This document shows positions 1-64,000 of a stretch of 64,000 nt of DNA, one piece after another; positions within the stretch are counted from its first letter, which is position 1, and the number at the start of each line of letters is the position of its first letter. The notes under the pieces were generated by a model, which saw only the letters and a program-made list of their open reading frames with translations, was not told the DNA's origin and did no database searches. This stretch comes from Candidatus Dormiibacterota bacterium. Its GTDB lineage: Bacteria > Chloroflexota > Dormibacteria > Aeolococcales > Aeolococcaceae. Where the stretch lies: the NCBI GenBank assembly GCA_049283735.1, contig JBAPWO010000146.1, forward strand, positions 1,473 to 65,472, written 5' to 3'. The position numbers were made by a program, and so were the translations under genes.

Positions 1-1610
1 CATGGCAGGTCCCGTTCGAGTTTCCGCTCTTCCAGGCCATGGCCGCAGTGCTCATGAACCTTGGCGGTGCCGCCGACTGGGCGATGCGAGTCAGCAGCGT
101 GATCTGTTTTGTCGCGAGCGCGGTCGCAGTCTGGGGGCTGGTTCGCCATCTCTCGACACGCACGGCCGCCGGCATCGCGGTCCTCGTTTTCCTTGCATCA
201 CCGTTCAATGTCTGGTGGAGCCGGGCTTCGATGATCGAGTACATGGCGACGGCGTTCTCGGTCGGATACGTCTGGGCGGGCATGATCTGGATCGACAGCC
301 GGCAACGGCGGTTCGCGGTGCTCGCAATCGTCCTCGGCAGCCTCGCGATGCTCGTCAAGGTGACCAGCGCGGTGTTCTGGATGGTCCCGCTGTTGCTGTA
401 TTGGGGCGCGCGTTCGAAACCACCGTGGCGGCCCTGGCTACGCGAACGTCTTCGCACATCCGCCGTGCTGTTTGCCATCCCTCTGATTGCAGCCGTGCTC
501 TGGACTCATCACGCCGACGACGTCAAGGCGGCGAGCCCGGCGACGAGCTGGTTGACCAGTGAGGCGCTGTTCGGATTCAACTTCGGTTCCGTGGGCCAGC
601 GACTGGATCCCCATCAGTGGAGCAAGATCCTCCATCCGCTCGACACCCTGGTCACCGGCATGCCATTCTGGATACTCACGGTCGTGTGCCTCATGGCGAT
701 TCTGCGCGAGCGGCGCGCCGTGTGGGTTGGAATCATCCTTGCCGGCGTCCTTCCCGTGTTTACGTTCATCAATCTGTACGCGGTGCAGGCGTACTACCTG
801 GCCGCGGTGACGCCCGCGGTTGCCGCCGTCGCCGGCTACGCGCTCGACGGCGTGATCCGTCACTGGCGCGCGGCTCCGTTCCGTGTCGCGACGATGCTGG
901 TGATCATGGCCTGGCTGGGAGCAACCCTCTACATGCAACGCGATTTCCTGGCGTCGAGCTACACGGCTCCCACACCGGATCCGTCGAACGTCCTGCCCCA
1001 GGCGCGTGAGGTCGACGCGGGGACGCGGCCGCAGGATCTCATCGTCTTCGACGGACTCCAGTGGTCACCGGCGGTGCCGTATTACGCTCGCAGGCGAGGC
1101 ATCATGCTCGTCCAGATCATCGTCACGCCGAGACTGCTCAATGGGCTGCCCGGGCAGGGATACACGTACCTCTACACGCTGACCCCGCACCCAGGTCACT
1201 TCTCCCCCGATGCGCTCGCGGTGCTGCAGCGTTGGGCGTGGTTCGGCGATATCAGCCCTCACCTCTTCCGGCTCGGCGCGACCTTTGCAAGTGTCGAAGG
1301 CGCATACATGGCGGCCGCGGCGCAGCCTTTCCAGCTGGAGGGGGCTGTCTCTGTCATCACCGGCTCTCGCACGCTGATCTGCGATGGATCGACGACGGAC
1401 GTCGCGGTCTCGACGGGAGCCACGATCACGCTGCAGTTCGCCGCGCCGCTGCCGGCGCAGGCTATCACCCTGGCGGTCAACGGACGCTGGATCCCGGCCG
1501 AGAGAACGGTGGTGGTCAACCCGGATGCCTCGACGAGTGGTGCGTTGCATCTGGCGTGCGCCGGGGGGACCGAGCTCGACCTCACCGGTGTCTACGCGCA
1601 ACAACCGTGA
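1..1610 (+). CDS. GT-C fold glycosyltransferase-like integral membrane protein (PMT/ArnT-like), 5' end outside window
   Basis: Frame 3 is open from the window edge (WQVPFEFPLFQAMAAV...), track ORF 39..1610. Many hydrophobic helices are followed by a soluble C-terminal domain of about 200 aa, an architecture typical of the PMT_2/ArnT family. Confidence 0.55.
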   Translation, partial: WQVPFEFPLFQAMAAVLMNLGGAADWAMRVSSVICFVASAVAVWGLVRHLSTRTAAGIAVLVFLASPFNVWWSRASMIEYMATAFSVGYVWAGMIWIDSRQRRFAVLAIVLGSLAMLVKVTSAVFWMVPLLLYWGARSKPPWRPWLRERLRTSAVLFAIPLIAAVLWTHHADDVKAASPATSWLTSEALFGFNFGSVGQRLDPHQWSKILHPLDTLVTGMPFWILTVVCLMAILRERRAVWVGIILAGVLPVFTFINLYAVQAYYLAAVTPAVAAVAGYALDGVIRHWRAAPFRVATMLVIMAWLGATLYMQRDFLASSYTAPTPDPSNVLPQAREVDAGTRPQDLIVFDGLQWSPAVPYYARRRGIMLVQIIVTPRLLNGLPGQGYTYLYTLTPHPGHFSPDALAVLQRWAWFGDISPHLFRLGATFASVEGAYMAAAAQPFQLEGAVSVITGSRTLICDGSTTDVAVSTGATITLQFAAPLPAQAITLAVNGRWIPAERTVVVNPDASTSGALHLACAGGTELDLTGVYAQQP

Positions 1611-1625
1611 CGCCGCGACAACCCG

Positions 1626-2528
1626 TCAGGCCGGCGCGTCGCGGCCGGCGCGCTCCCCCGCGTTGAGCTCGCGCGCGGCGGTGATGAGATCCGGACGCGA
1701 CTTGATCAACACCGGAAGTGTCTCGGCGAGCGCTGCCTGGGTGATATCGACGTGACCGAGCGCCATCAACGCTCGCGCCCAGTCGATCGACTCGCCGATC
1801 GAGGGCGTCTTGCGAAGGTCGAGACGGCGTGCTGCGCGAACCACCCGTGCAACCTGGCGCGCCAGCCGATCCTCGATACCCGGAATGCGAGCGAGCAGGA
1901 TCTCGCGCTCGCGCTCGGCCGTCGGGTAGTCCAATGCGAGGAAGAGACACCGGCGACGCAGCGCCTCGCTGAGCTCGCGGGTGTTGTTGCTGGTAAGGAC
2001 CACGAACGGGCGCCGGATGCCGGTGATGGTCCCGAGCTCCGGGATGGTCACCTGGAACTCGGCGAGCACCTCGAGCAGAAGCGCCTCCGTCTCGACCTCG
2101 ACGCGGTCGACCTCGTCGATCAGCAGCACGACGTCGTCGCGTGCCCGGATCGCCGCGAGCAGTGGGCGCTCGAGCAGATACGGCTCGCTGAAGATGTCGG
2201 CTTCGATGTCCTCCCAGCCACCGGTGGCATCCGGGACGCCGCCCCCAGCTTGGATTCGCATCAGTTGTTTGCGATAGTTCCACTCGTAGAGGGCGCGGCT
2301 CTCATCGAGGCCCTCGTAGCACTGCAGCCGCAGCAGCCGTGCCTCGGTGACCGCCGCCAGCGTCTTGGCGAGCTCGGTCTTCCCCACCCCGGCAGGACCC
2401 TCGACGAGCACCGGCTTCTCGAGTCGATCGGCAAGGAATACCACCGAGGCGATCGATTCGTCGGCGAGGTAGCCGGCGGCTCGAAGCCGCTCCAGGACAT
2501 CCGCTGGGTCGCGGAAGCGCTCAGCCAT
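1626..2528 (-). CDS. MoxR/CoxD-type AAA+ ATPase
   Basis: 300 aa. Walker A is GPAGVGKT and Walker B is VLLIDEVD. Size and N-terminal helix are typical of AAA_5 MoxR. The ATG at 2528 lies 8 nt inside the upstream gene (ATGGCTGA). Confidence 0.85.
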   Translation of the reverse strand: MAERFRDPADVLERLRAAGYLADESIASVVFLADRLEKPVLVEGPAGVGKTELAKTLAAVTEARLLRLQCYEGLDESRALYEWNYRKQLMRIQAGGGVPDATGGWEDIEADIFSEPYLLERPLLAAIRARDDVVLLIDEVDRVEVETEALLLEVLAEFQVTIPELGTITGIRRPFVVLTSNNTRELSEALRRRCLFLALDYPTAEREREILLARIPGIEDRLARQVARVVRAARRLDLRKTPSIGESIDWARALMALGHVDITQAALAETLPVLIKSRPDLITAARELNAGERAGRDAPA

Positions 2529-3633
2529 GCATCAGCCCTCGCGCTCGAACAGGTTCGGTTACGGCCAGCGGCCGTGGCGGGCGCCCAACGAAGGCGTCGC
2601 CCAGCATCCGCCGAACGGCGCCCTCATCCGAGACGAGCGGGTCGTCGCCGCTGGCCTCCATGACGCGGCGAGCCGCCTCATCGAGCCCGTCCTCGGGCAT
2701 GCCCAGCGCGGAGAGCGACACCGGCAGCCGGAGTCGGTGAAGCTGCGCGAAAACGGCGACGGATGGATCGTCGGCCTCGAGCAACCGGCTGGCCTCGACG
2801 ATCGCTTCGGGCGCGCGCGCCGCCACGAGCGCGGTCGAATGGGGCAGCACCACAGCGTGGGTTTCAGCATGCGGCAGATTCCATCCGCCCCCGAGAACGT
2901 GGCACGTTCGGTGGTGGATTCCCGCACCAGCCTGCGCGAGCGCGACGCCGGCAAGACAGGCCCCGACCAGGTTGTCGGCGTGTGAGCCGAGATCGCTCGG
3001 GTCCTCCACCACGCGCGCGAGCCCGTGCGTCAGGCGGCGGCCACCCTCGCGTGCCAGAGCGCTCGTGATCGGATTGGCGCCCGCCGACCAGAGCGCTTCG
3101 AGGCAATGGGCGAGCGCGTTCATGCCGGAAGCGGCCGCCAGCCGGGGGGGCATCCCGACGCACAACTCCGGGTCGTACACGACCGTGCGAGGCAACACCT
3201 GCGCATCCGACCACGTCTGCTTGCGCCCGTCGCTGGTGCGACCCCAGATCGGGGTCATCTCGGATCCCGCGTAGGTGGTCGGCACTGCGATGAGCGGGAG
3301 ATCGCAGGCCTCTGCAACCGCCTTACCGAGCCCGGTCGCGGAGCCACCCCCCACAGTCACGACGATGTCGGCGCCGCCGCCGCGAGCCGCACGAATCGCG
3401 TCGTCAGCGATGGCGGACGGAACATGTTGCGCCGCGCTGCGCACCTCCCCAGCAAACCGAACACCAAGACCCTCACGCAGGCGATCGAGCGTGCGCGAGG
3501 TTGACGAGCCGCTGCCGATCACCAGCACCCGCTGCTTCTCGAGCCGGGCGACCTCGTCGGGGACGCGGCGCACAGCGCCGGCGGCGAAGACGACTCGCGA
3601 CGGAAGCGCCGTCCAGGTAAACGCGTAGGTCAT
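2521..3633 (-). CDS. maleylacetate reductase (iron-containing alcohol dehydrogenase fold)
   Basis: Fe-ADH motifs VTVGGGSATGLGK and His-rich HAETHAVVLPH; about 370 aa. Start chosen at MTYAFTW (ATG 3633), which overlaps the upstream stop as ATGA. The longer track ORF N-terminus is Arg-rich and implausible. Confidence 0.75.
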   Translation of the reverse strand: MTYAFTWTALPSRVVFAAGAVRRVPDEVARLEKQRVLVIGSGSSTSRTLDRLREGLGVRFAGEVRSAAQHVPSAIADDAIRAARGGGADIVVTVGGGSATGLGKAVAEACDLPLIAVPTTYAGSEMTPIWGRTSDGRKQTWSDAQVLPRTVVYDPELCVGMPPRLAAASGMNALAHCLEALWSAGANPITSALAREGGRRLTHGLARVVEDPSDLGSHADNLVGACLAGVALAQAGAGIHHRTCHVLGGGWNLPHAETHAVVLPHSTALVAARAPEAIVEASRLLEADDPSVAVFAQLHRLRLPVSLSALGMPEDGLDEAARRVMEASGDDPLVSDEGAVRRMLGDAFVGRPPRPLAVTEPVRARGLMHG

Positions 3634-5159
3634 TGCCCGAGGTCCGGGCGCGGATACCAGATCGGGAGCTGTGCATCGACATTGATCCACACTGACTTCG
3701 GCTGGGTGTACTCGTGCATCGCCTCGAATCCCATCTCGCGACCGTAGCCCGATCCCTGCACACCGCCGAAGGGCGAGGCGGGCGAGACGCGCTTGTAGGC
3801 GTTCACCCACACCATCCCCGAGCGCAGGAGCCGGGCCATCCGGTGCGCTCGCGCAAGGTCATTGGTCCAGAGCCCGCTCCCAAGCCCGTACTGCGTCGAG
3901 TTGGCGATCTGCAACGCCTCATCGGAGTCACGGAAGGTCGTGACCACGACGAAGGGACCGAACACCTCCTCCTGGCTGACGGTCGCGTCCGGACGGGCCC
4001 GGACCACTGTCGGTTGCACGTAGTAGCCGGCGGCGAGCTCGGGTGCGCTGGGAGCCTCGCCACCGCAGAGGATCTCCCCGCCTTCGGCACGCGCCACGTC
4101 GACATAGCCGAGCACCCGGTCGCGATGCAGCGCCGATGTCAGCGGCCCCATCTCGGTCGTCATGTCGAGCGGGTCTCCGATGCGAATGCCCGTGGCCACC
4201 TTCAGGAAAGCATCGAGAAAACGGTCGGCGATGCGTTCGTGCAGTAGCAACCTCGATCCGGCGATGCACGCCTGGCCCTGGTTGTGAAAGATCGCGAAGG
4301 CCGATCCGTTGACCGCCTCCTCGAGGTTCGCGTCCTCGAACACGATGTTCGCGCCCTTGCCACCGAGCTCGAGGTGGAGGCGTTTGAGAGTCGGCGCACT
4401 TGCCTCGACAAGCCGTCGCCCCACAGCCGTCGACCCGGTGAACGACAGCATGCGAATCCGTGGATGCGTCGCGATTGCCCAACCAGCCGAATTGCCATAC
4501 CCAGGCACGATGTTGACCACGCCTTCGGGGACGCCGGCCTCCTGCATCAACGCGGCGAGGCGGAGCGTGCTGAGTGGAGTGAGCTCGCTCGGCTTCATCA
4601 CCACAGCGTTGCCTGCGGCGAGCGCCGGCCCCAGCTTCCAGCTCGTGAACATCAGCGGGAAGTTCCACGGAACGATCTGGCCCACCACGCCAATGGGCTC
4701 GCGAAGCAGGTAGTTGAGGAATCCCGACTCGACCGGGACCACCGACCCTTCGTGCTTGTCGGCCATTCCCCCGAAATACCGATACCACGCCGCCGTCCGC
4801 GGAACATCGAGCCGGGTCGTGTCGCGAATCGGGTGTCCGGTGTCGACGGTCTCGAGCCTGGCCAGTTCGGCGAGGCTGTCCTCGACGAGATCGGCCAGCC
4901 GGAGCAGGATCCGGCCACGCTCGGCGGGAGCCGTAGCCGACCACGCGGGAAAGGCGCGCTCCGCCGCATCCACGGCGCGGTCGACGTCGGTCGCGCGCGC
5001 TTCGGCGATGCGCGTGATCGTCGAACCATCGTGCGGGTCGAGAACGTCGATCTCGCCCCCTTCCGTCGCATCGACCCATTGCCCGCCGATGAAGAGACGT
5101 GTCCGGAGGCCGGCCGGGTCGAGACGTGCTCGTGAAGGCAGTTGCTCGTCGAGCCCCAC
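3630..5159 (-). CDS. NAD(P)+ aldehyde dehydrogenase, probable 4-hydroxymuconic semialdehyde dehydrogenase
   Basis: ALDH motifs ELGGKGA, catalytic-Cys region GQACIAGSR and EEVFGPF; 509 aa. Its position between the dioxygenase and maleylacetate reductase genes suggests the pathway role. Confidence 0.8.
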   Translation of the reverse strand: MGLDEQLPSRARLDPAGLRTRLFIGGQWVDATEGGEIDVLDPHDGSTITRIAEARATDVDRAVDAAERAFPAWSATAPAERGRILLRLADLVEDSLAELARLETVDTGHPIRDTTRLDVPRTAAWYRYFGGMADKHEGSVVPVESGFLNYLLREPIGVVGQIVPWNFPLMFTSWKLGPALAAGNAVVMKPSELTPLSTLRLAALMQEAGVPEGVVNIVPGYGNSAGWAIATHPRIRMLSFTGSTAVGRRLVEASAPTLKRLHLELGGKGANIVFEDANLEEAVNGSAFAIFHNQGQACIAGSRLLLHERIADRFLDAFLKVATGIRIGDPLDMTTEMGPLTSALHRDRVLGYVDVARAEGGEILCGGEAPSAPELAAGYYVQPTVVRARPDATVSQEEVFGPFVVVTTFRDSDEALQIANSTQYGLGSGLWTNDLARAHRMARLLRSGMVWVNAYKRVSPASPFGGVQGSGYGREMGFEAMHEYTQPKSVWINVDAQLPIWYPRPDLGQ

Positions 5160-5170
5160 GGAGGCCCCGA

Positions 5171-6154
5171 TCAGAAGTCCACAGGGTGGCTGGGCAGCTT
5201 GCCGGTCGCGTACAGCTCCGGAAGCGCTGCGTCGGCGTTCTCCCAGACGAGCAGCATCGCCCGCTTCGGCGAATAGCCCTGGTGCCGGATGTTCGCCGGC
5301 ATCGACGCCACGTCGCCTGGTTTCATGACGACCCGGCTTCGGGCTGCTCCGGTGTCACGATCCTCGACCGCCCAGATGATCTCGTCGCTGAGCTGGAGGA
5401 ACCACTCCACCCTGTCGTTGCCATGGATGATCGGAAGGATGTACTCCTCGGTGGTGGGGCAATACAGGCTGTCCTTGCAGACGCTCACCACCGATGGGTT
5501 CCAGGTGACGTCGGATCGGGAGAGGTACGCGAAAAGGTTGTACGCCTTCACGTCCGACTCGAAACCGGGCTCGGCTTCGACCTCCGGGCTGTCCTGCGGC
5601 ACGTCGGCGAACATGCGGTTGATGGGATGGGTGGCGTCGGTGCGCAGCTGCTCGTCGTCGTCGCACGAGACCATGCGCTTGGAAGCGACCCGCCGCCGGG
5701 TCACGGCTGCGATGTTACTGCCGTTCTTGTCACCAAAGGCGCTGCCCGTCTCCTCGGGCGAGGCGAATGGATCGAACGAAGCGTTGGTCCAGTCGGCGAG
5801 CATCCGCTCGAAGGTTGCCTTGATGTTCTCGCTCGGAAAATTCTCGACGTGATCCATCTCCGCCTTGCGGTAGGCGTCATTGTAGCGGCCGGCGAAGAGG
5901 TCGACGGTGCCGTAGTGGTTGACGGTGCCGACCACGCCGTCAAAATTGACGATGCCGTAGAAGAAGTTCCAGGCGACGTCCCGCTGCATCGCTCGGAGGA
6001 AGGCGTCCACGGACATCACGTGGCTGCCCGTGGGCCATTTGACGTACACGAAGTACTCATCACGCCGGAAGTGAAACTCGCCCAGGGTGAACTCGGCATA
6101 CCCATGCGCGTTCGGCTCGCTCGCGATGACGTCGGTGTCCATGAGCAGCGTCAT
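5171..6154 (-). CDS. hydroquinone 1,2-dioxygenase large subunit (PnpD/HapD-like cupin)
   Basis: 327 aa with a C-terminal cupin. Ligand pattern is H244-x-N246-x3-E250 plus H291 (+47), the spacing I recall for the PnpD Fe(II) ligands. SD GGGAG lies 10 nt upstream of the ATG. Confidence 0.65.
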   Translation of the reverse strand: MTLLMDTDVIASEPNAHGYAEFTLGEFHFRRDEYFVYVKWPTGSHVMSVDAFLRAMQRDVAWNFFYGIVNFDGVVGTVNHYGTVDLFAGRYNDAYRKAEMDHVENFPSENIKATFERMLADWTNASFDPFASPEETGSAFGDKNGSNIAAVTRRRVASKRMVSCDDDEQLRTDATHPINRMFADVPQDSPEVEAEPGFESDVKAYNLFAYLSRSDVTWNPSVVSVCKDSLYCPTTEEYILPIIHGNDRVEWFLQLSDEIIWAVEDRDTGAARSRVVMKPGDVASMPANIRHQGYSPKRAMLLVWENADAALPELYATGKLPSHPVDF

Positions 6155-6188
6155 TTGCTTGTGACTCCCATCACTGCGTCGACCAGCC

Positions 6189-6689
6189 TCAGTGAGTCTG
6201 GCAGATCTCTCCCCATCGATACACGGTGTCTGCGCCTTCGATGGTCTGCAGCAGAACGACCGAGGGCTTGTCAGCGCGGAACCGATACGCCGCGTGCACG
6301 GGCAGCAGGGTCATGTGCCCGCGGCGGGCGACGACGCGCCCCATGCGTGGCCCGGTGGGCTCATGACCGAGGCGCACCGAGCCCTGCGTTCCGTCGGGCG
6401 GTTCCTCGTCCGGCGACAGCCGATGGAGGGTGACCTCCACCTCTCCATCCATGACCAGTGCGAACTCGTCGTGCGCCGTGCCGCGCCACTCCGACTCACC
6501 TTCCGCGCGGATGGCTTCGAGCACGTACTGGCGATTCTTGCCAACCGCGACCTTCTCGTACGGCCGCGAGTGCGCAGCGACGTCGAACACGTTCGAGAAG
6601 GTGTAACGCCTGGGATCATCGTCGATGATCTCGACGCCCCCTTTCTCGTACTGCTCCAACGCGCCGAAACGAGTGACATACGTGGGCAC
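6189..6689 (-). CDS. hydroquinone 1,2-dioxygenase small subunit (PnpC/HapC-like)
   Basis: 166 aa, immediately upstream of the large subunit; size and position match two-subunit hydroquinone dioxygenases. GTG start preceded by AGGCGAGGATAAGG. Confidence 0.55.
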   Translation of the reverse strand: MPTYVTRFGALEQYEKGGVEIIDDDPRRYTFSNVFDVAAHSRPYEKVAVGKNRQYVLEAIRAEGESEWRGTAHDEFALVMDGEVEVTLHRLSPDEEPPDGTQGSVRLGHEPTGPRMGRVVARRGHMTLLPVHAAYRFRADKPSVVLLQTIEGADTVYRWGEICQTH

Positions 6690-6796
6690 GACCTTATCCT
6701 CGCCTAATGACCTTTGTGCGGTATGCGCACATTGTGGCGCTCTACGAACACTCGAAGGTTAGGCTCGTCATCGGGGGCACGTCAAGTGATCACGGG

Positions 6797-7531
6797 TCAG
6801 GCGCGGCCGCCCCAACCCGTCGGAGCGGCGGGAGCCGCCGAGCGAGGCGATCCCGCCTCCAGTCCGCTGAGGAGGTCGCCGCCAAGCGTCGACATCTGCG
6901 CGATCACGTCCGGGATATCCGGCGTTCCGGGGAGGTGGAGCCGAAGCTCGCGCATGCCCGCCGCGTAGAGCACGGCAACGGTCTGCTGGCAGTCTTCGAG
7001 GGTCCCGACGAGCCCCGGGGCAGCCTCGGCTTCAGCCCGCAAATCCGGATCGCCGGCGAGCCTCGCGTGTGCCTCAGCCAGCGTTCGCCCCGGAGACGCC
7101 GGGAGGCAGACGGCGCTCCTTCCCGCAACGTCACGCAGCAGCGCGAGGAGCGCTCCGACGGGTGCCGGCCCGAACACGGGAACCGCGCCCGCCGCTCGCA
7201 TCGCAGCCGCTGCGGCGGCGTCGACCGCATCTGCCGAGACGTCGTAGCCGTCGGGCGTCAGGGCGCGTCGAGCGGCGACCGCGGCAGGCGTTGCAGCGCT
7301 GGCGCGCATCCAGACATCCGAACCGGGGTTGAGCGCACGCCCCGCGCCATCGTCGACGACCCACCCGATGCGAATACCGGTCGCAGCCGAGTCCGCAGGC
7401 CACGCCGAGCCAACCGGCACCCAGAGCGCCTGCCAGCCCGCGCGAGCCGCCAGGACGGACATGGGCGGGAGCGATCCTGCCCGGTGCGGGAGCAGGAGTC
7501 CCAGCTGCAGCCGTCCGGCTCTGGCGTCCAT
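6797..7531 (-). CDS. luciferase-like (LLM-class) oxidoreductase-like protein, divergent
   Basis: The C-terminal segment GTLEDCQQTVAVLYAAGMRELRLHLPG resembles the LLM family C-terminus. Start uncertain (ATG 7531 or ATG 7567). Confidence 0.35.
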   Translation of the reverse strand: MDARAGRLQLGLLLPHRAGSLPPMSVLAARAGWQALWVPVGSAWPADSAATGIRIGWVVDDGAGRALNPGSDVWMRASAATPAAVAARRALTPDGYDVSADAVDAAAAAAMRAAGAVPVFGPAPVGALLALLRDVAGRSAVCLPASPGRTLAEAHARLAGDPDLRAEAEAAPGLVGTLEDCQQTVAVLYAAGMRELRLHLPGTPDIPDVIAQMSTLGGDLLSGLEAGSPRSAAPAAPTGWGGRA

Positions 7532-7578
7532 GACAGAGATCTTGCACGCAGATGTTGAACGTCGCATCTCGACCCCGC

Positions 7579-7602
7579 CGATTCTGCGCGAGCGCAGAAT
7601 CG
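7579..7602. promoter_or_regulatory. perfect 24-nt palindrome (11-bp arms, 2-nt spacer) CGATTCTGCGC-GA-GCGCAGAATCG
   Basis: Read directly from the sequence. Lies in the divergent region between the LLM/hydroquinone genes and the vWA gene, and ends 4 nt before the vWA ATG. Confidence 0.6.
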
Positions 7603-7606
7603 CTGC

Positions 7607-9055
7607 ATGCGTGGGTCGGACGTCGTCGGCGGCGTCGTGTTGAGGATCACCTCAGCGCTCCGCCACGCGGGGGTTCCTGTCTCAACGGGGGAGGCTATCG
7701 ATGCGGCGCGTGCGCTCGAGATCATGAACGCCGGACATCGAGGCGAGGTCCGCGCCGCGCTCCGGGCGACGCTGATCAAACGACAGGACGATGTCGACAC
7801 CTTTGAACGGATCTTCGACGCCCTCATGGCCACTGTCGTCAACGACGCCGCGACGGAGGTGATGCTCCCGGCCGGACCCGCGAGCACAACCAGTTCGGTG
7901 TCGCCCACGATCGGGGAGACGGCGTCGACATCGCTCCTCGAGGAGCTCGCGGCGGCTTTGCGGGACGACGACACCGACGCGCTGCGCGCGCTCGCACCCA
8001 GGGCGGTTGACCAGCTCGCGGGGTTCGGATCGGGATCTCAGGATTCCGAGCGCGCGCTCCTGTACCGCGTGCTTCGCGGGCTCGACCTTGCCCGGATCCT
8101 GCAACGCGCCCTCCGCGAGGGCGCCGCTGTCACCGACGATTCAGCGATCGCAGCCGCGCTCGGCCCAGCGGAAATCGCGGCTCGGGTCGACGAGTTTCGC
8201 CGCCTGCTCGCGCAGGAAGTGCGCCGTCGCCTCGACCGGCGGTCCCTCCGGGACGGCCGCGGCATCCCGAGATCCTCGGCAAATCTCGAGGACGTGCCGA
8301 TCCTGGGCGCGAGCCCGTCCGACATTGCGGCGTTGCAACGAGCCCTGCGGCCGCTGGCTCGGAAGCTCGCAGTACGAGGGGCTCGCCGGCGGCGCTTCAC
8401 GCGGCGCGGGCGGCTGGATGTTCGGCGCACCATCCGCCGCTCGCTGTCCACCGGCGGAGTTCCCGTCCAGCCGCTGTGGCGCCGGCCGCGGACGACGCGG
8501 CCCGAGCTTGTCGTCCTCTGTGACGTGAGCGGCTCGGTGGCGGAGTTCGCGCGATTCACCCTGGCGCTCATGAGCGCCATGAGCGCCGAGTTTTCGGCCC
8601 TGCGTTGCTTCGCCTTCGTCGACGGCGTGGACGAGGTGACCCAAATCGTCGCGGATGCGCAGGGAGCGCTGATGCCGGGGCACGTGCTCGCTCGAACCGA
8701 CGTCGTGTGGGATGACGGTCACAGTGACTACGGTCGCGTGTGGAGCGTCTTCGCCACCCGCTTCTCGTCGGCGCTGACCCCGAGGTCCAGCCTGGTGATC
8801 ACCGGCGACGCCAGGAGCAACTACCGTGCGGCGAACGCTGCCGGGCTGGCCGCGATGGCGAGAGCCGTCCGGGAAGTGCACTGGCTCAACCCCGAACGCC
8901 GTGAACACTGGGACACCGGCGACTCGGTGATGGCCCTGTACGCGCGCAGCTGCGATTCCGTGCACGAGGTGCGAACCCTCCGCCAGCTCGAATCGGCCGC
9001 GCTCGATGTCGCGACCGGTACCTGGGCGTCGTCCGTACACTCGCAGCGTGCCTGA
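7607..9055 (+). CDS. vWA domain protein, CoxE-like (MoxR partner)
   Basis: The N-terminal [20 protein letters not shown] helix region and the C-terminal vWA with MIDAS-like CDVSGSV are typical of the VWA_CoxE family. Confidence 0.8.
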
Positions 9056-11084
9056 GCCCGACGGCGAACTGCTCATTCTTCGAAATCGTCTCGGCGACCT
9101 CGACCAGCGGATCGTTGAGCTGATCGCGGAGCGATTCCGGGTCGTCGCCCACGTCGCCACCGAGAAGGCCTCATCCGACGCCGCGATCCGAGACTCCGAC
9201 CGCGAACGCCAGGTGCTCGCGGCCGTCGAGCACATCGCACGGACCGAGGGCGCGCCCGTCAACCTGGTCCGCCGGATCTACCGCGAACTCCTCGCCGAAT
9301 CGGTGAGCAGGCAGGTCGCAAGTCGCTCAGGGGCGCACCGCGAGGTGGCACTTCGCGTCGCCGTGCGCGGCGACCAGTCGTTTGGCTTCCTCGCAGCGCA
9401 GAAGTACCTGTCGGCGCGAGACGTCGACGGCGACCTCGTCGTGACCCATACCTACCAGGCGGCGGTCGACGCTTTGAACGCAGGGGACGTGGACCTCGCG
9501 GTTCTGCCGATCGAAAACACCGCGGCCGGAAGTGTCGACGAGACCTACGATCTGCTTCGCGAGAACGAGGTGTCGATCGTCGGCGAGGAGACGTCGAGCG
9601 TCGATTACTGCCTGTGCGGTGTCAGTGACATTCCGCTCGGAGCGATCAGCCAGGTCGTGGCCGCGGTCGACGGTCTCGAGCAGTGCTCACGATTCCTCGA
9701 GACGCTCCCCAACGCGTCCCAGCTCGTGCATGTCGAGACCGGTGCCGCGATGCGGCTGGTGCGCGCCGGGGGCGATGCCACCCACGTTGCGATCGGCGCG
9801 CCCGAGGCAGCCGCCGCGCATGGGTTGGTGGTGCTTCGACACGGCATCGCCAACCACGCCGAGAACTACACACGTTTCGTCGTCCTCGCGCTGCATCCTG
9901 TCGCGGTCGAACTCACTGCACCGTGCAAGACCAGCCTGATCCTGGTCACCCGGCACGAGCACGGCGCCCTGATGCGGTCGCTCGGCGTCCTTGCGGCGAG
10001 CGGGCACTCGATGACGAAGCTCGAATCGCGTCCACGCCCCGGCCGGCCGTTCGAGTACATGTTCTTCATCGATTTCGAGGGCAACATCGCGGATCCGCGG
10101 ACCGCCGATGCGCTCGACGACCTTCGGTCCACCGCGCTGCACCTCAAGGTGCTCGGCAGCTATCCGGCGACGACCACCACCGGTGACGTTCAACCGGGAG
10201 ATGCGACGCCGCTGGTTCCCCTACCCGCCGACGCTGTCGCGTCGGAAACGGTTGCGCCACCTCGTCCGACGGCCAAGGCGTCGAAGAATTACCGTCTCGC
10301 GGGGCGGGGCGCTCGCTCCGACGACACCGTGATCCCGGTCGGCAACCTGCTGATCGGCGGCGGCGGTTTCCTCGTGATGGCGGGACCCTGCTCGGTTGAG
10401 TCCGCCGACCAGATCAATGCCACCGCGCGTGCGGTCCGCGAGGCCGGCGCGCAGATCCTTCGCGGGGGAGTGTTCAAGCCCCGAACCTCGCCATACGCGT
10501 TCCAGGGGCTCGGCTGGGAAGGCCTCGAACTGCTCGCCGCGGCCGGCAGGGCCACGGGGATGCCGATCATCAGCGAGGTCATGGCTGTCGACCAGGTCAG
10601 GCGTATGGCCGAGCTGGTCGACGTCCTCCAGGTCGGAACCCGGAACATGCAGAACTTCGACCTCTTGCGCGAACTCGGCAAGGTCGATCGCCCGATCCTG
10701 CTCAAGCGCGGTCTCTCGAGCACGATCGACGAGTGGCTGGGCGCGGCCGAGTACATCCTCGCGATCGGGAATCAGCAGGTCATGCTCTGCGAGCGGGGCA
10801 TCCGAACCTTCGAGACGAGCACGCGCAACACCCTCGACCTGTGCGCGATACCCGTGCTGCGCGAGCTGACCCACCTTCCCGTCATCGTCGATCCGAGCCA
10901 CGGCACAGGCCACCGCGCCTACGTCGCCCCGATGGCCAAGGCGGCGCGTGCGGCGGGCGCACATGGCCTCCTCATCGAGGTGCACCCGGATCCCGACAAG
11001 GCACGTTCAGACGCCGAGCAGAGTCTGTCCTTCCCGGAATTCCTCTCGCTGATGCGGGGCCTGCAGACTGTCGCTCCCGGCTAA
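9006..11084 (+). CDS. trifunctional fusion: chorismate mutase + prephenate dehydratase + ACT + DAHP synthase (type I-beta)
   Basis: One uninterrupted ORF. CM helix region [20 protein letters not shown] (about 9063-9305). PDT with ENYTRF (about 9351-9896). ACT with KLESRPRPG (about 9924-10160). DAHPS I-beta with [23 protein letters not shown] and DPSHG (about 10281-11081). Alternative GTG start at 9048. Confidence 0.85.
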
Positions 11085-12442
11085 CGCTGACGGGGTCGCT
11101 CGACCCACAGAAAGCTTGTGAAGTTCTCGTCGAGGTCCTGCAGGTCGTCCTCGACAACGCGCAGGCCGTTCAGGTCGGCAAGGATCCTGCTGCCCATGGT
11201 GGCGATGGAGTCGGCAAGCTCCCCCGTGCCGAGAAGCTCGGCCACCTTGGCCTGATCGATGAGGTCGCCACTGCCGCTCGTCTGCCTGAGATTGGCGTAT
11301 TTCTTCTCGAGGTTGGTGCGGCACTGACTGAGCACCTGGGGGTGCGTCATGACCGTGTCGACCTTCGAGAAATCGGCGCCACCGGCGATCATCAGCGCGT
11401 GCGAGATCTTGATCGCAAACTCTTCGACGATCGCAAAGCGATAGCGGGCCATCGCCGCCACCGATTCGGCGACCATTCCGCCGACGGAGTTGTGAATGGC
11501 GAAGATTCCGCGATCGACCTCGCCCTCGTGCAGCGCGCGCAGCACCCGTTCGGTGGTGTGGAGATAGACGATCTCGCACGGCACCTCGGGCGTCCGGTTC
11601 ATGTAATACCGCGCCGCGTCCTCGTTGAAGCTGCCTCGCCCGCCCTGGATGCCGACGACCATGCGGTCGGTGACGACACGATTCGGGAGCAACAGGTCGA
11701 AGACCGAGTCCTGGGCCTCCGAGAGGCGGAGGCGCATCCCCTTGGTGTGAGGGTTGAGGGTTTGCAGATCGACGAAGAGCTGCCAGGTGTCGTTGATGAC
11801 CTGGGAGGTGACCTCATGAAGCCGTCTGGTGCCGAGGGTATCGATCGGTGTCGGAGCAAAACCGAATCGTTCGAGCGTTCGACCGACGAAGTGCGTGACG
11901 CCCTGACTCTCGGCCGCGAGTCGATCGTGTTCGTCGGCTGTCATCGGCACGACCACGAGTCCTTTGGACTCGAAGTAGCGGCTCCATGCGTCGAGCGCCG
12001 CCGGCGGCAAGCGATACCCGTCAAGGACGATCGCCTGACCCTCGATGCCGCTCGCGGCAACACTGTCCGGGCCGAACAGCGGGTGGGTCAGCAGCGCCTG
12101 ATAGGTGGCGGGCAGATGACGGTCGAACACCTCGCGCGCGTGCACCTTCACCGAGAGGACGTCGATGAGCGTGCGCGCGCCGCCAAGCTCGTGAAAATGC
12201 GGCAGGTGCTCTTTGATCGTGGCCTCAAATGCGGAGATGGGCACGCAGTAGAAGACGGCATCCGACGCCAGCGTGTCACGCAGGCTCGCGGTTGATACCC
12301 CGTGCCGCTCCGCGTCGGCGCGCTGCGTTGCATCCGCATCGTATGCGCGCAGCGCGAAGTCGTCCTGCAGCATCGAGGCCCAGAGGCGTCCAAACCGGCC
12401 GAGGCCAACGACGCCGACCGTCGCCGGCAGGGCACTGTTCAT
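11081..12442 (-). CDS. fusion: prephenate/arogenate dehydrogenase (TyrA) + ACT-less prephenate dehydratase domain
   Basis: N-terminal Rossmann [19 protein letters not shown] and GVTHF (TyrA). C-terminal PDT domain with IHNSVGG and THPQVLSQC, but NFTSF in place of TRF, and no ACT domain. Start at MNSALP (ATG 12442). Confidence 0.8.
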
Positions 12443-12561
12443 CACCGGGGCTAGTCTACGGATGCGCAGGCACTGGTTCGCCGCATCGGTCCGCTGCCCC
12501 CCGACGGCGTGGCGCAACGCCCAATGCACCGAAGGCCGGGGCGTGGGTATGGTCTGCGTGC

Positions 12562-15225
12562 ATGGCGACCCCGGCTGAGCTCGAGACAACCGACCGAACC
12601 GTGCGCGACACCGCGCGGCACCAGATGCCACGTGCCCTTCGCGAGGAGGTCCGCCTGGTTGCCGACGCGCTCGGGCAGGTGATCGCCGAGCATGGCGGTG
12701 CGGAGCTTCTCGCCGATGTCGAGACCTTGCGGAGGACGGTCATCAGCGCGCGGGCCGAGGACGATGTGCGGGGTGGCTACGCATACACGGCGGACACGCT
12801 CGTCTCATCGTGGTCGCTCGATCGCGCCGAGCAGGTGGCGCAGGCGTTCACGTGCTATTTCCACCTCGTCAACCTGGCGGAAGAGCGGTATCGCGCTCGG
12901 ACGCTCCGAGAGGCGGACTTCGATGCGACCGGGACGCCGGAAGGGCTCATGGCCGCCCTCGAAGCGGTGCGCACGGAGCTCGGCGACGAGGGCCTCGACG
13001 GACTGCTTGCGAACCTTCGCGTGCACCCGGTGTTCACCGCGCATCCCACCGAAGCGCGTCGACGCGCGGTGACCTCGGTCCTTCGACGGGTCGGCGAGCA
13101 GCTCGACCGGCTGGCAGATCCGAGGGTATCGGAGGCGCCGCAGGCGGAGACCCGACGGCGATTGCTGGAGGAGGTCGACGGTCTCTGGCGCACCGCCCAG
13201 CTGCGCAGCCAGGAGCTGCAACCGCTCGATGAGGTCCGGACCCTCATGGGCGTCTTCGACGAGACTCTCTTCCGCTTGGTCCCGGCGGTCTATCGGGAGC
13301 TCAGCGCCGGGCTCGACGCGACCGACACGGGCGTGCAGCTCCCGGCCGCGCCCGCGTTTCTGCGATTTGGAAGCTGGGTGGGCGGTGACCGCGACGGAAA
13401 CCCGCAGATCACCGCCCAGGTGACCCGCGAGACGTTGCTCATCCAGTCCGAGCACATCCTGCGCGGGCTGGAGGCGGCCGCCACCCGCATCGGCACCGGA
13501 CTGACCGCCGATTCCGCGACCACGCCTCCCGACGGGCGCTTCCTCCGCCGCCTCGGCGCGGCGCTCGAGATCGGGGGCGGACGAGCCTCGGCCATCGAGG
13601 AGCGGTCCCCTCGCGAGCCGTACCGGCAGTTCCTCCTGCTTGTCGCGGAGCGCATCGCGGCGACCCGCCGGGCGGACCTGTCGCTCGCGTACGCGGGACC
13701 CGACGAGCTGCTCGATGACCTCCGCGGGGTGCAGGACGCACTCGTGGCCGCTGGGGCGCCGCGGCAGGCGTACGGAGAGCTGCACGACCTCGTCTGGCAG
13801 GTGCAAACCTTTGGATTTCACCTCGCCGACCTTGAAATCCGCCAGCACAGCACTGTCCATCGCAACGCGCTCGCCGAGATCGCCGCAGGCGGCGCGCGTT
13901 CACCCGAGACCGACGAAGTTGTGGCGACGATGCGAACCATCGCCCTTCTGCAGCAACGGTTTGGCGCTCATGTGTGCCATCGCTACGTGGTCAGCTTCAC
14001 AACCAGCGCCGATGACGTCGCCACAGTCCACACGCTCGCCGAGCGGGCCTGTGCGCCCAACCCCGCTCCGGCGCTCGATGTGGTGCCGCTGTTCGAAACC
14101 ACTGTCGATCTGAGCAATGCGCGCGCGACCCTGGACGCGATGCTCGACCTCGAGCCGGTGCGCCGGCGCATGGCCGCGACCGGGCGCGCGCTCGAGGTCA
14201 TGCTCGGGTACTCCGATTCAGCGAAGGAGAGCGGGCCCGTCACCGCAACCCTCGCCCTGTACGCTGCCCAGGCCGACCTCGCCGCGTGGGCCGCCGAGCG
14301 CTCGGTCGCGCTCACGCTCTTCCACGGTCGGGGCGGGGCGTTGGGTCGAGGCGGCGGCCCCGCGAACCGCGCCGTGATGGCACAGGCGCCGGGATCGGTG
14401 TCGGGGCGTTTCAAGGTCACCGAGCAAGGGGAGGTCATCTTCGCCAGATACGGCAATCGAACGCTGGCGCAGCGGCATCTCGAGCAGGTGACCTCGGCGG
14501 TGCTGCTCACGTCCACCGCGGCAGCCCGCCGGCGCACCGGGCAGGCGGCGATCCGGTTCGAGGCGCTCGGCCGGACCATCGACTCGGCCGCGCGCACGGC
14601 ATATCGCGACCTGATCGAGGTCGAAGGGTTCGCCGCGTACTTCGCCGAGGTGACCCCGGTCCGCGAGCTGGCTCGTCTGCACCTCGGGTCTCGCCCGTCA
14701 AACCGCGGCGGCGACAGCAGCCTGTCGTCGCTCCGGGCCATCCCCTGGGTCTTCGCGTGGTCCCAGATCCGGCTGAATCTCCCCGGGTGGTATGGCCTGG
14801 GCAGCGGCCTGGCCTCCGCGGGTCTGGATGAGCTGCGTATCGCGTATGAGGGATGGCCGCTGCTCAGAGTCCTCATCGACAACGCGGAGATGAGCCTCGC
14901 CAAGACCGATCGATTCATGGCCGCCGAGTACCTGCGCCTCGGAGGCGAGCCGCAAATCGCGGATCTGATCCTGGCGGAATACGACCGCACGATCGATGGG
15001 ATCCAGGCGGTCACCGGCCAATCCCGCCTGCTCGAGAAACGCCGGGTGCTGTCCTGGGCGGTCGAGTTGCGCAATCCCTACATCGATGCGCTCTGCCATC
15101 TCCAGCTTCGCGCGCTTCGGGCACTGCGCAGTGGCGACGCTGCGGATGCCGACCGCAGGCGGTTGGAGCAGCTCCTGCTGTTGACGGTGAACGGCATCGC
15201 AGCCGGATTGCAGAACACCGGATAA
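12562..15225 (+). CDS. ppc: phosphoenolpyruvate carboxylase
   Basis: Motifs VFTAHPTE and GYSDSAKESG plus C-terminal QNTG. Start at MATPAELE (ATG 12562); the upstream part of the track ORF is Arg/Pro-rich junk. Confidence 0.9.
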   Translation: MATPAELETTDRTVRDTARHQMPRALREEVRLVADALGQVIAEHGGAELLADVETLRRTVISARAEDDVRGGYAYTADTLVSSWSLDRAEQVAQAFTCYFHLVNLAEERYRARTLREADFDATGTPEGLMAALEAVRTELGDEGLDGLLANLRVHPVFTAHPTEARRRAVTSVLRRVGEQLDRLADPRVSEAPQAETRRRLLEEVDGLWRTAQLRSQELQPLDEVRTLMGVFDETLFRLVPAVYRELSAGLDATDTGVQLPAAPAFLRFGSWVGGDRDGNPQITAQVTRETLLIQSEHILRGLEAAATRIGTGLTADSATTPPDGRFLRRLGAALEIGGGRASAIEERSPREPYRQFLLLVAERIAATRRADLSLAYAGPDELLDDLRGVQDALVAAGAPRQAYGELHDLVWQVQTFGFHLADLEIRQHSTVHRNALAEIAAGGARSPETDEVVATMRTIALLQQRFGAHVCHRYVVSFTTSADDVATVHTLAERACAPNPAPALDVVPLFETTVDLSNARATLDAMLDLEPVRRRMAATGRALEVMLGYSDSAKESGPVTATLALYAAQADLAAWAAERSVALTLFHGRGGALGRGGGPANRAVMAQAPGSVSGRFKVTEQGEVIFARYGNRTLAQRHLEQVTSAVLLTSTAAARRRTGQAAIRFEALGRTIDSAARTAYRDLIEVEGFAAYFAEVTPVRELARLHLGSRPSNRGGDSSLSSLRAIPWVFAWSQIRLNLPGWYGLGSGLASAGLDELRIAYEGWPLLRVLIDNAEMSLAKTDRFMAAEYLRLGGEPQIADLILAEYDRTIDGIQAVTGQSRLLEKRRVLSWAVELRNPYIDALCHLQLRALRALRSGDAADADRRRLEQLLLLTVNGIAAGLQNTG

Positions 15226-15261
15226 TCCGCTCGTGATCGAGGGCGGGCGGCCGGCGCTGCG

Positions 15262-16152
15262 ATGAAGGTCGGAGTCGTCGGGATCGGGAAGATGGGTGGC
15301 CCGATGGCGGATCGCCTGATCAGCGCGGGCCACGACGTGGCCATCTGCAACCGGTCCGAGAACGCCGCGGTGGAATCGTTGAGAGGCAAGGGAGCGAGGG
15401 TCCATGCATCGCCGGCAGATCTGGCCGCGAGGTCGGAGGTCGTGCTGACCGCACTGCCGACCGAGGACGCGGTGCGACAGGTCTACGCCGAGATGTCAGT
15501 GGTGGCGGTGGCAGGCCAGATCTACATCGATCATTCGACGGTGAGCCCGGCGCTGAACCGGGACTGCGCGACGGCCCTCGCGGGTCGAAACGCGGCGTTC
15601 CTGGATGCGCCTGTATCCGGCGGCCCGGCCGGTGCGGCGGCCGGGACGCTCACGGTGATGGCCGGAGGCGACGATGCGACATTCAACCGCGCACTTCCGG
15701 TTCTCGAGGCGTTCGGGAGCAAGATCCGGCTCTGCGGACCTGTCGGCGCGGGTCAGACGATCAAGCTCGTCAACCAGTACCTCGTCGCGGTACACACCCT
15801 GGCCGCATCCGAGGCCGCGGCGCTCGCGGTGCGACTCGGCGCCGACCTCGCCACCGTCCAGGACGTGATCGGGACTTCCTTCGGGAGCTCGGCGATGCTG
15901 CTTCGCAATCTTCCGCGCTACATCGCTCGCGACTTCAGCCCGGCGACCCCGGTGAGCTTGATCGCCAAGGACCTTTCGATCATCCACGCCGAGGCGGTGG
16001 ATGCCGGTGTTCCGCTGCTCGTCGGCGGGCTCGTCGAGCAGTGCTACCTGGCAGCGAAAGCGCGGGGGTGGGCTGGAGAGGACATGTCGGCGCTGGTGAA
16101 GTTCTGGGACCGCGAGGTGGAATCCCCCGTAGACGCGCATGAGGCCGGCTGA
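15262..16152 (+). CDS. NAD(P)-dependent 3-hydroxyisobutyrate / tartronate semialdehyde reductase family protein
   Basis: N-terminal VGVVGIGKMGGPMA Rossmann fold, DAPVSGG and GAGQTIKLVNQ motifs; 296 aa. Confidence 0.8.
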   Translation: MKVGVVGIGKMGGPMADRLISAGHDVAICNRSENAAVESLRGKGARVHASPADLAARSEVVLTALPTEDAVRQVYAEMSVVAVAGQIYIDHSTVSPALNRDCATALAGRNAAFLDAPVSGGPAGAAAGTLTVMAGGDDATFNRALPVLEAFGSKIRLCGPVGAGQTIKLVNQYLVAVHTLAASEAAALAVRLGADLATVQDVIGTSFGSSAMLLRNLPRYIARDFSPATPVSLIAKDLSIIHAEAVDAGVPLLVGGLVEQCYLAAKARGWAGEDMSALVKFWDREVESPVDAHEAG

Positions 16153-16153
16153 G

Positions 16154-16942
16154 GTGCCTCGTTTCGCGGCCAACCTGACGATGCTCTGGCAGGATCTCGA
16201 GCCCTACCAGCGTTTCGAGGCCGCTGCGGCGGCAGGATTCACGCATGTCGAGATGCTCTTCCCGCACCAGCTGGACGCGGATCGCCTCGAATCGACACTC
16301 AATCACCTCGGACTCGACATGGTGGTGTTCGATCCCAACGCCGGCGATTGGGGGCGGGGAGAACGCGGCCTGCTGGCACTGCCCGGACGCGAGGAGGAAT
16401 TCGCCGGTACGGTGCGCGCTGCGATCGACCTCGCCCCACGGCTTGGAACCTCGAGGCTGAACACGCTGGTCGGCATACCGCCCGCTGGTGTGACCGGCGA
16501 CCAGGCTCGCGACACGGCGATCGCAAACCTCAATCGGGTTGCGCCGCTCGCTCAGGATGCCGGCATCACCCTGCTCATCGAGGCCCTGAACCACGTCGAT
16601 TTCCCCGGCTACTGGACGAGCACCGTTGCCACGGCGGCGCGTCTGGTGCAGACCGTCAACCATCCGAACGTGCGGCTGCAGCTCGACCAGTACCACGCCG
16701 CGATGGCCGGCGAGGATGCCCGGGAATGTCTTAGGGCCTATCTCCCCCTGGTCGCACACGTCCAGATTGCCGACGTCCCCGGGCGGCACGAACCCGGAAC
16801 CGGCTCACAGCCCATCGGCGATTTTCTTCGCGATCTGGATCGCCTCGGATACGAGGGGTTCGTCGGCCTCGAGTACCGCCCGCTGGTGGACACGGCATCC
16901 AGCCTCGAGTGGTTGCGCACCGTGGATGTGCTTCGACCCTAG
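16154..16942 (+). CDS. hyi: hydroxypyruvate isomerase
   Basis: VPRFAANLTMLW... aligns with the E. coli Hyi N-terminus MLRFSANLSMLF; TIM-barrel xylose-isomerase-like. GTG 16154 lies 1 nt after the upstream stop (the track ORF starts at 16139). Confidence 0.8.
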   Translation: MPRFAANLTMLWQDLEPYQRFEAAAAAGFTHVEMLFPHQLDADRLESTLNHLGLDMVVFDPNAGDWGRGERGLLALPGREEEFAGTVRAAIDLAPRLGTSRLNTLVGIPPAGVTGDQARDTAIANLNRVAPLAQDAGITLLIEALNHVDFPGYWTSTVATAARLVQTVNHPNVRLQLDQYHAAMAGEDARECLRAYLPLVAHVQIADVPGRHEPGTGSQPIGDFLRDLDRLGYEGFVGLEYRPLVDTASSLEWLRTVDVLRP

Positions 16943-18099
16943 TTGTCGCCGGATCGGCCGCTGCGCGCGCGCATGTCTTCGATCGCCCGTCGCGCCGCCC
17001 GGCGAACGAGTGCGCCGGCGTGACGCATCGGGTCGACGTCGGGATCGATGCTGTCCAGGGACAGCGCGGCGCTGAAGAGGCGCGGCAGCGCATCCACAAC
17101 CGCGCCCGCGATGGCGATGCAAGGAACACCGCGCAGCGTGGCTCTGGCGGCGACCTCGGCCGGCGCCTTGCCGGTCGAGGTCTGACGGTCCAGGCGTCCC
17201 TCACCGGTGATGGCGACAGTCGCGTCGCGCAAGGCGCTATCGAGGCCGACGAGGTCGCAGACGGCGCGAGCACCCGGCACCAGGCGAGCGCCCGCAAGGG
17301 CGAGCCCGAATCCGCACCCGCCTGCCGCGCCCGCACCGGGAATCCCGGCGACGTCGCCGCCGCCCATCCCTGCAGCAACCGCGGCGAGATGTGTCAGGGC
17401 TCGCTCGAGACGCATCACGTCGTCAGCACTGGCGCCCTTCTGGGGGGCAAACATTCGCGCGGCGCCCTGAGGCCCGAGCAGCGGACTTCGAATGTCGCAT
17501 GCCACCTCGATCGAGCATTGCGACAGCGCGCGTCGCACCGCGGACAGGTCGATGGCTTCGACGTCCTCGAGCCCGGCACCGCCAGGACCAATCTCTGTTC
17601 CGCGCGAGTCGGTCAGACGACCGCCAAGCGCCTGGAGCAGGCCGGCTCCGCCGTCGGTGCACGCGCTCCCGCCGACTCCGACAACGATACGTCGCGCCCC
17701 AGCGTCCAACGCGATGCGGATGAGCTCGCCGGTCCCGCACGAGGTGGCGTGCAGCGCGTCGAGCGCGTTGACATCGAGGCGCCGGAGCCCGGACGCTTCG
17801 GCAAGCTCGACGACCACCTCGTCATCCCCGAGCCATCCCAGGCGTGCGGTCAAGGGTTTGCCGGTAGGACCGGTTACGCGATGGCGGGTGACCCGGGACG
17901 CCGATCCCCGCGCGGCCAGGAGCACGTCAAGGGTGCCGTCACCTCCGTCCGCGACCGGCACCTCGACCGCGTCGGCGCCCGCATCGCGGACACCGCGCGC
18001 CATCGCCGCCGCCGCGGCCCGCGCGCTGAGCGTGCCCTTGAAAGCGTTCGGTGCGCAGACCGCGGTGAAGCTCGGAGCATGAGACGTTTGTGGACGCAT
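16939..18099 (-). CDS. glxK: glycerate kinase
   Basis: Motifs APNAFKGTLSA and PVADGGDGTLD are typical of the GlxK/GarK family. ATG 18099 chosen (alternative GTG 18126). Confidence 0.85.
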   Translation of the reverse strand: MRPQTSHAPSFTAVCAPNAFKGTLSARAAAAAMARGVRDAGADAVEVPVADGGDGTLDVLLAARGSASRVTRHRVTGPTGKPLTARLGWLGDDEVVVELAEASGLRRLDVNALDALHATSCGTGELIRIALDAGARRIVVGVGGSACTDGGAGLLQALGGRLTDSRGTEIGPGGAGLEDVEAIDLSAVRRALSQCSIEVACDIRSPLLGPQGAARMFAPQKGASADDVMRLERALTHLAAVAAGMGGGDVAGIPGAGAAGGCGFGLALAGARLVPGARAVCDLVGLDSALRDATVAITGEGRLDRQTSTGKAPAEVAARATLRGVPCIAIAGAVVDALPRLFSAALSLDSIDPDVDPMRHAGALVRRAARRAIEDMRARSGRSGDN

Positions 18100-18151
18100 G
18101 AGTGTGCATGGTGAGGAATCGCTCACCGCATGCGGCGGTCAGAATGTTCCG

Positions 18152-19384
18152 GTGACGAGCCGGGCCGTGACAGTGGGACTCGGCGCGGTCTACGTGGCCG
18201 CGTCGACCGTCGCCCCTCTCGTCTTGAAGACCACGCCGTCCGATCTCGATGTGTATTCCTGGCCTTCAGCCGAGACCGTCGTCGCCGGCCACCCGCTGCT
18301 CATCTATTCGACCGCCTCGCACGCCGTCTTCAATGACAACGGCCCGGTCGGGCTGATTCCGCTTCTGCCGATCGCGGCGCTGGCCAACGTGCTTGGGTGG
18401 GCGGGAAGTCTCACGGGTCGCGCCGCACTCACCGGGGCGGTCGCGTCGCTGATTGTGCTCCTCCTCGCTTACCAGGCCGTCGGCTTCATCGCGACGGCGC
18501 GTGGAGGTGTGCGCCGGCCGCTGGCGGTCGCGTGCGCGGTGCTGCTTGCGCCCGCACTGTGGTTCGCAATCATCGACTATGGGCATGTCGAGCAGCCGAT
18601 CGAGCTGTGCCTGGTCCTGCTGGCGATGACCTCGTTCCTCAGCGAGCGCAACGCATTGACAGGGATCGCGCTCGGCGCCGCGGTGCTCACCCGCACCATC
18701 GCCGGATTCTGTGCGATCCCGCTCGTGCTGGCTCCCCTCGCAGCGCGGCGGTTTCGCCCGACGGCAACGGTCGCGGCTGCCGCGGTGATCACCATCGGGG
18801 TCGGCATCGCGCCCTTCGTGATGGCGGATGCGCAATCGGCGACGCATTCGCTGGTCACGTACCGCGGCGACCTCCCGATCAGCGGCGGGTCCTTCTGGGT
18901 CATCGCGCGAGACGGGCCCTGGGCAAGCCTGGTAAGAAACGGTGACGTCTACTTCGGGGCCGCTGTCGCGATTGCGCTCGTGGCAATCACGCTGCGCCGA
19001 AACCCTGGCGTCGCGAGCACACACACGGGGGTCATCGGGCTCGTCACCATGGCGTCATGCTGCTTTCCTCTCTTCGCCAAGACGGTGTTTCCGTACTACC
19101 TCCTCGAGCCATACGTCTTGGCCGCCATCTGGTGGCTTGCTCGACCCGGCACCGCGCGCAACTGGCGCGCGGTTGTCCCGGTGTTGCTCACCCTGGATGT
19201 GTTCATCGTCAAGGCGGCGCTGATCTCGCCGGACAGCGCGTGGGGTCTCGTCGCAAGCCTTGTCTCGTCGGCCACCGTCGGTGTTGCACTCGCTCTCGTG
19301 ACCGTTGATCTCCTCCGCTCCGCGGAGAGTGCCCTACCGGCGAATGCTGCCATGAGCGGCGCGACGGTCCACGACGCGACGTAG
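18152..19384 (+). CDS. polytopic membrane protein, GT-C / GT87 (DUF2029)-like
   Basis: More than 10 TM helices, with an early loop motif SDLDVYSW similar to PimE/GT87-type mannosyltransferases. Start uncertain (the track ORF begins at 18098). Confidence 0.5.
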   Translation: MTSRAVTVGLGAVYVAASTVAPLVLKTTPSDLDVYSWPSAETVVAGHPLLIYSTASHAVFNDNGPVGLIPLLPIAALANVLGWAGSLTGRAALTGAVASLIVLLLAYQAVGFIATARGGVRRPLAVACAVLLAPALWFAIIDYGHVEQPIELCLVLLAMTSFLSERNALTGIALGAAVLTRTIAGFCAIPLVLAPLAARRFRPTATVAAAAVITIGVGIAPFVMADAQSATHSLVTYRGDLPISGGSFWVIARDGPWASLVRNGDVYFGAAVAIALVAITLRRNPGVASTHTGVIGLVTMASCCFPLFAKTVFPYYLLEPYVLAAIWWLARPGTARNWRAVVPVLLTLDVFIVKAALISPDSAWGLVASLVSSATVGVALALVTVDLLRSAESALPANAAMSGATVHDAT

Positions 19385-19911
19385 ATGACCAGCTCGCGTG
19401 GTCGCTTCCTGCTGCTGGGCTCCGCGGAGTTCGAGCCATGGGTGGCCGAAGCGGAGCGATTCGCGCTGTCCGGCGCCGCCGGCGATGGCTCGGCATGGTG
19501 CTCTTCAGCGGCGGCAGCCCGAAGTACCTCGCCCAGACTCTGACCGGCACTCCGGTGTGGGATGGCGTACAGCGGCTGCTCGACAGAGGTGGCGTCTTTG
19601 CGGGGTGCAGCGCCGGCGCGATGATCGCGGGCACCACTGGGATGCAGTTCCCGTTTGGCAGCGGCTTGGGCTTGCTGCGCGCAACCGCCATCGGCGTCCA
19701 TTGGGATGCGCTATCGGGATGGTGGATAGGCTGGCTCCGCGACCTCGCGCCGCGCCGCCTGCAGTCCGCCGTTGGCTTCCTGGGAATCGCCGAGCACACT
19801 GCAATTGCGTCAGACGGTGATACCTGGCGCGTATTCGGCACCGGCGTCGTGGACGTTCGTCGGGACCACGAGCGGCACGCGTTCGGAGCGGGAGAGGCGT
19901 TCCCGAGATAG
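19385..19911 (+). pseudogene. decayed peptidase S51 / class-I glutamine amidotransferase-like gene (internal deletion plus frameshift)
   Basis: The frame starting at ATG 19385 encodes MTSSRGRFLLLGSAEFEPW... (S51 N-terminus) and stops at 19543. Another frame (track ORF 19438..19911) carries the rest, including the nucleophile motif GCSAGAM. About 55 aa present in the intact paralogue at 24475..25257 are missing. Confidence 0.55.
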
Positions 19912-19966
19912 ATCGCGCGGTCGCCGCCTTCGGGGGCGAATTCGGCAGAATGCCTCGCAAGGTCTC

Positions 19967-21055
19967 ATGAATCGAACTCCGAGGACGTACTGGCTGGCGG
20001 CGGCTTTCCTCTTCACGCTGACCGCGTGCTCGCCCTCGGCGTCAGATCCCGTGTCCACAAAGGTGACCCCACCCGCGAAACCTACCCCGACTGTTTCGCT
20101 GTCTTCCCCGGCGCCCACGGCGCTTCCACAACCCGCGCCGAGCCGCCTGGTGGGCGCGTCCTTCGCGCTCCCCGCCCTCCCCGCCGGTGTGCCGTTCACC
20201 GGCAAGCTCCTGATCGCGGATCGCGGCAACGGCAGGATCATCGAGATCGGCGCGAACGGAGCCGTGGATTGGGTGTTTCCGCGCCCCGGGCAGAAGCTGC
20301 CGGTTCGCTTCGGAGCGCCGGACGACGCCTTCTACTCCGCGGACGGTACAACCATCATCGCCAATTCCGAAAGCCGCCAGACAGTGACCGCGATCGACAG
20401 GGCCACAGGAACCATTCTCTGGCAGGTTGGCAAGTACAACGTGCGCAGCAGTGCGACCGGCTACTTCAACGAGCCCGATGACGCGGTGCCGCAGGCGGAC
20501 GGAACGATCTGGGTCGCCGACATTCGGAACTGCCGCCTGGTGCATCTCAGCGCGGCCGGAGCCTGGTTGGAGACGCTGGGCAATCGCGCCTGTCGCCACA
20601 ACCCACCTCGCAGTTTCGCGGATCCCAACGGCGCGTTTGCCAGCACCGGCGGATCACTGATCGTCACCGAGATCGGCGGGAGCTGGGTGACCTCGCTCAC
20701 ACCGGGCGGTCCGGTGGCCTGGTCGGTGCGAGCACCGGTGCGGTATCCGTCCGACGCGATGCAGCTGCCCGGTGGATCGGTGCTCCTGACCGACTACTCG
20801 TCGCCCGGAGCGGTCGTGCGCCTCAGCACCACCGGCAAGACCCTGTGGTATTACCGCCCCTCCGGAGCCGCTGAGCTCAACCACACATCCATCGCCATAC
20901 CACTGGCCAGCAATCGTATTGCGATCTGCGATGACTTTCACAGCCGGATCGTGGTTGTGGATCCGGCGACCGACCAGGTGATCTGGACGTTCACCGGCTC
21001 TGGCTCGTCTCGCCTCTTCTACCCGGACGGCATCGATTACGAGCCGCCGCAGTGA
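19967..21055 (+). CDS. lipoprotein with beta-propeller (NHL-like) repeats
   Basis: Signal peptide with lipobox LTAC. Repeated blades: LLIADRGNGRIIEI, IWVADIRNCRLVHL, LIVTEIGGSWV, VLLTDYSSPGAVVRL, IAICDDFHSRIVVV. Confidence 0.7.
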   Translation: MNRTPRTYWLAAAFLFTLTACSPSASDPVSTKVTPPAKPTPTVSLSSPAPTALPQPAPSRLVGASFALPALPAGVPFTGKLLIADRGNGRIIEIGANGAVDWVFPRPGQKLPVRFGAPDDAFYSADGTTIIANSESRQTVTAIDRATGTILWQVGKYNVRSSATGYFNEPDDAVPQADGTIWVADIRNCRLVHLSAAGAWLETLGNRACRHNPPRSFADPNGAFASTGGSLIVTEIGGSWVTSLTPGGPVAWSVRAPVRYPSDAMQLPGGSVLLTDYSSPGAVVRLSTTGKTLWYYRPSGAAELNHTSIAIPLASNRIAICDDFHSRIVVVDPATDQVIWTFTGSGSSRLFYPDGIDYEPPQ

Positions 21056-21149
21056 GGTTGGCGGCGCGAGACGGCTGCGCAAGGGGCGCTTCGTCAGGCC
21101 GCGAATCGGCGGAGGGGCATCGGTAGACGGGCGGCGCTCCGCCCGTGCG

Positions 21150-22073
21150 TTGGTCGTCGCGTTCACCATCGTCACGCTCGCGGCATGTACGAACGCTGTC
21201 AGCCACACGCGGGCTGAGGCCACGCCCACCCCGCCAACGCCCGCCACGACCGCGACGCCGTCCACGGTCGCGACGCCGGCACCCACCCCCGCGACCACGC
21301 TGGCCGCCTGCGCCGCCGCGGTGACCAGGACGGCACTCCGCGTGGTACATCGGTTCAGCGTGTCGCCCGACGACATCGCGATCGACGCATCGGGCCGCCT
21401 CTGGGTCAGCGCGCGCGAGGTTGACGCGCTCATCAGCCTGAATCCGGACGGAGGTGGAGTCGCCACCGCGACCGTCCCGGGAGGACCCGAAGGCGTCGCC
21501 ATCGCGGCCGCCGCGACGTATGTTGCAGAGCAGAATGTCAACGCGATCGAGCAGATCACACCGCAGCGCCGCAGGGTCATGACGTTTCCAAACCACACCG
21601 CCAACGCGGGGATCGACGGCATAGCCCTCGGCGCGTCCGGCCAGACCTTGCTCATCCCTGACAGTCCCAATGGCACGCTGCTAGAGCTGTCGCTCATCGG
21701 TCCCCCCAGGCAGCGGGTGATCGCCACACAGCTCGGTCGACCGGTATCGGCCGCCCCCGGTCCCGGCGGCGACATCTTCGTCGCCAGCGAGTCGTCGCCC
21801 GGACTCGTCGTGGTCACCTCGACCGGGGCCGTGAGAGCGATCGGTGGCTTCAACGATCTCGATGAAGTCGTCGCGTACGCCGGCCTCCTGTACGTCACCG
21901 AGTTGAACCGCCACGACGTGCTCGCCGTCGATCCGGCGTCGGGGGCGTCGGTGCGTCTTGCGTTCAACCTTCCGGCGCCGCAAGGGCTCGCCGTCACGGC
22001 GAGCGGGATCCTGGAGATCGTCGACGCCACGACCGATACGCTCTACTCACTCCCGGCATGCGGCGTTGCGTGA
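21150..22073 (+). CDS. lipoprotein with Thr/Pro-rich linker and beta-propeller (NHL/SMP-30-like) repeats
   Basis: TTG start and lipobox LAAC, followed by a TPTPPTPATTATP linker. Blades: RLWVSAREVDALISL, TYVAEQNVNAIEQI, DIFVASESSPGLVVV, LLYVTELNRHDVLAV. Confidence 0.65.
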   Translation: MVVAFTIVTLAACTNAVSHTRAEATPTPPTPATTATPSTVATPAPTPATTLAACAAAVTRTALRVVHRFSVSPDDIAIDASGRLWVSAREVDALISLNPDGGGVATATVPGGPEGVAIAAAATYVAEQNVNAIEQITPQRRRVMTFPNHTANAGIDGIALGASGQTLLIPDSPNGTLLELSLIGPPRQRVIATQLGRPVSAAPGPGGDIFVASESSPGLVVVTSTGAVRAIGGFNDLDEVVAYAGLLYVTELNRHDVLAVDPASGASVRLAFNLPAPQGLAVTASGILEIVDATTDTLYSLPACGVA

Positions 22074-22091
22074 GCAGCGCCATCCACACAG

Positions 22092-23534
22092 TCAGACGAG
22101 AGTCGCGACCAGCATCGCGGCGGCGGCGCCCATCAGCGTCGTCGCAATCCAGAGCAGTGCATTGCTCAGCGGTCCACTGCGATGCTCCCGCATGACGCGT
22201 CGATCGCGAGCGAGGAGCGCAAGCAGCACGAGGATCGGAGGAGCGACAACTCCGTTGATGATCGCCGTGACGACCAGTGCCTGAATCGGATCGATGTTGA
22301 GGATGCTCATCAACACGCCCCCGAGGAGCGCGACCAGGATGAGCCCGTAGAAGGTCGGACGAGCTCTCGGCGTTTCGCTGAGGCCGCCGCGGAAGCCGAA
22401 GAACTCTTTGACCGCGTATGCGGCACTTGCGGTGAGGACCGGAATGGCGAGCAGGCCGGTGCCGATCATGCCCAGCGCAAAGAGCGCGAATGCGAACGGT
22501 CCCGCCAGCGGCTTCAGCGCCTCCGCGGCCTGCTGCGCGGTCGCGATGCCGGTGTGTCCCGGGGTGTGGAGCACCGTTCCGGACGCAAGGATGATGCAGT
22601 ACATCACCAGCTGCGAGAAGAGCATTCCGATCGCGACGTCGACCCGCGCCGCCCGCAGTTCCTTCCGGCTCGTGCCACGCCGCTCGCCTTCGGTGGTGGC
22701 GCCGGCGGCTTTCATCTCGTCGACCTCGCTCGATGACTGCCAAAAGAACAGATAGGGGCTGATGGTCGTGCCGAGGATCGCGACCACGATGCCGAGAAAG
22801 TCCTTGTTGAACTCGACGTGCGGAATGAAGGTGGCCTCGACGGTTGCAAGCAGCTGCGGGTGGACGATGAAGACCGTGATGACATACGCGAAGAGTGCGA
22901 GCGTCAGGTACTTGAAGCAGCGGAAGATCGTCGAGTAGGAGAGACGGAGCTGCATGACTCCGATGAGCAGCGCCACCGGGACCACGAACCAGGCGGGTTG
23001 AACGTGGCTACCCGTGAGCAGCGAACCTCCCGCTGCCACAGCACCGAGGTCGGCGCCGACATTGATGGTGTTGGCACAGAAGACCAGCATGATGCTGGGC
23101 CCGACGAGCACGGATGGAAATTTGCGGCGCAGCGAGGTGCCGAGCCCGACGCCGGTCTGCAACGCGATCCGCGCGCACGCCTCCTGGACCGCAATCATGA
23201 GCGGAAAAGTAAAGATCGCCAGCCAGAGCGTCCCCAGACCGAACTGGCTCCCTGCCTGGGAATAGGTCCCGATCCCGGACGGGTCATCGTCGGAGGCGCC
23301 GGTGATGAGTCCGGGGCCGAGCAGGTGGATGACACCCATCGGTCCGCGATGGAGTGCCTCGTCAACGCTGCTCCGTCCGGCCTGCGGCGTGCCGGTCGCC
23401 GCTTCGCCGACATGCCCCTTGTTGACGGCTGCGGCAGGCGGCTCCTCGGCGATGGCGCCCGTACGCGCCGCGGCGGCGCGAATCGGATCGGGCCGCTCTT
23501 CAGCGCCAGCCGGATTCATTCTGGACGTCCCCAT
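22092..23534 (-). CDS. mntH: Nramp-family divalent metal (Mn2+/Fe2+) transporter
   Basis: Motif GPGLITGASDDDPSGIGTYSQAG and 11-12 TM helices. Alternative ATG at 23519. Confidence 0.85.
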   Translation of the reverse strand: MGTSRMNPAGAEERPDPIRAAAARTGAIAEEPPAAAVNKGHVGEAATGTPQAGRSSVDEALHRGPMGVIHLLGPGLITGASDDDPSGIGTYSQAGSQFGLGTLWLAIFTFPLMIAVQEACARIALQTGVGLGTSLRRKFPSVLVGPSIMLVFCANTINVGADLGAVAAGGSLLTGSHVQPAWFVVPVALLIGVMQLRLSYSTIFRCFKYLTLALFAYVITVFIVHPQLLATVEATFIPHVEFNKDFLGIVVAILGTTISPYLFFWQSSSEVDEMKAAGATTEGERRGTSRKELRAARVDVAIGMLFSQLVMYCIILASGTVLHTPGHTGIATAQQAAEALKPLAGPFAFALFALGMIGTGLLAIPVLTASAAYAVKEFFGFRGGLSETPRARPTFYGLILVALLGGVLMSILNIDPIQALVVTAIINGVVAPPILVLLALLARDRRVMREHRSGPLSNALLWIATTLMGAAAAMLVATLV

Positions 23535-23722
23535 GCGGATTCAGGAAACTCCCGGTGTCCGGGCTACGCTGCTTCGACGTGGCTGATCGAGCGCATGAGA
23601 GCTCCCCTACGGTACTTCGCTAAGCAAACGTTATATCGAGACTACCATATTGAGCCCGCAATCGGCGCTGTGCGGACGCCGGCGGTCACCGGCGTGTAAC
23701 ACGGTTTCGCGAGGCGTCGGAC

Positions 23723-24478
23723 ATGACCACACGCGGGTGGGCTGCCAGCGCTTCATTAGGGTCGATGACCCAGCTTTTCCGCCGCAACCGTCCCGACGGT
23801 GGCGCCCAGCCGCCGGTAGCCGTGCCCGAGCTCGCGCCCGTCCCCCCGGCGAGCACTGGGATCACCTGCACACTCGCGGGGTGCGCGAACGACACGGCGC
23901 AGCCCTGCGCATACCGTGACGGGCGAGGGCGTGCGTGCGGAGCCGCTTACTGTCCGGAGCACGGCGTCGCCACCGAAGGCAAGTTCTACTGCCGTCGGCA
24001 CGCCGGCGTGCTCCGCGCCGTGGGCGCGGAGGTCACGCCCCAGGGCGGATTGCCGGACGTCGACAACCGGGCGCCGTCACTGGTCAGCTGGATCGCACGC
24101 GACCTCGATGCGGCTGTCCGCAGGTTGCTCGCCGGCGTCGCCGGTCCGGGTGAGAGCGTCATCGCCGACGAGACCGTGCACGTCGCGCGTGACTTCAGCC
24201 GGAAGGCGCGATGGGAGCAGAGCTGGCGGCTCGTCGATCACACCGGGCTGATCCTCAAAGTGACGGTTCAGGTGCTGGAGGACAACGACTCCCTGGTTCG
24301 TGTCCACGTCGGCGGTGGCGTGATCGCCGACGGCGTTCCGCCGTGGATCGTGCACCGCACGACGGATACGGACATGACCACCGACCTCGAACAGCGTCAG
24401 CGGTTCTACCAGTGGCTGGACGAGAGTATCTTCCTGGCCGTGGATCGGTTTCGCACCGAGCGCCAGCCCAACAGCTAG
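23723..24478 (+). CDS. hypothetical protein with N-terminal Cys-rich (zinc-ribbon-like) segment
   Basis: High GC3 ORF. Contains CTLAGC-x7-C-x10-C-x4-CPEH-x10-C. Alternative start MTQLF at 23765. Confidence 0.5.
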   Translation: MTTRGWAASASLGSMTQLFRRNRPDGGAQPPVAVPELAPVPPASTGITCTLAGCANDTAQPCAYRDGRGRACGAAYCPEHGVATEGKFYCRRHAGVLRAVGAEVTPQGGLPDVDNRAPSLVSWIARDLDAAVRRLLAGVAGPGESVIADETVHVARDFSRKARWEQSWRLVDHTGLILKVTVQVLEDNDSLVRVHVGGGVIADGVPPWIVHRTTDTDMTTDLEQRQRFYQWLDESIFLAVDRFRTERQPNS

Positions 24479-25257
24479 CTCGGCCCGCGGCGACGCGACG
24501 CCGCTCTCCGGACCTGCGCGGACGGCTGCGGAATCCCCTCGAGCACTCCCGACATCGAGCGGACGGGGTTGTTCCCGGGAACGTACACGGTGACGCCGCC
24601 GGCTCCCATGCAGCGCCACGCTCCCGAGTCCCACATCGCGCAGGTCCGCTCGTCGATGCCGATCAGAACTGCGTCGGGCAGCGCCGCGCGCGCCGACGGA
24701 TACCACTTCGCACCGAATGTGTCGTGATGCGGGAGCACGGCGGCGCCGTGCACGACGTCGAGCCCCGGAGCCGCGCGCCGTTCTGTGTGACCCGGGAAGG
24801 ACTCGCGCACCAGGGTGTCCGCGCAGATCGCCATCGCCCCGGCGGACGACCCTGCAAGCGCCGCGCCGTTCGCCCACGCGGTGATGATCGCGTTGCCGAC
24901 CGGGCTATCGCGGAGAACCGATGCCACCAGACCTGGATCGCCACCGGGGAGGTAGAAGAATCCCGCCCAGGCGGCACGCTCGGCAAGCTGGGCGTTGTGC
25001 GCCTGCGTCTTCGTGTACACCGCGAGCTCGAGCAGGTCCAACCCGAAGCGTTGAAACCATGTCTGGGCGTGCCGAACCGCCATGTCGGGCCGTGACCTGG
25101 CCGCGGCGGTCGCGACGACCAAGGCGGGACCCCGCGCGGATGTGGCGAGCAGCGTGTCGTGCGGTTCGTTGCCCGGATGAAACTCGTCACCACCGACGAG
25201 GGCCAGGAGGCCGGACTGCTGATGGGTGGCAGGCACCGTCCGATCATGCACAGTCAT
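24475..25257 (-). CDS. peptidase S51 family (cyanophycinase/dipeptidase E-like) protein
   Basis: Motifs LVGGDEF, YLPGGDP, nucleophile GSSAGAM and LPHHD; 260 aa. Confidence 0.7.
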   Translation of the reverse strand: MTVHDRTVPATHQQSGLLALVGGDEFHPGNEPHDTLLATSARGPALVVATAAARSRPDMAVRHAQTWFQRFGLDLLELAVYTKTQAHNAQLAERAAWAGFFYLPGGDPGLVASVLRDSPVGNAIITAWANGAALAGSSAGAMAICADTLVRESFPGHTERRAAPGLDVVHGAAVLPHHDTFGAKWYPSARAALPDAVLIGIDERTCAMWDSGAWRCMGAGGVTVYVPGNNPVRSMSGVLEGIPQPSAQVRRAASRRRGPS

Positions 25258-25296
25258 GACTGCGCCCGGCGACCGAGCGGCCCGCTGAGACCGGGG

Positions 25297-25479
25297 TCAG
25301 GCGCTGATGCGCTGGGCTTGGAGCGCCGCCTCGAGACGAAGACGAGACTCAGCTTCGCGCCGCGCTTCGACAACCACGTCCCACAGCACGCGAGACGCGT
25401 CTCGCTGCTGCAGGTACCTGTTGATCAAACGGCTCTCAGCGTGATCTGCCCGACGCTGCTGCCACCACATCCAGGCCAT
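25297..25479 (-). CDS. small hypothetical protein (60 aa, Trp-rich N-terminus, helical)
   Basis: ATG 25479 preceded by AAAGGAA (SD) and a TAGACT -10-like box. Sequence is MAWMWWQQRRADHAESRLINRY... Confidence 0.4.
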   Translation of the reverse strand: MAWMWWQQRRADHAESRLINRYLQQRDASRVLWDVVVEARREAESRLRLEAALQAQRISA

Positions 25480-25618
25480 CTGGGGTTCCTTTCTAGACAC
25501 CCAAAGTCTACATCGGATGTTCGGCTCCCGAGGGCACTTCGACGAGACAGCCTCTGAGGTTCCACGCGCCTGGAGCCGATCGTTTGGATCAGCGCCGGCT
25601 GGGGCAGCGTGAGCTTGG

Positions 25619-26656
25619 CTACCCTGCGTTGCCGCGCGCCTTGGCACGATACATTGCCCCGTCCGCCGCGCTCACCAGCGAATGGACATCGAGTCCGTCC
25701 TCCGGATACATCGCCACACCGATGCTGGCGCCGACCGTGACCGCGTTCCCTCCCGTCTCGATCAGCTGGCCGAGGGTCTCTCGCAGCTGAGCCGCCTTCC
25801 GCTGCGCCGGGCCGACCTCCACATCCACCATGAGCACGAGAAACTCGTCACCGCCGAGACGCGCAACGGTGTCGCTTTCACGCATCGCATCCGTGAGCCG
25901 TGTCCCCGTCTGTTGGAGAACGACGTCACCGAAGCTGTGGCCGAAGCTGTCGTTGACGTTCTTGAAACCGTCGAGATCCACTTCCAGAACGGCGAACGTT
26001 CTTCCGGTGCGCCTCGCGGTGGAGACCGCTTGACCGATTCGATCGTAGAGCAGCACACGGTTGGGCAAACCGGTGAGCGGATCGTGCAGCGCCATGTGCA
26101 GCAGGGCATCGCGTTCGACGGTCAAGTCTCGCGCGAGGTCGTTCAGGCGCGTGTCATAAGCACGAGCCACCTGGATCAGCCCGGCGTCGCAGCTTGCCCG
26201 GACCGCACGTTGCGCCGCCGTGAGCACGCCACGAGGCGTATGTTGCCGGCTCGCCTCTTCACGAAGCACCTCGAGGACTGTGTCACGCCAGATCAGGTAG
26301 GCGCGCGTGATGTTGACGATCGAGAGCTGCTCGGACGCGGCCAGGTCCCCACGCTCACTGATGCAGGCCATCTCGGCATCGGAGACGCGCACCCCGTAGC
26401 CGACCCAGCGAGCCATCAGAACGGTGGCCAGCCAGTTGATCCCCCGAACTCGATCCGTGTATGCGGCACTCGGCTCGCGACCGATCCAGGGGTAGCTTCG
26501 GAGCCGGTTTTGGGTCAGTTCGCAGCACTCCTCGGCGCGCAGGGCGAGCGCGACCCCGAGTGAGCGAGCGGGATCGGGTTGCGCCGGCTCCTGCGGCCGG
26601 CCGGCCGTATCCAGCGAGGGCTCCGCCGGTTGCGACGATTGCATGGTCGCAATCAT
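25619..26656 (-). CDS. diguanylate cyclase (GGDEF) with uncharacterised helical N-terminal sensor domain
   Basis: Motifs DPLTGLPNR, FKNVNDSFGH, RLGGDEF and YRAKARG. Confidence 0.85.
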   Translation of the reverse strand: MIATMQSSQPAEPSLDTAGRPQEPAQPDPARSLGVALALRAEECCELTQNRLRSYPWIGREPSAAYTDRVRGINWLATVLMARWVGYGVRVSDAEMACISERGDLAASEQLSIVNITRAYLIWRDTVLEVLREEASRQHTPRGVLTAAQRAVRASCDAGLIQVARAYDTRLNDLARDLTVERDALLHMALHDPLTGLPNRVLLYDRIGQAVSTARRTGRTFAVLEVDLDGFKNVNDSFGHSFGDVVLQQTGTRLTDAMRESDTVARLGGDEFLVLMVDVEVGPAQRKAAQLRETLGQLIETGGNAVTVGASIGVAMYPEDGLDVHSLVSAADGAMYRAKARGNAG

Positions 26657-26776
26657 CGTACGGTTGCGATGAAGCGCCGACAGGGCCGCATCCAGACGGT
26701 GGAGCCCGTGGCGTTGGCGTGACAGACCGTTACAGCAACGGCGAGTTCGCAGTCCTGCGATTGGAGATCTCGGCCC

Positions 26777-28237
26777 TCACCAGGTGACCGCGATGTACTT
26801 GCTCTCCATGAACTCGAGGAGGCCGTCGTGGCCACCCTCGCGACCGAGACCGCTCTGCTTGACACCGCCGAAGGGCGCCGCCGGGTCCGAGACGAGCGCG
26901 CGGTTGAGGCCGACCATGCCGGACTCGAGCGCCTCGCTGAAGCGCAGCCCACGCTGCAGATCGCGGGTGTAGACGTAGGCGACGAGACCGTACTCGGTGT
27001 CGTTGGCAAGGGCCACGGCCTCCTCCTCGGTGTCGAAGACGACCAATGGAGCCACCGGCCCGAAGACCTCTTCGCGCAGGATGGCCGCGTCGGCGGGCAC
27101 GTCGAGGAGCACAGTCGGCGGGTAGAAGAAGCCCGGTCCATCGGGCGTCGTCCCCCCGACCGCAAGATGGGCACCATCCCGCACCGCGCCTGCCACGAGC
27201 GACACGACCTTGTCGCGACCGGCCGCGTTGATCAGCGGGCCGAGTTGCACACCCTCCTCGAGCCCCGGTCCCAGGCGCAGGGCGCCCATGGTCTCGGCGA
27301 GTCGCCTTCCGAACTCCTTCGCGATGCCACGCTGCACCAGGAAGCGGTTGGCAGCCGTGCAGGCCTCGCCACCGTTGCGCATCTTCGCCACCATCGCGCC
27401 GGCCACGGCGCTCTCCAGGTCGGCGTCGTCGAATACGACGAAGGGGGCGTTGCCACCCAGCTCCATCGAGCAGTTCACGACGCAATCGGCTGCTTGACGC
27501 AACAGGCCGCGCCCGACCTCGGTGGACCCCGTGAATGACAGTTTCCGCACCCGGGGGTCGTGCAGCATCGCGGTCACCACCGGCCCCGAGCGGCGCGATG
27601 GCAGCACATTCACGACCCCCGCCGGAACGCCCGCCTCCATGAGGAGCGCGCCCAACGCAAGCGCGGTCAGCGGCGTGTCCGAGGCAGGTTTGAGCACGAG
27701 CGTGCATCCCGCCGCAAGCGCCGGTCCGATCTTGCGGGTCGCCATCGCCGCCGGGAAGTTCCACGGCGTGATCAGGATGCTCACCCCGATCGGCTGACGC
27801 AGCACGAGAATTCTGTTGGTCCCTGCCGGCGCCGTCTGCACGTGGCCCTCGGCACGCACCGCCTCTTCGGCGTACCAGCGAAAGAACTCCGCGGCGTAGG
27901 CGACTTCGCCGCGCGCGTCGGCGAGCGCCTTGCCGTTCTCCCGGACGATCAGTCGCGCGAAGTCCTCCGCGCGCTGAGTCATGAGCTCGAAGGTGCGGCG
28001 AAGGAGTTCGGCGCGCTGCCGGGGTGGGGTGGCGGCCCAGGCGGGGAACGCGGCGGACGCGGCGCTCACCGCCGCGAGCCCGTCCTCAAGCGACGCGTTG
28101 GCGACCACCGCGATCACCTCGCCGGTGGCGGGGTCCTCGACACCAAAGGTCTCGTGGTCGGACGCGTCTGCCCAACGGCCCGCGATCAGCAGTTGCGATG
28201 GGGCGCCGATAGCCTCGGCCCGGAGCGCGGTGGTCAT
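26777..28237 (-). CDS. gabD: succinate-semialdehyde dehydrogenase-like NAD(P)+ aldehyde dehydrogenase
   Basis: Motifs ELGGNAP, GEACTAANR and EEVFGPV. Start at MTTALRAEAIG (ATG 28237). Confidence 0.75.
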   Translation of the reverse strand: MTTALRAEAIGAPSQLLIAGRWADASDHETFGVEDPATGEVIAVVANASLEDGLAAVSAASAAFPAWAATPPRQRAELLRRTFELMTQRAEDFARLIVRENGKALADARGEVAYAAEFFRWYAEEAVRAEGHVQTAPAGTNRILVLRQPIGVSILITPWNFPAAMATRKIGPALAAGCTLVLKPASDTPLTALALGALLMEAGVPAGVVNVLPSRRSGPVVTAMLHDPRVRKLSFTGSTEVGRGLLRQAADCVVNCSMELGGNAPFVVFDDADLESAVAGAMVAKMRNGGEACTAANRFLVQRGIAKEFGRRLAETMGALRLGPGLEEGVQLGPLINAAGRDKVVSLVAGAVRDGAHLAVGGTTPDGPGFFYPPTVLLDVPADAAILREEVFGPVAPLVVFDTEEEAVALANDTEYGLVAYVYTRDLQRGLRFSEALESGMVGLNRALVSDPAAPFGGVKQSGLGREGGHDGLLEFMESKYIAVTW

Positions 28238-28316
28238 GGCTGCATTGCCCTCTCGATGGTGCTGACGGTGCGCTCGACCGATGGTATCCCCATGTCGTTG
28301 AGGCGTGGCGGCCGCA

Positions 28317-28991
28317 TCAGATCGAGTGGCGGTAGGCGACACTGATCCGTGGGCCGGCAGCCGCCACCTTGGGAACCGCATGGAGCCAGGTGCGCTGACT
28401 GCTCCCGCCCATGACCACAAGATCGCCCATGCCAAGGACCAGTGAGAGCTCGGTCCTCCCCTGGCGAGGACGCATCAGGAAGCGACGTGGGTGACCCAGC
28501 GACACGGTGGCCACGACCGGGTCGATGATGCGCAGGGGTATGTGGTCGCCGTGCCAGGCGACGGAGTCGCGGCCATCGCGATACAGATTCGCGCTGACCG
28601 AGTCGAACGGGCGCGCATATCGCTGCACGAGGAGTTCGCGCATCCGCTCAATGACCGGGGGCAGGGTGGCCCGATCTGCCGGCGTGTGCCATCGTGCCAC
28701 CAGCCGGGGGGTGACCACCACCTTTCCGTAGAGCTCCTGGGTGGTCGCCTCCCACTGCGCAGAGCTCATCAGCTGCTCGAAAAGGGTGTCGGCTCCGTGG
28801 AGCCAGCCCGTGACGTGATCGACCCAAGCAGTGTCGTCGAGCTGTTGTCGGGTCAGCCCCGAGAACTCAGGATCGGGCCAGGCCTCGCCCTGCGCGAACA
28901 GTGACGGCTGCCAGGCGCGTTCGGCAGGATTCTCAGGATCGGCGCTCCGCGCGTCGCCTGGATCGCCGGTGAAGTAGGCGGGGGATTCCAC
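28317..28991 (-). CDS. alkB: alpha-ketoglutarate/Fe(II)-dependent dioxygenase, AlkB-like
   Basis: Motifs NLYRDGRDSVAWHGDH (HxD), WLHAVP and RISVAYR. SD GAGG upstream of the GTG. Confidence 0.75.
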   Translation of the reverse strand: MESPAYFTGDPGDARSADPENPAERAWQPSLFAQGEAWPDPEFSGLTRQQLDDTAWVDHVTGWLHGADTLFEQLMSSAQWEATTQELYGKVVVTPRLVARWHTPADRATLPPVIERMRELLVQRYARPFDSVSANLYRDGRDSVAWHGDHIPLRIIDPVVATVSLGHPRRFLMRPRQGRTELSLVLGMGDLVVMGGSSQRTWLHAVPKVAAAGPRISVAYRHSI

Positions 28992-29162
28992 GAGTACCTC
29001 ATTACCGCAAGGATCCCGACATCAAAACGAACCAGGCCGTGTCGAGGCATCGCGGAACCTGGGATCCGGCTCCGCCGATGACCCCGCCGTGGTTCGACCC
29101 GCCCAATAGGTTGTCCGAGTGATCTGCCGGTTGCTAAGGTGACGTTTAAGCCAGTAGGGACG

Positions 29163-29333
29163 ATGAACCGAGACAGCCGGGGCCGCTACCTCCCCTCCCC
29201 CGCGCTGACTCTTGCCCGGAACCTGGGTGCCATCGCCAGGCTGGTGAACACCTGGACGAACGCCCCCGGGGTCGAGCTCTGGCAGCGCATTGATGGGGAG
29301 TTCCGCGTGCTACGCCACTGGACGGAGCCCTGA
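29163..29333 (+). CDS. small hypothetical protein (56 aa)
   Basis: High GC3 from ATG 29163 onward (the track ORF starts at GTG 29139). No recognisable family. Confidence 0.3.
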   Translation: MNRDSRGRYLPSPALTLARNLGAIARLVNTWTNAPGVELWQRIDGEFRVLRHWTEP

Positions 29334-29343
29334 GGCGCGATGC

Positions 29344-30234
29344 TCACTGCACCGATGGGGGCGTCCGTCGCAGCCTGCGGGGTATCAGCCACCACCCGGC
29401 CAGAGCCAGGGCGGCGATGACCAGCACGGGCAGCGCGGTGATCAGCGCGTCGAGCAATGTGCCCGTGACCTGGATGGCGTTGTGCCAGCCGCCGCTCAAG
29501 CCGTCATTCAGGGGCCCGGGCGCCGATGCGGCGAGGGTGACGCCGCGTTCCGAAAGCGCGATCGTCGCGGTCGCCATGTCGACCGACGCGGAAAGCGTGT
29601 TGAGCTCACCCTGGTAGGTATCGATTTCGACCTGCACGGTCTCGATCTGCTGCTCGAGGGTGGTGATATCGCTCAGCGTGGTGGCATTCGCCAGGAGCGC
29701 ATCGAGCGCGTGCAGATGCGCATGCGCTGAGACCAACTCCGCGTTGACGTCGACGAAGGCTGCGGTGTGATCGACACTCGCGAAGTCGATGGACGATGCG
29801 GTGAACGTCGAAGGCATCGCATTGAGGAAGGTGGCGATGCGTGCGGCGGGAATATCAAGGGTCACCGAGCCGGCGACGATCCGGCCGTCGGATGCAGGGT
29901 GGGTCGCCGAGCTGGCAACCCATCCGCCGAGTGCGACCGCGCGGGCGATAACGCCGTCGAATGAGTCCAGAAATGTTCCGGCTGGGATGGTGTAGGTCGC
30001 CCGAACCGAGCGCTGCAGGTATGCAGTCGGCGGGACTCCGATCGTGATGCCCGGCGAGGCCGGCACCGCGCTGCCCGCGGTGAACCCGTTGGCAGGGATC
30101 CCGGCCGGTGCCCGCGCCGGGCCCGCCGCCGGCGCGGCGACGGATGCGGCGCTGCTGGCGACGTTCGAGCACGCGGCAAGCAGCCCCGCGGCTGTCAGCA
30201 ATCCAACCCCGATTGCTACGTGGCGTCTGAGCAT
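29344..30234 (-). CDS. DUF4349-like lipoprotein with C-terminal TM anchor
   Basis: Lipobox LAAC, a coiled-coil segment VDVNAELVSAHAHLHALDALL...EQQIETVQVEIDTYQGELN, and a terminal hydrophobic helix. Confidence 0.6.
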   Translation of the reverse strand: MLRRHVAIGVGLLTAAGLLAACSNVASSAASVAAPAAGPARAPAGIPANGFTAGSAVPASPGITIGVPPTAYLQRSVRATYTIPAGTFLDSFDGVIARAVALGGWVASSATHPASDGRIVAGSVTLDIPAARIATFLNAMPSTFTASSIDFASVDHTAAFVDVNAELVSAHAHLHALDALLANATTLSDITTLEQQIETVQVEIDTYQGELNTLSASVDMATATIALSERGVTLAASAPGPLNDGLSGGWHNAIQVTGTLLDALITALPVLVIAALALAGWWLIPRRLRRTPPSVQ

Positions 30235-30279
30235 CGTCGATCTCCTTGCACGAGCGCTGGCGGAGATGAGACGCCGTGG

Positions 30280-31719
30280 CTACGTCATGGGTTCCCGGCG
30301 CACACCCGCCGGAGCGGCTGACCGACCCTCGAGCGATGCCTCGACGAGGCGGTCCGGATCGGGTGCCGCCGAAGCCGTGCGGTAGGTCACGGCCCCAATG
30401 GCGGCGACCAGAACGCAGATCACGGCGGCCGCGACGAAGATGCTCGCCGTCGCCTCATCCGCCCTCGCCGGCCCGGCGGCGGTGTAGATGGCGCCGGTGA
30501 TTCCCAGACCGGTGATCACGCCCGCGTTGCGTCCGGCTGAGAGCAGCGCCGCGGCGCCGCCCAGCGCGTCACGAGGAGACAGTCCCATCGCCGCCGCGGT
30601 GTTCGGCGACGAGAACAGTCCGTTCCCACATCCGATCAGGAAGAGCCCGGTCAACAGCAACGGCCAGGACACGCCGTGGGTCGCAAGCCCGGCGAGTGCG
30701 AACCCCAGTGCAGCCAGGCACATCCCCGTCATGGTCACCAGCCGGGTGCGGCTGGAGTCGCCCATCCGGCCTCCGGCGCGCGATGTGGCTCCAACTCCAA
30801 CCCCGATCGGGAGAAAGGCAAGTCCCGCGATCACCGGCGTGACACCGTGTGCCTCCTCGAGCCAGAACGGCAGGATCGCGAAGCACGACATCAGCGTGCC
30901 CGTGCTCAGCAGCGTGGCGACGGTCGCGGCGACGAACCTCGATTGGCGGAACAGCCTGCGATCCACCACCGGCCTGGGCGCAATGAGCTCTGCAGGGACC
31001 AGCAGCAGGAGCGCGATCCACGCCACCGAAAACCATGCGATCGCCGGGATGCCGCCGAAGGCGGGGGCGGCGAGTGAGGAGATACCGGCTCCCACACCAA
31101 GAAATATCGTCGATAGCAGCACCGCGCCCGGAATGTCGATCCCGCTCTCTCGGTGGGCGACACTGGACGGCACCGCCGCGAGCGTCAGGACGACGCCCAG
31201 CACGCCGAGCGGCACGCCGGCCCAGAACACCGCCTGCCACCCACCGAGCGCCACCAGCAACCCACCCAGCGGCGGGCCGATCAAGCCTGCCACCGCCTGG
31301 GTGGTCACCATCACAGCCACCGACCTGCCCGTTCGGCGGCGCGGAACGTGCTCGGCGATGAGCGCAAGGCTGCCGGCCATCAGCACCCCTCCGCCGACGG
31401 CTTGGACCATCCGTCCGACGAGCAGGATCCCAAAGGTCGGTGCGGTTGCGGCGACGATCGATCCAATGCCGAAGAGGCCGAAACCACCGATGTAAGCCCT
31501 GCGTCGGCCGAAACGGTCGGAGAGTCGACCGATCGTCGGCAGTGTGGCCATGACCACCACCAGATAGATCGCGATCACTTCCTGCCCGGATGCGAGTGGC
31601 AGCGCGAACCGTCGGGTGATAGGGCCGAGGGCGACTGCGACAATTGTTGCGTCGAGCATTCCCACGAATGCACCGAGGGCAATCGCCCCCACCATCCAGG
31701 AGCGGCGGGCTGGAATCAT
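30280..31719 (-). CDS. MFS transporter, DHA2 (EmrB/QacA, 14-TMS) family
   Basis: Motifs LDATIVAVAL and GRLSDRFGRRRAY; about 14 TM helices. Confidence 0.85.
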   Translation of the reverse strand: MIPARRSWMVGAIALGAFVGMLDATIVAVALGPITRRFALPLASGQEVIAIYLVVVMATLPTIGRLSDRFGRRRAYIGGFGLFGIGSIVAATAPTFGILLVGRMVQAVGGGVLMAGSLALIAEHVPRRRTGRSVAVMVTTQAVAGLIGPPLGGLLVALGGWQAVFWAGVPLGVLGVVLTLAAVPSSVAHRESGIDIPGAVLLSTIFLGVGAGISSLAAPAFGGIPAIAWFSVAWIALLLLVPAELIAPRPVVDRRLFRQSRFVAATVATLLSTGTLMSCFAILPFWLEEAHGVTPVIAGLAFLPIGVGVGATSRAGGRMGDSSRTRLVTMTGMCLAALGFALAGLATHGVSWPLLLTGLFLIGCGNGLFSSPNTAAAMGLSPRDALGGAAALLSAGRNAGVITGLGITGAIYTAAGPARADEATASIFVAAAVICVLVAAIGAVTYRTASAAPDPDRLVEASLEGRSAAPAGVRREPMT

Positions 31720-31827
31720 CCGCGCCCAACGGTACCAAGGTCACGACTCCGACGATGGCCGGCGGTCCCGACCGTAGGGCACGTCAAGTTCCCCACGCGG
31801 CGGCAGAACGGGCTACGCTCGGGCTCG

Positions 31828-32571
31828 ATGGCGACGGAATCGAGCAAGGCGGAACGTACGACAGCCAGCTCCGAAAGCCCGGACGGAGGGTTTCGGGCAT
31901 CGGGAGTGCGGGTCGAGTCCCTTGCCTGGGGAGTCCCCTCGGTGGACCGTTCCTACTGGCCGGCGCGAGCGGCGATCGTGGTGGCGGCCGTCCTGTACCT
32001 CTACCTCCCCGACGAGCTGGTTCCGGGTCCCCGATTTGTGGTGCCCGGCCTCGAGATGGCGATTCTCGTGATCTTGACAACGTTCACGCCGCACCGGACC
32101 AAACAGGCGTCCCGGATGCGGCGTGTTCTGGTCATCGCGTTGCTTGCGCTCGTGACGGTTGCCAATCTCATCAACCTCGGGCTGCTCGTGCACGCGCTGC
32201 TGCAGGGCGGCGTTCAAAACGGGCGTCTCCTGATCCTTGCGTCGGTCGCCATCTGGTTGACCAATGTCATCGTGTTCGGCCTCTGGTACTTCGAGCTTGA
32301 CCGCGGGGGGCCGAATCAGCGCCACAGTCCAGCCCACCGGGAGCCCGACTTTCTCTTCCCGCAGATGGCGACGCCCGGCGCGGGGCGCCCGAACTGGTCG
32401 CCGGCAGTCCTCGACTATCTGTACGTGAGCCTCACGAACGCCACGGCCTTCAGCCCGACCGACACGATGCCAATGACCGCTACGGCCAAAGCTTTGATGG
32501 CAGTTCAATCCGCGGCGTCGCTGCTCACCGTGGCGCTGGTCGCGGCGCGTGCCGTCAACATCCTGACCTGA
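31828..32571 (+). CDS. DUF1345-like membrane protein
   Basis: Start at MATESSK (ATG 31828). TM helices plus the C-terminal motif DYLYVSLTNATAFSPTDT. The upstream part of the track ORF is antisense to the MFS gene. Confidence 0.6.
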   Translation: MATESSKAERTTASSESPDGGFRASGVRVESLAWGVPSVDRSYWPARAAIVVAAVLYLYLPDELVPGPRFVVPGLEMAILVILTTFTPHRTKQASRMRRVLVIALLALVTVANLINLGLLVHALLQGGVQNGRLLILASVAIWLTNVIVFGLWYFELDRGGPNQRHSPAHREPDFLFPQMATPGAGRPNWSPAVLDYLYVSLTNATAFSPTDTMPMTATAKALMAVQSAASLLTVALVAARAVNILT

Positions 32572-32585
32572 GACACGGCCGTCGA

Positions 32586-33893
32586 TCAGTTGAACCAGTG
32601 CGCGAAACCCTGGATGGTCGTTTCAATCCCGATGCGCACTCTGGGGAGTTGCCACAGGCCGGCGGTCGTTTCCACGTCGCTGGCAACTCGAACGTCGAGA
32701 ACGCCTCCGACATACCCGTAGCCTGCGAGCGTCGCGAACATGCCGGCTTCGCTTGCTCCTCCCTCGGTGGCGCGCGGCCACGGCCAGATACCCGTGTATG
32801 CGAGAAATTGCACGGGGGCGGCGGTCAGCTGCTCGAGCGATGTTTTGGTCAGATTGGTGAGCGTGTTCAACGTCGCCGTGCTCGCGCCGAACAACGCGCG
32901 GGCATCGTTGAACGTGTGGTCCTCCACCGAGAAGCCGCTGGCGGCGAGGTTCTGGACGTCGCTGGCAGAAAGATACGTCTGCGGGCCAACCTTCTTGCCG
33001 ACGAGACCGATGCACGGAAAGAACACCGCCGTGAAACCATCCTTGCGGAGGATCGGCACGGCGTTGTACCACGGGCTCAGACGACCGTCGTCGAACGTGA
33101 TCACGACCGAATGCGGCGGCAAGGGCAAGGCGTAGAGCAGCGCGTCAGCGAGGTGCTGCAGCGATATCGACGTGGCATGGATCCTGGCCAGATAGGCCAT
33201 CTGTGCATCGAACTCGCCCGGGAGGGTGGTGAGACCGATCTCCAGCCGCCATCCGTACGTGGACGGCTCGATCGATCGCGGCGGTATCTGATCAACCAGG
33301 TGATACATCAGGATCGGCACATCGACGCTCTCCGACCGGACCGTTCGGGGAAGGATGATCGGCGCGTCGATGGACGCCGGTCCCTCGCCGACGATCTCAG
33401 CGAGCGGACCCGGCCCGGTGGTGATCTCGAGCGGGGTCATCGCGAACAGACCCGCCACGCCCGCCGGGCGCAGCGACTGCGACGATCGGAATGTGACGTC
33501 GACGGGCACGGTCCAGACATCCGTGACCTGCCCGGCCGGGTCCTCGGGTTCCGTCCACACGGGGTCAAGTGCCGGCGAGCCGAGGCTGACAGCCTTCACC
33601 TCGCCCCCGAATTTGGCCACGAGCATCTGCACTCTCGCCACTTCAGAAGGCCACGTCGCCTGCGTCTCGGGTGACAACTCGCCCCACTGCGCCTCGTACT
33701 GGCCGGCGGCAAACTGGTCCGCGAACATCCGGGCAAGTGCCATGACCGCGGGAGGAGCGACCAGAGGTCCAATCGGGGCGACGAAAGGCTTTGGCGTGGG
33801 TGATTTGGCCACCCTGGTGGGGGTCGTGGTGCAACCGCAGACGATCACCGCGGCCGCGAGCGCGACAACGACCAGGCCTTGACGAACGCGCAT
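32586..33893 (-). CDS. polysaccharide deacetylase (NodB homology) lipoprotein
   Basis: Signal with lipobox VCGC. NodB motifs VVITFDDG and the His-containing VEDHTFND region. Confidence 0.7.
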   Translation of the reverse strand: MRVRQGLVVVALAAAVIVCGCTTTPTRVAKSPTPKPFVAPIGPLVAPPAVMALARMFADQFAAGQYEAQWGELSPETQATWPSEVARVQMLVAKFGGEVKAVSLGSPALDPVWTEPEDPAGQVTDVWTVPVDVTFRSSQSLRPAGVAGLFAMTPLEITTGPGPLAEIVGEGPASIDAPIILPRTVRSESVDVPILMYHLVDQIPPRSIEPSTYGWRLEIGLTTLPGEFDAQMAYLARIHATSISLQHLADALLYALPLPPHSVVITFDDGRLSPWYNAVPILRKDGFTAVFFPCIGLVGKKVGPQTYLSASDVQNLAASGFSVEDHTFNDARALFGASTATLNTLTNLTKTSLEQLTAAPVQFLAYTGIWPWPRATEGGASEAGMFATLAGYGYVGGVLDVRVASDVETTAGLWQLPRVRIGIETTIQGFAHWFN

Positions 33894-33961
33894 TCCTCCA
33901 TTGAAGCCGATTGATCCCGAGGCCGCTGAGGCGGGGGGTCAGCCGTCGTAGTGCCAGGACC

Positions 33962-35161
33962 CTACGCGACCGCCAGCTTCCGAAGCGCCAAGCGCTCATA
34001 CATGCTCATCAGCCCTTCAACCGTCACCGCGCTCGAGTAGCTGTCGTTCACTCGCCGGCGGGCCAGCGATCCCAACTCGCGGCGCAACGTCGGGTCGGCC
34101 CGGAGCGTCTCCAGCGCTGTTCCGAGCGACGGCTCCAGTGGATGGGCGGCAAGGACCACCCCAGCCCCCGAAACCAGCGGCCCATCGTCACCCACGTCGG
34201 TCGCCACAACTGCACAGCCGGCCGCCATGGCTTCGAGCAGGGAGAGCGACAGACCCTCCGCCGTGGAAGGGAGAACGAAAACGTCGATACCACGCAGCAG
34301 ATCGATGACCTCGCGCCGATCATGGATCGCACCGAGGACGACGATGCGTGGGTCGTGCTCGGCGATGCGGCTGATCCGAAGCTGTTGGGAGCCGCTCCCC
34401 GCGATGACCAGTCGATCGTCGTCCGACCAGCGCCGCCGTTGGAAGGCATGGACCAACTCGAGGGCGCGCTTTTCCGGATCGAGCCGGCCCATGAAGCCGA
34501 CCACGAACGTGCCTCCAAGACGCGATCGGATTCTCGAGGGACCAGGGCTGATTTCGCTGGTATCGACACCATTGGGCAGCACGTCGATGCGATCGCGATC
34601 GCAGCCAACCGAGACGAGCAGGTCTCGCTGGCCGTTGCTCAGGGCAATGCAGCGATCCACCAACGACAGGGTGTGCGCATGAAATCGATACAGAGCGTGG
34701 AGCACACGTCCGCGGCCGCTCTGTGCACGCGCATACGGAAGGTGGACGGTCGCGATGGTCGGAATCCCGGCTCGGCGGCAATGGGCAAGCAGCCACGTGT
34801 CGAGCAGCGAGAAGCTCAGCGATATGTGCACGACGTCGGGACGGAAGTCCGTCAGCTCGTGCGCGATGCGTGCCGCCGTCCCCGGCGAGGGCATGATCAC
34901 CGTCTTGAATCGAGCCGCGGTGAGTGAGATGGCCTGCGCGACCGGGACCGCATCCCCATCGTGACGATGGAAAAAGAACGCCACTTCCACGCCGTACTGG
35001 CGGAGCGCGCTCACCGTCGTGGCGCTGTATGAGCTCAGCCCGTCAGCCCGCCGTCCCCCGCCATGGCCAAACCACGCAACTCGGAGCGGGCCCTCCGGCG
35101 ACGTGCTCCATGTTGACGAGCGCCCATCCGGAGCCGTCGATGACGGAAGCATGGCGGTCAT
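33962..35161 (-). CDS. glycosyltransferase family 4 (GT-B fold)
   Basis: Motifs GRLDPEKR and the EX7E region PSTAEGLSLSLLEAMAAG. Start at ATG 35161 (alternative 35152). Confidence 0.8.
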   Translation of the reverse strand: MTAMLPSSTAPDGRSSTWSTSPEGPLRVAWFGHGGGRRADGLSSYSATTVSALRQYGVEVAFFFHRHDGDAVPVAQAISLTAARFKTVIMPSPGTAARIAHELTDFRPDVVHISLSFSLLDTWLLAHCRRAGIPTIATVHLPYARAQSGRGRVLHALYRFHAHTLSLVDRCIALSNGQRDLLVSVGCDRDRIDVLPNGVDTSEISPGPSRIRSRLGGTFVVGFMGRLDPEKRALELVHAFQRRRWSDDDRLVIAGSGSQQLRISRIAEHDPRIVVLGAIHDRREVIDLLRGIDVFVLPSTAEGLSLSLLEAMAAGCAVVATDVGDDGPLVSGAGVVLAAHPLEPSLGTALETLRADPTLRRELGSLARRRVNDSYSSAVTVEGLMSMYERLALRKLAVA

Positions 35162-35186
35162 CTTAGCCTCAACCCATATACCGGAT

Positions 35187-35852
35187 TCACTGGCCCTGCA
35201 GCACCAGGCCGGATGACGAAGACGCGCGTGCGCTTCGGCGCAGGTAGACCGCAATCGCCACTGAGGTCAGCGCTGCCCACGCGCACCACAGCGATGTGAA
35301 GCCAGTGAAGGTGATCCATCCGAGCGCGATCACCGCGCCCAGGTTTGCGAGGCCGAGGAGCACAAGCCACCCGTTGCTCGCCACCAGACAGGAGCCGCAG
35401 GTGGCGACGACGTAGAGGGCGATGAGAATGCCGGCGTAGTTGATGTCTGCTGAATACGCGATATGCGACCCATCGATGGTCGCACCCACCGGGCCGCGGA
35501 CGATCGCAACCAGCAGAGCCACGGTGGTGACCGTGCCCACCACGAGCAGCGCACCCATCAGCTGACGGCGATGCACCTTGGTCTCGACACCGAGCATCGC
35601 GAAGGGCACCCAAAAGGGCAGCAAGAAGGCGACAGCCAGGAAGATATAGATCGCCGCATGCTCGACCGGAAACGCAACCTGCCCCTGTAGTCCCCACCAG
35701 ACGAAGGACTCGTCGACCTCGTGAACGGCGAAGAGTACCGGAGTCGCCGCAAGCGCCATCTGGTGCGGCTTGCGGACATGGCGAAGCGCATCGATGCCGA
35801 CCGCACCGACCACGATTCCCGTGCAGAGATCGGCCTCAGCGGAAAAGCACAT
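35187..35852 (-). CDS. hypothetical polytopic membrane protein
   Basis: 221 aa with 6-7 hydrophobic helices and high GC3. No catalytic motif recognised. Confidence 0.5.
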   Translation of the reverse strand: MCFSAEADLCTGIVVGAVGIDALRHVRKPHQMALAATPVLFAVHEVDESFVWWGLQGQVAFPVEHAAIYIFLAVAFLLPFWVPFAMLGVETKVHRRQLMGALLVVGTVTTVALLVAIVRGPVGATIDGSHIAYSADINYAGILIALYVVATCGSCLVASNGWLVLLGLANLGAVIALGWITFTGFTSLWCAWAALTSVAIAVYLRRSARASSSSGLVLQGQ

Positions 35853-35999
35853 GCGCGGTGATCATGCACCGCCGCTGCGAGCCGTGTTCTCGCTGGGTCA
35901 CTTGTTAAATGGCTTTGCCGGTGACGCATCGATGGTCGACGGTTGCCACCCGCGGATAATCGCGGTTGCTTGAGGGAATACTCCGGTAGCAGGGAGCAC

Positions 36000-37268
36000 A
36001 TGGCCCAGCATCAACGTGTCGTTATCGTCGGCGCCGGATTCGGCGGCCTCGCGGCCGTGCGCGCCCTTCGCCACGTCGAGGTGGACGTCACGATCGTGGA
36101 TCGCAACAACTACCACCTCTTTCAACCCCTGCTGTACCAGGTGGCATCGGGACTTCTCGATCCTTCCGCGATCGCAAGCCCGGTTCGCACGATCGTGCGC
36201 AGGGCTCGAAACGTCGACGTTTTACGCGCCGATGTCACCGGCGTCGACCTCGAGCGGCGCCGCGTGACCACCTCGGCGGTCGCGCTTGATTACGACTACC
36301 TGATCCTCGCCACGGGCAGCGTGACCGACTACTTCGGGAACGAGCATGCACGCGAGCAGAGCATCGGGTTGAAGGACCTTGGCGAGGCACTCGCGCTCCG
36401 TTCCCGCCTCCTGGCCTGCTTCGAAAAGGCAAGCCTCACCGATGACGCGGCCACGCGCCGCCGGTTGCTGACATTCGCAGTCGTCGGGGCCGGACCGACC
36501 GGTGTCGAGTACTCCGGTGCCGTGGCCGAGCTGATCAATCACGTCTTGCCGAAGGACTACCGGCGGATCGACTTCACCGAGGTATCGGTGGTGCTGATCG
36601 AGGCCGGGGATCGTGTCCTGGCGAGCTTTGCTCCGCGGCTCAGCCGCCTGGCGGCGCGCTCACTGCAGCGCAAGGGCGTACGCATCATTCTCGGCGACTC
36701 GGTGCGCGACGTCGACGAGTCCGGGCTGCTCCTTCAGCGCGGCGAACGCATCGAGGCAAGCACCGTGGTCTGGACCGCCGGCGTCCGCGCCGCTCCTCCG
36801 CTCGACCTCGACGACGCTGCCCTGGCTCGAGGCGGTCGTATTCGGGTGACGCCCGCGCTCCACCTCAGCAGCCATCCCGAGGTGTTCGTGATCGGCGACG
36901 CAGCGGCTGTCGAGCAGGCGGGTGCGGTCCTCCCGATGCTTGCCCCTGTGGCAATCCAGGGTGGCACCTATGTCGGACGGGCGATCGCCGCACGCATCAA
37001 GGGTGAGGAGATCCCGCGGTTCCGTTACCTCGACAAGGGCACCATGGCGACCGTGGGTCGCGGCGCCGCCGTCGCCCAGATCGGTCCCCTGCACATCAAT
37101 GGACTGGTGGGCTGGTTCCTGTGGATCTTCGTGCACCTCCTTTACCTAGTGGGGTTTCGCAGCCGTGCGCTGGCGCTCGTGTCGTGGGCGTGGAACTACT
37201 TCTTCTGGGATCGACCGGTTCGCCTGATCGTCGCGGCCTCAGCGGACACGACCGCCAGGCAACCCTGA
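36000..37268 (+). CDS. ndh: type II NADH dehydrogenase (NDH-2)
   Basis: Motifs VVIVGAGFGGL, HLFQPLLYQV and a second dinucleotide fold VVGAGPTGVE. SD AGGGAG before ATG 36000. Confidence 0.85.
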   Translation: MAQHQRVVIVGAGFGGLAAVRALRHVEVDVTIVDRNNYHLFQPLLYQVASGLLDPSAIASPVRTIVRRARNVDVLRADVTGVDLERRRVTTSAVALDYDYLILATGSVTDYFGNEHAREQSIGLKDLGEALALRSRLLACFEKASLTDDAATRRRLLTFAVVGAGPTGVEYSGAVAELINHVLPKDYRRIDFTEVSVVLIEAGDRVLASFAPRLSRLAARSLQRKGVRIILGDSVRDVDESGLLLQRGERIEASTVVWTAGVRAAPPLDLDDAALARGGRIRVTPALHLSSHPEVFVIGDAAAVEQAGAVLPMLAPVAIQGGTYVGRAIAARIKGEEIPRFRYLDKGTMATVGRGAAVAQIGPLHINGLVGWFLWIFVHLLYLVGFRSRALALVSWAWNYFFWDRPVRLIVAASADTTARQP

Positions 37269-37440
37269 GCTCGAGCGCTCTTTTCGGTGGGATCCGCTAG
37301 CTGCGAAGAAATACCCGCCTACTTGCGCCAAACCCCCCGTTGCTGCCGAGGATCGCGGCGTATGTGAACGCCCTTAGTGATGGTCGACCCCCACCGGGGA
37401 ACCCGGCGGGGATCGACGAATCACATCCGTGACGAACTAC

Positions 37441-38766
37441 TCAGCTGAAGGTGAAGACGTGGGTCGTGACGTCTCGAAACGAGTTGCCGTGCCGCGACAC
37501 GTTCACGTTCCCGTTGACCCCGAGCCAGATGCCGTAGTGATCATCGAAGATCCGGTTGTTCCAGATCCTCACCTGCACCGGCACGGTGCCGGAGAACACC
37601 AGGATGCCCGTGGAGAGAAAGTCCTGTGCAGGCGGACCGTCGAGCGGGTCGCCGGGGACCGCAGGGCTGCCGACGTTGTTGCGGCCGATCACGTTGTCGA
37701 TGATGCGGTTGCCGTTGAGGTCCTCGAACATCCCAGGGGGAAGCGTGTGCGCATGCATGGTCACACCCGACAACTGATTGCCCGCGATGTAGTTGTCCTC
37801 GACGAGGTTGTCGTAAGAGGCGGTTCCAGGACCTGCATTGGCGAAGAGCACGCCGGCGCCTTCTCCCAGCAATCCGTTGTTCGTGATGCGATTGTCACGA
37901 ATGGTATTGTCGTACACGCCCGCGACCGACGGCTGCGGCTTGCCGCTCGCGTCCAGCGCAAACGGGTTGTGTCCAGGCACGGTCACACCACAGTCGAAGG
38001 GATTCCCTGTGATCGTGTTGTTCTGAATGAGGTTGGCGTGCGTCGGGCCGAACTCATCGGTAAGGAGGATGCCGCCCTCGTTGCCGCTCACATGGTTACC
38101 GGCCACGACGGCGTCGGCGACGCCCATGAGGTGGATGCCTTCGCCGCAGTCCCCAGGGATCTGGCCGTTCGCCGCGCACTGCGGATAGGGCGAGCTGGGG
38201 CTCGGCGGAATCCCGCCCAGGTTGTTACCAACGACCCGGTTGTCCTTGATGCTCACGTGGCTGATCGAGTGGCCCGCGAGCGTGCCGGTGGCAAGGATGC
38301 CCTCGCCGATCGCGCCCGTGACCGTGAAGCCCTCAACCGAGACGTGCGAGCTCCTGATGGTCAGGCCCGCGAGACAGGGAGCCACACCTGGGCCCATGGG
38401 TCCCAGTTGATCGCACAGGAACGTCGTCGTGGCAGTTCCTTTGATCGTGGCGTCGCGGCCCTCCAAGCTGAGGGGCGAGGAGACCACAACGTCCTCGGCG
38501 TACGTGCCTTTGCACACAACCACGGTGGCCCATTTCGGGGCCGCAAGCACCGCCGACTGTATCGTCGTGAACTGGGCGGTGTCGCACGATTTCCCCGAAT
38601 TGCTGGGGGATCCGAGGGGCGAAACGAAGAGCGCCCCTTTGTCGGCCGCACCGGCCGAGGCAACACCGGCCGCGCTGGCCGAGGCAACACCGAGGTTTTG
38701 AGCGACACCGGCGCCGGCGAGCAGCCCAGCTGCAAGCACGACCCGGAGAATTTTTCTAGCTTCCAT
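37441..38766 (-). CDS. secreted right-handed parallel beta-helix repeat protein (NosD/pectate-lyase-like)
   Basis: Sec signal MEARKILRVVLAAGLLAGAGVA. Repeated N-x-I-x-x-N turns (NRVVGNN, NHVSGNEGGI, NTITGN, NRITNNG, NYIAGN). SD GGGGGAAG. Confidence 0.7.
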   Translation of the reverse strand: MEARKILRVVLAAGLLAGAGVAQNLGVASASAAGVASAGAADKGALFVSPLGSPSNSGKSCDTAQFTTIQSAVLAAPKWATVVVCKGTYAEDVVVSSPLSLEGRDATIKGTATTTFLCDQLGPMGPGVAPCLAGLTIRSSHVSVEGFTVTGAIGEGILATGTLAGHSISHVSIKDNRVVGNNLGGIPPSPSSPYPQCAANGQIPGDCGEGIHLMGVADAVVAGNHVSGNEGGILLTDEFGPTHANLIQNNTITGNPFDCGVTVPGHNPFALDASGKPQPSVAGVYDNTIRDNRITNNGLLGEGAGVLFANAGPGTASYDNLVEDNYIAGNQLSGVTMHAHTLPPGMFEDLNGNRIIDNVIGRNNVGSPAVPGDPLDGPPAQDFLSTGILVFSGTVPVQVRIWNNRIFDDHYGIWLGVNGNVNVSRHGNSFRDVTTHVFTFS

Positions 38767-38838
38767 CACTTCCCCCTGGCGCTGGTCGGAGATCTCCCAG
38801 CTGTTGAGTACGACACGCCCCGCAGGGCGTCGCGCAGT

Positions 38839-40422
38839 CTAGCCTTTCTCACGGGCGGCCTGCGCCTGCATGATCTGGCCCGTTCGGGCTGTAGTCGGGT
38901 TGGGTCTGGGGTGCTCGGGCTGATGCTCGCCTCGTGCCGACGGCTTGCCTGCGTTGACCATGACAGCGACGATCACTGCGGCCAGGATGAAGATCCCCGT
39001 CCCCCATGCCGTGGCCACGGAATAGCCATGGACGAGACCCGCGGCTCGACCCGCTGCTCCAGGCCCGTGCACCGAGAAGTACGCAACGGTTGCACTCGCA
39101 GCGATGGTGTTGAGCAGCGCCGTCCCGATGGATGCGCCAATCTGTGATGCGGTATTGACAGTCGCCGCGGCGACGCCGGCCTCGCGCGGATCGACACCGA
39201 GGGTGCCGGTGCTGAAGGCAGGCACCATCACGCAGGCGATGCCTGCGCCGAGCAGCACCTCGGCGGGGAGGATGTGCGACACGAAATCGCTGCCGACCTG
39301 CAGCTGCGTCAAGAGCGCCATGCCGGCGGCGGCAGCCAGCAGGCCGGGGACCATCAGTGCTCTCGCAGGGACATGCGGCATCAGCCGGCTGGCAATCGCC
39401 CATGAACCGAACTGCGAGGCGACGGTCAGCGGGAGGAACGCAAGTCCCGCCTGGAGTGGCGAGTACCCGAGCACGACCTGCATGTAGTAGGTGAGAAAGA
39501 GGAACGCGCCGAACATGCCCGCGATGGTCAGGAGGACCGCCAGGTACGAGCCGCCGCGGTTGCGATCCGCCACGATTCGCAGCGGCAGCAGCGGGTTGGT
39601 CGCATGACGCTGCCAGATCACGAACACGGTCAAGAGCACCGCACTCACGACGAGGGCTCCGATAACGATCACAGAGCCCCATCCTTGAGTGACCGCCTCG
39701 GTGCAGGCGAATACCAGTGCAACCAGTCCGCCGCTGGCAAATGCGACGCCCGCGATATCGAGGCGACCGCGACGCGGTGCCCCGGCATCGCTCAGGACCA
39801 TCCATCCGCCAACTGCCGCGACCGCGGCGATCGGGAGATTGACGAACAGGCACCAACGCCATGAGAAGTACTGTGTGAGCACGCCACCCAGGAGCAGACC
39901 GACCGCAGCGCCGCTCCCGGCGATGCTGCCGTAGACGGCGAACGCTTTGGCACGCTCGCGCGGCTCGGTGAATGTCACCGCCAGCAGGGACAACGCTGTC
40001 GGCGTCAGCAGGGCCGCAAACGCCCCCTGCAGCGCACGTGCGCCGATGAGCATTCCAAAGTTGAGAGCCGAGCCGCCGAGGGCCGATGCCACGGCGAATC
40101 CCGCGAGGCCCAGGACAAAGGTGCGCTTGCGCCCAAGCTGGTCGCCGATACGGCCACCGAGCAGGAGCAAGCCACCGAATGCCAGCGTGTACGCGGTGAT
40201 CACCCACTGGCGCTCGGCGTCGGTGACGTGCAGCGCCATCTGGGCCGACGGCAGGGCGATGCTGACGATGGTGGCGTCGAGCGCCACCATCAGCTGGGCA
40301 AGCGCGATGAAGATGAGCGAGGTCCAGCGACGGCCGTCCGGCGCGGATGCCGGCACCGTTCCAACGAAATGACCCATGTCAAGGTCGTTCCGACTTGACG
40401 TCGTGCGAAGTGCGTCGCTCAT
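38839..40422 (-). CDS. MFS transporter, DHA2 (EmrB/QacA) family
   Basis: Motifs LDATIVSIALP and GRIGDQLGRKR; 14 TM helices. SD GAGGAGA 8 nt before the ATG. Confidence 0.85.
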   Translation of the reverse strand: MSDALRTTSSRNDLDMGHFVGTVPASAPDGRRWTSLIFIALAQLMVALDATIVSIALPSAQMALHVTDAERQWVITAYTLAFGGLLLLGGRIGDQLGRKRTFVLGLAGFAVASALGGSALNFGMLIGARALQGAFAALLTPTALSLLAVTFTEPRERAKAFAVYGSIAGSGAAVGLLLGGVLTQYFSWRWCLFVNLPIAAVAAVGGWMVLSDAGAPRRGRLDIAGVAFASGGLVALVFACTEAVTQGWGSVIVIGALVVSAVLLTVFVIWQRHATNPLLPLRIVADRNRGGSYLAVLLTIAGMFGAFLFLTYYMQVVLGYSPLQAGLAFLPLTVASQFGSWAIASRLMPHVPARALMVPGLLAAAAGMALLTQLQVGSDFVSHILPAEVLLGAGIACVMVPAFSTGTLGVDPREAGVAAATVNTASQIGASIGTALLNTIAASATVAYFSVHGPGAAGRAAGLVHGYSVATAWGTGIFILAAVIVAVMVNAGKPSARGEHQPEHPRPNPTTARTGQIMQAQAAREKG

Positions 40423-40487
40423 GGGCTACGTCTCCTCGTGTCCGTCGCCCACGCGGGATCAGGCCCGCTCCATCCGGGGGCGATGAC

Positions 40488-40516
40488 TTACACAGTGTTT
40501 GAACATGCTGTACAAT
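40488..40516 (+). promoter_or_regulatory. sigma-70-type promoter TTACAC-17 nt-TACAAT for the TetR gene
   Basis: Hexamers and the 17-nt spacer were counted directly. AT-rich island in the MFS/TetR divergent region; the spacer contains a partial dyad ACAG...CTGT. Confidence 0.5.
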
Positions 40517-40547
40517 TTAGCTCCATGGAAATAAGGGTGTCAAGCCG

Positions 40548-41165
40548 ATGAGTCCCCGCCCTTACCGCGCCGGTCAGCGCCAGATCGCCGGCGAATCCAC
40601 CCGTGCCCGGATCGTCGCCGCTGCCCGCGACCTGCTCAGCACCCCCGATCACCCCGCCGATTTCACCGTCGACGCGGTTGCCCGCAAGGCCGGCCTCTCG
40701 CGGATGACCGTCTACTACCAGCTCGGCTCGCGGGCGGCGCTGCTCGAGGCGATCCTCGATGACCTGGCGATGCGTGGGGGTATGCAGGACGTGCCGGCGG
40801 CCATGCAGAAACAGTCGCCCGACGAGGCGCTCGCCGATGTCATCGCGATCTTTTGCCGCTTCTGGGCGTCGGAGCGGCTGATCATTCGGCGTCTCCGTGC
40901 CATGGCCGTCCTCGATCCGGAGCTGGCGGGGGTGTTCCGCGACGAACGACGACGCCAGATGCTCGAGGTGATCGCGGGCCGTTTCCCGCACGCGGCCGCC
41001 TGGTCACCCTCGGTGCTGAAGGAAAAGATCGACCTGCTGCAGATGCTGACGAGCTTCGCCACCTATGACGCGATCGCCGACGACCGAGCCGACGGTGTGG
41101 TGCCGGCGCTGCAGCGGTTGGCGCGGCTCGCCCTCGTCGATCAGGGGCGTGACCTTGGTCGCTAG
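40548..41165 (+). CDS. TetR/AcrR family transcriptional regulator
   Basis: N-terminal HTH region FTVDAVARKAGLSRMTVYYQLG. Divergent to the MFS pump. Confidence 0.85.
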   Translation: MSPRPYRAGQRQIAGESTRARIVAAARDLLSTPDHPADFTVDAVARKAGLSRMTVYYQLGSRAALLEAILDDLAMRGGMQDVPAAMQKQSPDEALADVIAIFCRFWASERLIIRRLRAMAVLDPELAGVFRDERRRQMLEVIAGRFPHAAAWSPSVLKEKIDLLQMLTSFATYDAIADDRADGVVPALQRLARLALVDQGRDLGR

Positions 41166-41328
41166 ACCGCGGACACGCCGGCGCTTCACAGCGTAGGCGC
41201 CGAGGCAGCCTCGCGATCATCAAGGGGAGGCCACCGGCATTGAAGGAGAGGGCAACGCTACCGGGACGACGCGTCTAAGATGTGCCGGACCATGAGCGCT
41301 CGGGAGGTGAAGGGCCTCGTCATGAGCC

Positions 41329-41649
41329 TTGTTTGATCGCAAGCGAGTCGGCGACCAACCGAACCCGATCATCTCGGAGAGCCGGTTAGGGCTGCGGCGG
41401 GCCGGCTGGTTGCCCTTGTGCCTGACCATCGCGCTGGTTGCGAGCGCGTGTGGTGCCGCCGCAACGTCTACACCAAAGGCGCGGCAAGTACCTGCTGCCA
41501 CCGCACCGCCGGCGAGCTTTATCGGGTCGACGTATCTCCACGGGAAGATCTCATGGTCCGCGAACCTTCAGGGACCCCCAGTCGGACTTCCAGGAGTCCG
41601 CTGGTACTGGTGCCTCGACGGTGACCTTCCCGGGGGCTTGAAGTCGTAA
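41329..41649 (+). CDS. small putative lipoprotein
   Basis: Signal RRAGWLPLCLTIALVASAC. The track start is TTG 41329. An in-frame CTG at 41392, 10 nt after GGAGAG, would give a textbook signal peptide. Confidence 0.3.
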   Translation: MFDRKRVGDQPNPIISESRLGLRRAGWLPLCLTIALVASACGAAATSTPKARQVPAATAPPASFIGSTYLHGKISWSANLQGPPVGLPGVRWYWCLDGDLPGGLKS

Positions 41650-41659
41650 GGATGTCCTC

Positions 41660-42283
41660 TCAGACCGCGTAGCCGCGCATGAAGCTGTTGACGACGCGCT
41701 CCGCGAAGTCGAGGTCGAGGACACCTCCGAACATCAGCCGAAAGTAGACGGGTCCGACCAGCAACTCGGTCGCGACCCCGGCGTCGGCATCCGCGCGGAG
41801 ATCGCCGCGCGCGACCCCGCGATTGATCACCTTGGCGATCTCGGCGCGACGAGCCCCGACAACGGTCGCCCGAAACGGATCGCCGATCGACGGGTTGCTC
41901 GCGATCTGCGACAGCAGAGCCCTGATCACCGGCCCGAAGTCCGTCTCGCTGACGGCACGCATCGGGTTACTGACGGCGGCGAGCAACTCGTCGCGCGTGT
42001 TGCCCGTATCGGCGATCACGATGTGCGGCTCTGCGAGTTGAGTGAGCAAATCCTCGGCGAGGGCTTCTTTCGATGCCCAGCGGCGGTAGATGGTCGCCTT
42101 GCCTACACCGGCTCGGGCGGCAACGTGCTCGAGGCGCATGGCGGCGAAGCCCTTCTCGATTAGAAGCTGGCGTGCTGCGGCGAGGATGGCCTGGTGGGCG
42201 CGCTCGCTTCTCGGCCGGCCGCCACGCGCCGGGGCAGTGCGGGCTGGGCCCGGCGGCGCGGGGGAGGAGCGCTCAGTTGCCAC
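41660..42283 (-). CDS. TetR/AcrR family transcriptional regulator
   Basis: HTH region MRLEHVAARAGVGKATIYRRWASKEAL; GTG start. Confidence 0.85.
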   Translation of the reverse strand: MATERSSPAPPGPARTAPARGGRPRSERAHQAILAAARQLLIEKGFAAMRLEHVAARAGVGKATIYRRWASKEALAEDLLTQLAEPHIVIADTGNTRDELLAAVSNPMRAVSETDFGPVIRALLSQIASNPSIGDPFRATVVGARRAEIAKVINRGVARGDLRADADAGVATELLVGPVYFRLMFGGVLDLDFAERVVNSFMRGYAV

Positions 42284-42291
42284 TGATCAGC

Positions 42292-42313
42292 TATAATACG
42301 AAACGCATCGTAT
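42292..42313 (+). promoter_or_regulatory. TATAAT -10 box overlapping inverted repeat ATACGA-N6-TCGTAT (candidate TetR operator)
   Basis: TATAAT at 42292-42297; inverted-repeat arms at 42296-42301 and 42308-42313. Lies between the TetR gene and the small ORF. Confidence 0.4.
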
Positions 42314-42332
42314 CGATGTAAGGAGACCAAGA

Positions 42333-42557
42333 ATGACAACGAGAGACAACACCCGCATTGTGGCGCTCATCGAGCGCGCCGAGCGCGAGACACCCTTCTG
42401 CGACTGCGGTGAGCCCGTGGCCGCGATGGCTCGCAACCGCCAGATCTGGCTCAGCTGCACGGCCCAGCAGCGTCCGTCCGGGGGAACCCTGCGCCGGCTC
42501 CACGCCATGCTCGCGTCCGCCGGACACACGAACACGCTCCTCGTCGACCCGGTGTAG
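42333..42557 (+). CDS. small hypothetical protein (74 aa, CDCG motif)
   Basis: Strong SD AAGGAGA 6 nt upstream of the ATG; high GC3. Confidence 0.55.
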   Translation: MTTRDNTRIVALIERAERETPFCDCGEPVAAMARNRQIWLSCTAQQRPSGGTLRRLHAMLASAGHTNTLLVDPV

Positions 42558-42642
42558 GCCGGCGGGCGGGTCGCGATGTGGCCCTCGCCTGGTCGAGCGT
42601 CCTCCGGGTTCCGCACACCGCTGAGATAATCACCCGCTCAAC

Positions 42643-43428
42643 ATGGCTGACGATAGGTCGACAGCAGAGCGCCGCCCACCTGACCTGCGATGGCGGCTGG
42701 ATGGCAGGGTCGCGCTGGTAACCGGCGCCTCGTCCGGCCTCGGGGCGCGCTTTGCTCGCGTGTTGCACCAGGCCGGGGCGAACGTTCTGGTGACCGCCCG
42801 CCGCGGCGACCGTCTCGAGGAGCTGGCGTCCGAGTGCGGCGAGCGGATCGACACGATGACGGGCGACATCACCGACGCGCATCACCGCCAGGCACTGGTC
42901 GAACGTCTCCGGCCTTACGGACGCCTCGATGTGCTGGTCAACAACGCCGGCATCTGTGACGGCGGTCCCATCGAGGAGCAGTTGCTCGACGACCTGCGCC
43001 AGGTCATCGAGGTGAATCTCATCAGCGTGATGGACATGTGCCGGTTGATGGCACCTCTGCTGCTCGCGTCCCCGGTCGCGAGCGTGATCAACATCGCCTC
43101 CATGTACGGTGTTGTGGCGTCTCGCGGGCCGATGGCGGCGTACAACGCCACCAAGGGCGCGGTCGTGAACCTCACGCGGCAACTCGCGGCTCAGTGGGGC
43201 GGTCGCGGCGTCCGGGTCAACGCTCTGGCCCCCGGCTACTTCCCTTCGGAGATGACCGGCTTCCTGGCGGATGAAAACTTTGCGGGCTCCATCCGCGAGC
43301 GGACCCTCCTCGCTCGCACGCCGGCTCTGCACGAGATCGACGGCCCGCTCCTCTTCCTTGCCACCGATGCTTCGAGCTACGTGACCGGACACGTGCTCCT
43401 CGTCGACGGCGGCTGGACCGCCGTCTGA
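42643..43428 (+). CDS. SDR family oxidoreductase
   Basis: Motifs TGASSGLG, NNAGI and YNATKGAV. Confidence 0.85.
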   Translation: MADDRSTAERRPPDLRWRLDGRVALVTGASSGLGARFARVLHQAGANVLVTARRGDRLEELASECGERIDTMTGDITDAHHRQALVERLRPYGRLDVLVNNAGICDGGPIEEQLLDDLRQVIEVNLISVMDMCRLMAPLLLASPVASVINIASMYGVVASRGPMAAYNATKGAVVNLTRQLAAQWGGRGVRVNALAPGYFPSEMTGFLADENFAGSIRERTLLARTPALHEIDGPLLFLATDASSYVTGHVLLVDGGWTAV

Positions 43429-43449
43429 CGCTCCCCCGCACGGGGCAGC

Positions 43450-44472
43450 TCACGGCCCGCCGACCTGAGCGTCGCGAACGGACTCACCGGCCTGGAGCCC
43501 ACGACCGCCGCGGCGGCGGCGCTCCACCAGGTAGACGCAGCCGCCGAGGACTGCGAAGGGCAGCAGTTGCAGGTCGACGAAGAGGCTCAGCGCGGTCGCT
43601 GTGCCGAGGGCGACATGGGCCTGCACCAGAAGCAGGACGATCAACCCTTCGCGCACCCCGATCCCGTTCGCCGAAATGGGGATGAATGTGGCCAGAAGCG
43701 CGACCGGCAGGATGAGCGCGAACACCGACCACGAGACGTGGTTGCGCAGCGCCAATGAGACGACGTCCATCGAGAAGAGGTTGAAGCCCCACGCGGCGAT
43801 GCCCGCAGCGATGCTGCGACCCACGGTACGCAAGGGACGCCCGCGGTAGCCTTCGAAGGCGCTGCTGAACGGACGGACGAAGCGACCGATGGCGTGAGAG
43901 ATGGTGCGGTGCTCGGGGATGCGCCGCCGCACCAACTCAGCGACCAGTGCCAGCGCCCAGGCGCCCATCATCGCAGCGGCGAACAGGATGAACGCAATAA
44001 CGCCAGGGATCTTGAGCCGGTCGCGCGTGATGACGGCGGCGGCAAGCGCCCACCACGACATCGCCAGCGTGCCCGCCATGCGGCTCGCGACGAGAGAGGC
44101 GACCATGGGTCCGTGACCGGTCATCTTGCCCACCTGGAGTGCTCGCACAGCGTCGCTTCCCACCCCGGCGGGGGTTACCTGGTTGACGAACAGTCCCTTC
44201 AAGTACCAGGAACCGAGGAAACTCCAGTCGAGGTGGTGACCGCTGCCGCGAAGCAGCACCCCCCACTCAGCGATGCTCGCAACAACCGAGAGCGCGGCGA
44301 GGCCGATGGCAAGGACCGTCCAGCCAGGAACCAGCTGACCGTAGAGGCGCAGGGCTTGACCGAGGTCAACACTGTGCACGAAGAGCGCCACCGCGACGAG
44401 GCTGCCCGCCAATCGCACCCACGGGGAGCCGGTCAGGCTCGCCACGACGCCTCGAACGCGGCGCAGTCTCAC
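43450..44472 (-). CDS. lysylphosphatidylglycerol-synthase TM-region (flippase-like, UPF0104) membrane protein
   Basis: Eight hydrophobic helices with an Arg-rich N-terminus, and the motif FVNQVTPAGVGSDAVR. Confidence 0.6.
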   Translation of the reverse strand: MRLRRVRGVVASLTGSPWVRLAGSLVAVALFVHSVDLGQALRLYGQLVPGWTVLAIGLAALSVVASIAEWGVLLRGSGHHLDWSFLGSWYLKGLFVNQVTPAGVGSDAVRALQVGKMTGHGPMVASLVASRMAGTLAMSWWALAAAVITRDRLKIPGVIAFILFAAAMMGAWALALVAELVRRRIPEHRTISHAIGRFVRPFSSAFEGYRGRPLRTVGRSIAAGIAAWGFNLFSMDVVSLALRNHVSWSVFALILPVALLATFIPISANGIGVREGLIVLLLVQAHVALGTATALSLFVDLQLLPFAVLGGCVYLVERRRRGGRGLQAGESVRDAQVGGP

Positions 44473-44480
44473 ATTGCCAG

Positions 44481-45824
44481 CTAGGTCGTGACCGCCGCGA
44501 TCGCGCGTCGCAGTGCATCAGGCACGTCAACAACCGTGCGGTGACGTCGGTCCGACACGATGCTTCTCCCACCCACCACGACTTCCTCGACTTCCGACGC
44601 CGTCGCGGCGTACGCCACGGCCTCGAGGAGATGGCCAGGATCCGCCCCGGCGAGACGCGGCGTGTCCAGGTCAATGGCGATGAAGTCCGCGAGGCTGCCG
44701 ACCGCCAGGCGGCCCGCCTCACCCCAGCCGAGCGACGCCTGCCCTGCGGCAGTCGCCGCACGCAAAAGCGCGGCCGGCGTCCAGTGCCCCCGAGCCTCGA
44801 CGCGGAGCCGCTCGTCGAGCTCCATCGCACGAGCTTCCTCGAACAGGTCAATGACGCTCTGCCCGTCGCTGCCGACGGACACCATCACTCCTGCCTCGGC
44901 GGCATCATGCGCCGGGCCGATGCCGTCGCCCAGGTCTCGCTCCGTCGTGGGGCACATGCAGAGGCCGCTTCCGCGCGCCTGGAGCAACAACACGTCGGCG
45001 GAGGTGCAATGAGTCCCGTGAATCGCCGTGGTGCGATCACCGAGGGCTCCAGCGTCGTCGAGGAGCTGCGTCGGCGTGCATCCGTGCGCGATCGCGGCGG
45101 CATCGTTCTCCGCACGCTGTTCGGACACGTGCACATGGAGCGGCGACTGGTGGTCACGTGCCCACTGGGCGACGACCGTCATCTGATCGGCGGGCACGGC
45201 GCGAACGGAGTGGATCGCCGCACCGCGCCGAACCCCAGCGGGGACTTTCAAATCCGAGACGCGCTCGGCCCATCGATGCGCGTCACCATCGCCAAACCGC
45301 CGTTGAACCGCTTGAAGTGGGGAGCCGAATCCCCCTGCGAGATAACAGGTATCGAGCAAGGTCATGCGCATGCCGATCTCGGTCGCAGCAGCGATCAGGG
45401 CGTCTCCCATTGCGTTCCGATTCCCGTATGGTCGCCCGTCAACGTCATGGTGCAGATAGTGGAACTCGCCGACGCTGGTGATCCCGGCAAGTGCCATCTC
45501 TGCGAACGTCGCCCTCGCGAGCGCGTGGTACGTCTCAGGATTGAGGCGCGCTGCGACCTCGTACATCGCCTCACGCCAGGTCCAGAAGGTTCCTCCCCTC
45601 GCGTTGGTGCGGCCACGCAATGCCCGATGAAAGCAGTGTGAGTGTGCATTGCAGAGGCCAGGCATCACCAGGCCGGCCAGGCGCCGCGCCGTGGGTGGCG
45701 GTTGCCGAACATCGGTGGCAACGGATGCAATGCGGTCCCCCTCGACCCCGATGAGGACATCCGACCGGAGCGCGTCATCCGTGCCAAGCCACGCCCATTC
45801 GGCATGCCACTCAGTCACCGGCAC
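44481..45824 (-). CDS. hutF: formimidoylglutamate deiminase-like amidohydrolase
   Basis: Amidohydrolase HxH motif (NAHSHCFHRALRG) and GEFHYLHH; about 450 aa. Paired with an M20 hydrolase, as in actinobacterial hut clusters. Confidence 0.6.
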   Translation of the reverse strand: MPVTEWHAEWAWLGTDDALRSDVLIGVEGDRIASVATDVRQPPPTARRLAGLVMPGLCNAHSHCFHRALRGRTNARGGTFWTWREAMYEVAARLNPETYHALARATFAEMALAGITSVGEFHYLHHDVDGRPYGNRNAMGDALIAAATEIGMRMTLLDTCYLAGGFGSPLQAVQRRFGDGDAHRWAERVSDLKVPAGVRRGAAIHSVRAVPADQMTVVAQWARDHQSPLHVHVSEQRAENDAAAIAHGCTPTQLLDDAGALGDRTTAIHGTHCTSADVLLLQARGSGLCMCPTTERDLGDGIGPAHDAAEAGVMVSVGSDGQSVIDLFEEARAMELDERLRVEARGHWTPAALLRAATAAGQASLGWGEAGRLAVGSLADFIAIDLDTPRLAGADPGHLLEAVAYAATASEVEEVVVGGRSIVSDRRHRTVVDVPDALRRAIAAVTT

Positions 45825-47065
45825 AGAAGTTCCTCAAGAACCGTCGCCAGCGCGCTGACGCCGTGGAGGCAGTCCGCGAGATCGGCACTCTCCATCGGAC
45901 TATGACTCACCCCAGTGCGATTCCGGACAAACAACATCCCGGTGGGAATGGCAGCCGCGAGAATTCCAGCGTCATGGCCGGCGCCCGTCGACAGCTCCGG
46001 TGTTGCCAAGCCATCACTGGCCAGCGCCTCCGCCATGCGACCACGCAGCGCGCTGTCGAGGCGTACCTCGGGCGTGTACGACTCCGACGTGATGTCGACG
46101 ATGACATCGTGAACCGCCGCGACCGAGGCGGCCTCCGACTCGATGGCGTCGACGAGGGCCTGAAGCGTGCGTGCATCCGCAGCGCGCGCGTCAAGCCACG
46201 CATTCACCGCCGACGGCACGCCGTTGGTCGCATTTGGCTCGACGGAAACGCGGCCAAAGGTCGCCAAACCACCTGAATCCTGAGCGATCCGCCGTGCGGC
46301 AATTGCTGTGGCGGCAAACGGCAGCATGGGATCGTGACGATCGACCAGTCGCGTCGTCCCCGCGTGGTTCGCCTCACCGCGAAAGGCGTATCTCCAGCGG
46401 CCATGCGGCCAGATGGAGGTTCCCAGGGCTATCGGCGAGTTGCGATCAGCAAGGCCTCTCCCCTGCTCGATGTGTAGTTCCACAAACGCTGAGAACTGCA
46501 AGATGTCATGAATCGTCTCGGCCGCTTGAAGACCGACATCGGCGGCGAGCATCGCGTCCCGCATCGTGATCCCTGCCGAATCTCGCAATGCGTATGCGTC
46601 CGGCAATCGCAACGTGCCACTGAGCAGACGGCTTCCAATGCACGCGAGGCCGAATCTCGCGCCCTCCTCGTCGGTGAACACGGCGACGGCGAGAGCTCGT
46701 TTCGGGATGATCTCCCGCTCCCGGAGGAGATCCACAGCACACAGGCCACTGACCACCCCAAGCGGGCCATCAAACGGACCGCCATCGGGAACCGAGTCGA
46801 GATGACTTCCTGTCAACACCGCTCCGCGCCGATCGTGCTCTGGGCCGTCCCACCACGCCACGAGGTTGCCCGCGGCGTCGCGCTCCACCGCGAGGCCGCG
46901 CGCAAGCGATTGCTCTTCAAACCACGCACGACACGCCACGTCCGCTGGAGTCCACGCATAACGGCGGTAGCCACCGGTGCTGGCATCGAGACCGATCGGC
47001 AGCAGGGACTCCCACGCGGCATGAAACCGCTGTTTGACAGCGGCGGTCATTCGCAGGGTCCTCAC
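45815..47065 (-). CDS. M20 family Zn-dependent amidohydrolase (allantoate amidohydrolase / N-carbamoyl-amino-acid hydrolase-like)
   Basis: Motifs GSHLDSVPDGGPFDGPLGV and FTDEEGARFG. Overlaps the hutF-like start by 10 nt. Confidence 0.75.
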   Translation of the reverse strand: MRTLRMTAAVKQRFHAAWESLLPIGLDASTGGYRRYAWTPADVACRAWFEEQSLARGLAVERDAAGNLVAWWDGPEHDRRGAVLTGSHLDSVPDGGPFDGPLGVVSGLCAVDLLREREIIPKRALAVAVFTDEEGARFGLACIGSRLLSGTLRLPDAYALRDSAGITMRDAMLAADVGLQAAETIHDILQFSAFVELHIEQGRGLADRNSPIALGTSIWPHGRWRYAFRGEANHAGTTRLVDRHDPMLPFAATAIAARRIAQDSGGLATFGRVSVEPNATNGVPSAVNAWLDARAADARTLQALVDAIESEAASVAAVHDVIVDITSESYTPEVRLDSALRGRMAEALASDGLATPELSTGAGHDAGILAAAIPTGMLFVRNRTGVSHSPMESADLADCLHGVSALATVLEELLCR

Positions 47066-47173
47066 ACGCGCATGTCCGCCAGGTTTCCTCCGATCGCGAC
47101 CTCGCCGCCTCGCCTTTGGGCCATCATGGACGCACCGATCACGATTGTGTCCGACGGCGCGGAACCAGCACGA

Positions 47174-47557
47174 TCAACTGCTCGGGGAGGACTTCGCGCC
47201 ACCGTTCGTTGCGCTCGCCTTCATCCGATGTTCGATGAGTCGCCGGATCGCTGACGTGGGCAGCGGGTGATCGAGGGGGAAGTGCAGCGTCGATTTGGCG
47301 GCAATGTGCTGCTCGAGCCCCACGGCACGTGCGTCCTCCAGGTTGAAGGCATACAGAGCGATGTGACGGGTGTGCGCCTGAAAGTAAGTAAGGCGAGCAC
47401 CGTTGAGGTGGTAATACGGCATGCCGTAGCTGATCCGTTCCTCCGCCTCCGGCGCGGTCGCCCGGATGGTCTCCCGGAGCCCCGTGAGCAACTGCCGCGC
47501 CGCCTCCGGAGCGGCGGCGATGTAGCTGTCGACGTCGCGAGCTGGCTGTGCAGGCAT
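47174..47557 (-). CDS. DUF1801 (YdhG-like) domain protein
   Basis: Sequence VDSYIAAAPEAARQLLTGLRETIRATAPEAEERISYGMPYY is typical of DUF1801. SD GAGGAGG. Confidence 0.65.
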   Translation of the reverse strand: MPAQPARDVDSYIAAAPEAARQLLTGLRETIRATAPEAEERISYGMPYYHLNGARLTYFQAHTRHIALYAFNLEDARAVGLEQHIAAKSTLHFPLDHPLPTSAIRRLIEHRMKASATNGGAKSSPSS

Positions 47558-47743
47558 CGGTACCTCCTCAACGGATTATTTGCTCATCCCCGGTGCTGCC
47601 GGGGTACCCGCACTATCATCGCCGCCGCACCGACCTCAGTCGCAACGCCGCCGGGGAGTCTCAGTGCTCTCACATGCCGGCCCAAGGAACCTCACATGCG
47701 CTGCTGGCACTCTCTTCTTAGCAACCCACTTAAGCGGAACGCC

Positions 47744-48646
47744 ATGATGAACGAGTACGACCCGACAAGCCCCCACCAGACCACTTCCGATCGCTCCGTT
47801 TCGAACGCGCCGTCAGGGCCGCCGATTGCTGGAACTGGAGGCGATGCCGGCTTTCCGCCGCCTCCCCCGCCAGAGGCTTCGCCAGACGCCACGGTCCCGG
47901 TACCCGTGGACAAGCTACGCCGGCTGAGCGTACGGCGATTGCTGTCGAACCGAAGAGGTCGATGGATCACGGCCACTGCGCTCTTGTCGGCGGTGATCGG
48001 ACTGTCCGCGTACGGCGCGTCCAGGGCAACGGCCACGTCGCCCCCCGCACCAGGAGCCGGAAGCGGCTCCGCCGGCGGTCTCGGATCCGGCGGCGCGGGA
48101 TCCAACGCTCGGTCGGGACCGGCCGCAGGGGGAGCATCCGGCACGGTCGCCAGCGTGTCCACGGCGAGCTTCACACTGACCACATCAGCCGGTCAGCAGG
48201 TGACCGTCGACGAGGCGTCCTCGACGACATACCAGAACGGCACGAGCGCGACCTCGGCGAGCGCACTTACAACGGGCGAAGGCGTCCTCGTACTTGGGAC
48301 GACCAGCGGAACGACCATCACGGCCACGCAGATCATCGTGCGAGCGACCGGCGGCGGAGCTGCGGCTTCCTCGGCGGCAGGGGTGATCCCCTTCCAGCGC
48401 GGTGCGGCGACCACGTCAAAGCAGGTCGGTCAGATCCCGGCGAGCTACAGCCAGGGCTCCGGAACAATCGTCGGCGGAACGACGGCGAATAAGGCGACGG
48501 AAGCTGCGCTGGCCGCCTACCCGGGAGGCGTCGTCGACCGTGTCGTACAGCTGAGCAACGGCGAGTACGAGGTTCACTACATCGGCGTCAACTGGCCGCA
48601 CCACATCTTCGTCAACCAGAGTCTCACGGTCGTCGGCGCCAACTAG
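47744..48646 (+). CDS. membrane-anchored protein with Gly/Ser/Ala-rich region, DUF5666-like and PepSY-like C-terminal domains
   Basis: Start at MMNEYDP (ATG 47744) with a single TM helix ITATALLSAVIGLSAY. C-terminus is ATEAALAAYPGGVVDRVVQLSNGEYEVHY. Confidence 0.55.
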   Translation: MMNEYDPTSPHQTTSDRSVSNAPSGPPIAGTGGDAGFPPPPPPEASPDATVPVPVDKLRRLSVRRLLSNRRGRWITATALLSAVIGLSAYGASRATATSPPAPGAGSGSAGGLGSGGAGSNARSGPAAGGASGTVASVSTASFTLTTSAGQQVTVDEASSTTYQNGTSATSASALTTGEGVLVLGTTSGTTITATQIIVRATGGGAAASSAAGVIPFQRGAATTSKQVGQIPASYSQGSGTIVGGTTANKATEAALAAYPGGVVDRVVQLSNGEYEVHYIGVNWPHHIFVNQSLTVVGAN

Positions 48647-48653
48647 CGGTCTG

Positions 48654-48725
48654 AGCCCAAGGTGAGGATTGAACTCACGGCCTACGCCTTACCAAGGCGT
48701 TGCTCTACCACTGAGCTACTTGGGC
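48654..48725 (-). tRNA. tRNA-Thr (anticodon GGU)
   Basis: Hand-folded cloverleaf. Acceptor GCCCAAG/CTTGGGC, D arm GCTC-AGTGGTA-GAGC, anticodon arm ACGCC-TTGGTAA-GGCGT, T arm GTGAG-TTCAATC-CTCAC; 72 nt. CCA is not encoded. Confidence 0.9.
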
Positions 48726-48760
48726 ACGCCGGGCGATGGTACCAAGGCGTCGCACCGGGA

Positions 48761-49606
48761 TCAGGTGCGTGGCAGTGACGCCAGCCATGCGATGGCGAAG
48801 ACTGCGGTGGCCACAGCAAGTATCGGAAACGGTCTCGACAAGCGTGTCGCGACGACCGCCAAGATGCCGATGGCCAGAACGCCGACACCACTGAAGAACA
48901 CGGCTCCAAACTGCCCCAGGGGACCCGCGATGAGGAGCGCGAGCGCTCCGGCGGCGGCGAGGACGAGCGGCCCAGCCGATCGCGAGCGCTCCACCCCCAC
49001 CAGGACCGGGAGGCTGCGGCGGCCCGCGAGCCGGTCGTGGTTGATGTCCGGCAAGGCGTTGGCGAAATGGAGACCAATCGCGATCAGGCCGGACAGCGGG
49101 AGCAGGACGAGCACTCGCGATGGTATCGATCCGACCGAGGCGTATCCCTCGAGTGGGAGGACGGCCATCCCACCCCACCAGGGGACCCACGAGAGTGGCG
49201 TCCGGCGCAGTCCCAGGTCGTAGGCGAGACCCGCGGAGAGAGCGAGGGCGTCAAGCGCGAGGGTCGCTGTGTTGATGGTGGCCGCGATCCCGAGCCCAAT
49301 CGCCCCGAGCACCACCCCAATGCCAATCGCGGTCGATCGGTCGACCACCCCCCGCACGAGCGGCTTGTGGGGTTTTGCAGCGGCATCGGCAGGCAGGTCG
49401 ACAACGTCGTTGATGACGCCGATGCAGAGTTGGACTGGCAGCATTGCACCCACCAACTGCAGGACCCGTGTGCCCTCAGGCAGGCCGTGACCGGCCAGAC
49501 CGGCGATTGACACGAGGACCCCGGTAACCAGCAATGACGGACCGGGATGGCCGAGGAAAATCAGCGACCGAATCGTCCCGCCGGGCCTGCGCTCGTCCCA
49601 CCACAC
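48761..49606 (-). CDS. UbiA-family prenyltransferase
   Basis: Motifs NDVVDLPADAAAKPHKPL (NDxxDxxxD) and ALPDINHDRLAGRRSLP; 8-9 TM helices. Confidence 0.8.
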   Translation of the reverse strand: MWWDERRPGGTIRSLIFLGHPGPSLLVTGVLVSIAGLAGHGLPEGTRVLQLVGAMLPVQLCIGVINDVVDLPADAAAKPHKPLVRGVVDRSTAIGIGVVLGAIGLGIAATINTATLALDALALSAGLAYDLGLRRTPLSWVPWWGGMAVLPLEGYASVGSIPSRVLVLLPLSGLIAIGLHFANALPDINHDRLAGRRSLPVLVGVERSRSAGPLVLAAAGALALLIAGPLGQFGAVFFSGVGVLAIGILAVVATRLSRPFPILAVATAVFAIAWLASLPRT

Positions 49607-49618
49607 GGGCGGGGCGCC

Positions 49619-49861
49619 CTATTCCGCGGGGTGCTCGGAGCCTGAATCGGCGGCGCCGGCCTCGTCATCGCGACCGAGCTCGTGCTCCGGGTTGGCGGCG
49701 GTCTCGGCGGCCTCTCGCGCCGCCGTCAGGGAGCCGTACCCGGCGGCCTCCTCAGCCGCGACCTCGGCCGCGAGCAGGCGGTCGTGAACCGCGTCCTCGA
49801 ATCGACGCAGCCGGCTCTTCTCGTGCTCAGGAGGCTTGTCGGGAGGTGGCGTATCAGTCAT
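49619..49861 (-). CDS. small acidic hypothetical protein (80 aa)
   Basis: High GC3 from ATG 49861 (MTDTPPPDKPPEHEK...). Stops 12 nt before the UbiA start. The in-frame upstream part of the track ORF overlaps the promoter. Confidence 0.35.
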   Translation of the reverse strand: MTDTPPPDKPPEHEKSRLRRFEDAVHDRLLAAEVAAEEAAGYGSLTAAREAAETAANPEHELGRDDEAGAADSGSEHPAE

Positions 49862-49876
49862 GTGCTCACTCTTCAG

Positions 49877-49913
49877 CGGATGCCGCAGTAGGCGGACGGC
49901 CGGATCCGCAGTA
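49877..49913 (-). repeat. direct repeat CGGAT(G)CCGCAGTA x2 in the leader of the small ORF/UbiA unit
   Basis: Copies at 49877-49890 and 49901-49913 (plus-strand reading) differ by one inserted G. Confidence 0.6.
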
Positions 49914-50028
49914 TGGGCGATGGCGGGGCAAGCCACGCTGTGCCGCACTAACCGCGCGAACTTCTCTTCACTGCGTCGCTCGATCCCAGCGGACGGGCTT
50001 TCACCCCGGAGATCAAACGTTAGCAACG

Positions 50029-50057
50029 ATTGTACCACGCATCCGGCGCCCAGTCAA
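50029..50057 (-). promoter_or_regulatory. near-consensus sigma-70 promoter TTGACT-17 nt-TACAAT
   Basis: Minus strand: -35 at 50057-50052, a 17-nt spacer, -10 at 50034-50029. AT-rich island just downstream of the WYL gene. Confidence 0.55.
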
Positions 50058-50077
50058 GAAAATTCTTGTTGTGTGTC

Positions 50078-50096
50078 GACGTTCTGAGAAAACGTC
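50078..50096 (-). terminator. hairpin GACGTT-7 nt-AACGTC 5 nt after the WYL regulator stop codon
   Basis: Perfect 6-bp stem. An A/U-rich tract (AAUUUUCUU) follows about 14 nt downstream on the minus strand. Confidence 0.3.
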
Positions 50097-50101
50097 CCCG
50101 C

Positions 50102-51118
50102 TTAGGAGTTCTGTGAATTTGTCCTCTCCTGGAGGACATGGACAGCACCGGCGCGAGGGCGCTTCGGACTGCGAGCTGCCGCTCGCAACCGTCCCGCAAT
50201 CGTGCGCAACGACGCGCGAAGCTCGGGGGGGTGCAGCACCACCAGGTCGCACTCGAGGCCGGCCAGATACGCGGCCGCCCAGTCAAAGTCGTCGGCGCTG
50301 AAGCTGAGTACCGTGCCTTCTTCGGCCGCCTCGAGCCTGCCGTCGGTCGGTGAAACGCGACGCTTCGCCTCCTCGAGGGTGAGGGAGAGCAGGACCTCGC
50401 AACGCGTGCCGTATACCGCCTCGGCGAGCGCCTGGTGCAGGTATGCGACCACGTCGAAGTTCTCGGGCCGCTGGAAGGTGTCGGTCATGGACTCGGTCGC
50501 CAGCATGCGGTCGAGGCGGAACGTTCGCATCGCGCTCCGATAGTGATCCCAGCTGACCAGATACCAGCGGCCGCTCTGGAACGCGACCCCATACGGATCA
50601 ACGACGCGCTCGGTCACCTCGCCCGCTGCCGAGCGGTACGTCAGGCGGATCGCCGTGCGATCCCGTGCGGCGGTGCCCAGGCGGAGAATCGTCGCCGCAT
50701 CGGCGTGGTCCCTGGCGACCGGAGAGAGTCCGAGACTGACGAAATCCTGCATCGCCTGGACCTGAGCGCGCTGCGCCTCGGGCAGGAGGCGGTCGAGCTT
50801 GGCGAGAGCACTCTGCACCGGCGAGCCGGACGCTGAAAGCCCAAGGCGCTGGGCTGCCAGGAGACCGATGATGATCACCAGTGCCTCCTCGTTGCTCAGC
50901 ATCAGCGGGGGAAGCTTGAAGCCACGCCGGAGCCGGTAACCGCCGGCGGGGCCGCGTTCGGTCTCCACGGGAATGCCCATCTCCTGCAGGCCGGTGATGT
51001 AGCGACGCACCGTCCGCGGGCTCACCTCGAGCCGGCTCGCGATCTCCTCCGCGTTGAGCTGGCGATACACCTGGAGCAGTTCGATGAGGGTGAGGAGCCG
51101 GCCGACGGAGAGATCCAT
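50102..51118 (-). CDS. YafY/PafBC-like transcriptional regulator (HTH + WYL + WCX domains)
   Basis: HTH EIASRLEVSPRTVRRYITGLQEMGIPV and WYL region GRWYLVSWDHYRSAMRTFRLDRM. Confidence 0.85.
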   Translation of the reverse strand: MDLSVGRLLTLIELLQVYRQLNAEEIASRLEVSPRTVRRYITGLQEMGIPVETERGPAGGYRLRRGFKLPPLMLSNEEALVIIIGLLAAQRLGLSASGSPVQSALAKLDRLLPEAQRAQVQAMQDFVSLGLSPVARDHADAATILRLGTAARDRTAIRLTYRSAAGEVTERVVDPYGVAFQSGRWYLVSWDHYRSAMRTFRLDRMLATESMTDTFQRPENFDVVAYLHQALAEAVYGTRCEVLLSLTLEEAKRRVSPTDGRLEAAEEGTVLSFSADDFDWAAAYLAGLECDLVVLHPPELRASLRTIAGRLRAAARSPKRPRAGAVHVLQERTNSQNS

Positions 51119-51131
51119 ATCGACATCATAT

Positions 51132-51148
51132 AGGACGCATACTGTCCT
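51132..51148. promoter_or_regulatory. inverted repeat AGGAC-N7-GTCCT between divergent -10 boxes (candidate WYL-regulator operator)
   Basis: Flanked by TATGAT (51130-51125, minus strand, 6 nt before the WYL ATG) and TAGCAT (51159-51164, plus strand, 7 nt before ATG 51172). Confidence 0.4.
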
Positions 51149-51171
51149 TATTGCCCTGTAGCATCTGGACC

Positions 51172-51387
51172 ATGATGAATCCGAACACGCTGATGGACCT
51201 CGCCCGCGAACGACGCCGCGATCTGCTCGATGACGCCGCCCGCCGCCGCCTCCAACGGGGGCCCGACGCCGACCTGCTCGCCCCGGAGGACGTGTTGCTC
51301 TCCGGCCGTGCTGCTCACGTGATCGACGCTCGGGTTCGCGCGCAGGCGCGCCTCCGCGTCACCTCCGCGGCGCTCGAACTCCCCTGA
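51172..51387 (+). CDS. small hypothetical protein (71 aa, Arg/Asp-rich)
   Basis: ATG 51172 lies 7 nt after TAGCAT (leaderless geometry). Sequence begins MMNPNTLMDLARERRRDLLDDAARRR. Confidence 0.4.
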   Translation: MMNPNTLMDLARERRRDLLDDAARRRLQRGPDADLLAPEDVLLSGRAAHVIDARVRAQARLRVTSAALELP

Positions 51388-51449
51388 CGCCGGGACGGTC
51401 GCGGCGGTCGTCGCCGCCGCGACCGTCGGCAGGATGCGTCTGAGCAATC

Positions 51450-52298
51450 ATGCTGCTGGTCGTGAGAATCGAGGCTGTGGTGACCGATCTCGACGGGACC
51501 GTCGTGCGCGCGGACTTCTCGATCTCGCCGGCCACGCTCGAGGCCCTCGATCTCATCAGGTCAGCCGGCATCGCGTTCGTGGTTGCGACTGCGCGAACGC
51601 CTCAGGGTCTGGAGCACTTTCAGGCGCTCGCGCAGCGAACCGCCATGGCGGTGTGCTGCTCCGGTGCGATCGGGTGGTCGTCGCGTGAGAAAACGCTGAC
51701 ATGGATGAACGTGATGACGCCGCCCGTGATCCGTCGGGTCGTCGACATCGCACTCGCTGCGGGCGCAGGGGTGGCGAGCTTTGACGGGACGGTGTGGCGG
51801 ATGACCGAGGAGTATTTCCGCCTGAGTCCGATTCAGCCGCACGGCCCAACGCGCGTCGTTGTCGACAGCGCCGTCATCGCCGAGACGCCGTGTTGCACGA
51901 TGGCGCTGCGACATGGCCACGGCGATCTCGGTCGCATCGCCGCTCTGGTTGCCGCGGAGGCGGATTCCGCGGCGTTGAGTCACGTGGGACGCACCACAGT
52001 CCTGGACGTGACGGCGCCAGGGGTCGACAAGGGTTCGGGGACGTGTCGCGCACTGCACGAGCTGGGTCTCGCGCCGTCGACCGCGATCAGCTTCGGCGAC
52101 ATGCCCAACGACCTGGCGATGTTCCGGGCGACAGGCCGGAGTTACGCGGTCGGCGACAGCGATCAAGCGGTGATGCGGGCGGCGAACGAGGTGCTCGCGA
52201 GCGTCGAGGACGATGGTTTCGCGCGCAAGATCGCCGACCTTGCCGCGACGGGATGGACCATCGACGACGCCGATCCTGCGGCGGTCTCGGCGCGCTGA
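51450..52298 (+). CDS. HAD-superfamily hydrolase, Cof-type (subfamily IIB)
   Basis: Motif I VVTDLDGT and motif IV FGDMPNDLAM. Confidence 0.8.
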   Translation: MLLVVRIEAVVTDLDGTVVRADFSISPATLEALDLIRSAGIAFVVATARTPQGLEHFQALAQRTAMAVCCSGAIGWSSREKTLTWMNVMTPPVIRRVVDIALAAGAGVASFDGTVWRMTEEYFRLSPIQPHGPTRVVVDSAVIAETPCCTMALRHGHGDLGRIAALVAAEADSAALSHVGRTTVLDVTAPGVDKGSGTCRALHELGLAPSTAISFGDMPNDLAMFRATGRSYAVGDSDQAVMRAANEVLASVEDDGFARKIADLAATGWTIDDADPAAVSAR

Positions 52299-52344
52299 CG
52301 GTCGAGTGCGACGGTCGCGCAAAGCGACTAGCATCTGCGGTGTC

Positions 52345-52653
52345 GTGGGCATCGGGAGCTGGCTCGAGGATTACGCGAATCAGGTGGACGCGCGACGGCT
52401 GCGTCGCCGCAAGCAGCGTCCCGAGTCAATCGAGAAGCCGTACTGGCACAAGGACGCCTTCGCCAGGGACTCGGCGAGGCTCGAAGCCCTCGGATACCTC
52501 GTCGAGTCCGAGGCCGACAACGACGCGTATGTCAGTGCGACCTACCCGGCGAATACCGGCGGTGGCTTTGGTCAGCTCAGCCGGACCATCAACCGGCGGG
52601 TGCCGTCCATTCACGTGACCTACCGCTGGGAGCCCACAGACGCGTTCAGCTGA
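52345..52653 (+). CDS. hypothetical protein (102 aa)
   Basis: High GC3. GTG 52345 lies 10 nt after TAGCAT (52329-52334). The upstream part of the track ORF overlaps the HAD gene. Confidence 0.4.
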   Translation: MGIGSWLEDYANQVDARRLRRRKQRPESIEKPYWHKDAFARDSARLEALGYLVESEADNDAYVSATYPANTGGGFGQLSRTINRRVPSIHVTYRWEPTDAFS

Positions 52654-52690
52654 TCACGAGGGTGGCGTTGCAGCCGCGGCATGAACTCGG

Positions 52691-52762
52691 AGCCGATGGG
52701 GAGATTCGAACTCCCGACCAACCGCTTACAAGGCGGTTGCTCTACCCCTGAGCTACATCGGC
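52691..52762 (-). tRNA. tRNA-Thr (anticodon UGU)
   Basis: Hand-folded cloverleaf. Acceptor GCCGATG/CATCGGC, D arm GCTC-AGGGGTA-GAGC, anticodon arm ACCGC-CTTGTAA-GCGGT, T arm GGGAG-TTCGAAT-CTCCC; 72 nt. Confidence 0.9.
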
Positions 52763-52839
52763 TGGGCCACCGATTCTCCCATGGGGACTCGTTGAAGTTG
52801 CCACAATGGGGGCGCTGAGGTAACCTCACAACGGGTCTT

Positions 52840-53559
52840 ATGGCAAAGGGAAGCGTCCTGACGGCGCCAGCGGCCAACCACCTCATCGATGCGCTACCCG
52901 ACGTTGAGCGGAAAGCGCTGATGGAGCATCTGCGGCCCGCGCACCTCACGGTGAAGACGGTGCTTTTCGACCCTGGCCAGCCCATCCCGTTCGTCCACTT
53001 CCCCATCGACGGCGTGATCTCGCTGGTCACACCGCTCGCCGACGGCAACATCGTCGAGGTGGCGACGATCGGCAACGAGGGCATCGTCGGGGTGCCACTG
53101 GTTCCGGGTGGATCGCTGGCCGTGCGCGCGATCTCCCAGGTCGGCGGCCGCACGTTGCGCATCGATGCCGGCGAGTTCATCAAGGGCCTCGAGGGCCTGC
53201 CCGGATTCCGCGGGCTGGTGCAGAAGTACGTCCAGGCGCTCTTCGGGCAGATCTCGCAGGCGGCCGCCTGCAACCGGCTGCATTCGAACGAGGAGCGCCT
53301 GAGCCGCTGGCTGCTGATGAGCCACGACCGCGTCGGCGCCGACACGTTCCCGATCACGCACGAGTTCCTCGGGCAGATGCTCGGCTCGCGACGCGCCACC
53401 GTGACCCTGTCCGCGGGACTGCTGCAGTCGGCCGGGCTGATCCGGTATCACCGAGGCCGGGTGACCATCGTCGATCGGGAGGGTCTCGAGTCTGTCGCCT
53501 GCGAGTGCTACGGGATCATCAAGGCGGCACTCGATCGCGTGGTGACGGCCGCCGCCTGA
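52840..53559 (+). CDS. Crp/Fnr family transcriptional regulator
   Basis: cNMP-binding beta-roll followed by the C-terminal HTH RATVTLSAGLLQSAGLIRYHRG. Confidence 0.8.
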   Translation: MAKGSVLTAPAANHLIDALPDVERKALMEHLRPAHLTVKTVLFDPGQPIPFVHFPIDGVISLVTPLADGNIVEVATIGNEGIVGVPLVPGGSLAVRAISQVGGRTLRIDAGEFIKGLEGLPGFRGLVQKYVQALFGQISQAAACNRLHSNEERLSRWLLMSHDRVGADTFPITHEFLGQMLGSRRATVTLSAGLLQSAGLIRYHRGRVTIVDREGLESVACECYGIIKAALDRVVTAAA

Positions 53560-53603
53560 CGTTCAACGACGGGAGGACCCTCGCGCGACCGGCCGGCGGT
53601 CGC

Positions 53604-54860
53604 TCAAGCCGGGTTCGGTCCCCCCGTGAACACCAGGCAGGCGTTGTGGCCGCCGAACCCGAACGAGGTGGTCATCGCCAGTCGCGCGCTCACCGCGCGG
53701 CCGACGTTGGGCACGTAATCGAGATCGCACTCCGGGTCGGGATTCTCGAGGTTCACGGTCGGCGGGAGGAACCCGTCGCGCATCGCGAGTATGGTCACCA
53801 TCGCCTCGAACGCCCCCGCGGCGCCGAGCATGTGCCCGGTCATCGACTTGGTCGACGAGATCGGGACAGAGTAGGCGGATTCACCGAACACCTGCTTGAT
53901 CGAGCGTGTCTCCGCGAGATCGTTGAGTGGCGTCCCGGTCCCGTGCGCGTTGATGTACTCGATGTCCTCCGGTCGGACCCCGGCGCGCTCGAGAGCGCGA
54001 CGCACGCAGCGAATCGCACCATCGCCGCTTGGTTCCGGCGCCGTGATGTGGTAGGCGTCCGCCGACGCCGCATAGCCGAGCAGCTCGGCGTGAATCGTCG
54101 CACCCCGCGCGAGCGCGTGCTCGCGCTCCTCGAGCACGAGCACCGCCGATCCTTCCGCGGCGACGAAGCCGTCGCGATCGCGCTCGAATGGCCGCGAGGC
54201 ATGCTCGGGGTCGTCGTTCCGCTGCGAGAGCGCGCGGGCGGCCGCGAACATCGCGATCCCGGTCGACGTGATCCCCGCCTCGGTGCCGCCGGCGAGCACG
54301 GCCACAGCGTCGCCCTGCCGGATCCAGTTGGCGCCCTGGCCGATCGCGTCGGCCCCCGAGGCACAGGCGCTGACCACCGCCATGTTCTGTCCCCGCGCGC
54401 CGAGATCGATCGAGACCATGCCCGGGGCCATGTCGACGAGCGCCATCGCCGCGGCGAACGGCGAGACGCGGCGCGCACCCTGGGCGTCGAGGATGCGCGT
54501 GGTGTTCTCGATGACCTCGAGGCCGCCGATGCCCGATGCGATCAGGACACCGACATCGGTCGACTCGGCGGCGATGTCGAGACCGGAGTCGCGCACCGCC
54601 TCGCGGGCAGCGGCCATCGCGAAATGCACGTGCGACGTCCCCCGGCGAGCCTCCTTCGTCCCGAAGATCGCGGCCGCGTCGAAGCCCTTGACCTCGCCCG
54701 CGATGCGGACCGGAAGCCGCGAGGCGTCGAAGTGCGTGATCGGGGCGATGCCGCTGCGGCCGGCGCGAAGCGATTCCCAGCTCTGGAGCGCGCCGGTGCC
54801 GACCGGCGACACCGCGCCCATGCCGGTGACGACGACCCGGCGGGGTGCGGAATCAGCCAT
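53604..54860 (-). CDS. fabF: beta-ketoacyl-ACP synthase II
   Basis: Cys-His-His triad contexts VSACASGA, NAHGTGTPLND and KSMTGHMLGAAG. Confidence 0.85.
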   Translation of the reverse strand: MADSAPRRVVVTGMGAVSPVGTGALQSWESLRAGRSGIAPITHFDASRLPVRIAGEVKGFDAAAIFGTKEARRGTSHVHFAMAAAREAVRDSGLDIAAESTDVGVLIASGIGGLEVIENTTRILDAQGARRVSPFAAAMALVDMAPGMVSIDLGARGQNMAVVSACASGADAIGQGANWIRQGDAVAVLAGGTEAGITSTGIAMFAAARALSQRNDDPEHASRPFERDRDGFVAAEGSAVLVLEEREHALARGATIHAELLGYAASADAYHITAPEPSGDGAIRCVRRALERAGVRPEDIEYINAHGTGTPLNDLAETRSIKQVFGESAYSVPISSTKSMTGHMLGAAGAFEAMVTILAMRDGFLPPTVNLENPDPECDLDYVPNVGRAVSARLAMTTSFGFGGHNACLVFTGGPNPA

Positions 54861-54900
54861 GGTGCCCTAAGCGTACCGAACCCCTGATCGGAGCCCGCGC

Positions 54901-55434
54901 CTATCGATCCTCGCCGCGACGGATGCGTTCGAGGCGGCGCCTGATCTCCGGGTCGAGACCGTCCTCGACGCGCGTGCTCCGCCGGCTGTCGTCGCGCATC
55001 CGTCTGGTCTCGGTGTTGAGGCTGCCCGCGACCCGGCCTACCTCGGCCTCGAGGGCACGTGCGCTCATGGTCGCGACCCCCATCGCGCCGACGACGTCGC
55101 GCTCGAGGCGATCGTCGGTCGCGACCACGACATCCGCGCCCTCGCCCCGCTGGGATGCCCGGTACGCCACGCGCTCGATGACATGGTCCGCGGTCGCGCG
55201 CTTGGACCCGAAGAGCACCGTGACGCCGGCGAACGTCTCGGTGGACGGGAGAGCGCCCGGACGCGCGTGCGCATCGAAGACGACCGTGACCCCGACCCCC
55301 GTCTGGGCGGCGTACTCCGCAAGCTGGCTGACCAGCTGGCGGCGCGCATCCTCGAGGCCCCGCTCGCGCAGCGTCGTGTGCAGCGCGGGCCACGCGTGGA
55401 TGATGTTGTAGCCGTCGACGATCAGCGTGTGCAT
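54901..55434 (-). CDS. NYN-domain ribonuclease (YacP/Rae1-like)
   Basis: Motifs MHTLIVDGYNIIHAW and VVVATDDRLERD. Start at ATG 55434. Confidence 0.75.
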   Translation of the reverse strand: MHTLIVDGYNIIHAWPALHTTLRERGLEDARRQLVSQLAEYAAQTGVGVTVVFDAHARPGALPSTETFAGVTVLFGSKRATADHVIERVAYRASQRGEGADVVVATDDRLERDVVGAMGVATMSARALEAEVGRVAGSLNTETRRMRDDSRRSTRVEDGLDPEIRRRLERIRRGEDR

Positions 55435-55450
55435 CGGTGGGGCGCTCCTC

Positions 55451-56185
55451 TCAACGCGGCGCGAACCCGCGCTGGCGCTGCACTTCGAAGAGCAGGACGG
55501 CCGCGGCCGCACCGGCGTTGAGGGACGCGACGTGCCCCATCATCGGAATCGACACGAGGAGGTCGCAGTGCTCGCGGGTCAGGCGGCGCATCCCCGCGCC
55601 CTCGGCGCCGACCACGAGCGCGACCGGCGATGAGAGATCGACCGTGTCGTATCGATCCCGCGCGTCAGCATCGAGGCCGACGCGCCAGATCCCGGCGGCG
55701 CCGATGACCTCGAGTGCCTGCGCGAGGTTGGGCACGGTCACCAGCGGCAGGTGCTCGGTCGCCCCGGCGGACGCCTTGACGGCTGCGGCGGTGAGCGGTG
55801 CGGCGTGGTGGCGCGGCACCACGATCCCATCCGCACCACACGCCTCAGCGCTGCGCGCGATGGCGCCGACGTTCTGCGGATCCTGGATGCCGTCGAGCAC
55901 AACCAGCAGCGCCGGCGCGCGCACCCCGTCGAGCACGTCGTGGAGCGTGGGCGCCGCGCGCGCATGGAAGTATCCGGCGACGCCCTGGTGATGCTCGGTG
56001 TGGGCGATGTCATCAAGTCGCTGGCGCGACACCTCCTCCACGAGGATGTCCCGTGCTTCAGCGAGCTCGAGAATCTCGGCGAGGCGTGCCTCGGGTCGGA
56101 TCGCGCTCGCGACCACGATCTTGCGCGCCGGTCGACCCGCGCGCAGCGCTTCGAGCACCGGGTTGCGCCCGTAGAGGATGTCCAA
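55451..56185 (-). CDS. rlmB: 23S rRNA (guanosine-2'-O)-methyltransferase RlmB (SpoU/TrmH family)
   Basis: Motifs LYGRNPVLEAL, LDGIQDPQNVGAIARSA and SLNAGAAAAVLLFE. Start uncertain: TTG 56185 lies 4 nt after the cysS stop. The long track ORF N-terminus is cysS read in another frame. Confidence 0.8.
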   Translation of the reverse strand: MDILYGRNPVLEALRAGRPARKIVVASAIRPEARLAEILELAEARDILVEEVSRQRLDDIAHTEHHQGVAGYFHARAAPTLHDVLDGVRAPALLVVLDGIQDPQNVGAIARSAEACGADGIVVPRHHAAPLTAAAVKASAGATEHLPLVTVPNLAQALEVIGAAGIWRVGLDADARDRYDTVDLSSPVALVVGAEGAGMRRLTREHCDLLVSIPMMGHVASLNAGAAAAVLLFEVQRQRGFAPR

Positions 56186-56189
56186 GGGC

Positions 56190-57629
56190 TCAGCCGCGGT
56201 GCGGCGGCGTCCGCTTCCAGCGTTGACCCTGGGGCGTGTCCTCCACCTCGATCCCGCGGCTCGCGAGCTGCACGCGGAGATGGTCGGATTGCGCGAAATC
56301 ACGAGCCGCTCGCGCGGCAGCGCGCTCGTCGAGCCATCGCTGCTCCTCGGCGTCCGGCGCCGCCTGGCGATCACGCGCGTCCAGCGCGAGCACGCCGAGC
56401 ACGCCGTCGATCTCCTCGAGCAGGTGCTGCAGGGTGCGCTGCGTCTCGGCGCCGACGGATCCGGTGTCGAGCACGCGATTGACGTCGCGCAATCCGGAGA
56501 AGACGATGCCCATCGCCTCGGGCAGGTTGAGGTCGTCGTCCATCGCCTCGTCGAAACCGATCCGCATCCCGCGCACCGAGGCGAGGACGGTTTCGTCGCG
56601 GGTCGCGTCCTCGGCCTCGACGGTTCGCAGGCCGGCCACGCGCGCCTGGAAGTCCACGAGTCGCTGCACCGCCACGCTGCTGTCGGCGAGCAACTCGTCC
56701 GAGTAGTCGAGCGCCTTGCGATAGTGGGTGCGCGCCGCGAGCAGGTAGCGCAGTGCCGCGGCACTCGCGCCCTCATCGAGCACCTCGCGCACGGTGGCGA
56801 AGTTGCCGAGCCGTTTGGCCATCTTCTCGCCGCTCACCCGCAGGTGCTGGCTGTGGCACCAGATGCGCACGAAGCGCTTGCCGGTCGCCGCCTCCGACTG
56901 GGCGATCTCGTTCTCGTGGTGCGGGAAGATGTTGTCGACGCCGCCGCAATGGATGTCGAAGCTCTCGCCGAGCAGTGCCATGCTCATCGCGGAGCACTCG
57001 ATGTGCCAGCCCGGGTGGCCCCTCCCGATGCGCGTATCCCAGCCGATCTCGTCGGGTCCGACCGCCTTCCAGAGCGCGAAATCGCGGACGTCCTCCTTGG
57101 TGTAGTCGTCGGCGTCGATCCTGCCGCTTGCGCCGGACACCAGACCCTCGGCACGGGCGCCACTCAGCTTCCCGTAGGCGGGAAACGCGGCGATGTGGAA
57201 GTAGTAGCTGCCGTCGGCCCGGTACGCCGCGCCGGCTCGTTCGAGCCGCTCGATCAGGTCGACCATCTGCTCGATGTACTCGGTGGCGCGCGGATAGTGG
57301 TGCGCCGGCCGGATACCGAGCGTGTCGCGATCCTCCTCGAACGCGGTGATCCACGGCGCGGTCTCCTCGGCGAGCGTATGGCCGCTGGCGACGGCGTTCT
57401 TGATGATCCGATCGTCGACGTCGGTGAGGTTCATCACGTGGGTGACCTTCTCGAACCGACGGTGGAGCCAGCGACGCAGGACGTCCTCGAAGATGAAGGT
57501 GCGGAAATTGCCGATGTGGACCCGGTTCCAGACCGTGGGGCCGCAGGTGTACAGCCGGACGTGGCCGGGCTCGATGGGTTCCACGCTGACCAGCTCCCGA
57601 CTCATCGTGTCGTGCAGCCGGAGGGTCAC
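56190..57629 (-). CDS. cysS: cysteine--tRNA ligase
   Basis: Motifs YTCGPTVWNRVHIGN (HIGH) and KMAKRLGN (KMSKS). The GTG overlaps the ispF stop (GTGA). Confidence 0.9.
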   Translation of the reverse strand: MTLRLHDTMSRELVSVEPIEPGHVRLYTCGPTVWNRVHIGNFRTFIFEDVLRRWLHRRFEKVTHVMNLTDVDDRIIKNAVASGHTLAEETAPWITAFEEDRDTLGIRPAHHYPRATEYIEQMVDLIERLERAGAAYRADGSYYFHIAAFPAYGKLSGARAEGLVSGASGRIDADDYTKEDVRDFALWKAVGPDEIGWDTRIGRGHPGWHIECSAMSMALLGESFDIHCGGVDNIFPHHENEIAQSEAATGKRFVRIWCHSQHLRVSGEKMAKRLGNFATVREVLDEGASAAALRYLLAARTHYRKALDYSDELLADSSVAVQRLVDFQARVAGLRTVEAEDATRDETVLASVRGMRIGFDEAMDDDLNLPEAMGIVFSGLRDVNRVLDTGSVGAETQRTLQHLLEEIDGVLGVLALDARDRQAAPDAEEQRWLDERAAARAARDFAQSDHLRVQLASRGIEVEDTPQGQRWKRTPPHRG

Positions 57630-58105
57630 CGCCGTTCCAGCAGCACCGTCGCCGAGGCGGCGATCCCTTCACTCCGACCGGAGAAGCCCATGCCGTCGGT
57701 GGTCGTGGCACCGACCGCGATCGTTCCGGGCTCGAGACCCAACGCAATCGACATCGCGTCGGACATCGGCCCGAGGTGGGCGGCAAGCCGCGGCTCCTCA
57801 GCGATGGCGATGACGTGAGCGCTGCTGATCGTCCAGCCTTCCTCGCGCAGCTTCTCGGCGACGATTTTCAGGAACTCGCAGCCCGAGGTGTCCTTCCAGC
57901 GGGGGTCGCCGGACGGGAAGTGCCTGCCCATGTCGCCCAGCCCGGATGCGCCGAGGATGGCGTCGACGAGCGCGTGCACCACGGCGTCACCGTCCGAGTG
58001 ACCGAGCAGACCGCGGCCGTAGGGAACCAGCACGCCTCCGAGCATCAGCGGCCGCCCCGGGATGAACCGGTGTGCGTCGATGCCATGACCGATCCTCGGG
58101 GTCAT
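57626..58105 (-). CDS. ispF: 2-C-methyl-D-erythritol 2,4-cyclodiphosphate synthase
   Basis: Motifs IGHGIDAHRF and GHSDGDAVVHA. ATG 58105 overlaps the ispD stop (ATGA). The upstream part of the track ORF is ispD read in another frame. Confidence 0.9.
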   Translation of the reverse strand: MTPRIGHGIDAHRFIPGRPLMLGGVLVPYGRGLLGHSDGDAVVHALVDAILGASGLGDMGRHFPSGDPRWKDTSGCEFLKIVAEKLREEGWTISSAHVIAIAEEPRLAAHLGPMSDAMSIALGLEPGTIAVGATTTDGMGFSGRSEGIAASATVLLERR

Positions 58106-58773
58106 CGATTCTCCTCGAGCAGTGAGCGGAGCAGGACGAGGTCCTGTGGAAACGTGACCTTGAAGTTGCGGGCATCTCCGGGCACCACTGTGACCGGGGC
58201 GCCGATCGCCTCGACGAGCGCGGCATCGTCGCCGGCGCTGATGCGGTGGGTCGCCGCGTTCTGATGTGCACGGCGCAGCAGGTCGGCGCTGAACGACTGG
58301 GGCGTCTGCGCCGCGATGATCGAGGAGCGGTCGAGGGTGGCCGCGACCCGGCCGTGCTGCACCTGCTTCACAGTGTCCACGCAGGGTACCCCGGCGATCG
58401 CCGCTCCATCCGCGCGCGCGGCCTGGAGCACCGCCCGGAAGACCTCGGCTGGCGTGAGCGGGCGGGCAGCGTCGTGGACGGTGATCCAATCGTGACCATC
58501 GCACCCGTCGATCGCGGCGGCGACGCTGTCCTGGCGGCGCTCTCCGCCTTCGACGAGCACGACATTGGCGAGCTGATGGTCGGCGGCGATGGTGCGGATC
58601 GCATCCCAGCGCGACGTGGGGGCGGCGATCACGATGAGGTCGAAGCACCCCGCGACGGCGATGGATTCGAGCGCGATCGCGAGGACGGGCCGCCCGGAGA
58701 CGAAAGCCCAGAGCTTGTCCTCCCCCGTCCGTTCGCCGCGCCCGAAGGCGGGGACGATCAGTGCGCTGCTCAG
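58102..58773 (-). CDS. ispD: 2-C-methyl-D-erythritol 4-phosphate cytidylyltransferase (non-canonical start)
   Basis: The track ORF 58102..58632 starts inside the fold. The same frame continues upstream and encodes the nucleotide-binding N-terminus SSALIVPAFGRGERTGEDKLW. No ATG/GTG/TTG is available there. Start placed at CTG 58773, overlapping the upstream TGA (CTGA). Confidence 0.75.
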   Translation of the reverse strand: MSSALIVPAFGRGERTGEDKLWAFVSGRPVLAIALESIAVAGCFDLIVIAAPTSRWDAIRTIAADHQLANVVLVEGGERRQDSVAAAIDGCDGHDWITVHDAARPLTPAEVFRAVLQAARADGAAIAGVPCVDTVKQVQHGRVAATLDRSSIIAAQTPQSFSADLLRRAHQNAATHRISAGDDAALVEAIGAPVTVVPGDARNFKVTFPQDLVLLRSLLEENR

Positions 58774-59990
58774 CGCTGCGCTACCTTGGAGCGGACCGGC
58801 CGGAGCACGCGAGGCTTGACCGACTCCTCGTCGGCGAGGGTCGCGAAGATCATCCGGCCCGCGGTGGTCTGGAGCACGGTGGTCACGGTAACGGTGACCG
58901 TCTCGTCGACGTGGCTGCGCCCATTCTCCACGACCACCATGGTGCCGTCCTCGAAGTACCCGACGCCCTGGTGGGGCTCCTTCCCTTCCTTGATGATGGT
59001 GATCGCCATGCTCTCGCCCGCGCCGACGATCGGCTTGACGGCATTGGCGAGATCGTTCAGGTTGAGCACGCGCACGCCTTCGATCTGCGCCAGCCGGTTG
59101 AGGTTGTAATCCTGGGTCATCAACGCGGCGTTGCGGGCCCGGGCGAGCTTGACCAGGCGGGCGTCAACGTCGGGGGTGCCCGGAAAGTCGAGATCGACGA
59201 GCTCGCAGACGACGTCCTCTGCCTTCTGGAGCGCGTCGACGACGCCCAGCCCGCGGCGGCCCTTCTGGCGGCGGAACGGATCCGCGGAATCGGCGACACG
59301 CTGCAGCTCCTCGAGGACGAAGCCCGGGATGAGCAGGCGTCCGGGGACGAAGCCGGCGGCGGCGACGTCGACGATACGGCCGTCGATGAGCACGCTTGTG
59401 TCGACGATGACCGGCTGGCCGTCGAGAGGCCCCGGGCCTCCGTCGTCGATATTCACGCCGGCCGCGGCCGGCGCCCGGCCGAAGACGACCCCGAGGGCGT
59501 CTCGCCGGCGGCTGCCGGTGCGCACGCCGACGTAGACGAGGACGGCCGCGAGCCCGAGCGACAGCAGGACGCCGGCGCCGTACGGGAGCGGCTTGAGGAG
59601 GATTGCGACCATCGTCGCGATCAGCAATGCGGCGATCAGGCCGATCACGGCGCCGACGACCTCGGCCGCCGGGGCCTCTTCGAGGTTGCGCTCGAGCCAG
59701 AGATACGGTTCGACGGTGAGCAGCGGCGCCGCGAGCGCCAGTGATGCGGCTCCGGCCGCGCCGGCGGCGAGCAGGGCCGCCCCCGCGATCGTCGTGTTCT
59801 GGGTGAGCACGCCAGGGGTCCCCGAGAGGACGAACACACCGTAGAGCACGCCGAAGACGAAACCGACGCCGGCGCCGATAATCCGCGAGACGTTCCGCGC
59901 CCGTCGAATGGTCCGATCGGCGTGCGTGTGCATCTCAGCGATTGAACCACACGATCTTCGCGCCGACAGGCGGCGCGACACGACGGTCAC
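58770..59990 (-). CDS. PIN + TRAM domain membrane protein (YacL-like)
   Basis: N-terminal TM helices, PIN core VIVDTSVLIDGRI...LMTQDYNL, and C-terminal TRAM. GTG 59990 overlaps the radA stop (GTGA); alternative ATG at 59933. Confidence 0.75.
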   Translation of the reverse strand: MTVVSRRLSARRSCGSIAEMHTHADRTIRRARNVSRIIGAGVGFVFGVLYGVFVLSGTPGVLTQNTTIAGAALLAAGAAGAASLALAAPLLTVEPYLWLERNLEEAPAAEVVGAVIGLIAALLIATMVAILLKPLPYGAGVLLSLGLAAVLVYVGVRTGSRRRDALGVVFGRAPAAAGVNIDDGGPGPLDGQPVIVDTSVLIDGRIVDVAAAGFVPGRLLIPGFVLEELQRVADSADPFRRQKGRRGLGVVDALQKAEDVVCELVDLDFPGTPDVDARLVKLARARNAALMTQDYNLNRLAQIEGVRVLNLNDLANAVKPIVGAGESMAITIIKEGKEPHQGVGYFEDGTMVVVENGRSHVDETVTVTVTTVLQTTAGRMIFATLADEESVKPRVLRPVRSKVAQR

Positions 59991-61354
59991 CCGAGTAGCG
60001 CAACCGCCTCGATCAAGGTCGCGACCCGGTGGCAGCGAAGGCCGCCGGGAACTCCCCCGCGATAGCTCTCGGGCAGGATCACCGCTTCCATCCCGACCGC
60101 CGCAGCCTCCGCCAGGCGCACTTCGGTCCGCGAGACCCTGCGGACCTCGCCGCCAAGCCCGAGTTCACCGATGACCGCGCAGTGGGGTGACACCGCTCGG
60201 TTGCGTACCGATCCGGCGATCGCGAGCGCCACCCCGAGGTCGGTACCGGGGTCGGCGAGCCGGATGCCGCCGGCGACGTTCACGAAGACGTCCAGCTTGG
60301 AAACGGCAATCGCCGAGCGCTTGGCGAGGATCGCGAGCATGAGATGCAGCCGGTTGAGTTCGAACCCGGAGGCCGTTCGCCTCGGGAACTCGAATGGCGA
60401 GGCCACCGCCAGCGCCTGCACCTCGACGGCCATCGGCCGGAGCCCGTCGCAGGTGATGGTCAGAACGCTGCCGGAGGCGCCGAGCGATGCGGGGTCAAGC
60501 ATGCCCCGGCTCGGTGCGGCCAGGTCGCGCATGCCATCGCGCTCCATCGTGAGCAGCCCCACCTCGCCGGTCGCGCCGAACCGGTTCTTGATGCCGCGAA
60601 GCATGCGGTGCTCGCCGAGCCGTTCTCCCTCGAGATACAGGACGACGTCGACCATGTGCTCGAGGGTGCGCGGCCCGGCGATCGCACCCTCCTTGGTGAC
60701 GTGCCCGACCAGGAGCACGGGGACGCCGGTCGTCTTGGCGACCTCGCTCATGCGCAGGACCGCGGCTCGAACCTGTGAGACGCTGCCGGGCGGACCGGGG
60801 GTCGCGGCGTCCCGAAGCGTCTGCACGGAATCGACCACGACAAGCGACGGGCGCTCCGACTCGATGGTGGCGACCACGGTGTCGACGTCGGATTCGACGA
60901 GCAGGCGAACCCTGGCACCGGTACATCCAAGCCGCCGAGCTCGCAGGGCAAGCTGCTCAAGCGACTCCTCGCCGGTGCAGTACAGCGCCGGTGAGACCTC
61001 ATCGCCGCAGCTGTGCGACATCTGCAGCGCGATGGTCGACTTCCCGATGCCAGGGTCACCACCGAGCAGCACGACGCTGCCGGGAACGATCCCCCCTCCG
61101 AGGACGCGATCGACTTCGAACGAGCCGGTGGGCTGGATGTGCGCAGGCGCCGCCATCACGACATCCATGGGTGTGGTGGTCGCGGCGACCGTGAGCGCCG
61201 ACGGCCCTCGCCTGGTCAAGCGCACCACGTCTTCGCTCAGACTGTTCCAGGCCTCACACGAGGGGCATCGCCCCTGCCACTTCGGCGCCTCGGCCCCGCA
61301 CGCGGAGCAGACGTAGTGAAGGCGAGGCGCGGCGCGCTGCAGATCCGTAGCCAT
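59987..61354 (-). CDS. radA: DNA repair protein RadA/Sms
   Basis: Zinc finger CSACG...CPSC, Walker A GGDPGIGKST and a Lon-like C-terminal domain. ATG 61354 preferred over GTG 61360 because of the promoter geometry. Confidence 0.9.
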   Translation of the reverse strand: MATDLQRAAPRLHYVCSACGAEAPKWQGRCPSCEAWNSLSEDVVRLTRRGPSALTVAATTTPMDVVMAAPAHIQPTGSFEVDRVLGGGIVPGSVVLLGGDPGIGKSTIALQMSHSCGDEVSPALYCTGEESLEQLALRARRLGCTGARVRLLVESDVDTVVATIESERPSLVVVDSVQTLRDAATPGPPGSVSQVRAAVLRMSEVAKTTGVPVLLVGHVTKEGAIAGPRTLEHMVDVVLYLEGERLGEHRMLRGIKNRFGATGEVGLLTMERDGMRDLAAPSRGMLDPASLGASGSVLTITCDGLRPMAVEVQALAVASPFEFPRRTASGFELNRLHLMLAILAKRSAIAVSKLDVFVNVAGGIRLADPGTDLGVALAIAGSVRNRAVSPHCAVIGELGLGGEVRRVSRTEVRLAEAAAVGMEAVILPESYRGGVPGGLRCHRVATLIEAVALLG

Positions 61355-61363
61355 GGGCACCGC

Positions 61364-61393
61364 ATCCTACCGAACAGATGTACGCTCTGTCAA
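61364..61393 (-). promoter_or_regulatory. promoter TTGACA-18 nt-TAGGAT with embedded Cheo-box-like dyad CGTACATCTGTTCG
   Basis: On the minus strand the -35 is at 61393-61388 and the -10 at 61369-61364, 9 nt before ATG 61354. The dyad is at 61371-61384. Confidence 0.5.
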
Positions 61394-61458
61394 GGGAGTG
61401 TGTTCGCGTCTGAAAGCTGCAGGGAGGGTGTGCCTCCTCCGCGCTTCTGACCGGCCGC

Positions 61459-63492
61459 CTATCGGGAGTGGACCGGACGCCCCCTGCCGCGGTGCGTCTG
61501 CGCCGGTTCCGGCTCCTCCTCCCCTTCGAGGCGGCGGCGCAACTGGACCAGGCGATCGCGCAGCTCCGCGGCCCGCTCGAACTCGAGGTCGCGCGCCGCG
61601 CGGAGCATCTCCTTCTCCACGTCCTTGGCCAGGCGCAGCACCTCGTCGGGCGGCAACCCGGACGCCTCCTGGAATGCCGCGGCGCGAAGCGACTGCTGGT
61701 CGCGATGCGATTCCATCTGGTACACGGCCTTGACGATCGACAGCGGCGTGATGTCGTGCTCGACGTTGTAGGCGACCTGGATCGCCCGGCGCCGGTCGGT
61801 CTCGGCGATCGCTCTCTCCATCGCGTCCGACATCCGGTCGGCGTACATCACCACGTGTCCGAGGACGTTACGGGCGGCGCGTCCGGTGGTCTGGATGAGT
61901 GACCGGTAGCCGCGGAGATAGCCCTCCTTGTCGGCGTCGAGGATGCCGATGAACGACACCTCGGGAAGGTCGAGCCCCTCGCGGAGCAGGTTGATCCCCA
62001 CCAGCACGTCGAACACACCGAGGCGCAGGTCGCGGATGATCTCGACGCGCTCGAGCGTGTCGATATCGCTGTGCAGGTATCGCACTTTGATCCCGGCCTC
62101 GCGCAGGTAGTCGGTCAGGTCCTCGGCCATCTTCTTGGTCAGGGTGGTGATCAGGCAGCGTTCGTGCCGCTCGATACGCCGTCGCATCTGGGCGATGAGA
62201 TCGTCGATCTGCCCGTGGGACTCCTTGACCTCGATGGTCGGATCGACGAGGCCTGTGGGCCGGATGATCTGCTCCACCACCTGGGTCGCGCGTCCTTCCT
62301 CGTACGGACCGGGCGTCGCGCTCACGTAGATGATCTGACCGATCATCGAGTCCCATTCGGCGAACGTCAGGGGCCGGTTGTCGAGCGCCGACGGGAGGCG
62401 AAACCCATACTCCACCAGGGGGATCTTGCGAGCGCGATCGCCCTTGTTCATGCCGTCGATCTGGGGAACCGCGACGTGCGACTCGTCGACGATCAGGAGC
62501 GCGTCGTCGGGCAGAAAGTCGAGCAGGCAGTGCGGGCGCTGGCCCTCCGCGCGACCGCTCAGGTGACGCGAGTAGTTCTCGATGCCGGCGCAGGTCCCGG
62601 TCTCGCGCATCATCTCCATGTCGAAGTTGGTGCGCTGGCGCAGGCGCTGGGCCTCGAGCAGACGCCCGCGGGTTTCGAGCAGCTTCACGCGCTCCTCGAG
62701 CTCTGCTTCGATGGAGACGAGCGCCCGTTCCATCTGCTCCTGTGGGGTCACGTAGTGAGTGGCCGGGAAGACCGTCAGCTCGTCGCGCATGGTGAGGATC
62801 TCACCGGTGAGCGCATCGAAGTCCTTGATCGACTCGATGGTGTCGCCCATGAACTCGATGCGGGTCGCGATCTCCTCATACGCGGGCTGGACGTCGACGA
62901 CGTCGCCGCGCACCCGAAAGCGCGTGCGTCCAAAGTCCATGTCGTTGCGCGCGTACTGCAGGTCGGAGAGCTTGCGCAGCAGGATGTCCCGGCGCCACGA
63001 CTCGCCGCGCTTGACGGTGATCGACTCGCCCAGGTAGTTCTCCGGCGAGCCGATGCCGTAGATGCACGAGATCGATGCGACAACGACCACGTCGCGCCGG
63101 GTGAGCAGCGCGCGGGTCGCGCTGTTGCGCAACCGGTCGATCTCGTCGTTGCGCGACGAATCCTTCTCGATGTACGTGTCGGTGCGCGGGATGTAGGCCT
63201 CGGGCTGGTAGAAGTCGTAGTACGAGACGAAGTACTCCACCGCGTTCTTGGGGAAGAACTCGCGGAACTCGGCCCAGAGCTGAGCGGCGAGCGTCTTGTT
63301 GGGCGAGAGCACCAGCGTCGGACGCTGTTGCTCGGCGATCACGTTGGCGATGGTGAAGGTCTTGCCCGACCCGGTCACCCCGAGCAGGATCTGCTCGCGC
63401 TGGCCCTCGGTCAGCCCGCGATTGAGCGCCGTGATCGCTGAGGGCTGATCACCGGCGGGTTCGAAGGGCGCGAGCAACTCGAGGGCGGGCAC
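61459..63492 (-). CDS. uvrB: excinuclease ABC subunit B
   Basis: Motifs GVTGSGKTF and DESH, helicase motifs, and the C-terminal UVR domain [10 protein letters not shown]. Confidence 0.92.
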
Positions 63493-63533
63493 CCTTTGAG
63501 TCTAATCGCTGCCGAACTGGCGCCGAATTCGGC

Positions 63534-64000
63534 TCAGATCACCGCGCGATAGATCTCCTCGAGGCGCGCGCCGATCGCGTCCCACGAGTGCTCGGCGAGC
63601 ACGACCTCGCGTCCGCGCGTTCCCGTCTCGGCGCGACGGTCGGGGTCGGCGAGCAGCTCGCTCGCCGCGGCGCGGAGAGCGGGAAGGTCGCCGGCGGGAA
63701 CCAGGACCCCACCGGCGCCGACGGCATCACGGAGCCCGTCGACGTCGAAGCCGACGACCGGGGTCCCGGCGGCCTGAGCCTCGAGCGCGACCATGCCCAG
63801 CCCCTCGAACCGCGAGGGCATCACCACGATCGCGGCTCGCGCGTACTCGTGGTTGAGCGCTTCGCGGCCGAGCGCGCCCAGGTACTCGATCCTGCCCCGG
63901 CTCGATTCCGCCGCACGGCGCACGTCGGCCTCGAGACCGCCGCCCCCGACCATGACACCGTGCACCCCTGGATCCGCTTCGGTGAGCGCCTGGAGGACGG
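63534..64000 (-). CDS. glycosyltransferase family 4, C-terminal part (5' end outside window)
   Basis: EX7E region PSRFEGLGMVALEAQAAGTPVV. The frame remains open to the window edge. Confidence 0.7.
   Translation of the reverse strand, partial: VLQALTEADPGVHGVMVGGGGLEADVRRAAESSRGRIEYLGALGREALNHEYARAAIVVMPSRFEGLGMVALEAQAAGTPVVGFDVDGLRDAVGAGGVLVPAGDLPALRAAASELLADPDRRAETGTRGREVVLAEHSWDAIGARLEEIYRAVI

Follow-up and report, generated by a model that had tools for sequence, protein, structure and literature searches.

The window analysed here, a stretch of 64,000 nt, carries a hydroquinone ring-cleavage operon whose source is a soil bacterium. Its catabolic genes lie on the minus strand in the order small subunit of a hydroquinone 1,2-dioxygenase (PnpC/HapC/HqdA, 166 aa; 6189–6689), large catalytic cupin subunit (PnpD/HapD/HqdB; 5171–6154), aldehyde dehydrogenase (ALDH) in the position of 4-hydroxymuconic semialdehyde dehydrogenase (HapE/PnpE; 3630–5159) and maleylacetate-reductase-type gene of the Fe-ADH family (HapF/PnpF position; 2521–3633). 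A MoxR-class (CoxD-like, AAA_5) AAA+ ATPase of 300 aa follows on the same strand (1626–2528) and closes the operon, with a PMT_2 gene converging on it and ending at 1610. This layout had been proposed in a sequence-only reading, and every gene and all family assignments were borne out by profile searches and structure-chain matches, as was the hapCDEF-type order, which is that of annotated proteobacterial operons. The locus is a complete hydroquinone-to-maleylacetate branch, with PnpC, PnpD, ALDH and maleylacetate reductase. The two gene overlaps described in the same reading are also present: ALDH and reductase share ATGA (3633–3630), and MoxR and reductase overlap by 8 nt (ATGGCTGA; 2528–2521), with a Shine-Dalgarno-like GAGGG motif 7 nt ahead of the MoxR ATG. 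Judged from these junctions, MoxR is translationally coupled to the catabolic genes.

The small subunit gave no match in the Pfam and NCBIfam model searches; it was identified by its similarity to the HqdA chain 5M21_A (6.4e-62) and to 4ZXA_A (1.9e-46). The large subunit matches 5M21_B (1.1e-133), 4ZXA_W (5.8e-132) and the PnpCD_PnpD_N model (2.5e-53), and its residues H244, N246, E250 and H291, which we take to be the Fe ligands, are invariant (alignment A1). The ALDH (Pfam Aldedh, 4.9e-175) keeps its position after PnpD in 34 of the 52 loci of the survey described below. The Fe-ADH family gene (ADH_Fe_C, 1.6e-31; Fe-ADH, 1.4e-26) shares its position with the annotated maleylacetate reductase of proteobacterial operons; three close Dormibacterota relatives (L001, L002 and L012) lack it but keep MoxR.

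Walker A (GPAGVGKT) and Walker B (LLIDEVD) motifs are readable in the MoxR translation, which matches the Pfam models AAA_5 (2.8e-13) and AAA (3.5e-10). The presumed partner, a CoxE-type von Willebrand A (vWA) protein of 482 aa (7607–9055, plus strand), scores 146 bits on Pfam VWA_CoxE (1.5e-42; cutoff 26.4) and has an intact MIDAS motif (DVSGS). The description of the two as a CoxD/CoxE-like pair therefore holds by Pfam, but not under NCBIfam equivalog cutoffs: the best NCBIfam match of MoxR is MadB, at 307 bits against a cutoff of 475, and the vWA protein reaches 175 bits on MadC, for which the cutoff is 600. MoxR scores only 37 bits on the GvpN model. The vWA gene is divergently transcribed, as had been stated; however, the gene from which it diverges is not pnpC but a 244-aa gene (6797–7531, minus strand) that had been overlooked.

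This conserved gene, located between pnpC and the vWA gene, is the first on the operon strand (its ORF could reach 7567) and, on the basis of a fold model and of its homologues, encodes a small luciferase-like (LLM-fold) TIM-barrel protein. Searches of Pfam and NCBIfam gave no match for the window protein itself, but BLASTP connects it (1e-17) to a Bac_luciferase protein of L090, and the homologue from L026 scores 91.6 bits on Bac_luciferase. The AF2 model (pLDDT 86, pTM 0.84) has SfnG, SsuD and F420-G6PDH as best Foldseek matches (8.6e-8, TM-score 0.63). The C-terminal tail, which is conserved, disordered (pLDDT <65) and ends in GWGGR plus one residue, Ala here (alignment A3), may be a docking element. 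Full-length LLM homologues are nearest to F420-type oxidoreductases, but the Dormibacterota proteins are ~70–80 residues shorter than bona fide LLMs and, since the window protein also falls below every family threshold, a catalytic (reductase) role is doubtful. The divergent LLM–vWA pairing, likewise missed in the sequence-only reading, recurs at 50 of 58 places. Between pnpC and the LLM gene lies a 17-nt palindrome read in the sequence, TGTGCGGTATGCGCACA (6715–6731), a candidate operator of the pnp operon; TGTnCG-N5-CGnACA variants lie 40–110 nt upstream of pnpC at many loci from several phyla.

The neighbourhood of PnpD was surveyed in 52 PnpCD loci at species level, each flanked by 9 kb or more on either side (Dormibacterota, Actinomycetota, Chloroflexota, Acidobacteriota and Rokubacteria). 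A lack of the pair at other PnpCD loci would have spoken against the earlier proposal; 50 of the 52 have vWA and/or MoxR within 10 kb, with vWA at 45, LLM at 35 and MoxR at 30; vWA occurs without MoxR within that distance at 20, and neither is found at 2. The vWA gene is upstream and divergent, no further than 5.2 kb from PnpD, in 59 of 63 places. At least four gene orders were seen, with MoxR in at least four positions relative to PnpD. It follows PnpD directly in 5 loci, lies farther downstream on that strand in 28, and in 9 is found upstream, past vWA. In L022, L090 and L154 the trio MoxR→ ←vWA LLM→ has moved as a block. In five full-flank loci vWA and/or MoxR are present and both ALDH and reductase are missing: L023, L031, L035 and L084 have MoxR, vWA and LLM, L088 has vWA only. 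The same minimal set of PnpC, PnpD, MoxR, vWA and LLM is found in L026 and L087, which have shorter flanks. The constant partner of the module is PnpCD, not ALDH or reductase, although a survey anchored on PnpD cannot by itself separate PnpCD from LLM as the real client.

A different picture emerges when MoxR itself is followed. Among 80 sampled metagenome loci with MoxR at 55–69% identity, many of them on short contigs, most have tandem MoxR–vWA pairs and no PnpCD detected on the contig, so that the ATPase is probably not exclusive to PnpCD. The notion of a dedicated MoxR/vWA pair is supported as a functional association with hydroquinone dioxygenase, and is doubtful as to exclusivity. At 21 of the 80 loci, and likewise at five loci from protein look-ups, proB, proA or nadD adjoins MoxR. 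The MoxR tree mixes ATPases from PnpCD-linked and proA-linked loci, so the ATPase is not demonstrably specialised. In the vWA tree, PnpCD-linked proteins separate from tandem/proA-linked ones (bootstraps 61/100 for the PnpCD set and 74/100 for the tandem clade), and the PnpCD-linked adaptor appears from this tree to be specialised, with a lineage of its own. The relative L004 has a second AAA/VWA_CoxE pair, which adjoins a COXG-domain gene and stands by a molybdate-type ABC transporter. With an identity of only 51%, this second pair falls outside the PnpCD-linked clade on a long branch, which sets the PnpCD-linked pair apart from a CoxD/E-type pair. Searches of the remaining ~55 kb of the window and of 225 kb from proteobacterial loci turned up no vWA homologue.

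Proteobacterial pnpCDEFG operons end with a small Rieske protein. MoxR, vWA and LLM were found at none of nine proteobacterial PnpCD loci, and the small Rieske protein at 7 of the 9 (the Rieske comparison covers nine plasmid-borne loci only and uses tblastn on a small, fast-evolving protein). No Rieske protein or ferredoxin gene was found at the non-proteobacterial loci. The distributions of the module and of the Rieske protein are complementary.

Functional linkage of the module to PnpCD is well supported by these data. We consider that MoxR, vWA and LLM constitute a module that matures or reactivates the Fe(II) hydroquinone dioxygenase, with a probability of roughly one half; PnpCD as client, iron as process and all of the mechanistic steps are what we infer. 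Proteobacterial hydroquinone dioxygenases work, and were crystallised, without such factors, which counts against a maintenance module. The activity of purified hydroquinone dioxygenase is lost in oxygen; H2O2 and the enzyme's own substrate kill it, and Fe(II) together with ascorbate restores it in part (PMC3222310). A need for help on the side of the client is thus plausible. Recruitment of a MoxR hexamer to PnpC2D2 would fall to the vWA protein, by way of its MIDAS site and long N-terminal region, and ATP-driven remodelling would open the buried cupin Fe site, letting Fe(II) in or permitting the replacement or re-reduction of iron that had been oxidised or lost. The LLM-fold protein could supply reducing equivalents or dock as a scaffold through its GWGGR tail. 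The ATPase may be common to other vWA adaptors of the same genome, the PnpCD-linked vWA/LLM pair being the client-specific part. In Proteobacteria, the operon-end Rieske protein may fill an equivalent maintenance role.

It is also possible, although we would put it clearly lower, that the module serves the pathway with a client or process other than the PnpD iron centre: the LLM-fold protein may itself be the client of MoxR/vWA, or be an F420/FMN-dependent enzyme (for example, a benzoquinone-to-hydroquinone reductase or one catalysing a hydroquinone-generating step), or the module may assemble the PnpC2D2 heterotetramer with no metal handling. The almost invariant LLM–vWA divergent pair (50/58) suits such a reading, as does the MoxR-anchored set, where LLM accompanies split pairs only. 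Further points in its favour are that proteobacterial pnp clusters need a benzoquinone reductase and that full-length LLM homologues exceed the Bac_luciferase threshold and lean to F420-dependent families. Yet the shortened Dormibacterota LLM, which matches no family model, suits a scaffold better than an enzyme, and in four Ilumatobacteraceae-type loci (L057, L058, L071 and L088) vWA is directly divergent from pnpC and LLM was not detected, so that vWA can accompany PnpCD without LLM.

That MoxR/vWA is a general housekeeping chaperone (the actinobacterial proA-nadD system), placed near PnpCD by inherited synteny or hitch-hiking, seems unlikely. It would explain why the 55–69% homologues are mostly tandem pairs, many in an obg-proB-proA-MoxR-vWA-nadD-rsfS context, and why the two contexts mix in the MoxR tree. 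But the association recurs in about five phyla with differing gene orders and with PnpD only 71–77% identical to that of the window, which makes inheritance alone hard to accept; the separate lineage of PnpCD-linked vWAs, the minimal loci and the lack of a further vWA homologue in the sequences searched above also argue against it. Hydroquinone and benzoquinone are redox-active toxins, and a regulatory or protective module (a quinone/redox-stress sensor or quality control), or else a conflict/defence MoxR–vWA system placed by chance, may be envisaged, but we regard this as very improbable. Conflict systems also contain MoxR–vWA pairs (PMC7159879); however, the PADLOC defence families gave only generic P-loop matches, the module is devoid of DNA-binding or signalling domains, regulation is already covered by IclR regulators and the conserved palindrome, and the translational coupling of MoxR to the catabolic genes does not fit.

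Among known systems, the proposed maturation module most resembles four. CoxD/CoxE (with CoxF and CoxG) mature the Mo-Cu centre of aerobic CO dehydrogenase and are nearest by sequence family (146 bits on VWA_CoxE; AAA_5 ATPase of ~300 aa), but no CODH or xanthine-dehydrogenase-family gene was among the genes identified within ~10 kb, and L004 has its separate pair by the COXG-domain gene. The closest sequence relatives outside PnpCD loci (MoxR 55–69%, vWA ~43% identical) are the actinobacterial tandem pairs of the obg-proB-proA...nadD-rsfS region, which we take to be of the Rv2426c/Rv2425c type (Rv2426c is listed in databases as 'ATPase AAA'); they differ in their tandem, translationally coupled order and separate vWA clade, and both the LLM partner and PnpCD are missing within 10 kb. 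XylT-type ferredoxins reactivate extradiol (catechol 2,3-) dioxygenases and, like the Rieske protein, are accessory genes inside a ring-cleavage operon and proposed keepers of a labile Fe(II) centre; for the present module, remodelling powered by ATP is proposed, perhaps combined with F420- or flavin-linked reduction, rather than simple electron transfer. Ferredoxin-mediated reactivation has been invoked for hydroquinone dioxygenase (PMC3222310). NorQ/NorD, a MoxR/VWA pair, inserts the non-haem Fe (FeB) into cNOR (PMC9976466, PMC13036017); as here, a MoxR-class ATPase and a MIDAS-bearing VWA are encoded with the client operon, and a non-haem iron site in the client needs loading (PMC9976466, PMC13036017). 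The present pair differs in being CoxD/CoxE-like by Pfam, of another MoxR subgroup than NorQ/CbbQ/GvpN, in its split, divergent genes and third, LLM-fold partner, and in its proposed client, a soluble two-subunit cupin dioxygenase instead of a membrane relative of haem-copper-type oxidases. Since the same genes stand beside the enzyme in about five non-proteobacterial phyla, they probably represent an undescribed maintenance system for its iron centre.

The genes of the window were called by ORF listing together with Pfam and NCBIfam scans, which bore out the five head-to-tail minus-strand genes described in the sequence-only reading. The small-subunit gene of the dioxygenase (6689–6189, minus strand; 166 amino acids) begins the series, 34 nt ahead of the gene for the large subunit; its product matches no Pfam model and is clearly homologous to PnpC/HqdA proteins (6.4e-62 to 5M21_A, the HqdA chain, and 1.9e-46 to 4ZXA_A). 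The large subunit (6154–5171, minus strand) matches PnpCD_PnpD_N (2.5e-53) and, over its full length, 5M21_B and 4ZXA_W (~1e-133). Its residues H244, N246, E250 and H291 are invariant among homologues (alignment A1); we take these to be the metal ligands (His/Asn/Glu/His of the C-terminal cupin) of the PnpCD structure. A PnpD N-terminal domain, the cupin metal-binding positions and an adjacent upstream small-subunit gene place the pair (PnpCD) among the two-subunit (type II) hydroquinone 1,2-dioxygenases, and by family membership it is predicted to be Fe(II)-dependent and to cleave hydroquinone to 4-hydroxymuconic semialdehyde. The closest relative of its PnpD, on a MAG contig, is 99% identical, and by its nearest relatives the window belongs to a Dormibacterota genome. 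There follow, on the same strand, an aldehyde dehydrogenase gene (ALDH; 5159–3630; Aldedh, 4.9e-175), a gene of the Fe-ADH family in the position of the maleylacetate reductase (3633–2521; ADH_Fe_C, 1.6e-31) and the gene of a MoxR-class ATPase of 300 amino acids (2528–1626; AAA_5, 2.8e-13; AAA_3, 4.1e-10). The window encodes the complete hydroquinone-to-maleylacetate branch. The order small subunit-large subunit-ALDH-reductase, previously likened to hapCDEF, equals that of annotated loci from Pseudomonas, Caballeronia, Burkholderia, Massilia and Conchiformibius; the Sphingobium locus has one additional gene between those for the large subunit and ALDH. Neither the downstream intradiol (hydroxyquinol) dioxygenase gene of the proteobacterial type nor the small Rieske/YciI genes are found in the window.

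Two overlaps noticed in the sequence are exactly in place: ATGA joins the ALDH and reductase genes, and ATGGCTGA joins the reductase and MoxR genes, with a GAGGG motif 7 nt ahead of the MoxR start. MoxR is translationally coupled to the catabolic genes. It is also the last gene of the operon, as had been proposed, since a convergent glycosyltransferase gene (PMT_2 family; 39–1610, plus strand) stops 15 nt past the MoxR stop codon.

Between pnpC and the vWA gene, over 0.9 kb, lies a gene which had been overlooked; it is conserved and runs on the strand of the operon (6797–7531, minus strand; 244 amino acids). Codon-position GC left the strand of this ORF undecided; it was set by homology to Bac_luciferase proteins and by the database call P0241, a recorded protein that starts at M13 of the ORF and is identical over 244 residues. 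The window protein matches no Pfam or NCBIfam model, and the Bac_luciferase signature (PF00296) is not detected in it. BLASTP (1e-17) shows it to be homologous to a protein of a related locus that bears Bac_luciferase and F420-type signatures of luciferase-like (LLM) proteins, and Bac_luciferase is matched by its homologues in L026 (a Rokubacteria locus; 91.6 bits), in locus L090 and in protein P0290. Modelled by AlphaFold (AF2) on 25 homologues, its structure is predicted with confidence (pLDDT 86.4, pTM 0.84), and the best Foldseek matches of the model in the PDB are SfnG, 3RAO, SsuD, MsuD, F420-G6PDH and Mer (8.6e-8 to 1e-4, TMq ~0.6). Model and matches agree on a TIM-barrel fold of the LLM type, in a protein ~80–100 residues shorter than these luciferase-like PDB matches. 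The full-length relatives most closely resemble F420-dependent oxidoreductases. The family ends in a tail of the form PRSxAPxAPxGWGGR plus one residue, usually Pro or Ala (window 6797–6868; alignment A3), which is retained even in full-length, Bac_luciferase-positive relatives. This tail is disordered in the AF2 model and may serve vWA or MoxR as a docking or threading peptide.

The vWA gene (7607–9055, plus strand) is separated from the LLM gene by a divergent gap of at most 75 nt. That it is transcribed divergently was correctly read from the sequence, as opening from an upstream control region; that region is not bare, and because the LLM gene fills the interval the divergent partner of vWA is the LLM gene and not pnpC. 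A perfect 17-nt palindrome, TGTGCGGTATGCGCACA, is found at 6715–6731, 26–42 nt upstream of the pnpC start codon, and variants of the form TGTnCG-N5-CGnACA lie 40–110 nt upstream of pnpC in loci of several phyla; the palindrome is likely an operator. In 23 of 52 loci, none of them from Dormibacterota, an IclR-family gene separates the LLM gene from pnpC. A promoter and terminator scan gave nothing above chance. On its other side, the vWA stop codon is abutted or overlapped by a single ORF of 692 amino acids (9006–11084, plus strand), an unusual triple fusion of chorismate mutase, prephenate dehydratase and DAHP synthase that may be co-transcribed with vWA and is conserved in Dormibacterota relatives (L001, L002, L009–L012). 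Beyond it are a PDH_N+PDT fusion (11081–12244, minus strand) and a PEP carboxylase gene (12229–15225, plus strand).

MoxR is a single AAA+ module of ~300 amino acids whose translation contains Walker A (GPAGVGKT) and Walker B (LLIDEVD) motifs. The vWA protein scores 145.9 bits against VWA_CoxE (PF05762; cutoff 26.4) and has an intact MIDAS motif, DVSGS, at the start of the VWA domain, with D306, S308 and S310 invariant (alignment A4). The families assigned by eye were thus recovered by the AAA_5, VWA_CoxE and PnpCD_PnpD_N models. The two genes, 5 kb apart in the window, are in tandem in most homologous loci, the arrangement of a MoxR ATPase partnered with a VWA/MIDAS protein. Sequence and profile searches of the PDB returned no solved relative of vWA and, for the ATPase, only Midasin, RuvB, ClpB and p97, none of them close. 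The names MadB (NF047784) and MadC (NF047783) were rejected for this pair, MoxR scoring 307 bits against a cutoff of 475 and vWA 175 against 600, and all tested relatives are also below these equivalog cutoffs; the meaning of the 'Mad' system was not found in the literature searched.

The neighbourhoods of PnpCD were surveyed with a PnpD alignment, each GTDB species being represented by a single genome. This gave 80 loci from Dormibacterota, Acidobacteriota, Actinomycetota (Acidimicrobiia and Actinomycetes), Rokubacteria and Chloroflexota, nearly all of them MAG contigs, some with frameshifts; they were mapped by tblastn with the proteins of the window and of its relatives. All the evidence is comparative. 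Linkage was counted, for features within 10 kb of PnpD, at the 52 loci whose flanks reach at least 9 kb on either side. By this measure a vWA homologue is present at 45 of the 52 loci, an LLM homologue at 35 and a MoxR homologue at 30; vWA and MoxR occur together at 25, and one or the other at 50 (96%). The Dormibacterota relatives share the layout of the window (vWA, divergently LLM-PnpC-PnpD-ALDH-(reductase)-MoxR), and three of them that have no reductase gene keep MoxR directly 3' of the ALDH gene. Over the whole survey, vWA is upstream and divergent at 59 of 63 places, and LLM is divergently paired with vWA at 50 of 58. The position of MoxR is variable: at 5 loci it immediately follows PnpD, at 28 it lies further down the operon strand, and at 9 it is upstream, on the far side of vWA. 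In L022, L090 and L154 the trio stands downstream as one unit, with MoxR and vWA convergent and LLM divergent from vWA. A PMT_2/YkcB_C gene (17445–19493 of L090, a locus unrelated to the window's) also adjoins the trio there, which may be coincidence.

Five loci with full flanks have vWA and/or MoxR and no ALDH or reductase gene: MoxR, vWA and LLM are all present in L023, L031, L035 and L084, and vWA alone in L088. The same minimal set, again with neither enzyme, is found in L026 and L087, which have shorter flanks. It appears from these minimal loci that the constant partner is PnpCD rather than the downstream enzymes. As the linkage is kept through rearrangement, with PnpD only 71–77% identical to that of the window, it points to selection on the association rather than to inherited synteny. 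On this comparative evidence the module (MoxR, vWA and LLM) is evolutionarily tied to PnpCD, and there is a good chance that it is functionally linked to the dioxygenase. One Ilumatobacteraceae MAG (CAVSZO01) has two PnpCD loci (L059 and L062), one with a divergent vWA and the other lacking both vWA and MoxR within 10 kb.

The ATPase family extends beyond PnpCD. MoxR homologues 67–69% identical to that of the window, one from a MAG named Acidimicrobiia, sit in the arrangement obg-proB-proA-MoxR-vWA-...-nadD-rsfS, with no PnpCD near them. A MoxR-anchored scan of metagenome contigs gave a further set of 80 loci (55–69% identity), mostly tandem MoxR-vWA pairs: 21 are beside proB, proA or nadD, and just five show linkage to PnpCD or LLM. 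The tandem pair of the obg-proB-proA ... nadD-rsfS region is very common (L005–L007, L181, L182; L095–L174) and is presumably the Rv2426c/Rv2425c type of Actinobacteria. An ACT-domain gene often comes directly after it; the hypothetical gene beside this pair was considered as an LLM homologue and rejected, its match being a weak one to the ACT domain. In neighbour-joining trees (p-type distances) the PnpCD-linked and proA-linked ATPases are interleaved. The vWA tree sorts by context: tandem and proA-linked vWAs form one clade (74/100 bootstraps), and all PnpCD-linked vWAs are split from the rest in 61/100. The sequence-only proposal of a pair dedicated to hydroquinone dioxygenase therefore holds in part. 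It is upheld by the separation of the vWAs and by the occurrence of vWA or MoxR at PnpCD loci well beyond the window; it does not demonstrably extend to the ATPase, whose family is the broader one, and MoxR-vWA pairs standing apart from the catabolic genes make up most of the MoxR-anchored set. At 20 PnpCD loci, mostly of Acidimicrobiia, vWA is present with no MoxR within 10 kb, and Acidimicrobiia also carry the proA-linked tandem pair. Together these suggest that one MoxR motor may serve several adaptors, the vWA/LLM pair being the PnpCD-specific part.

By sequence the pair is like CoxD/CoxE, from which it differs in its context. No cox cluster (coxMSL, coxF/G) or other molybdoenzyme is present among the genes identified within ~10 kb in the window and its close relatives, and on this genomic context a role in CODH maturation was rejected. 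In one Dormibacterota relative (L004, 12933–18095), genes for an ABC transporter of the molybdate type (MerR/TOBE regulator, SBP_bac_11 binding protein, permease and TOBE-domain ATPase) lie ~8 kb downstream of the PnpCD-linked MoxR; after them come a second AAA/VWA_CoxE pair and a COXG-domain gene, a set that may be the CODH-type CoxD/E/G. Since the ATPase of this second pair is only 51% identical to that of the window and a long-branch outgroup, the PnpCD-linked pair is not that CoxD/E-type set.

Proteobacteria were represented by nine PnpD loci of a plasmid collection, a small sample (Pseudomonas, Caballeronia, Paraburkholderia, Burkholderia, Sphingobium, Novosphingobium, Massilia, Variovorax and Conchiformibius). 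Homologues of MoxR, vWA and LLM were found within 12 kb of PnpD at none of the nine. At seven (L092–L094, L175–L177 and L180) the operon ends in a small Rieske 2Fe-2S protein (~110–130 amino acids), encoded ~4.4–5.9 kb downstream of the pnpD start and often after a YciI-family gene. This protein, a candidate reactivating ferredoxin for the dioxygenase, was detected at no non-proteobacterial locus surveyed. No stated function for it was found, the P. putida DLL-E4 papers and the hydroquinone review being silent on Rieske or ferredoxin genes. The complementary distributions of the Rieske protein and the module fit, on this small proteobacterial sample, a picture in which the same enzyme is served by one or the other of two accessory systems.

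Few AAA+ systems are as widespread in bacteria as MoxR-vWA pairs, and to our knowledge only a few of their clients have been identified (cNOR, CODH, Rubisco, methanol dehydrogenase and the RavA/ViaA targets). For the most part, the phyla in which the module is found are known F420 producers. Hydroquinone dioxygenase, once purified, loses its activity in oxygen; 0.1 mM H2O2 inactivates it within a minute, its own substrate does so irreversibly, and Fe(II) with ascorbate rescues it in part. The authors of that work invoke a ferredoxin-type reactivation in vivo (PMC3222310). NorQ/NorD, a MoxR/VWA pair, inserts non-haem iron into cNOR (PMC9976466, PMC13036017). It is the known system most similar by proposed function, and differs from that of the window in ATPase subgroup, in client, in the split gene order and in the third partner found here. 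No paper connecting MoxR/vWA with hydroquinone or any ring-cleavage dioxygenase was found in the literature searched, in line with the sequence-only reading.

We estimate at about 0.5 the probability that the module is an iron maturation or reactivation system for the dioxygenase. In such a system the vWA adaptor would recruit the MoxR hexamer to PnpC2D2, and ATP-driven remodelling would open up the Fe site of the cupin so that iron could be loaded, exchanged or re-reduced; the LLM-fold protein would deliver reducing equivalents or be a scaffold docking via its GWGGR tail. More tentatively, the MoxR motor, a client-specific CoxE-type vWA adaptor and the F420-type LLM-fold protein could form an ATP-dependent reactivase keeping the cupin Fe(II) dioxygenase metallated and reduced, with one motor perhaps shared among several vWA adaptors per cell. 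It would be the counterpart, in the sampled non-proteobacteria, of proteobacterial ferredoxin-type reactivation. What would be new is a client class, hydroquinone dioxygenase, and an accessory component, LLM, for a known type of MoxR/VWA maturation.

The module may instead serve the pathway through another client or chemistry, with LLM as the client, LLM as a quinone reductase, or a role in heterotetramer assembly; we regard this as a less probable account, though a serious one. That MoxR and vWA are a housekeeping chaperone, present near PnpCD by chance or synteny, would suit an ATPase family broader than PnpCD, but is unlikely in view of a linkage that spans several phyla and arrangements and of the vWA phylogeny. 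A regulatory, stress or defence system is very improbable: the conserved palindrome and the IclR genes already explain regulation, and a defence role was rejected since PADLOC gives MoxR only generic P-loop matches (20–22 bits) and its models match neither vWA nor LLM.

If the iron maturation reading is right, the conserved neighbourhood names a concrete new class of MoxR-vWA client, one that is soluble, easily assayed and already crystallised, and adds a third partner not previously seen with such pairs. The system could throw light on the loading or repair of mononuclear Fe(II) sites by MoxR/vWA machines, and could explain the upkeep of an oxygen-labile ring-cleavage enzyme where the locus showed no XylT-like or Rieske reactivating gene. 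It is also relevant to the heterologous expression of these dioxygenases for the bioremediation of nitrophenols, alkylphenols and paracetamol. Among uncultured soil phyla (Dormibacterota, Acidimicrobiia, Chloroflexota and Rokubacteria) the module-bearing hydroquinone pathway is common, a sign that a route by which aromatic carbon is turned over there has been under-appreciated.

Follow-up and report, generated by a model that had tools for sequence, protein, structure and literature searches.

A single gene of an uncultured soil bacterium of the Dormibacterota encodes an entire P-protein, composed of chorismate mutase (CM), prephenate dehydratase (PDT), and ACT domains, followed by a linker and a type I-beta DAHP synthase (DAHPS) with intact catalytic residues. 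The sequence-only reading of the window (the whole 64,000-nucleotide stretch of DNA that was analyzed) had proposed this domain order, and it was recovered by Pfam, NCBIfam, alignments, an AlphaFold model, and Foldseek. Judging from the conserved residues and from analogy to characterized enzymes, we consider it fairly likely that the fusion is a trifunctional DAHPS/CM/PDT enzyme, which senses phenylalanine (Phe) and is dedicated to the Phe branch, and that its P-protein part also gates the DAHPS. One chain would then hold the pathway entry (DAHPS), the branch point between Phe and tyrosine (Tyr) (CM), and the committed step toward Phe (PDT).

The gene is a single open reading frame (ORF) of 692 codons (positions 9006 to 11084, plus strand), and an ORF check confirmed that it is free of stops from ATG 9006 to the TAA at 11082 to 11084. 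Residue numbers are counted from this ATG (1 to 692). While the extent of the ORF stands as first read, the ATG is less likely to be the true start than GTG 9048, where translation probably begins, giving 678 amino acids (aa). The GTG is favored because the corresponding stretch before it is interrupted by an in-frame stop in relatives at the loci L002, L003, and L015, and because most homologues are 678 aa long. There is an 8-nt overlap between this start and the stop of the CoxE-like gene upstream. The choice of start has no effect on the domain content.

One trivial explanation is that the fusion is spurious, the linker having been misassembled or missequenced. However, all of the 120 best hits, which come from JGI, ENA, NCBI, and Logan assemblies, have the same architecture, and more than 100 independent clusters of proteins share the reading frame, as do many assemblies of metagenome-derived genomes (MAGs) from Dormibacterota, Actinomycetota, Acidimicrobiia, and Acidobacteriota. 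With tblastn, the entire protein aligned as one continuous segment to independent MAGs from Danish soils, from Stordalen palsa, and from SMAG. Since the frame is constant across independent assemblies and the linker changes its length only in frame, such an error was excluded, albeit indirectly. Furthermore, dN/dS values revealed purifying selection on every domain. As judged from these comparisons, the gene is real, is shared by several phyla, and is a housekeeping gene of a Dormibacterota bacterium.

The N-terminal half was analyzed domain by domain. The CM domain (9057 to 9326, plus strand; residues 18 to 107) is an AroQ-type three-helix unit, with helices at residues 18 to 55, 64 to 81, and 85 to 107 in the AlphaFold model and a Pfam CM_2 match over residues 25 to 103 (E = 1.5e-16). 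Its alignment to the E. coli domain EcCM (1ECM) is free of gaps and shows that none of the seven active-site residues has been lost: R26, R43, K54, D63, E67, S99, and Q103 correspond to EcCM R11, R28, K39, D48, E52, S84, and Q88, respectively. The P-protein-type CM profile scored higher than the AroA-type profile (TIGR01797, 41.8 bits; TIGR01801, 24.9 bits). The PDT catalytic domain (9345 to 9899, plus strand; residues 114 to 298) matched Pfam PDT over residues 124 to 296 (E = 2.3e-38) and can be aligned to the Chlorobium PDT 2QMX. Of 133 relatives (at least 42% identity), 131 have the same TRF motif (residues 289 to 291) and two have TRY. Foldseek gave TM scores of 0.85 to 0.88 against PDT and Phe-bound PDT-ACT structures. 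Conservation of the CM and PDT residues would also be expected if these sites served only to sense ligands, a role that has been argued for the CM domain of Bacillus-type enzymes.

The ACT regulatory domain (9918 to 10172, plus strand; residues 305 to 389) was not matched by the Pfam ACT model at E ≤ 0.01. Evidence for it comes from PDT-ACT crystal structures, to which the protein aligns up to residue 388, from the Foldseek matches to Phe-bound PDT-ACT structures, and from the beta-alpha-beta-beta-alpha-beta fold at residues 307 to 387 of the AlphaFold model. The ESRP motif (residues 340 to 343) occurs in all 133 relatives and GAL (residues 320 to 322) in 123, the others being one residue off; here the motif reads GALM, versus the GALV expected for a P-protein. 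When dN/dS was computed against relatives of 89 to 91% identity, ACT had the lowest values of all segments (0.00 to 0.03), and CM and PDT had values of about 0.09 to 0.13.

Taken as a unit, residues 20 to 389 are collinear with positions 5 to 378 of the 386-position P-protein model PRK10622 (NF007910), although the score of 239.4 bits is below the equivalog cutoff of 577; the protein is divergent yet collinear. It has the CM-PDT-ACT order, the EcCM residues, and the TRF, GAL, and ESRP motifs of a P-protein, but it does not end after ACT. Likewise, its N-terminal 390 residues are collinear with E. coli-type PheA and have the CM residues, TRF, GAL, and ESRP in common with it, and the difference lies in about 300 additional C-terminal residues, which comprise the linker and an active-looking I-beta DAHPS.

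The Pro/Thr/Ala-rich linker, put at roughly 40 aa in the sequence-only reading, spans residues 390 to 427 (10173 to 10286, plus strand; about 38 aa). It is predicted to be disordered (pLDDT below 50) and is the least conserved segment of the protein, with the highest dN/dS of all segments (0.15 to 0.32 among close relatives of 89 to 97% identity). In relatives it comprises 30 to 47 residues, without exception in frame. Because of the disordered linker and a pTM of 0.58 for the AlphaFold monomer, the modeled placement of the domains relative to each other is uninformative.

The C-terminal part (10287 to 11069, plus strand; residues 428 to 688) corresponds to a type I-beta DAHPS barrel with its N-terminal beta-hairpin. 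Pfam DAHP_synth_1 (PF00793) matched residues 447 to 682 (E = 5.2e-77; 258.8 bits versus a cutoff of 25.5), and over residues 423 to 689 the NCBIfam I-beta models PRK08673 (421 bits versus 335) and TIGR01361 (377 versus 267.75) were exceeded. With phmmer, the best alignments to I-beta DAHPS chains of known structure had E values of 1e-81 to 1e-93. Foldseek revealed 46 to 57% identity to solved structures over the barrel, with TM scores of 0.88 to 0.91 for the DAHPS structures from P. furiosus, A. pernix, and T. maritima, the last of these in truncated form. In the AlphaFold model, strands and helices alternate over residues 442 to 686, as in a (beta/alpha)8 barrel. The metal ligands C462, H632, E658, and D669 and the motifs KPRT, RNxQN, KR, ERGxR, and DPSH are all present, and nine of nine catalytic positions are intact. 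All motifs quoted in the sequence-only reading were found, in the P-protein half (ENYTRF, LESRP) as well as in the barrel (GPCSVES, KPRTSPY, GTRNMQN, DPSHG). Among 133 relatives of 42 to 97% identity, ligands and motifs are constant except for KPRS variants and three single-sequence exceptions. At all checked positions, in both halves, 109 of these relatives are identical to the protein studied here, and the others have a difference at one position or an N-terminal truncation.

The barrel thus looks like a catalytically active DAHPS, as predicted from its residues. The idea that it is a dead relic, as in Shewanella, is in line with the loss of catalytic residues in most distant family members, but it was rejected in view of the nine intact positions, a dN/dS of 0.008 to 0.03, and 59 to 63% identity to Paenibacillus DAHPS. 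We give next to no credence to the fusion being an artefact or carrying a noncatalytic domain, and the sequence comparisons effectively refute this explanation.

The sequence-only reading implied that the architecture is rare and novel. This did not hold: among representatives of clusters formed at 50% identity, at least 50 have it, and existing pipelines annotate relatives as "CM/PDT" or "bifunctional DAHPS/CM." The latter name is assigned by NCBI because the protein exceeds the cutoff of the Bacillus-type DAHPS/CM model PRK12595 (NF009239; 371 bits versus 279, in two stretches). Moreover, Song, Bonner, and Jensen (2005; PMC1173090) described in Shewanella oneidensis an aroQ-pheA gene fused to an "aroA-Ibeta pseudogene" in the same domain order. 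The architecture is therefore already noticed and widespread in metagenomes. As supposed, no biochemical or structural characterization of a CM-PDT-ACT-DAHPS enzyme was found in full-text literature searches, whose coverage leaves out subscription-only papers and theses, and structure searches, including Foldseek, found no solved structure that spans both the P-protein and DAHPS modules.

Of 47 distant representatives, about 35 (approximately three quarters) have decayed DAHPS catalytic residues; MAG labels among the distant representatives include Acidobacteriota and Myxococcota. The decayed proteins have the identical order of CM, PDT, ACT, and an I-beta-like DAHPS and align over their full length to the protein studied here at 31 to 40% identity, and they belong to the same family. 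They retain only 0 to 5 of the nine DAHPS catalytic positions kept here, having lost the Cys, KPRT, His, and Asp, whereas the P-protein residues are precisely those retained. The C-terminal domain is still barrel-sized (about 250 aa) and recognizable by Pfam, which argues that it serves the P-protein beyond catalysis. Conversely, since residues decay where they are not needed, their retention in the clade of the protein studied here indicates that they are in use. At the one locus with a decayed DAHPS that was examined (L084), a separate I-alpha DAHPS gene and a CM-PDH gene lie alongside. The decayed clade was tied to Shewanella through the 2005 paper and through the gammaproteobacterial-style pheA/tyrA-aroF neighborhood of one representative (P0176), not through a Shewanella sequence.

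Further PDT/DAHPS fusions lack the CM, lack the ACT domain, or have the reverse order FXD-DAHPS-PDT-ACT; PF18152 (DAHP_snth_FXD) is present in the reverse-order proteins P0142 and P0147. In a rough neighbor-joining tree of DAHPS domains, the intact fusions group with CM-DAHPS proteins. The tree, in which decayed domains are on long branches, gives a hint that the reverse-order fusions may be of separate origin.

How the fusion might be regulated was considered by comparison with known systems. The CM-linked AroA(Q) enzymes of Bacillus, Geobacillus, and Listeria (PDB 5J6F, 3NVT) contain the same DAHPS subtype with a CM N-terminal to the barrel, and their prephenate-driven domain closure, described for Geobacillus and Bacillus, is a proposed analogue. 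They differ in that the CM is joined directly to the barrel in a protein of about 360 aa; in the fusion, about 320 residues (PDT, ACT, and linker) lie in between. In Thermotoga maritima DAH7PS (PDB 1RZM, 3PG9), an ACT-fold domain is immediately N-terminal to the barrel, as in the fusion, and Foldseek matched the ACT, linker, and barrel of the fusion topologically to 1RZM over 378 aligned columns; because the superposition rmsd is about 13 A, the placement of the domains is not comparable. By analogy, a Thermotoga-like regulation by aromatic amino acids would be expected at the ACT-type domain. However, the ACT domain of the fusion is of the PDT-associated type, Pfam did not detect DAHP_snth_FXD (PF18152) in the protein, and the linker appears much longer than that of Thermotoga, whose length was not measured here. 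Physical coupling of the first enzyme with the branch-point enzyme is also known from the DAH7PS-CM of Prevotella and Porphyromonas and from the CM-DAHPS of M. tuberculosis, both with documented reciprocal allostery. The former have a C-terminal CM and thus another domain order, the latter has a type II DAHPS in a noncovalent complex with CM, and both are without PDT-ACT.

Based on these parallels, all three activities would be expressed, and Phe would bind to ACT and inhibit PDT and, in part, CM, as in PheA. In the assembled enzyme, a tetramer of DAHPS barrels may form the core, surrounded by dimers of CM and of PDT-ACT. Binding of Phe at ACT, of prephenate or chorismate at the CM site, or of both, would lower the DAHPS activity by domain closure, on the model of the I-beta enzymes from Thermotoga (ACT-like) and from Geobacillus/Bacillus (CM). 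In this way, the P-protein module could gate the barrel, and it is plausible that both known I-beta allosteric devices, the CM and the ACT-like domain, operate in one chain. The enzyme would then amount to a DAHPS "isozyme" that is dedicated and covalently attached to the Phe branch, reproducing at the protein level the logic of the aroF-tyrA operon. If it were the only DAHPS of the organism, strong inhibition by Phe would starve Tyr and Trp synthesis.

A farther-reaching version, which we regard as tentative and lean against, is that Phe at the ACT dimer together with prephenate or chorismate at the CM dimer closes P-protein "lids" over the DAHPS tetramer, while occupancy of the DAHPS tunes CM and PDT. 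Entry step, branch point, and Phe branch would form one allosteric machine, and the dead barrels would be organizing or regulating pseudoenzyme domains. Such a lid-closing scaffold would explain why many lineages carry a catalytically dead DAHPS barrel on a P-protein.

The linker bears on these proposals. It is far longer than the 11 residues reported for P. gingivalis DAH7PS-CM, so tight mechanical gating is not assured. A long, disordered, poorly conserved linker of variable length is in line with three active enzymes that are merely tethered for coexpression, fixed stoichiometry, or coassembly, with Phe acting on PDT and CM only and the DAHPS being unregulated or regulated otherwise. Because DAHPS and CM catalyze nonconsecutive steps, channeling is not expected, and the same argument was published for PniDAH7PS; the reverse-order, CM-less, and ACT-less fusions also suggest loose combinatorial joining. 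Coexpression alone, however, does not explain why relatives with a decayed DAHPS retain the entire domain, the ACT domain is constrained as strongly as the barrel, and according to the literature, an added N- or C-terminal module is allosteric in every characterized I-beta DAHPS. We consider independent modules unlikely, yet deserving of attention, and continue to favor the gated trifunctional enzyme.

The genomic context was also analyzed. Convergent with the fusion gene, and overlapping its 3' end, lies a gene at 11081 to 12442 (minus strand) encoding a 453-aa fusion of a TyrA dehydrogenase, with PDH_N and a plant-type arogenate dehydrogenase C-domain, to a PDT-like domain without ACT. This neighbor belongs to a family in which at least 120 clusters share its architecture and 120 of 121 have TSF, and its pairing with the fusion gene is conserved at the Dormibacterota loci L001 to L004, L009, and L015. 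Apart from this gene, no other aromatic-pathway genes were found within the 64-kb window, where the neighbors encode a CoxE-like VWA protein, PEP carboxylase, dehydrogenases, and a hydroquinone-dioxygenase-like pair. Rfam detected no RNA leader or riboswitch in the window and matched two tRNA-Thr genes only. In Actinomycetota, relatives are flanked by dxs and aconitase genes, a housekeeping context. This and the neighbors in the window ruled out dedicated precursor supply for a biosynthetic gene cluster.

The second PDT-family domain, adjoining and syntenic throughout Dormibacterota, could carry the bulk of the dehydratase flux if the P-protein half were mainly a sensor, an allosteric appendage of the DAHPS, with CM and dehydratase flux passing through other enzymes. 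In line with this, the fused CM of Geobacillus and Bacillus is, according to the literature, essentially regulatory and of low activity, catalysis being performed by a separate AroH CM, and the intact fusions group with CM-DAHPS proteins in the rough tree. However, in the neighbor's domain the catalytic TRF is replaced by TSF and the identity is no more than 27%, while the N-terminal 390 residues of the fusion are collinear with a complete P-protein, with all catalytic residues conserved. Retention of these residues in the decayed relatives furthermore suggests that elsewhere the P-protein module is the indispensable catalytic part. A mainly sensory P-protein half is therefore, in our estimate, quite improbable, and a trifunctional enzyme remains the preferred reading.

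DAHPS is a textbook case of allostery through modules added to a catalytic barrel. To our knowledge, only small appendages have been studied so far, namely ACT-like domains and N- or C-terminal CMs. In the fusion, a complete bifunctional enzyme with its own regulation takes their place. It thereby offers a natural experiment on whether modular allostery can be extended to larger modules and on whether simple fusion suffices to connect feedback by one end product, Phe, to the pathway entry. The intact trifunctional, CM-less, ACT-less, reversed, and decayed-barrel proteins form a graded natural series, which could reveal the transition from a catalytic domain to a regulatory pseudoenzyme domain. 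Furthermore, because pipelines name only one or two of the three activities, pathway reconstruction is distorted for uncultured soil lineages, Dormibacterota and Acidimicrobiia among them.

The gene at 9006..11084 on the forward strand is a single 692-codon open reading frame with a GC3 of 0.83, typical for genes of this 67% G+C window. The sequence-only reading had claimed that it joins chorismate mutase (CM), prephenate dehydratase (PDT), ACT, a linker and a type I-beta DAHP synthase (DAHPS) in one chain. This was borne out, because all motifs it quoted are present, and the domains were matched. Numbering residues from ATG 9006, Pfam placed CM_2 at residues 25-103, PDT at 124-296 and DAHP_synth_1 at 447-682, with E-values of 1e-16 to 5e-77. 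Residues 20-389 are collinear with the NCBIfam model of the E. coli-type P-protein (CM-PDT-ACT), and residues 423-689 match NCBIfam type I-beta DAHPS models with scores above the curated cut-offs. Pfam's ACT model did not match the protein; the ACT domain is supported by alignment with Phe-bound PDT-ACT crystal structures up to residue 388, by a beta-alpha-beta-beta-alpha-beta fold at residues 307-387 of the AlphaFold model and by Foldseek matches to Phe-bound PDT-ACT structures (TM 0.85-0.88). The linker (residues 390-427) is rich in Pro, Thr and Ala, with pLDDT below 50.

The true start of the gene is probably GTG 9048 and not ATG 9006, because an in-frame stop interrupts the region matching codons 1-14 in the close relatives L002, L003 and L015 (loci in other genomes), and most homologues are 678 aa long. 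The annotated ATG implies a 50-nt overlap with the upstream CoxE-like VWA gene (window 9006-9055). GTG 9048 overlaps the stop codon of that gene by 8 nt (GTGCCTGA), an arrangement that points to the two genes being translationally coupled.

An artificial fusion created during assembly is contradicted by the frame, which is repeated across independent assemblies. CM_2, PDT and DAHP_synth_1 were found in one chain in all 120 best protein clusters (60-98% identity), drawn from JGI, ENA, NCBI and Logan assemblies. Furthermore, tblastn gave one unbroken alignment across the entire protein in MAGs of different projects, the nearest being a Candidatus Dormibacteraeota MAG at 97% identity. The same domain order is found in full-length relatives from MAGs that carry the labels Actinomycetota, Streptosporangiaceae, Acidimicrobiia and Acidobacteriota. 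Among relatives the linker varies between 30 and 47 residues, and the frame is always kept.

Aligned with E. coli EcCM, the CM domain shows no gaps and keeps seven of seven active-site residues (EcCM R11, R28, K39, D48, E52, S84 and Q88 correspond to R26, R43, K54, D63, E67, S99 and Q103). The PDT domain retains the TRF motif, and the ACT domain retains GAL(M) and ESRP, which line the Phe site of PDT-ACT structures. For the DAHPS barrel, alignments with structurally solved I-beta enzymes gave E-values of 1e-81 to 1e-93, and Foldseek gave 46-57% identity; all four metal ligands (C462, H632, E658, D669) and the KPRT, RNxQN, KR, ERGxR and DPSH motifs are kept. At all checked CM, PDT, ACT and DAHPS positions, 109 of 133 relatives (42-97% identity) match the window protein; the others differ at one position each or are truncated N-terminally. 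Pairwise dN/dS (Nei-Gojobori), calculated against relatives at 89-91% identity, with dS near saturation in the more distant pairs, was 0.008-0.03 for DAHPS, 0.00-0.03 for ACT, about 0.09-0.13 for CM and PDT, and 0.15-0.24 for the linker. Purifying selection acts on all four domains, and ACT is constrained as strongly as the barrel. We conclude that the gene is real, conserved and selected, with catalytic and effector-binding sites intact in all modules.

All the sequence and fold criteria that were tested identify the protein as a type I-beta DAHPS; its N-terminal part is a complete but divergent P-protein. It scores above the NCBIfam threshold set for the Bacillus-type "bifunctional DAHPS/CM" (PRK12595), which explains its database name, but it does not have the Bacillus-type architecture, since PDT-ACT intervenes between CM and the barrel. 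It also lacks the ferredoxin-like FXD domain of the Thermotoga type. No solved structure spanning more than one of its modules was found.

To place the protein in its wider family, 1.84 billion cluster representatives (50% identity) were scanned exhaustively with HMMER, followed by local domain mapping. Among the best 150 representatives, 50 were CM-PDT-ACT-DAHPS, 14 were PDT-ACT-DAHPS (some being fragments), seven had the reverse order DAHPS-PDT-ACT with an N-terminal Thermotoga-type ferredoxin-like domain, and a few were CM-PDT-DAHPS without ACT. The catalytic columns of the P-protein are conserved in nearly all family members, whereas the DAHPS Cys, KPRT, His and Asp are kept only in the window protein and in 10 of 46 representatives examined. 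About three-quarters of the distant CM-PDT-ACT-DAHPS relatives (representatives P0123-P0270) have lost the metal ligands and KPRT; they retain a barrel-sized, Pfam-recognised domain scoring 30-118 bits, versus about 259 bits in intact members. At the sole locus examined (L084, 6001-7983), the decayed member P0176 has both a CM-PDH and a separate I-alpha DAHPS encoded nearby, in a pheA / tyrA(CM+PDH) - aroF(I-alpha DAHPS) neighborhood typical of gamma-proteobacteria.

The decayed DAHPS has the appearance of a pseudoenzyme domain that P-proteins have kept, the "aroA-Ibeta pseudogene" described as fused to aroQ-pheA in Shewanella oneidensis (Song, Bonner and Jensen 2005, PMC1173090). The decayed members match this sole literature mention found, so the architecture had already been seen, but in decayed form; Shewanella-type proteins share the domain order of the window protein and differ in the decayed barrel. 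In this survey, the intact form, including the window protein, was found only in uncultured lineages. The sequence-only interpretation is supported in part: a real and uncharacterized architecture stands, as we found no paper characterizing a CM-PDT-ACT-DAHPS enzyme in the searchable literature; the rarity and novelty that it implied do not, given at least 50 representatives and PMC1173090. The fusion is common in metagenomes yet unstudied.

A rough neighbor-joining tree of DAHPS domains suggests that those of intact fusions cluster with proteins carrying CM N-terminal to DAHPS and that the decayed ones form long branches adjoining them, with intermediates keeping four or five of nine residues. 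The reverse-order fusions appear to be placed elsewhere, suggesting an independent fusion event. Other DAHPS/PDT fusions (P0142; P0147, locus L085 1835-3703; P0134; P0161) comprise reverse FXD-DAHPS-PDT-ACT, PDT-ACT-DAHPS without CM, and CM-PDT-DAHPS without ACT, the last from a Myxococcota MAG. The first enzyme of the pathway and the Phe branch seem to have been fused repeatedly and independently.

Convergent with the fusion gene, and overlapping its 3' end, is a reverse-strand gene (11081..12442) for a 453-aa TyrA-PDT-like protein consisting of PDH_N, a plant-type arogenate dehydrogenase C-domain and a PDT-family domain without ACT. The pairing is kept in Dormibacterota loci at 69-95% identity and absent from Actinomycetota relatives. 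This neighbor belongs to a conserved family in its own right, in which 120 of 121 members have TSF instead of the catalytic TRF of PDT; a bifunctional enzyme acting on arogenate is one possibility for it, a sensor domain another. To our knowledge, no TyrA-PDT(TSF) fusion has been characterized. Directly beyond it is a forward-strand PEP carboxylase gene (12229-15225, likely start near 12560), whose position is conserved among Dormibacterota loci (L001-L003, L009, L015). The proximity of this PEP-consuming enzyme to the PEP-consuming DAHPS may reflect coincidence or shared regulation.

Upstream of the fusion gene are the CoxE-like VWA gene and a hydroquinone 1,2-dioxygenase-like pair. On the reverse strand, an aldehyde dehydrogenase (3630-5159), the PnpD-like large subunit (5171-6154) and the small ORF of the pair (6189-6689) make up an aromatic ring-cleavage module (3630-6689) near the aromatic biosynthesis genes. 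The small-subunit gene matches in two frames in the 97%-identical MAG (L001/L081), which suggests that one of the two sequences carries a frameshift or an assembly error. The remaining genes of the 64-kb window serve unrelated housekeeping, transport and envelope functions, and none of them was recognized as belonging to the aromatic pathway; Rfam detected no RNA element in the whole window except two reverse-strand tRNA-Thr genes 4 kb apart (anticodons GGT and TGT; 48653-48725 and 52689-52762). In Actinomycetota relatives, the fusion gene lies between dxs and aconitase, a primary-metabolism context by which a biosynthetic gene cluster was rejected.

AroQ CMs are dimers, PDT-ACT proteins are dimers or tetramers binding Phe at the ACT interface, and I-beta DAHPS enzymes are tetramers. 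Given these oligomeric states, the simplest assembly would have two P-protein dimers flanking a central DAHPS tetramer. In Thermotoga and Geobacillus DAHPS, regulatory-domain dimers in the equivalent position close over the active sites upon Tyr or prephenate binding. On this precedent, the protein is proposed to be a trifunctional enzyme: Phe, via ACT, would down-regulate PDT and CM and, through domain closure, also DAHPS; prephenate or chorismate, via the CM site, would perhaps act likewise on all three. That the three activities are real is probable. Regulation of DAHPS by the P-protein module is a more tentative proposition, somewhat short of an even chance. Real coupling is favored by the retention of the barrel in relatives no longer needing DAHPS catalysis and by the very strong constraint that ACT shares with the barrel. 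Tight coupling is disfavored by the long, disordered linker (that of the P. gingivalis enzyme, DAH7PS-CM, has 11 residues) and because a DAHPS strongly inhibited by Phe would leave Tyr and Trp synthesis starved if it were the only one. In summary, the fusion is a case of gene fusion, and putatively of modular allostery, where the shikimate pathway begins that merits the attention of DAHPS allostery specialists, and the intact versus decayed barrels and the neighboring TyrA-PDT(TSF) fusion add evolutionary interest.
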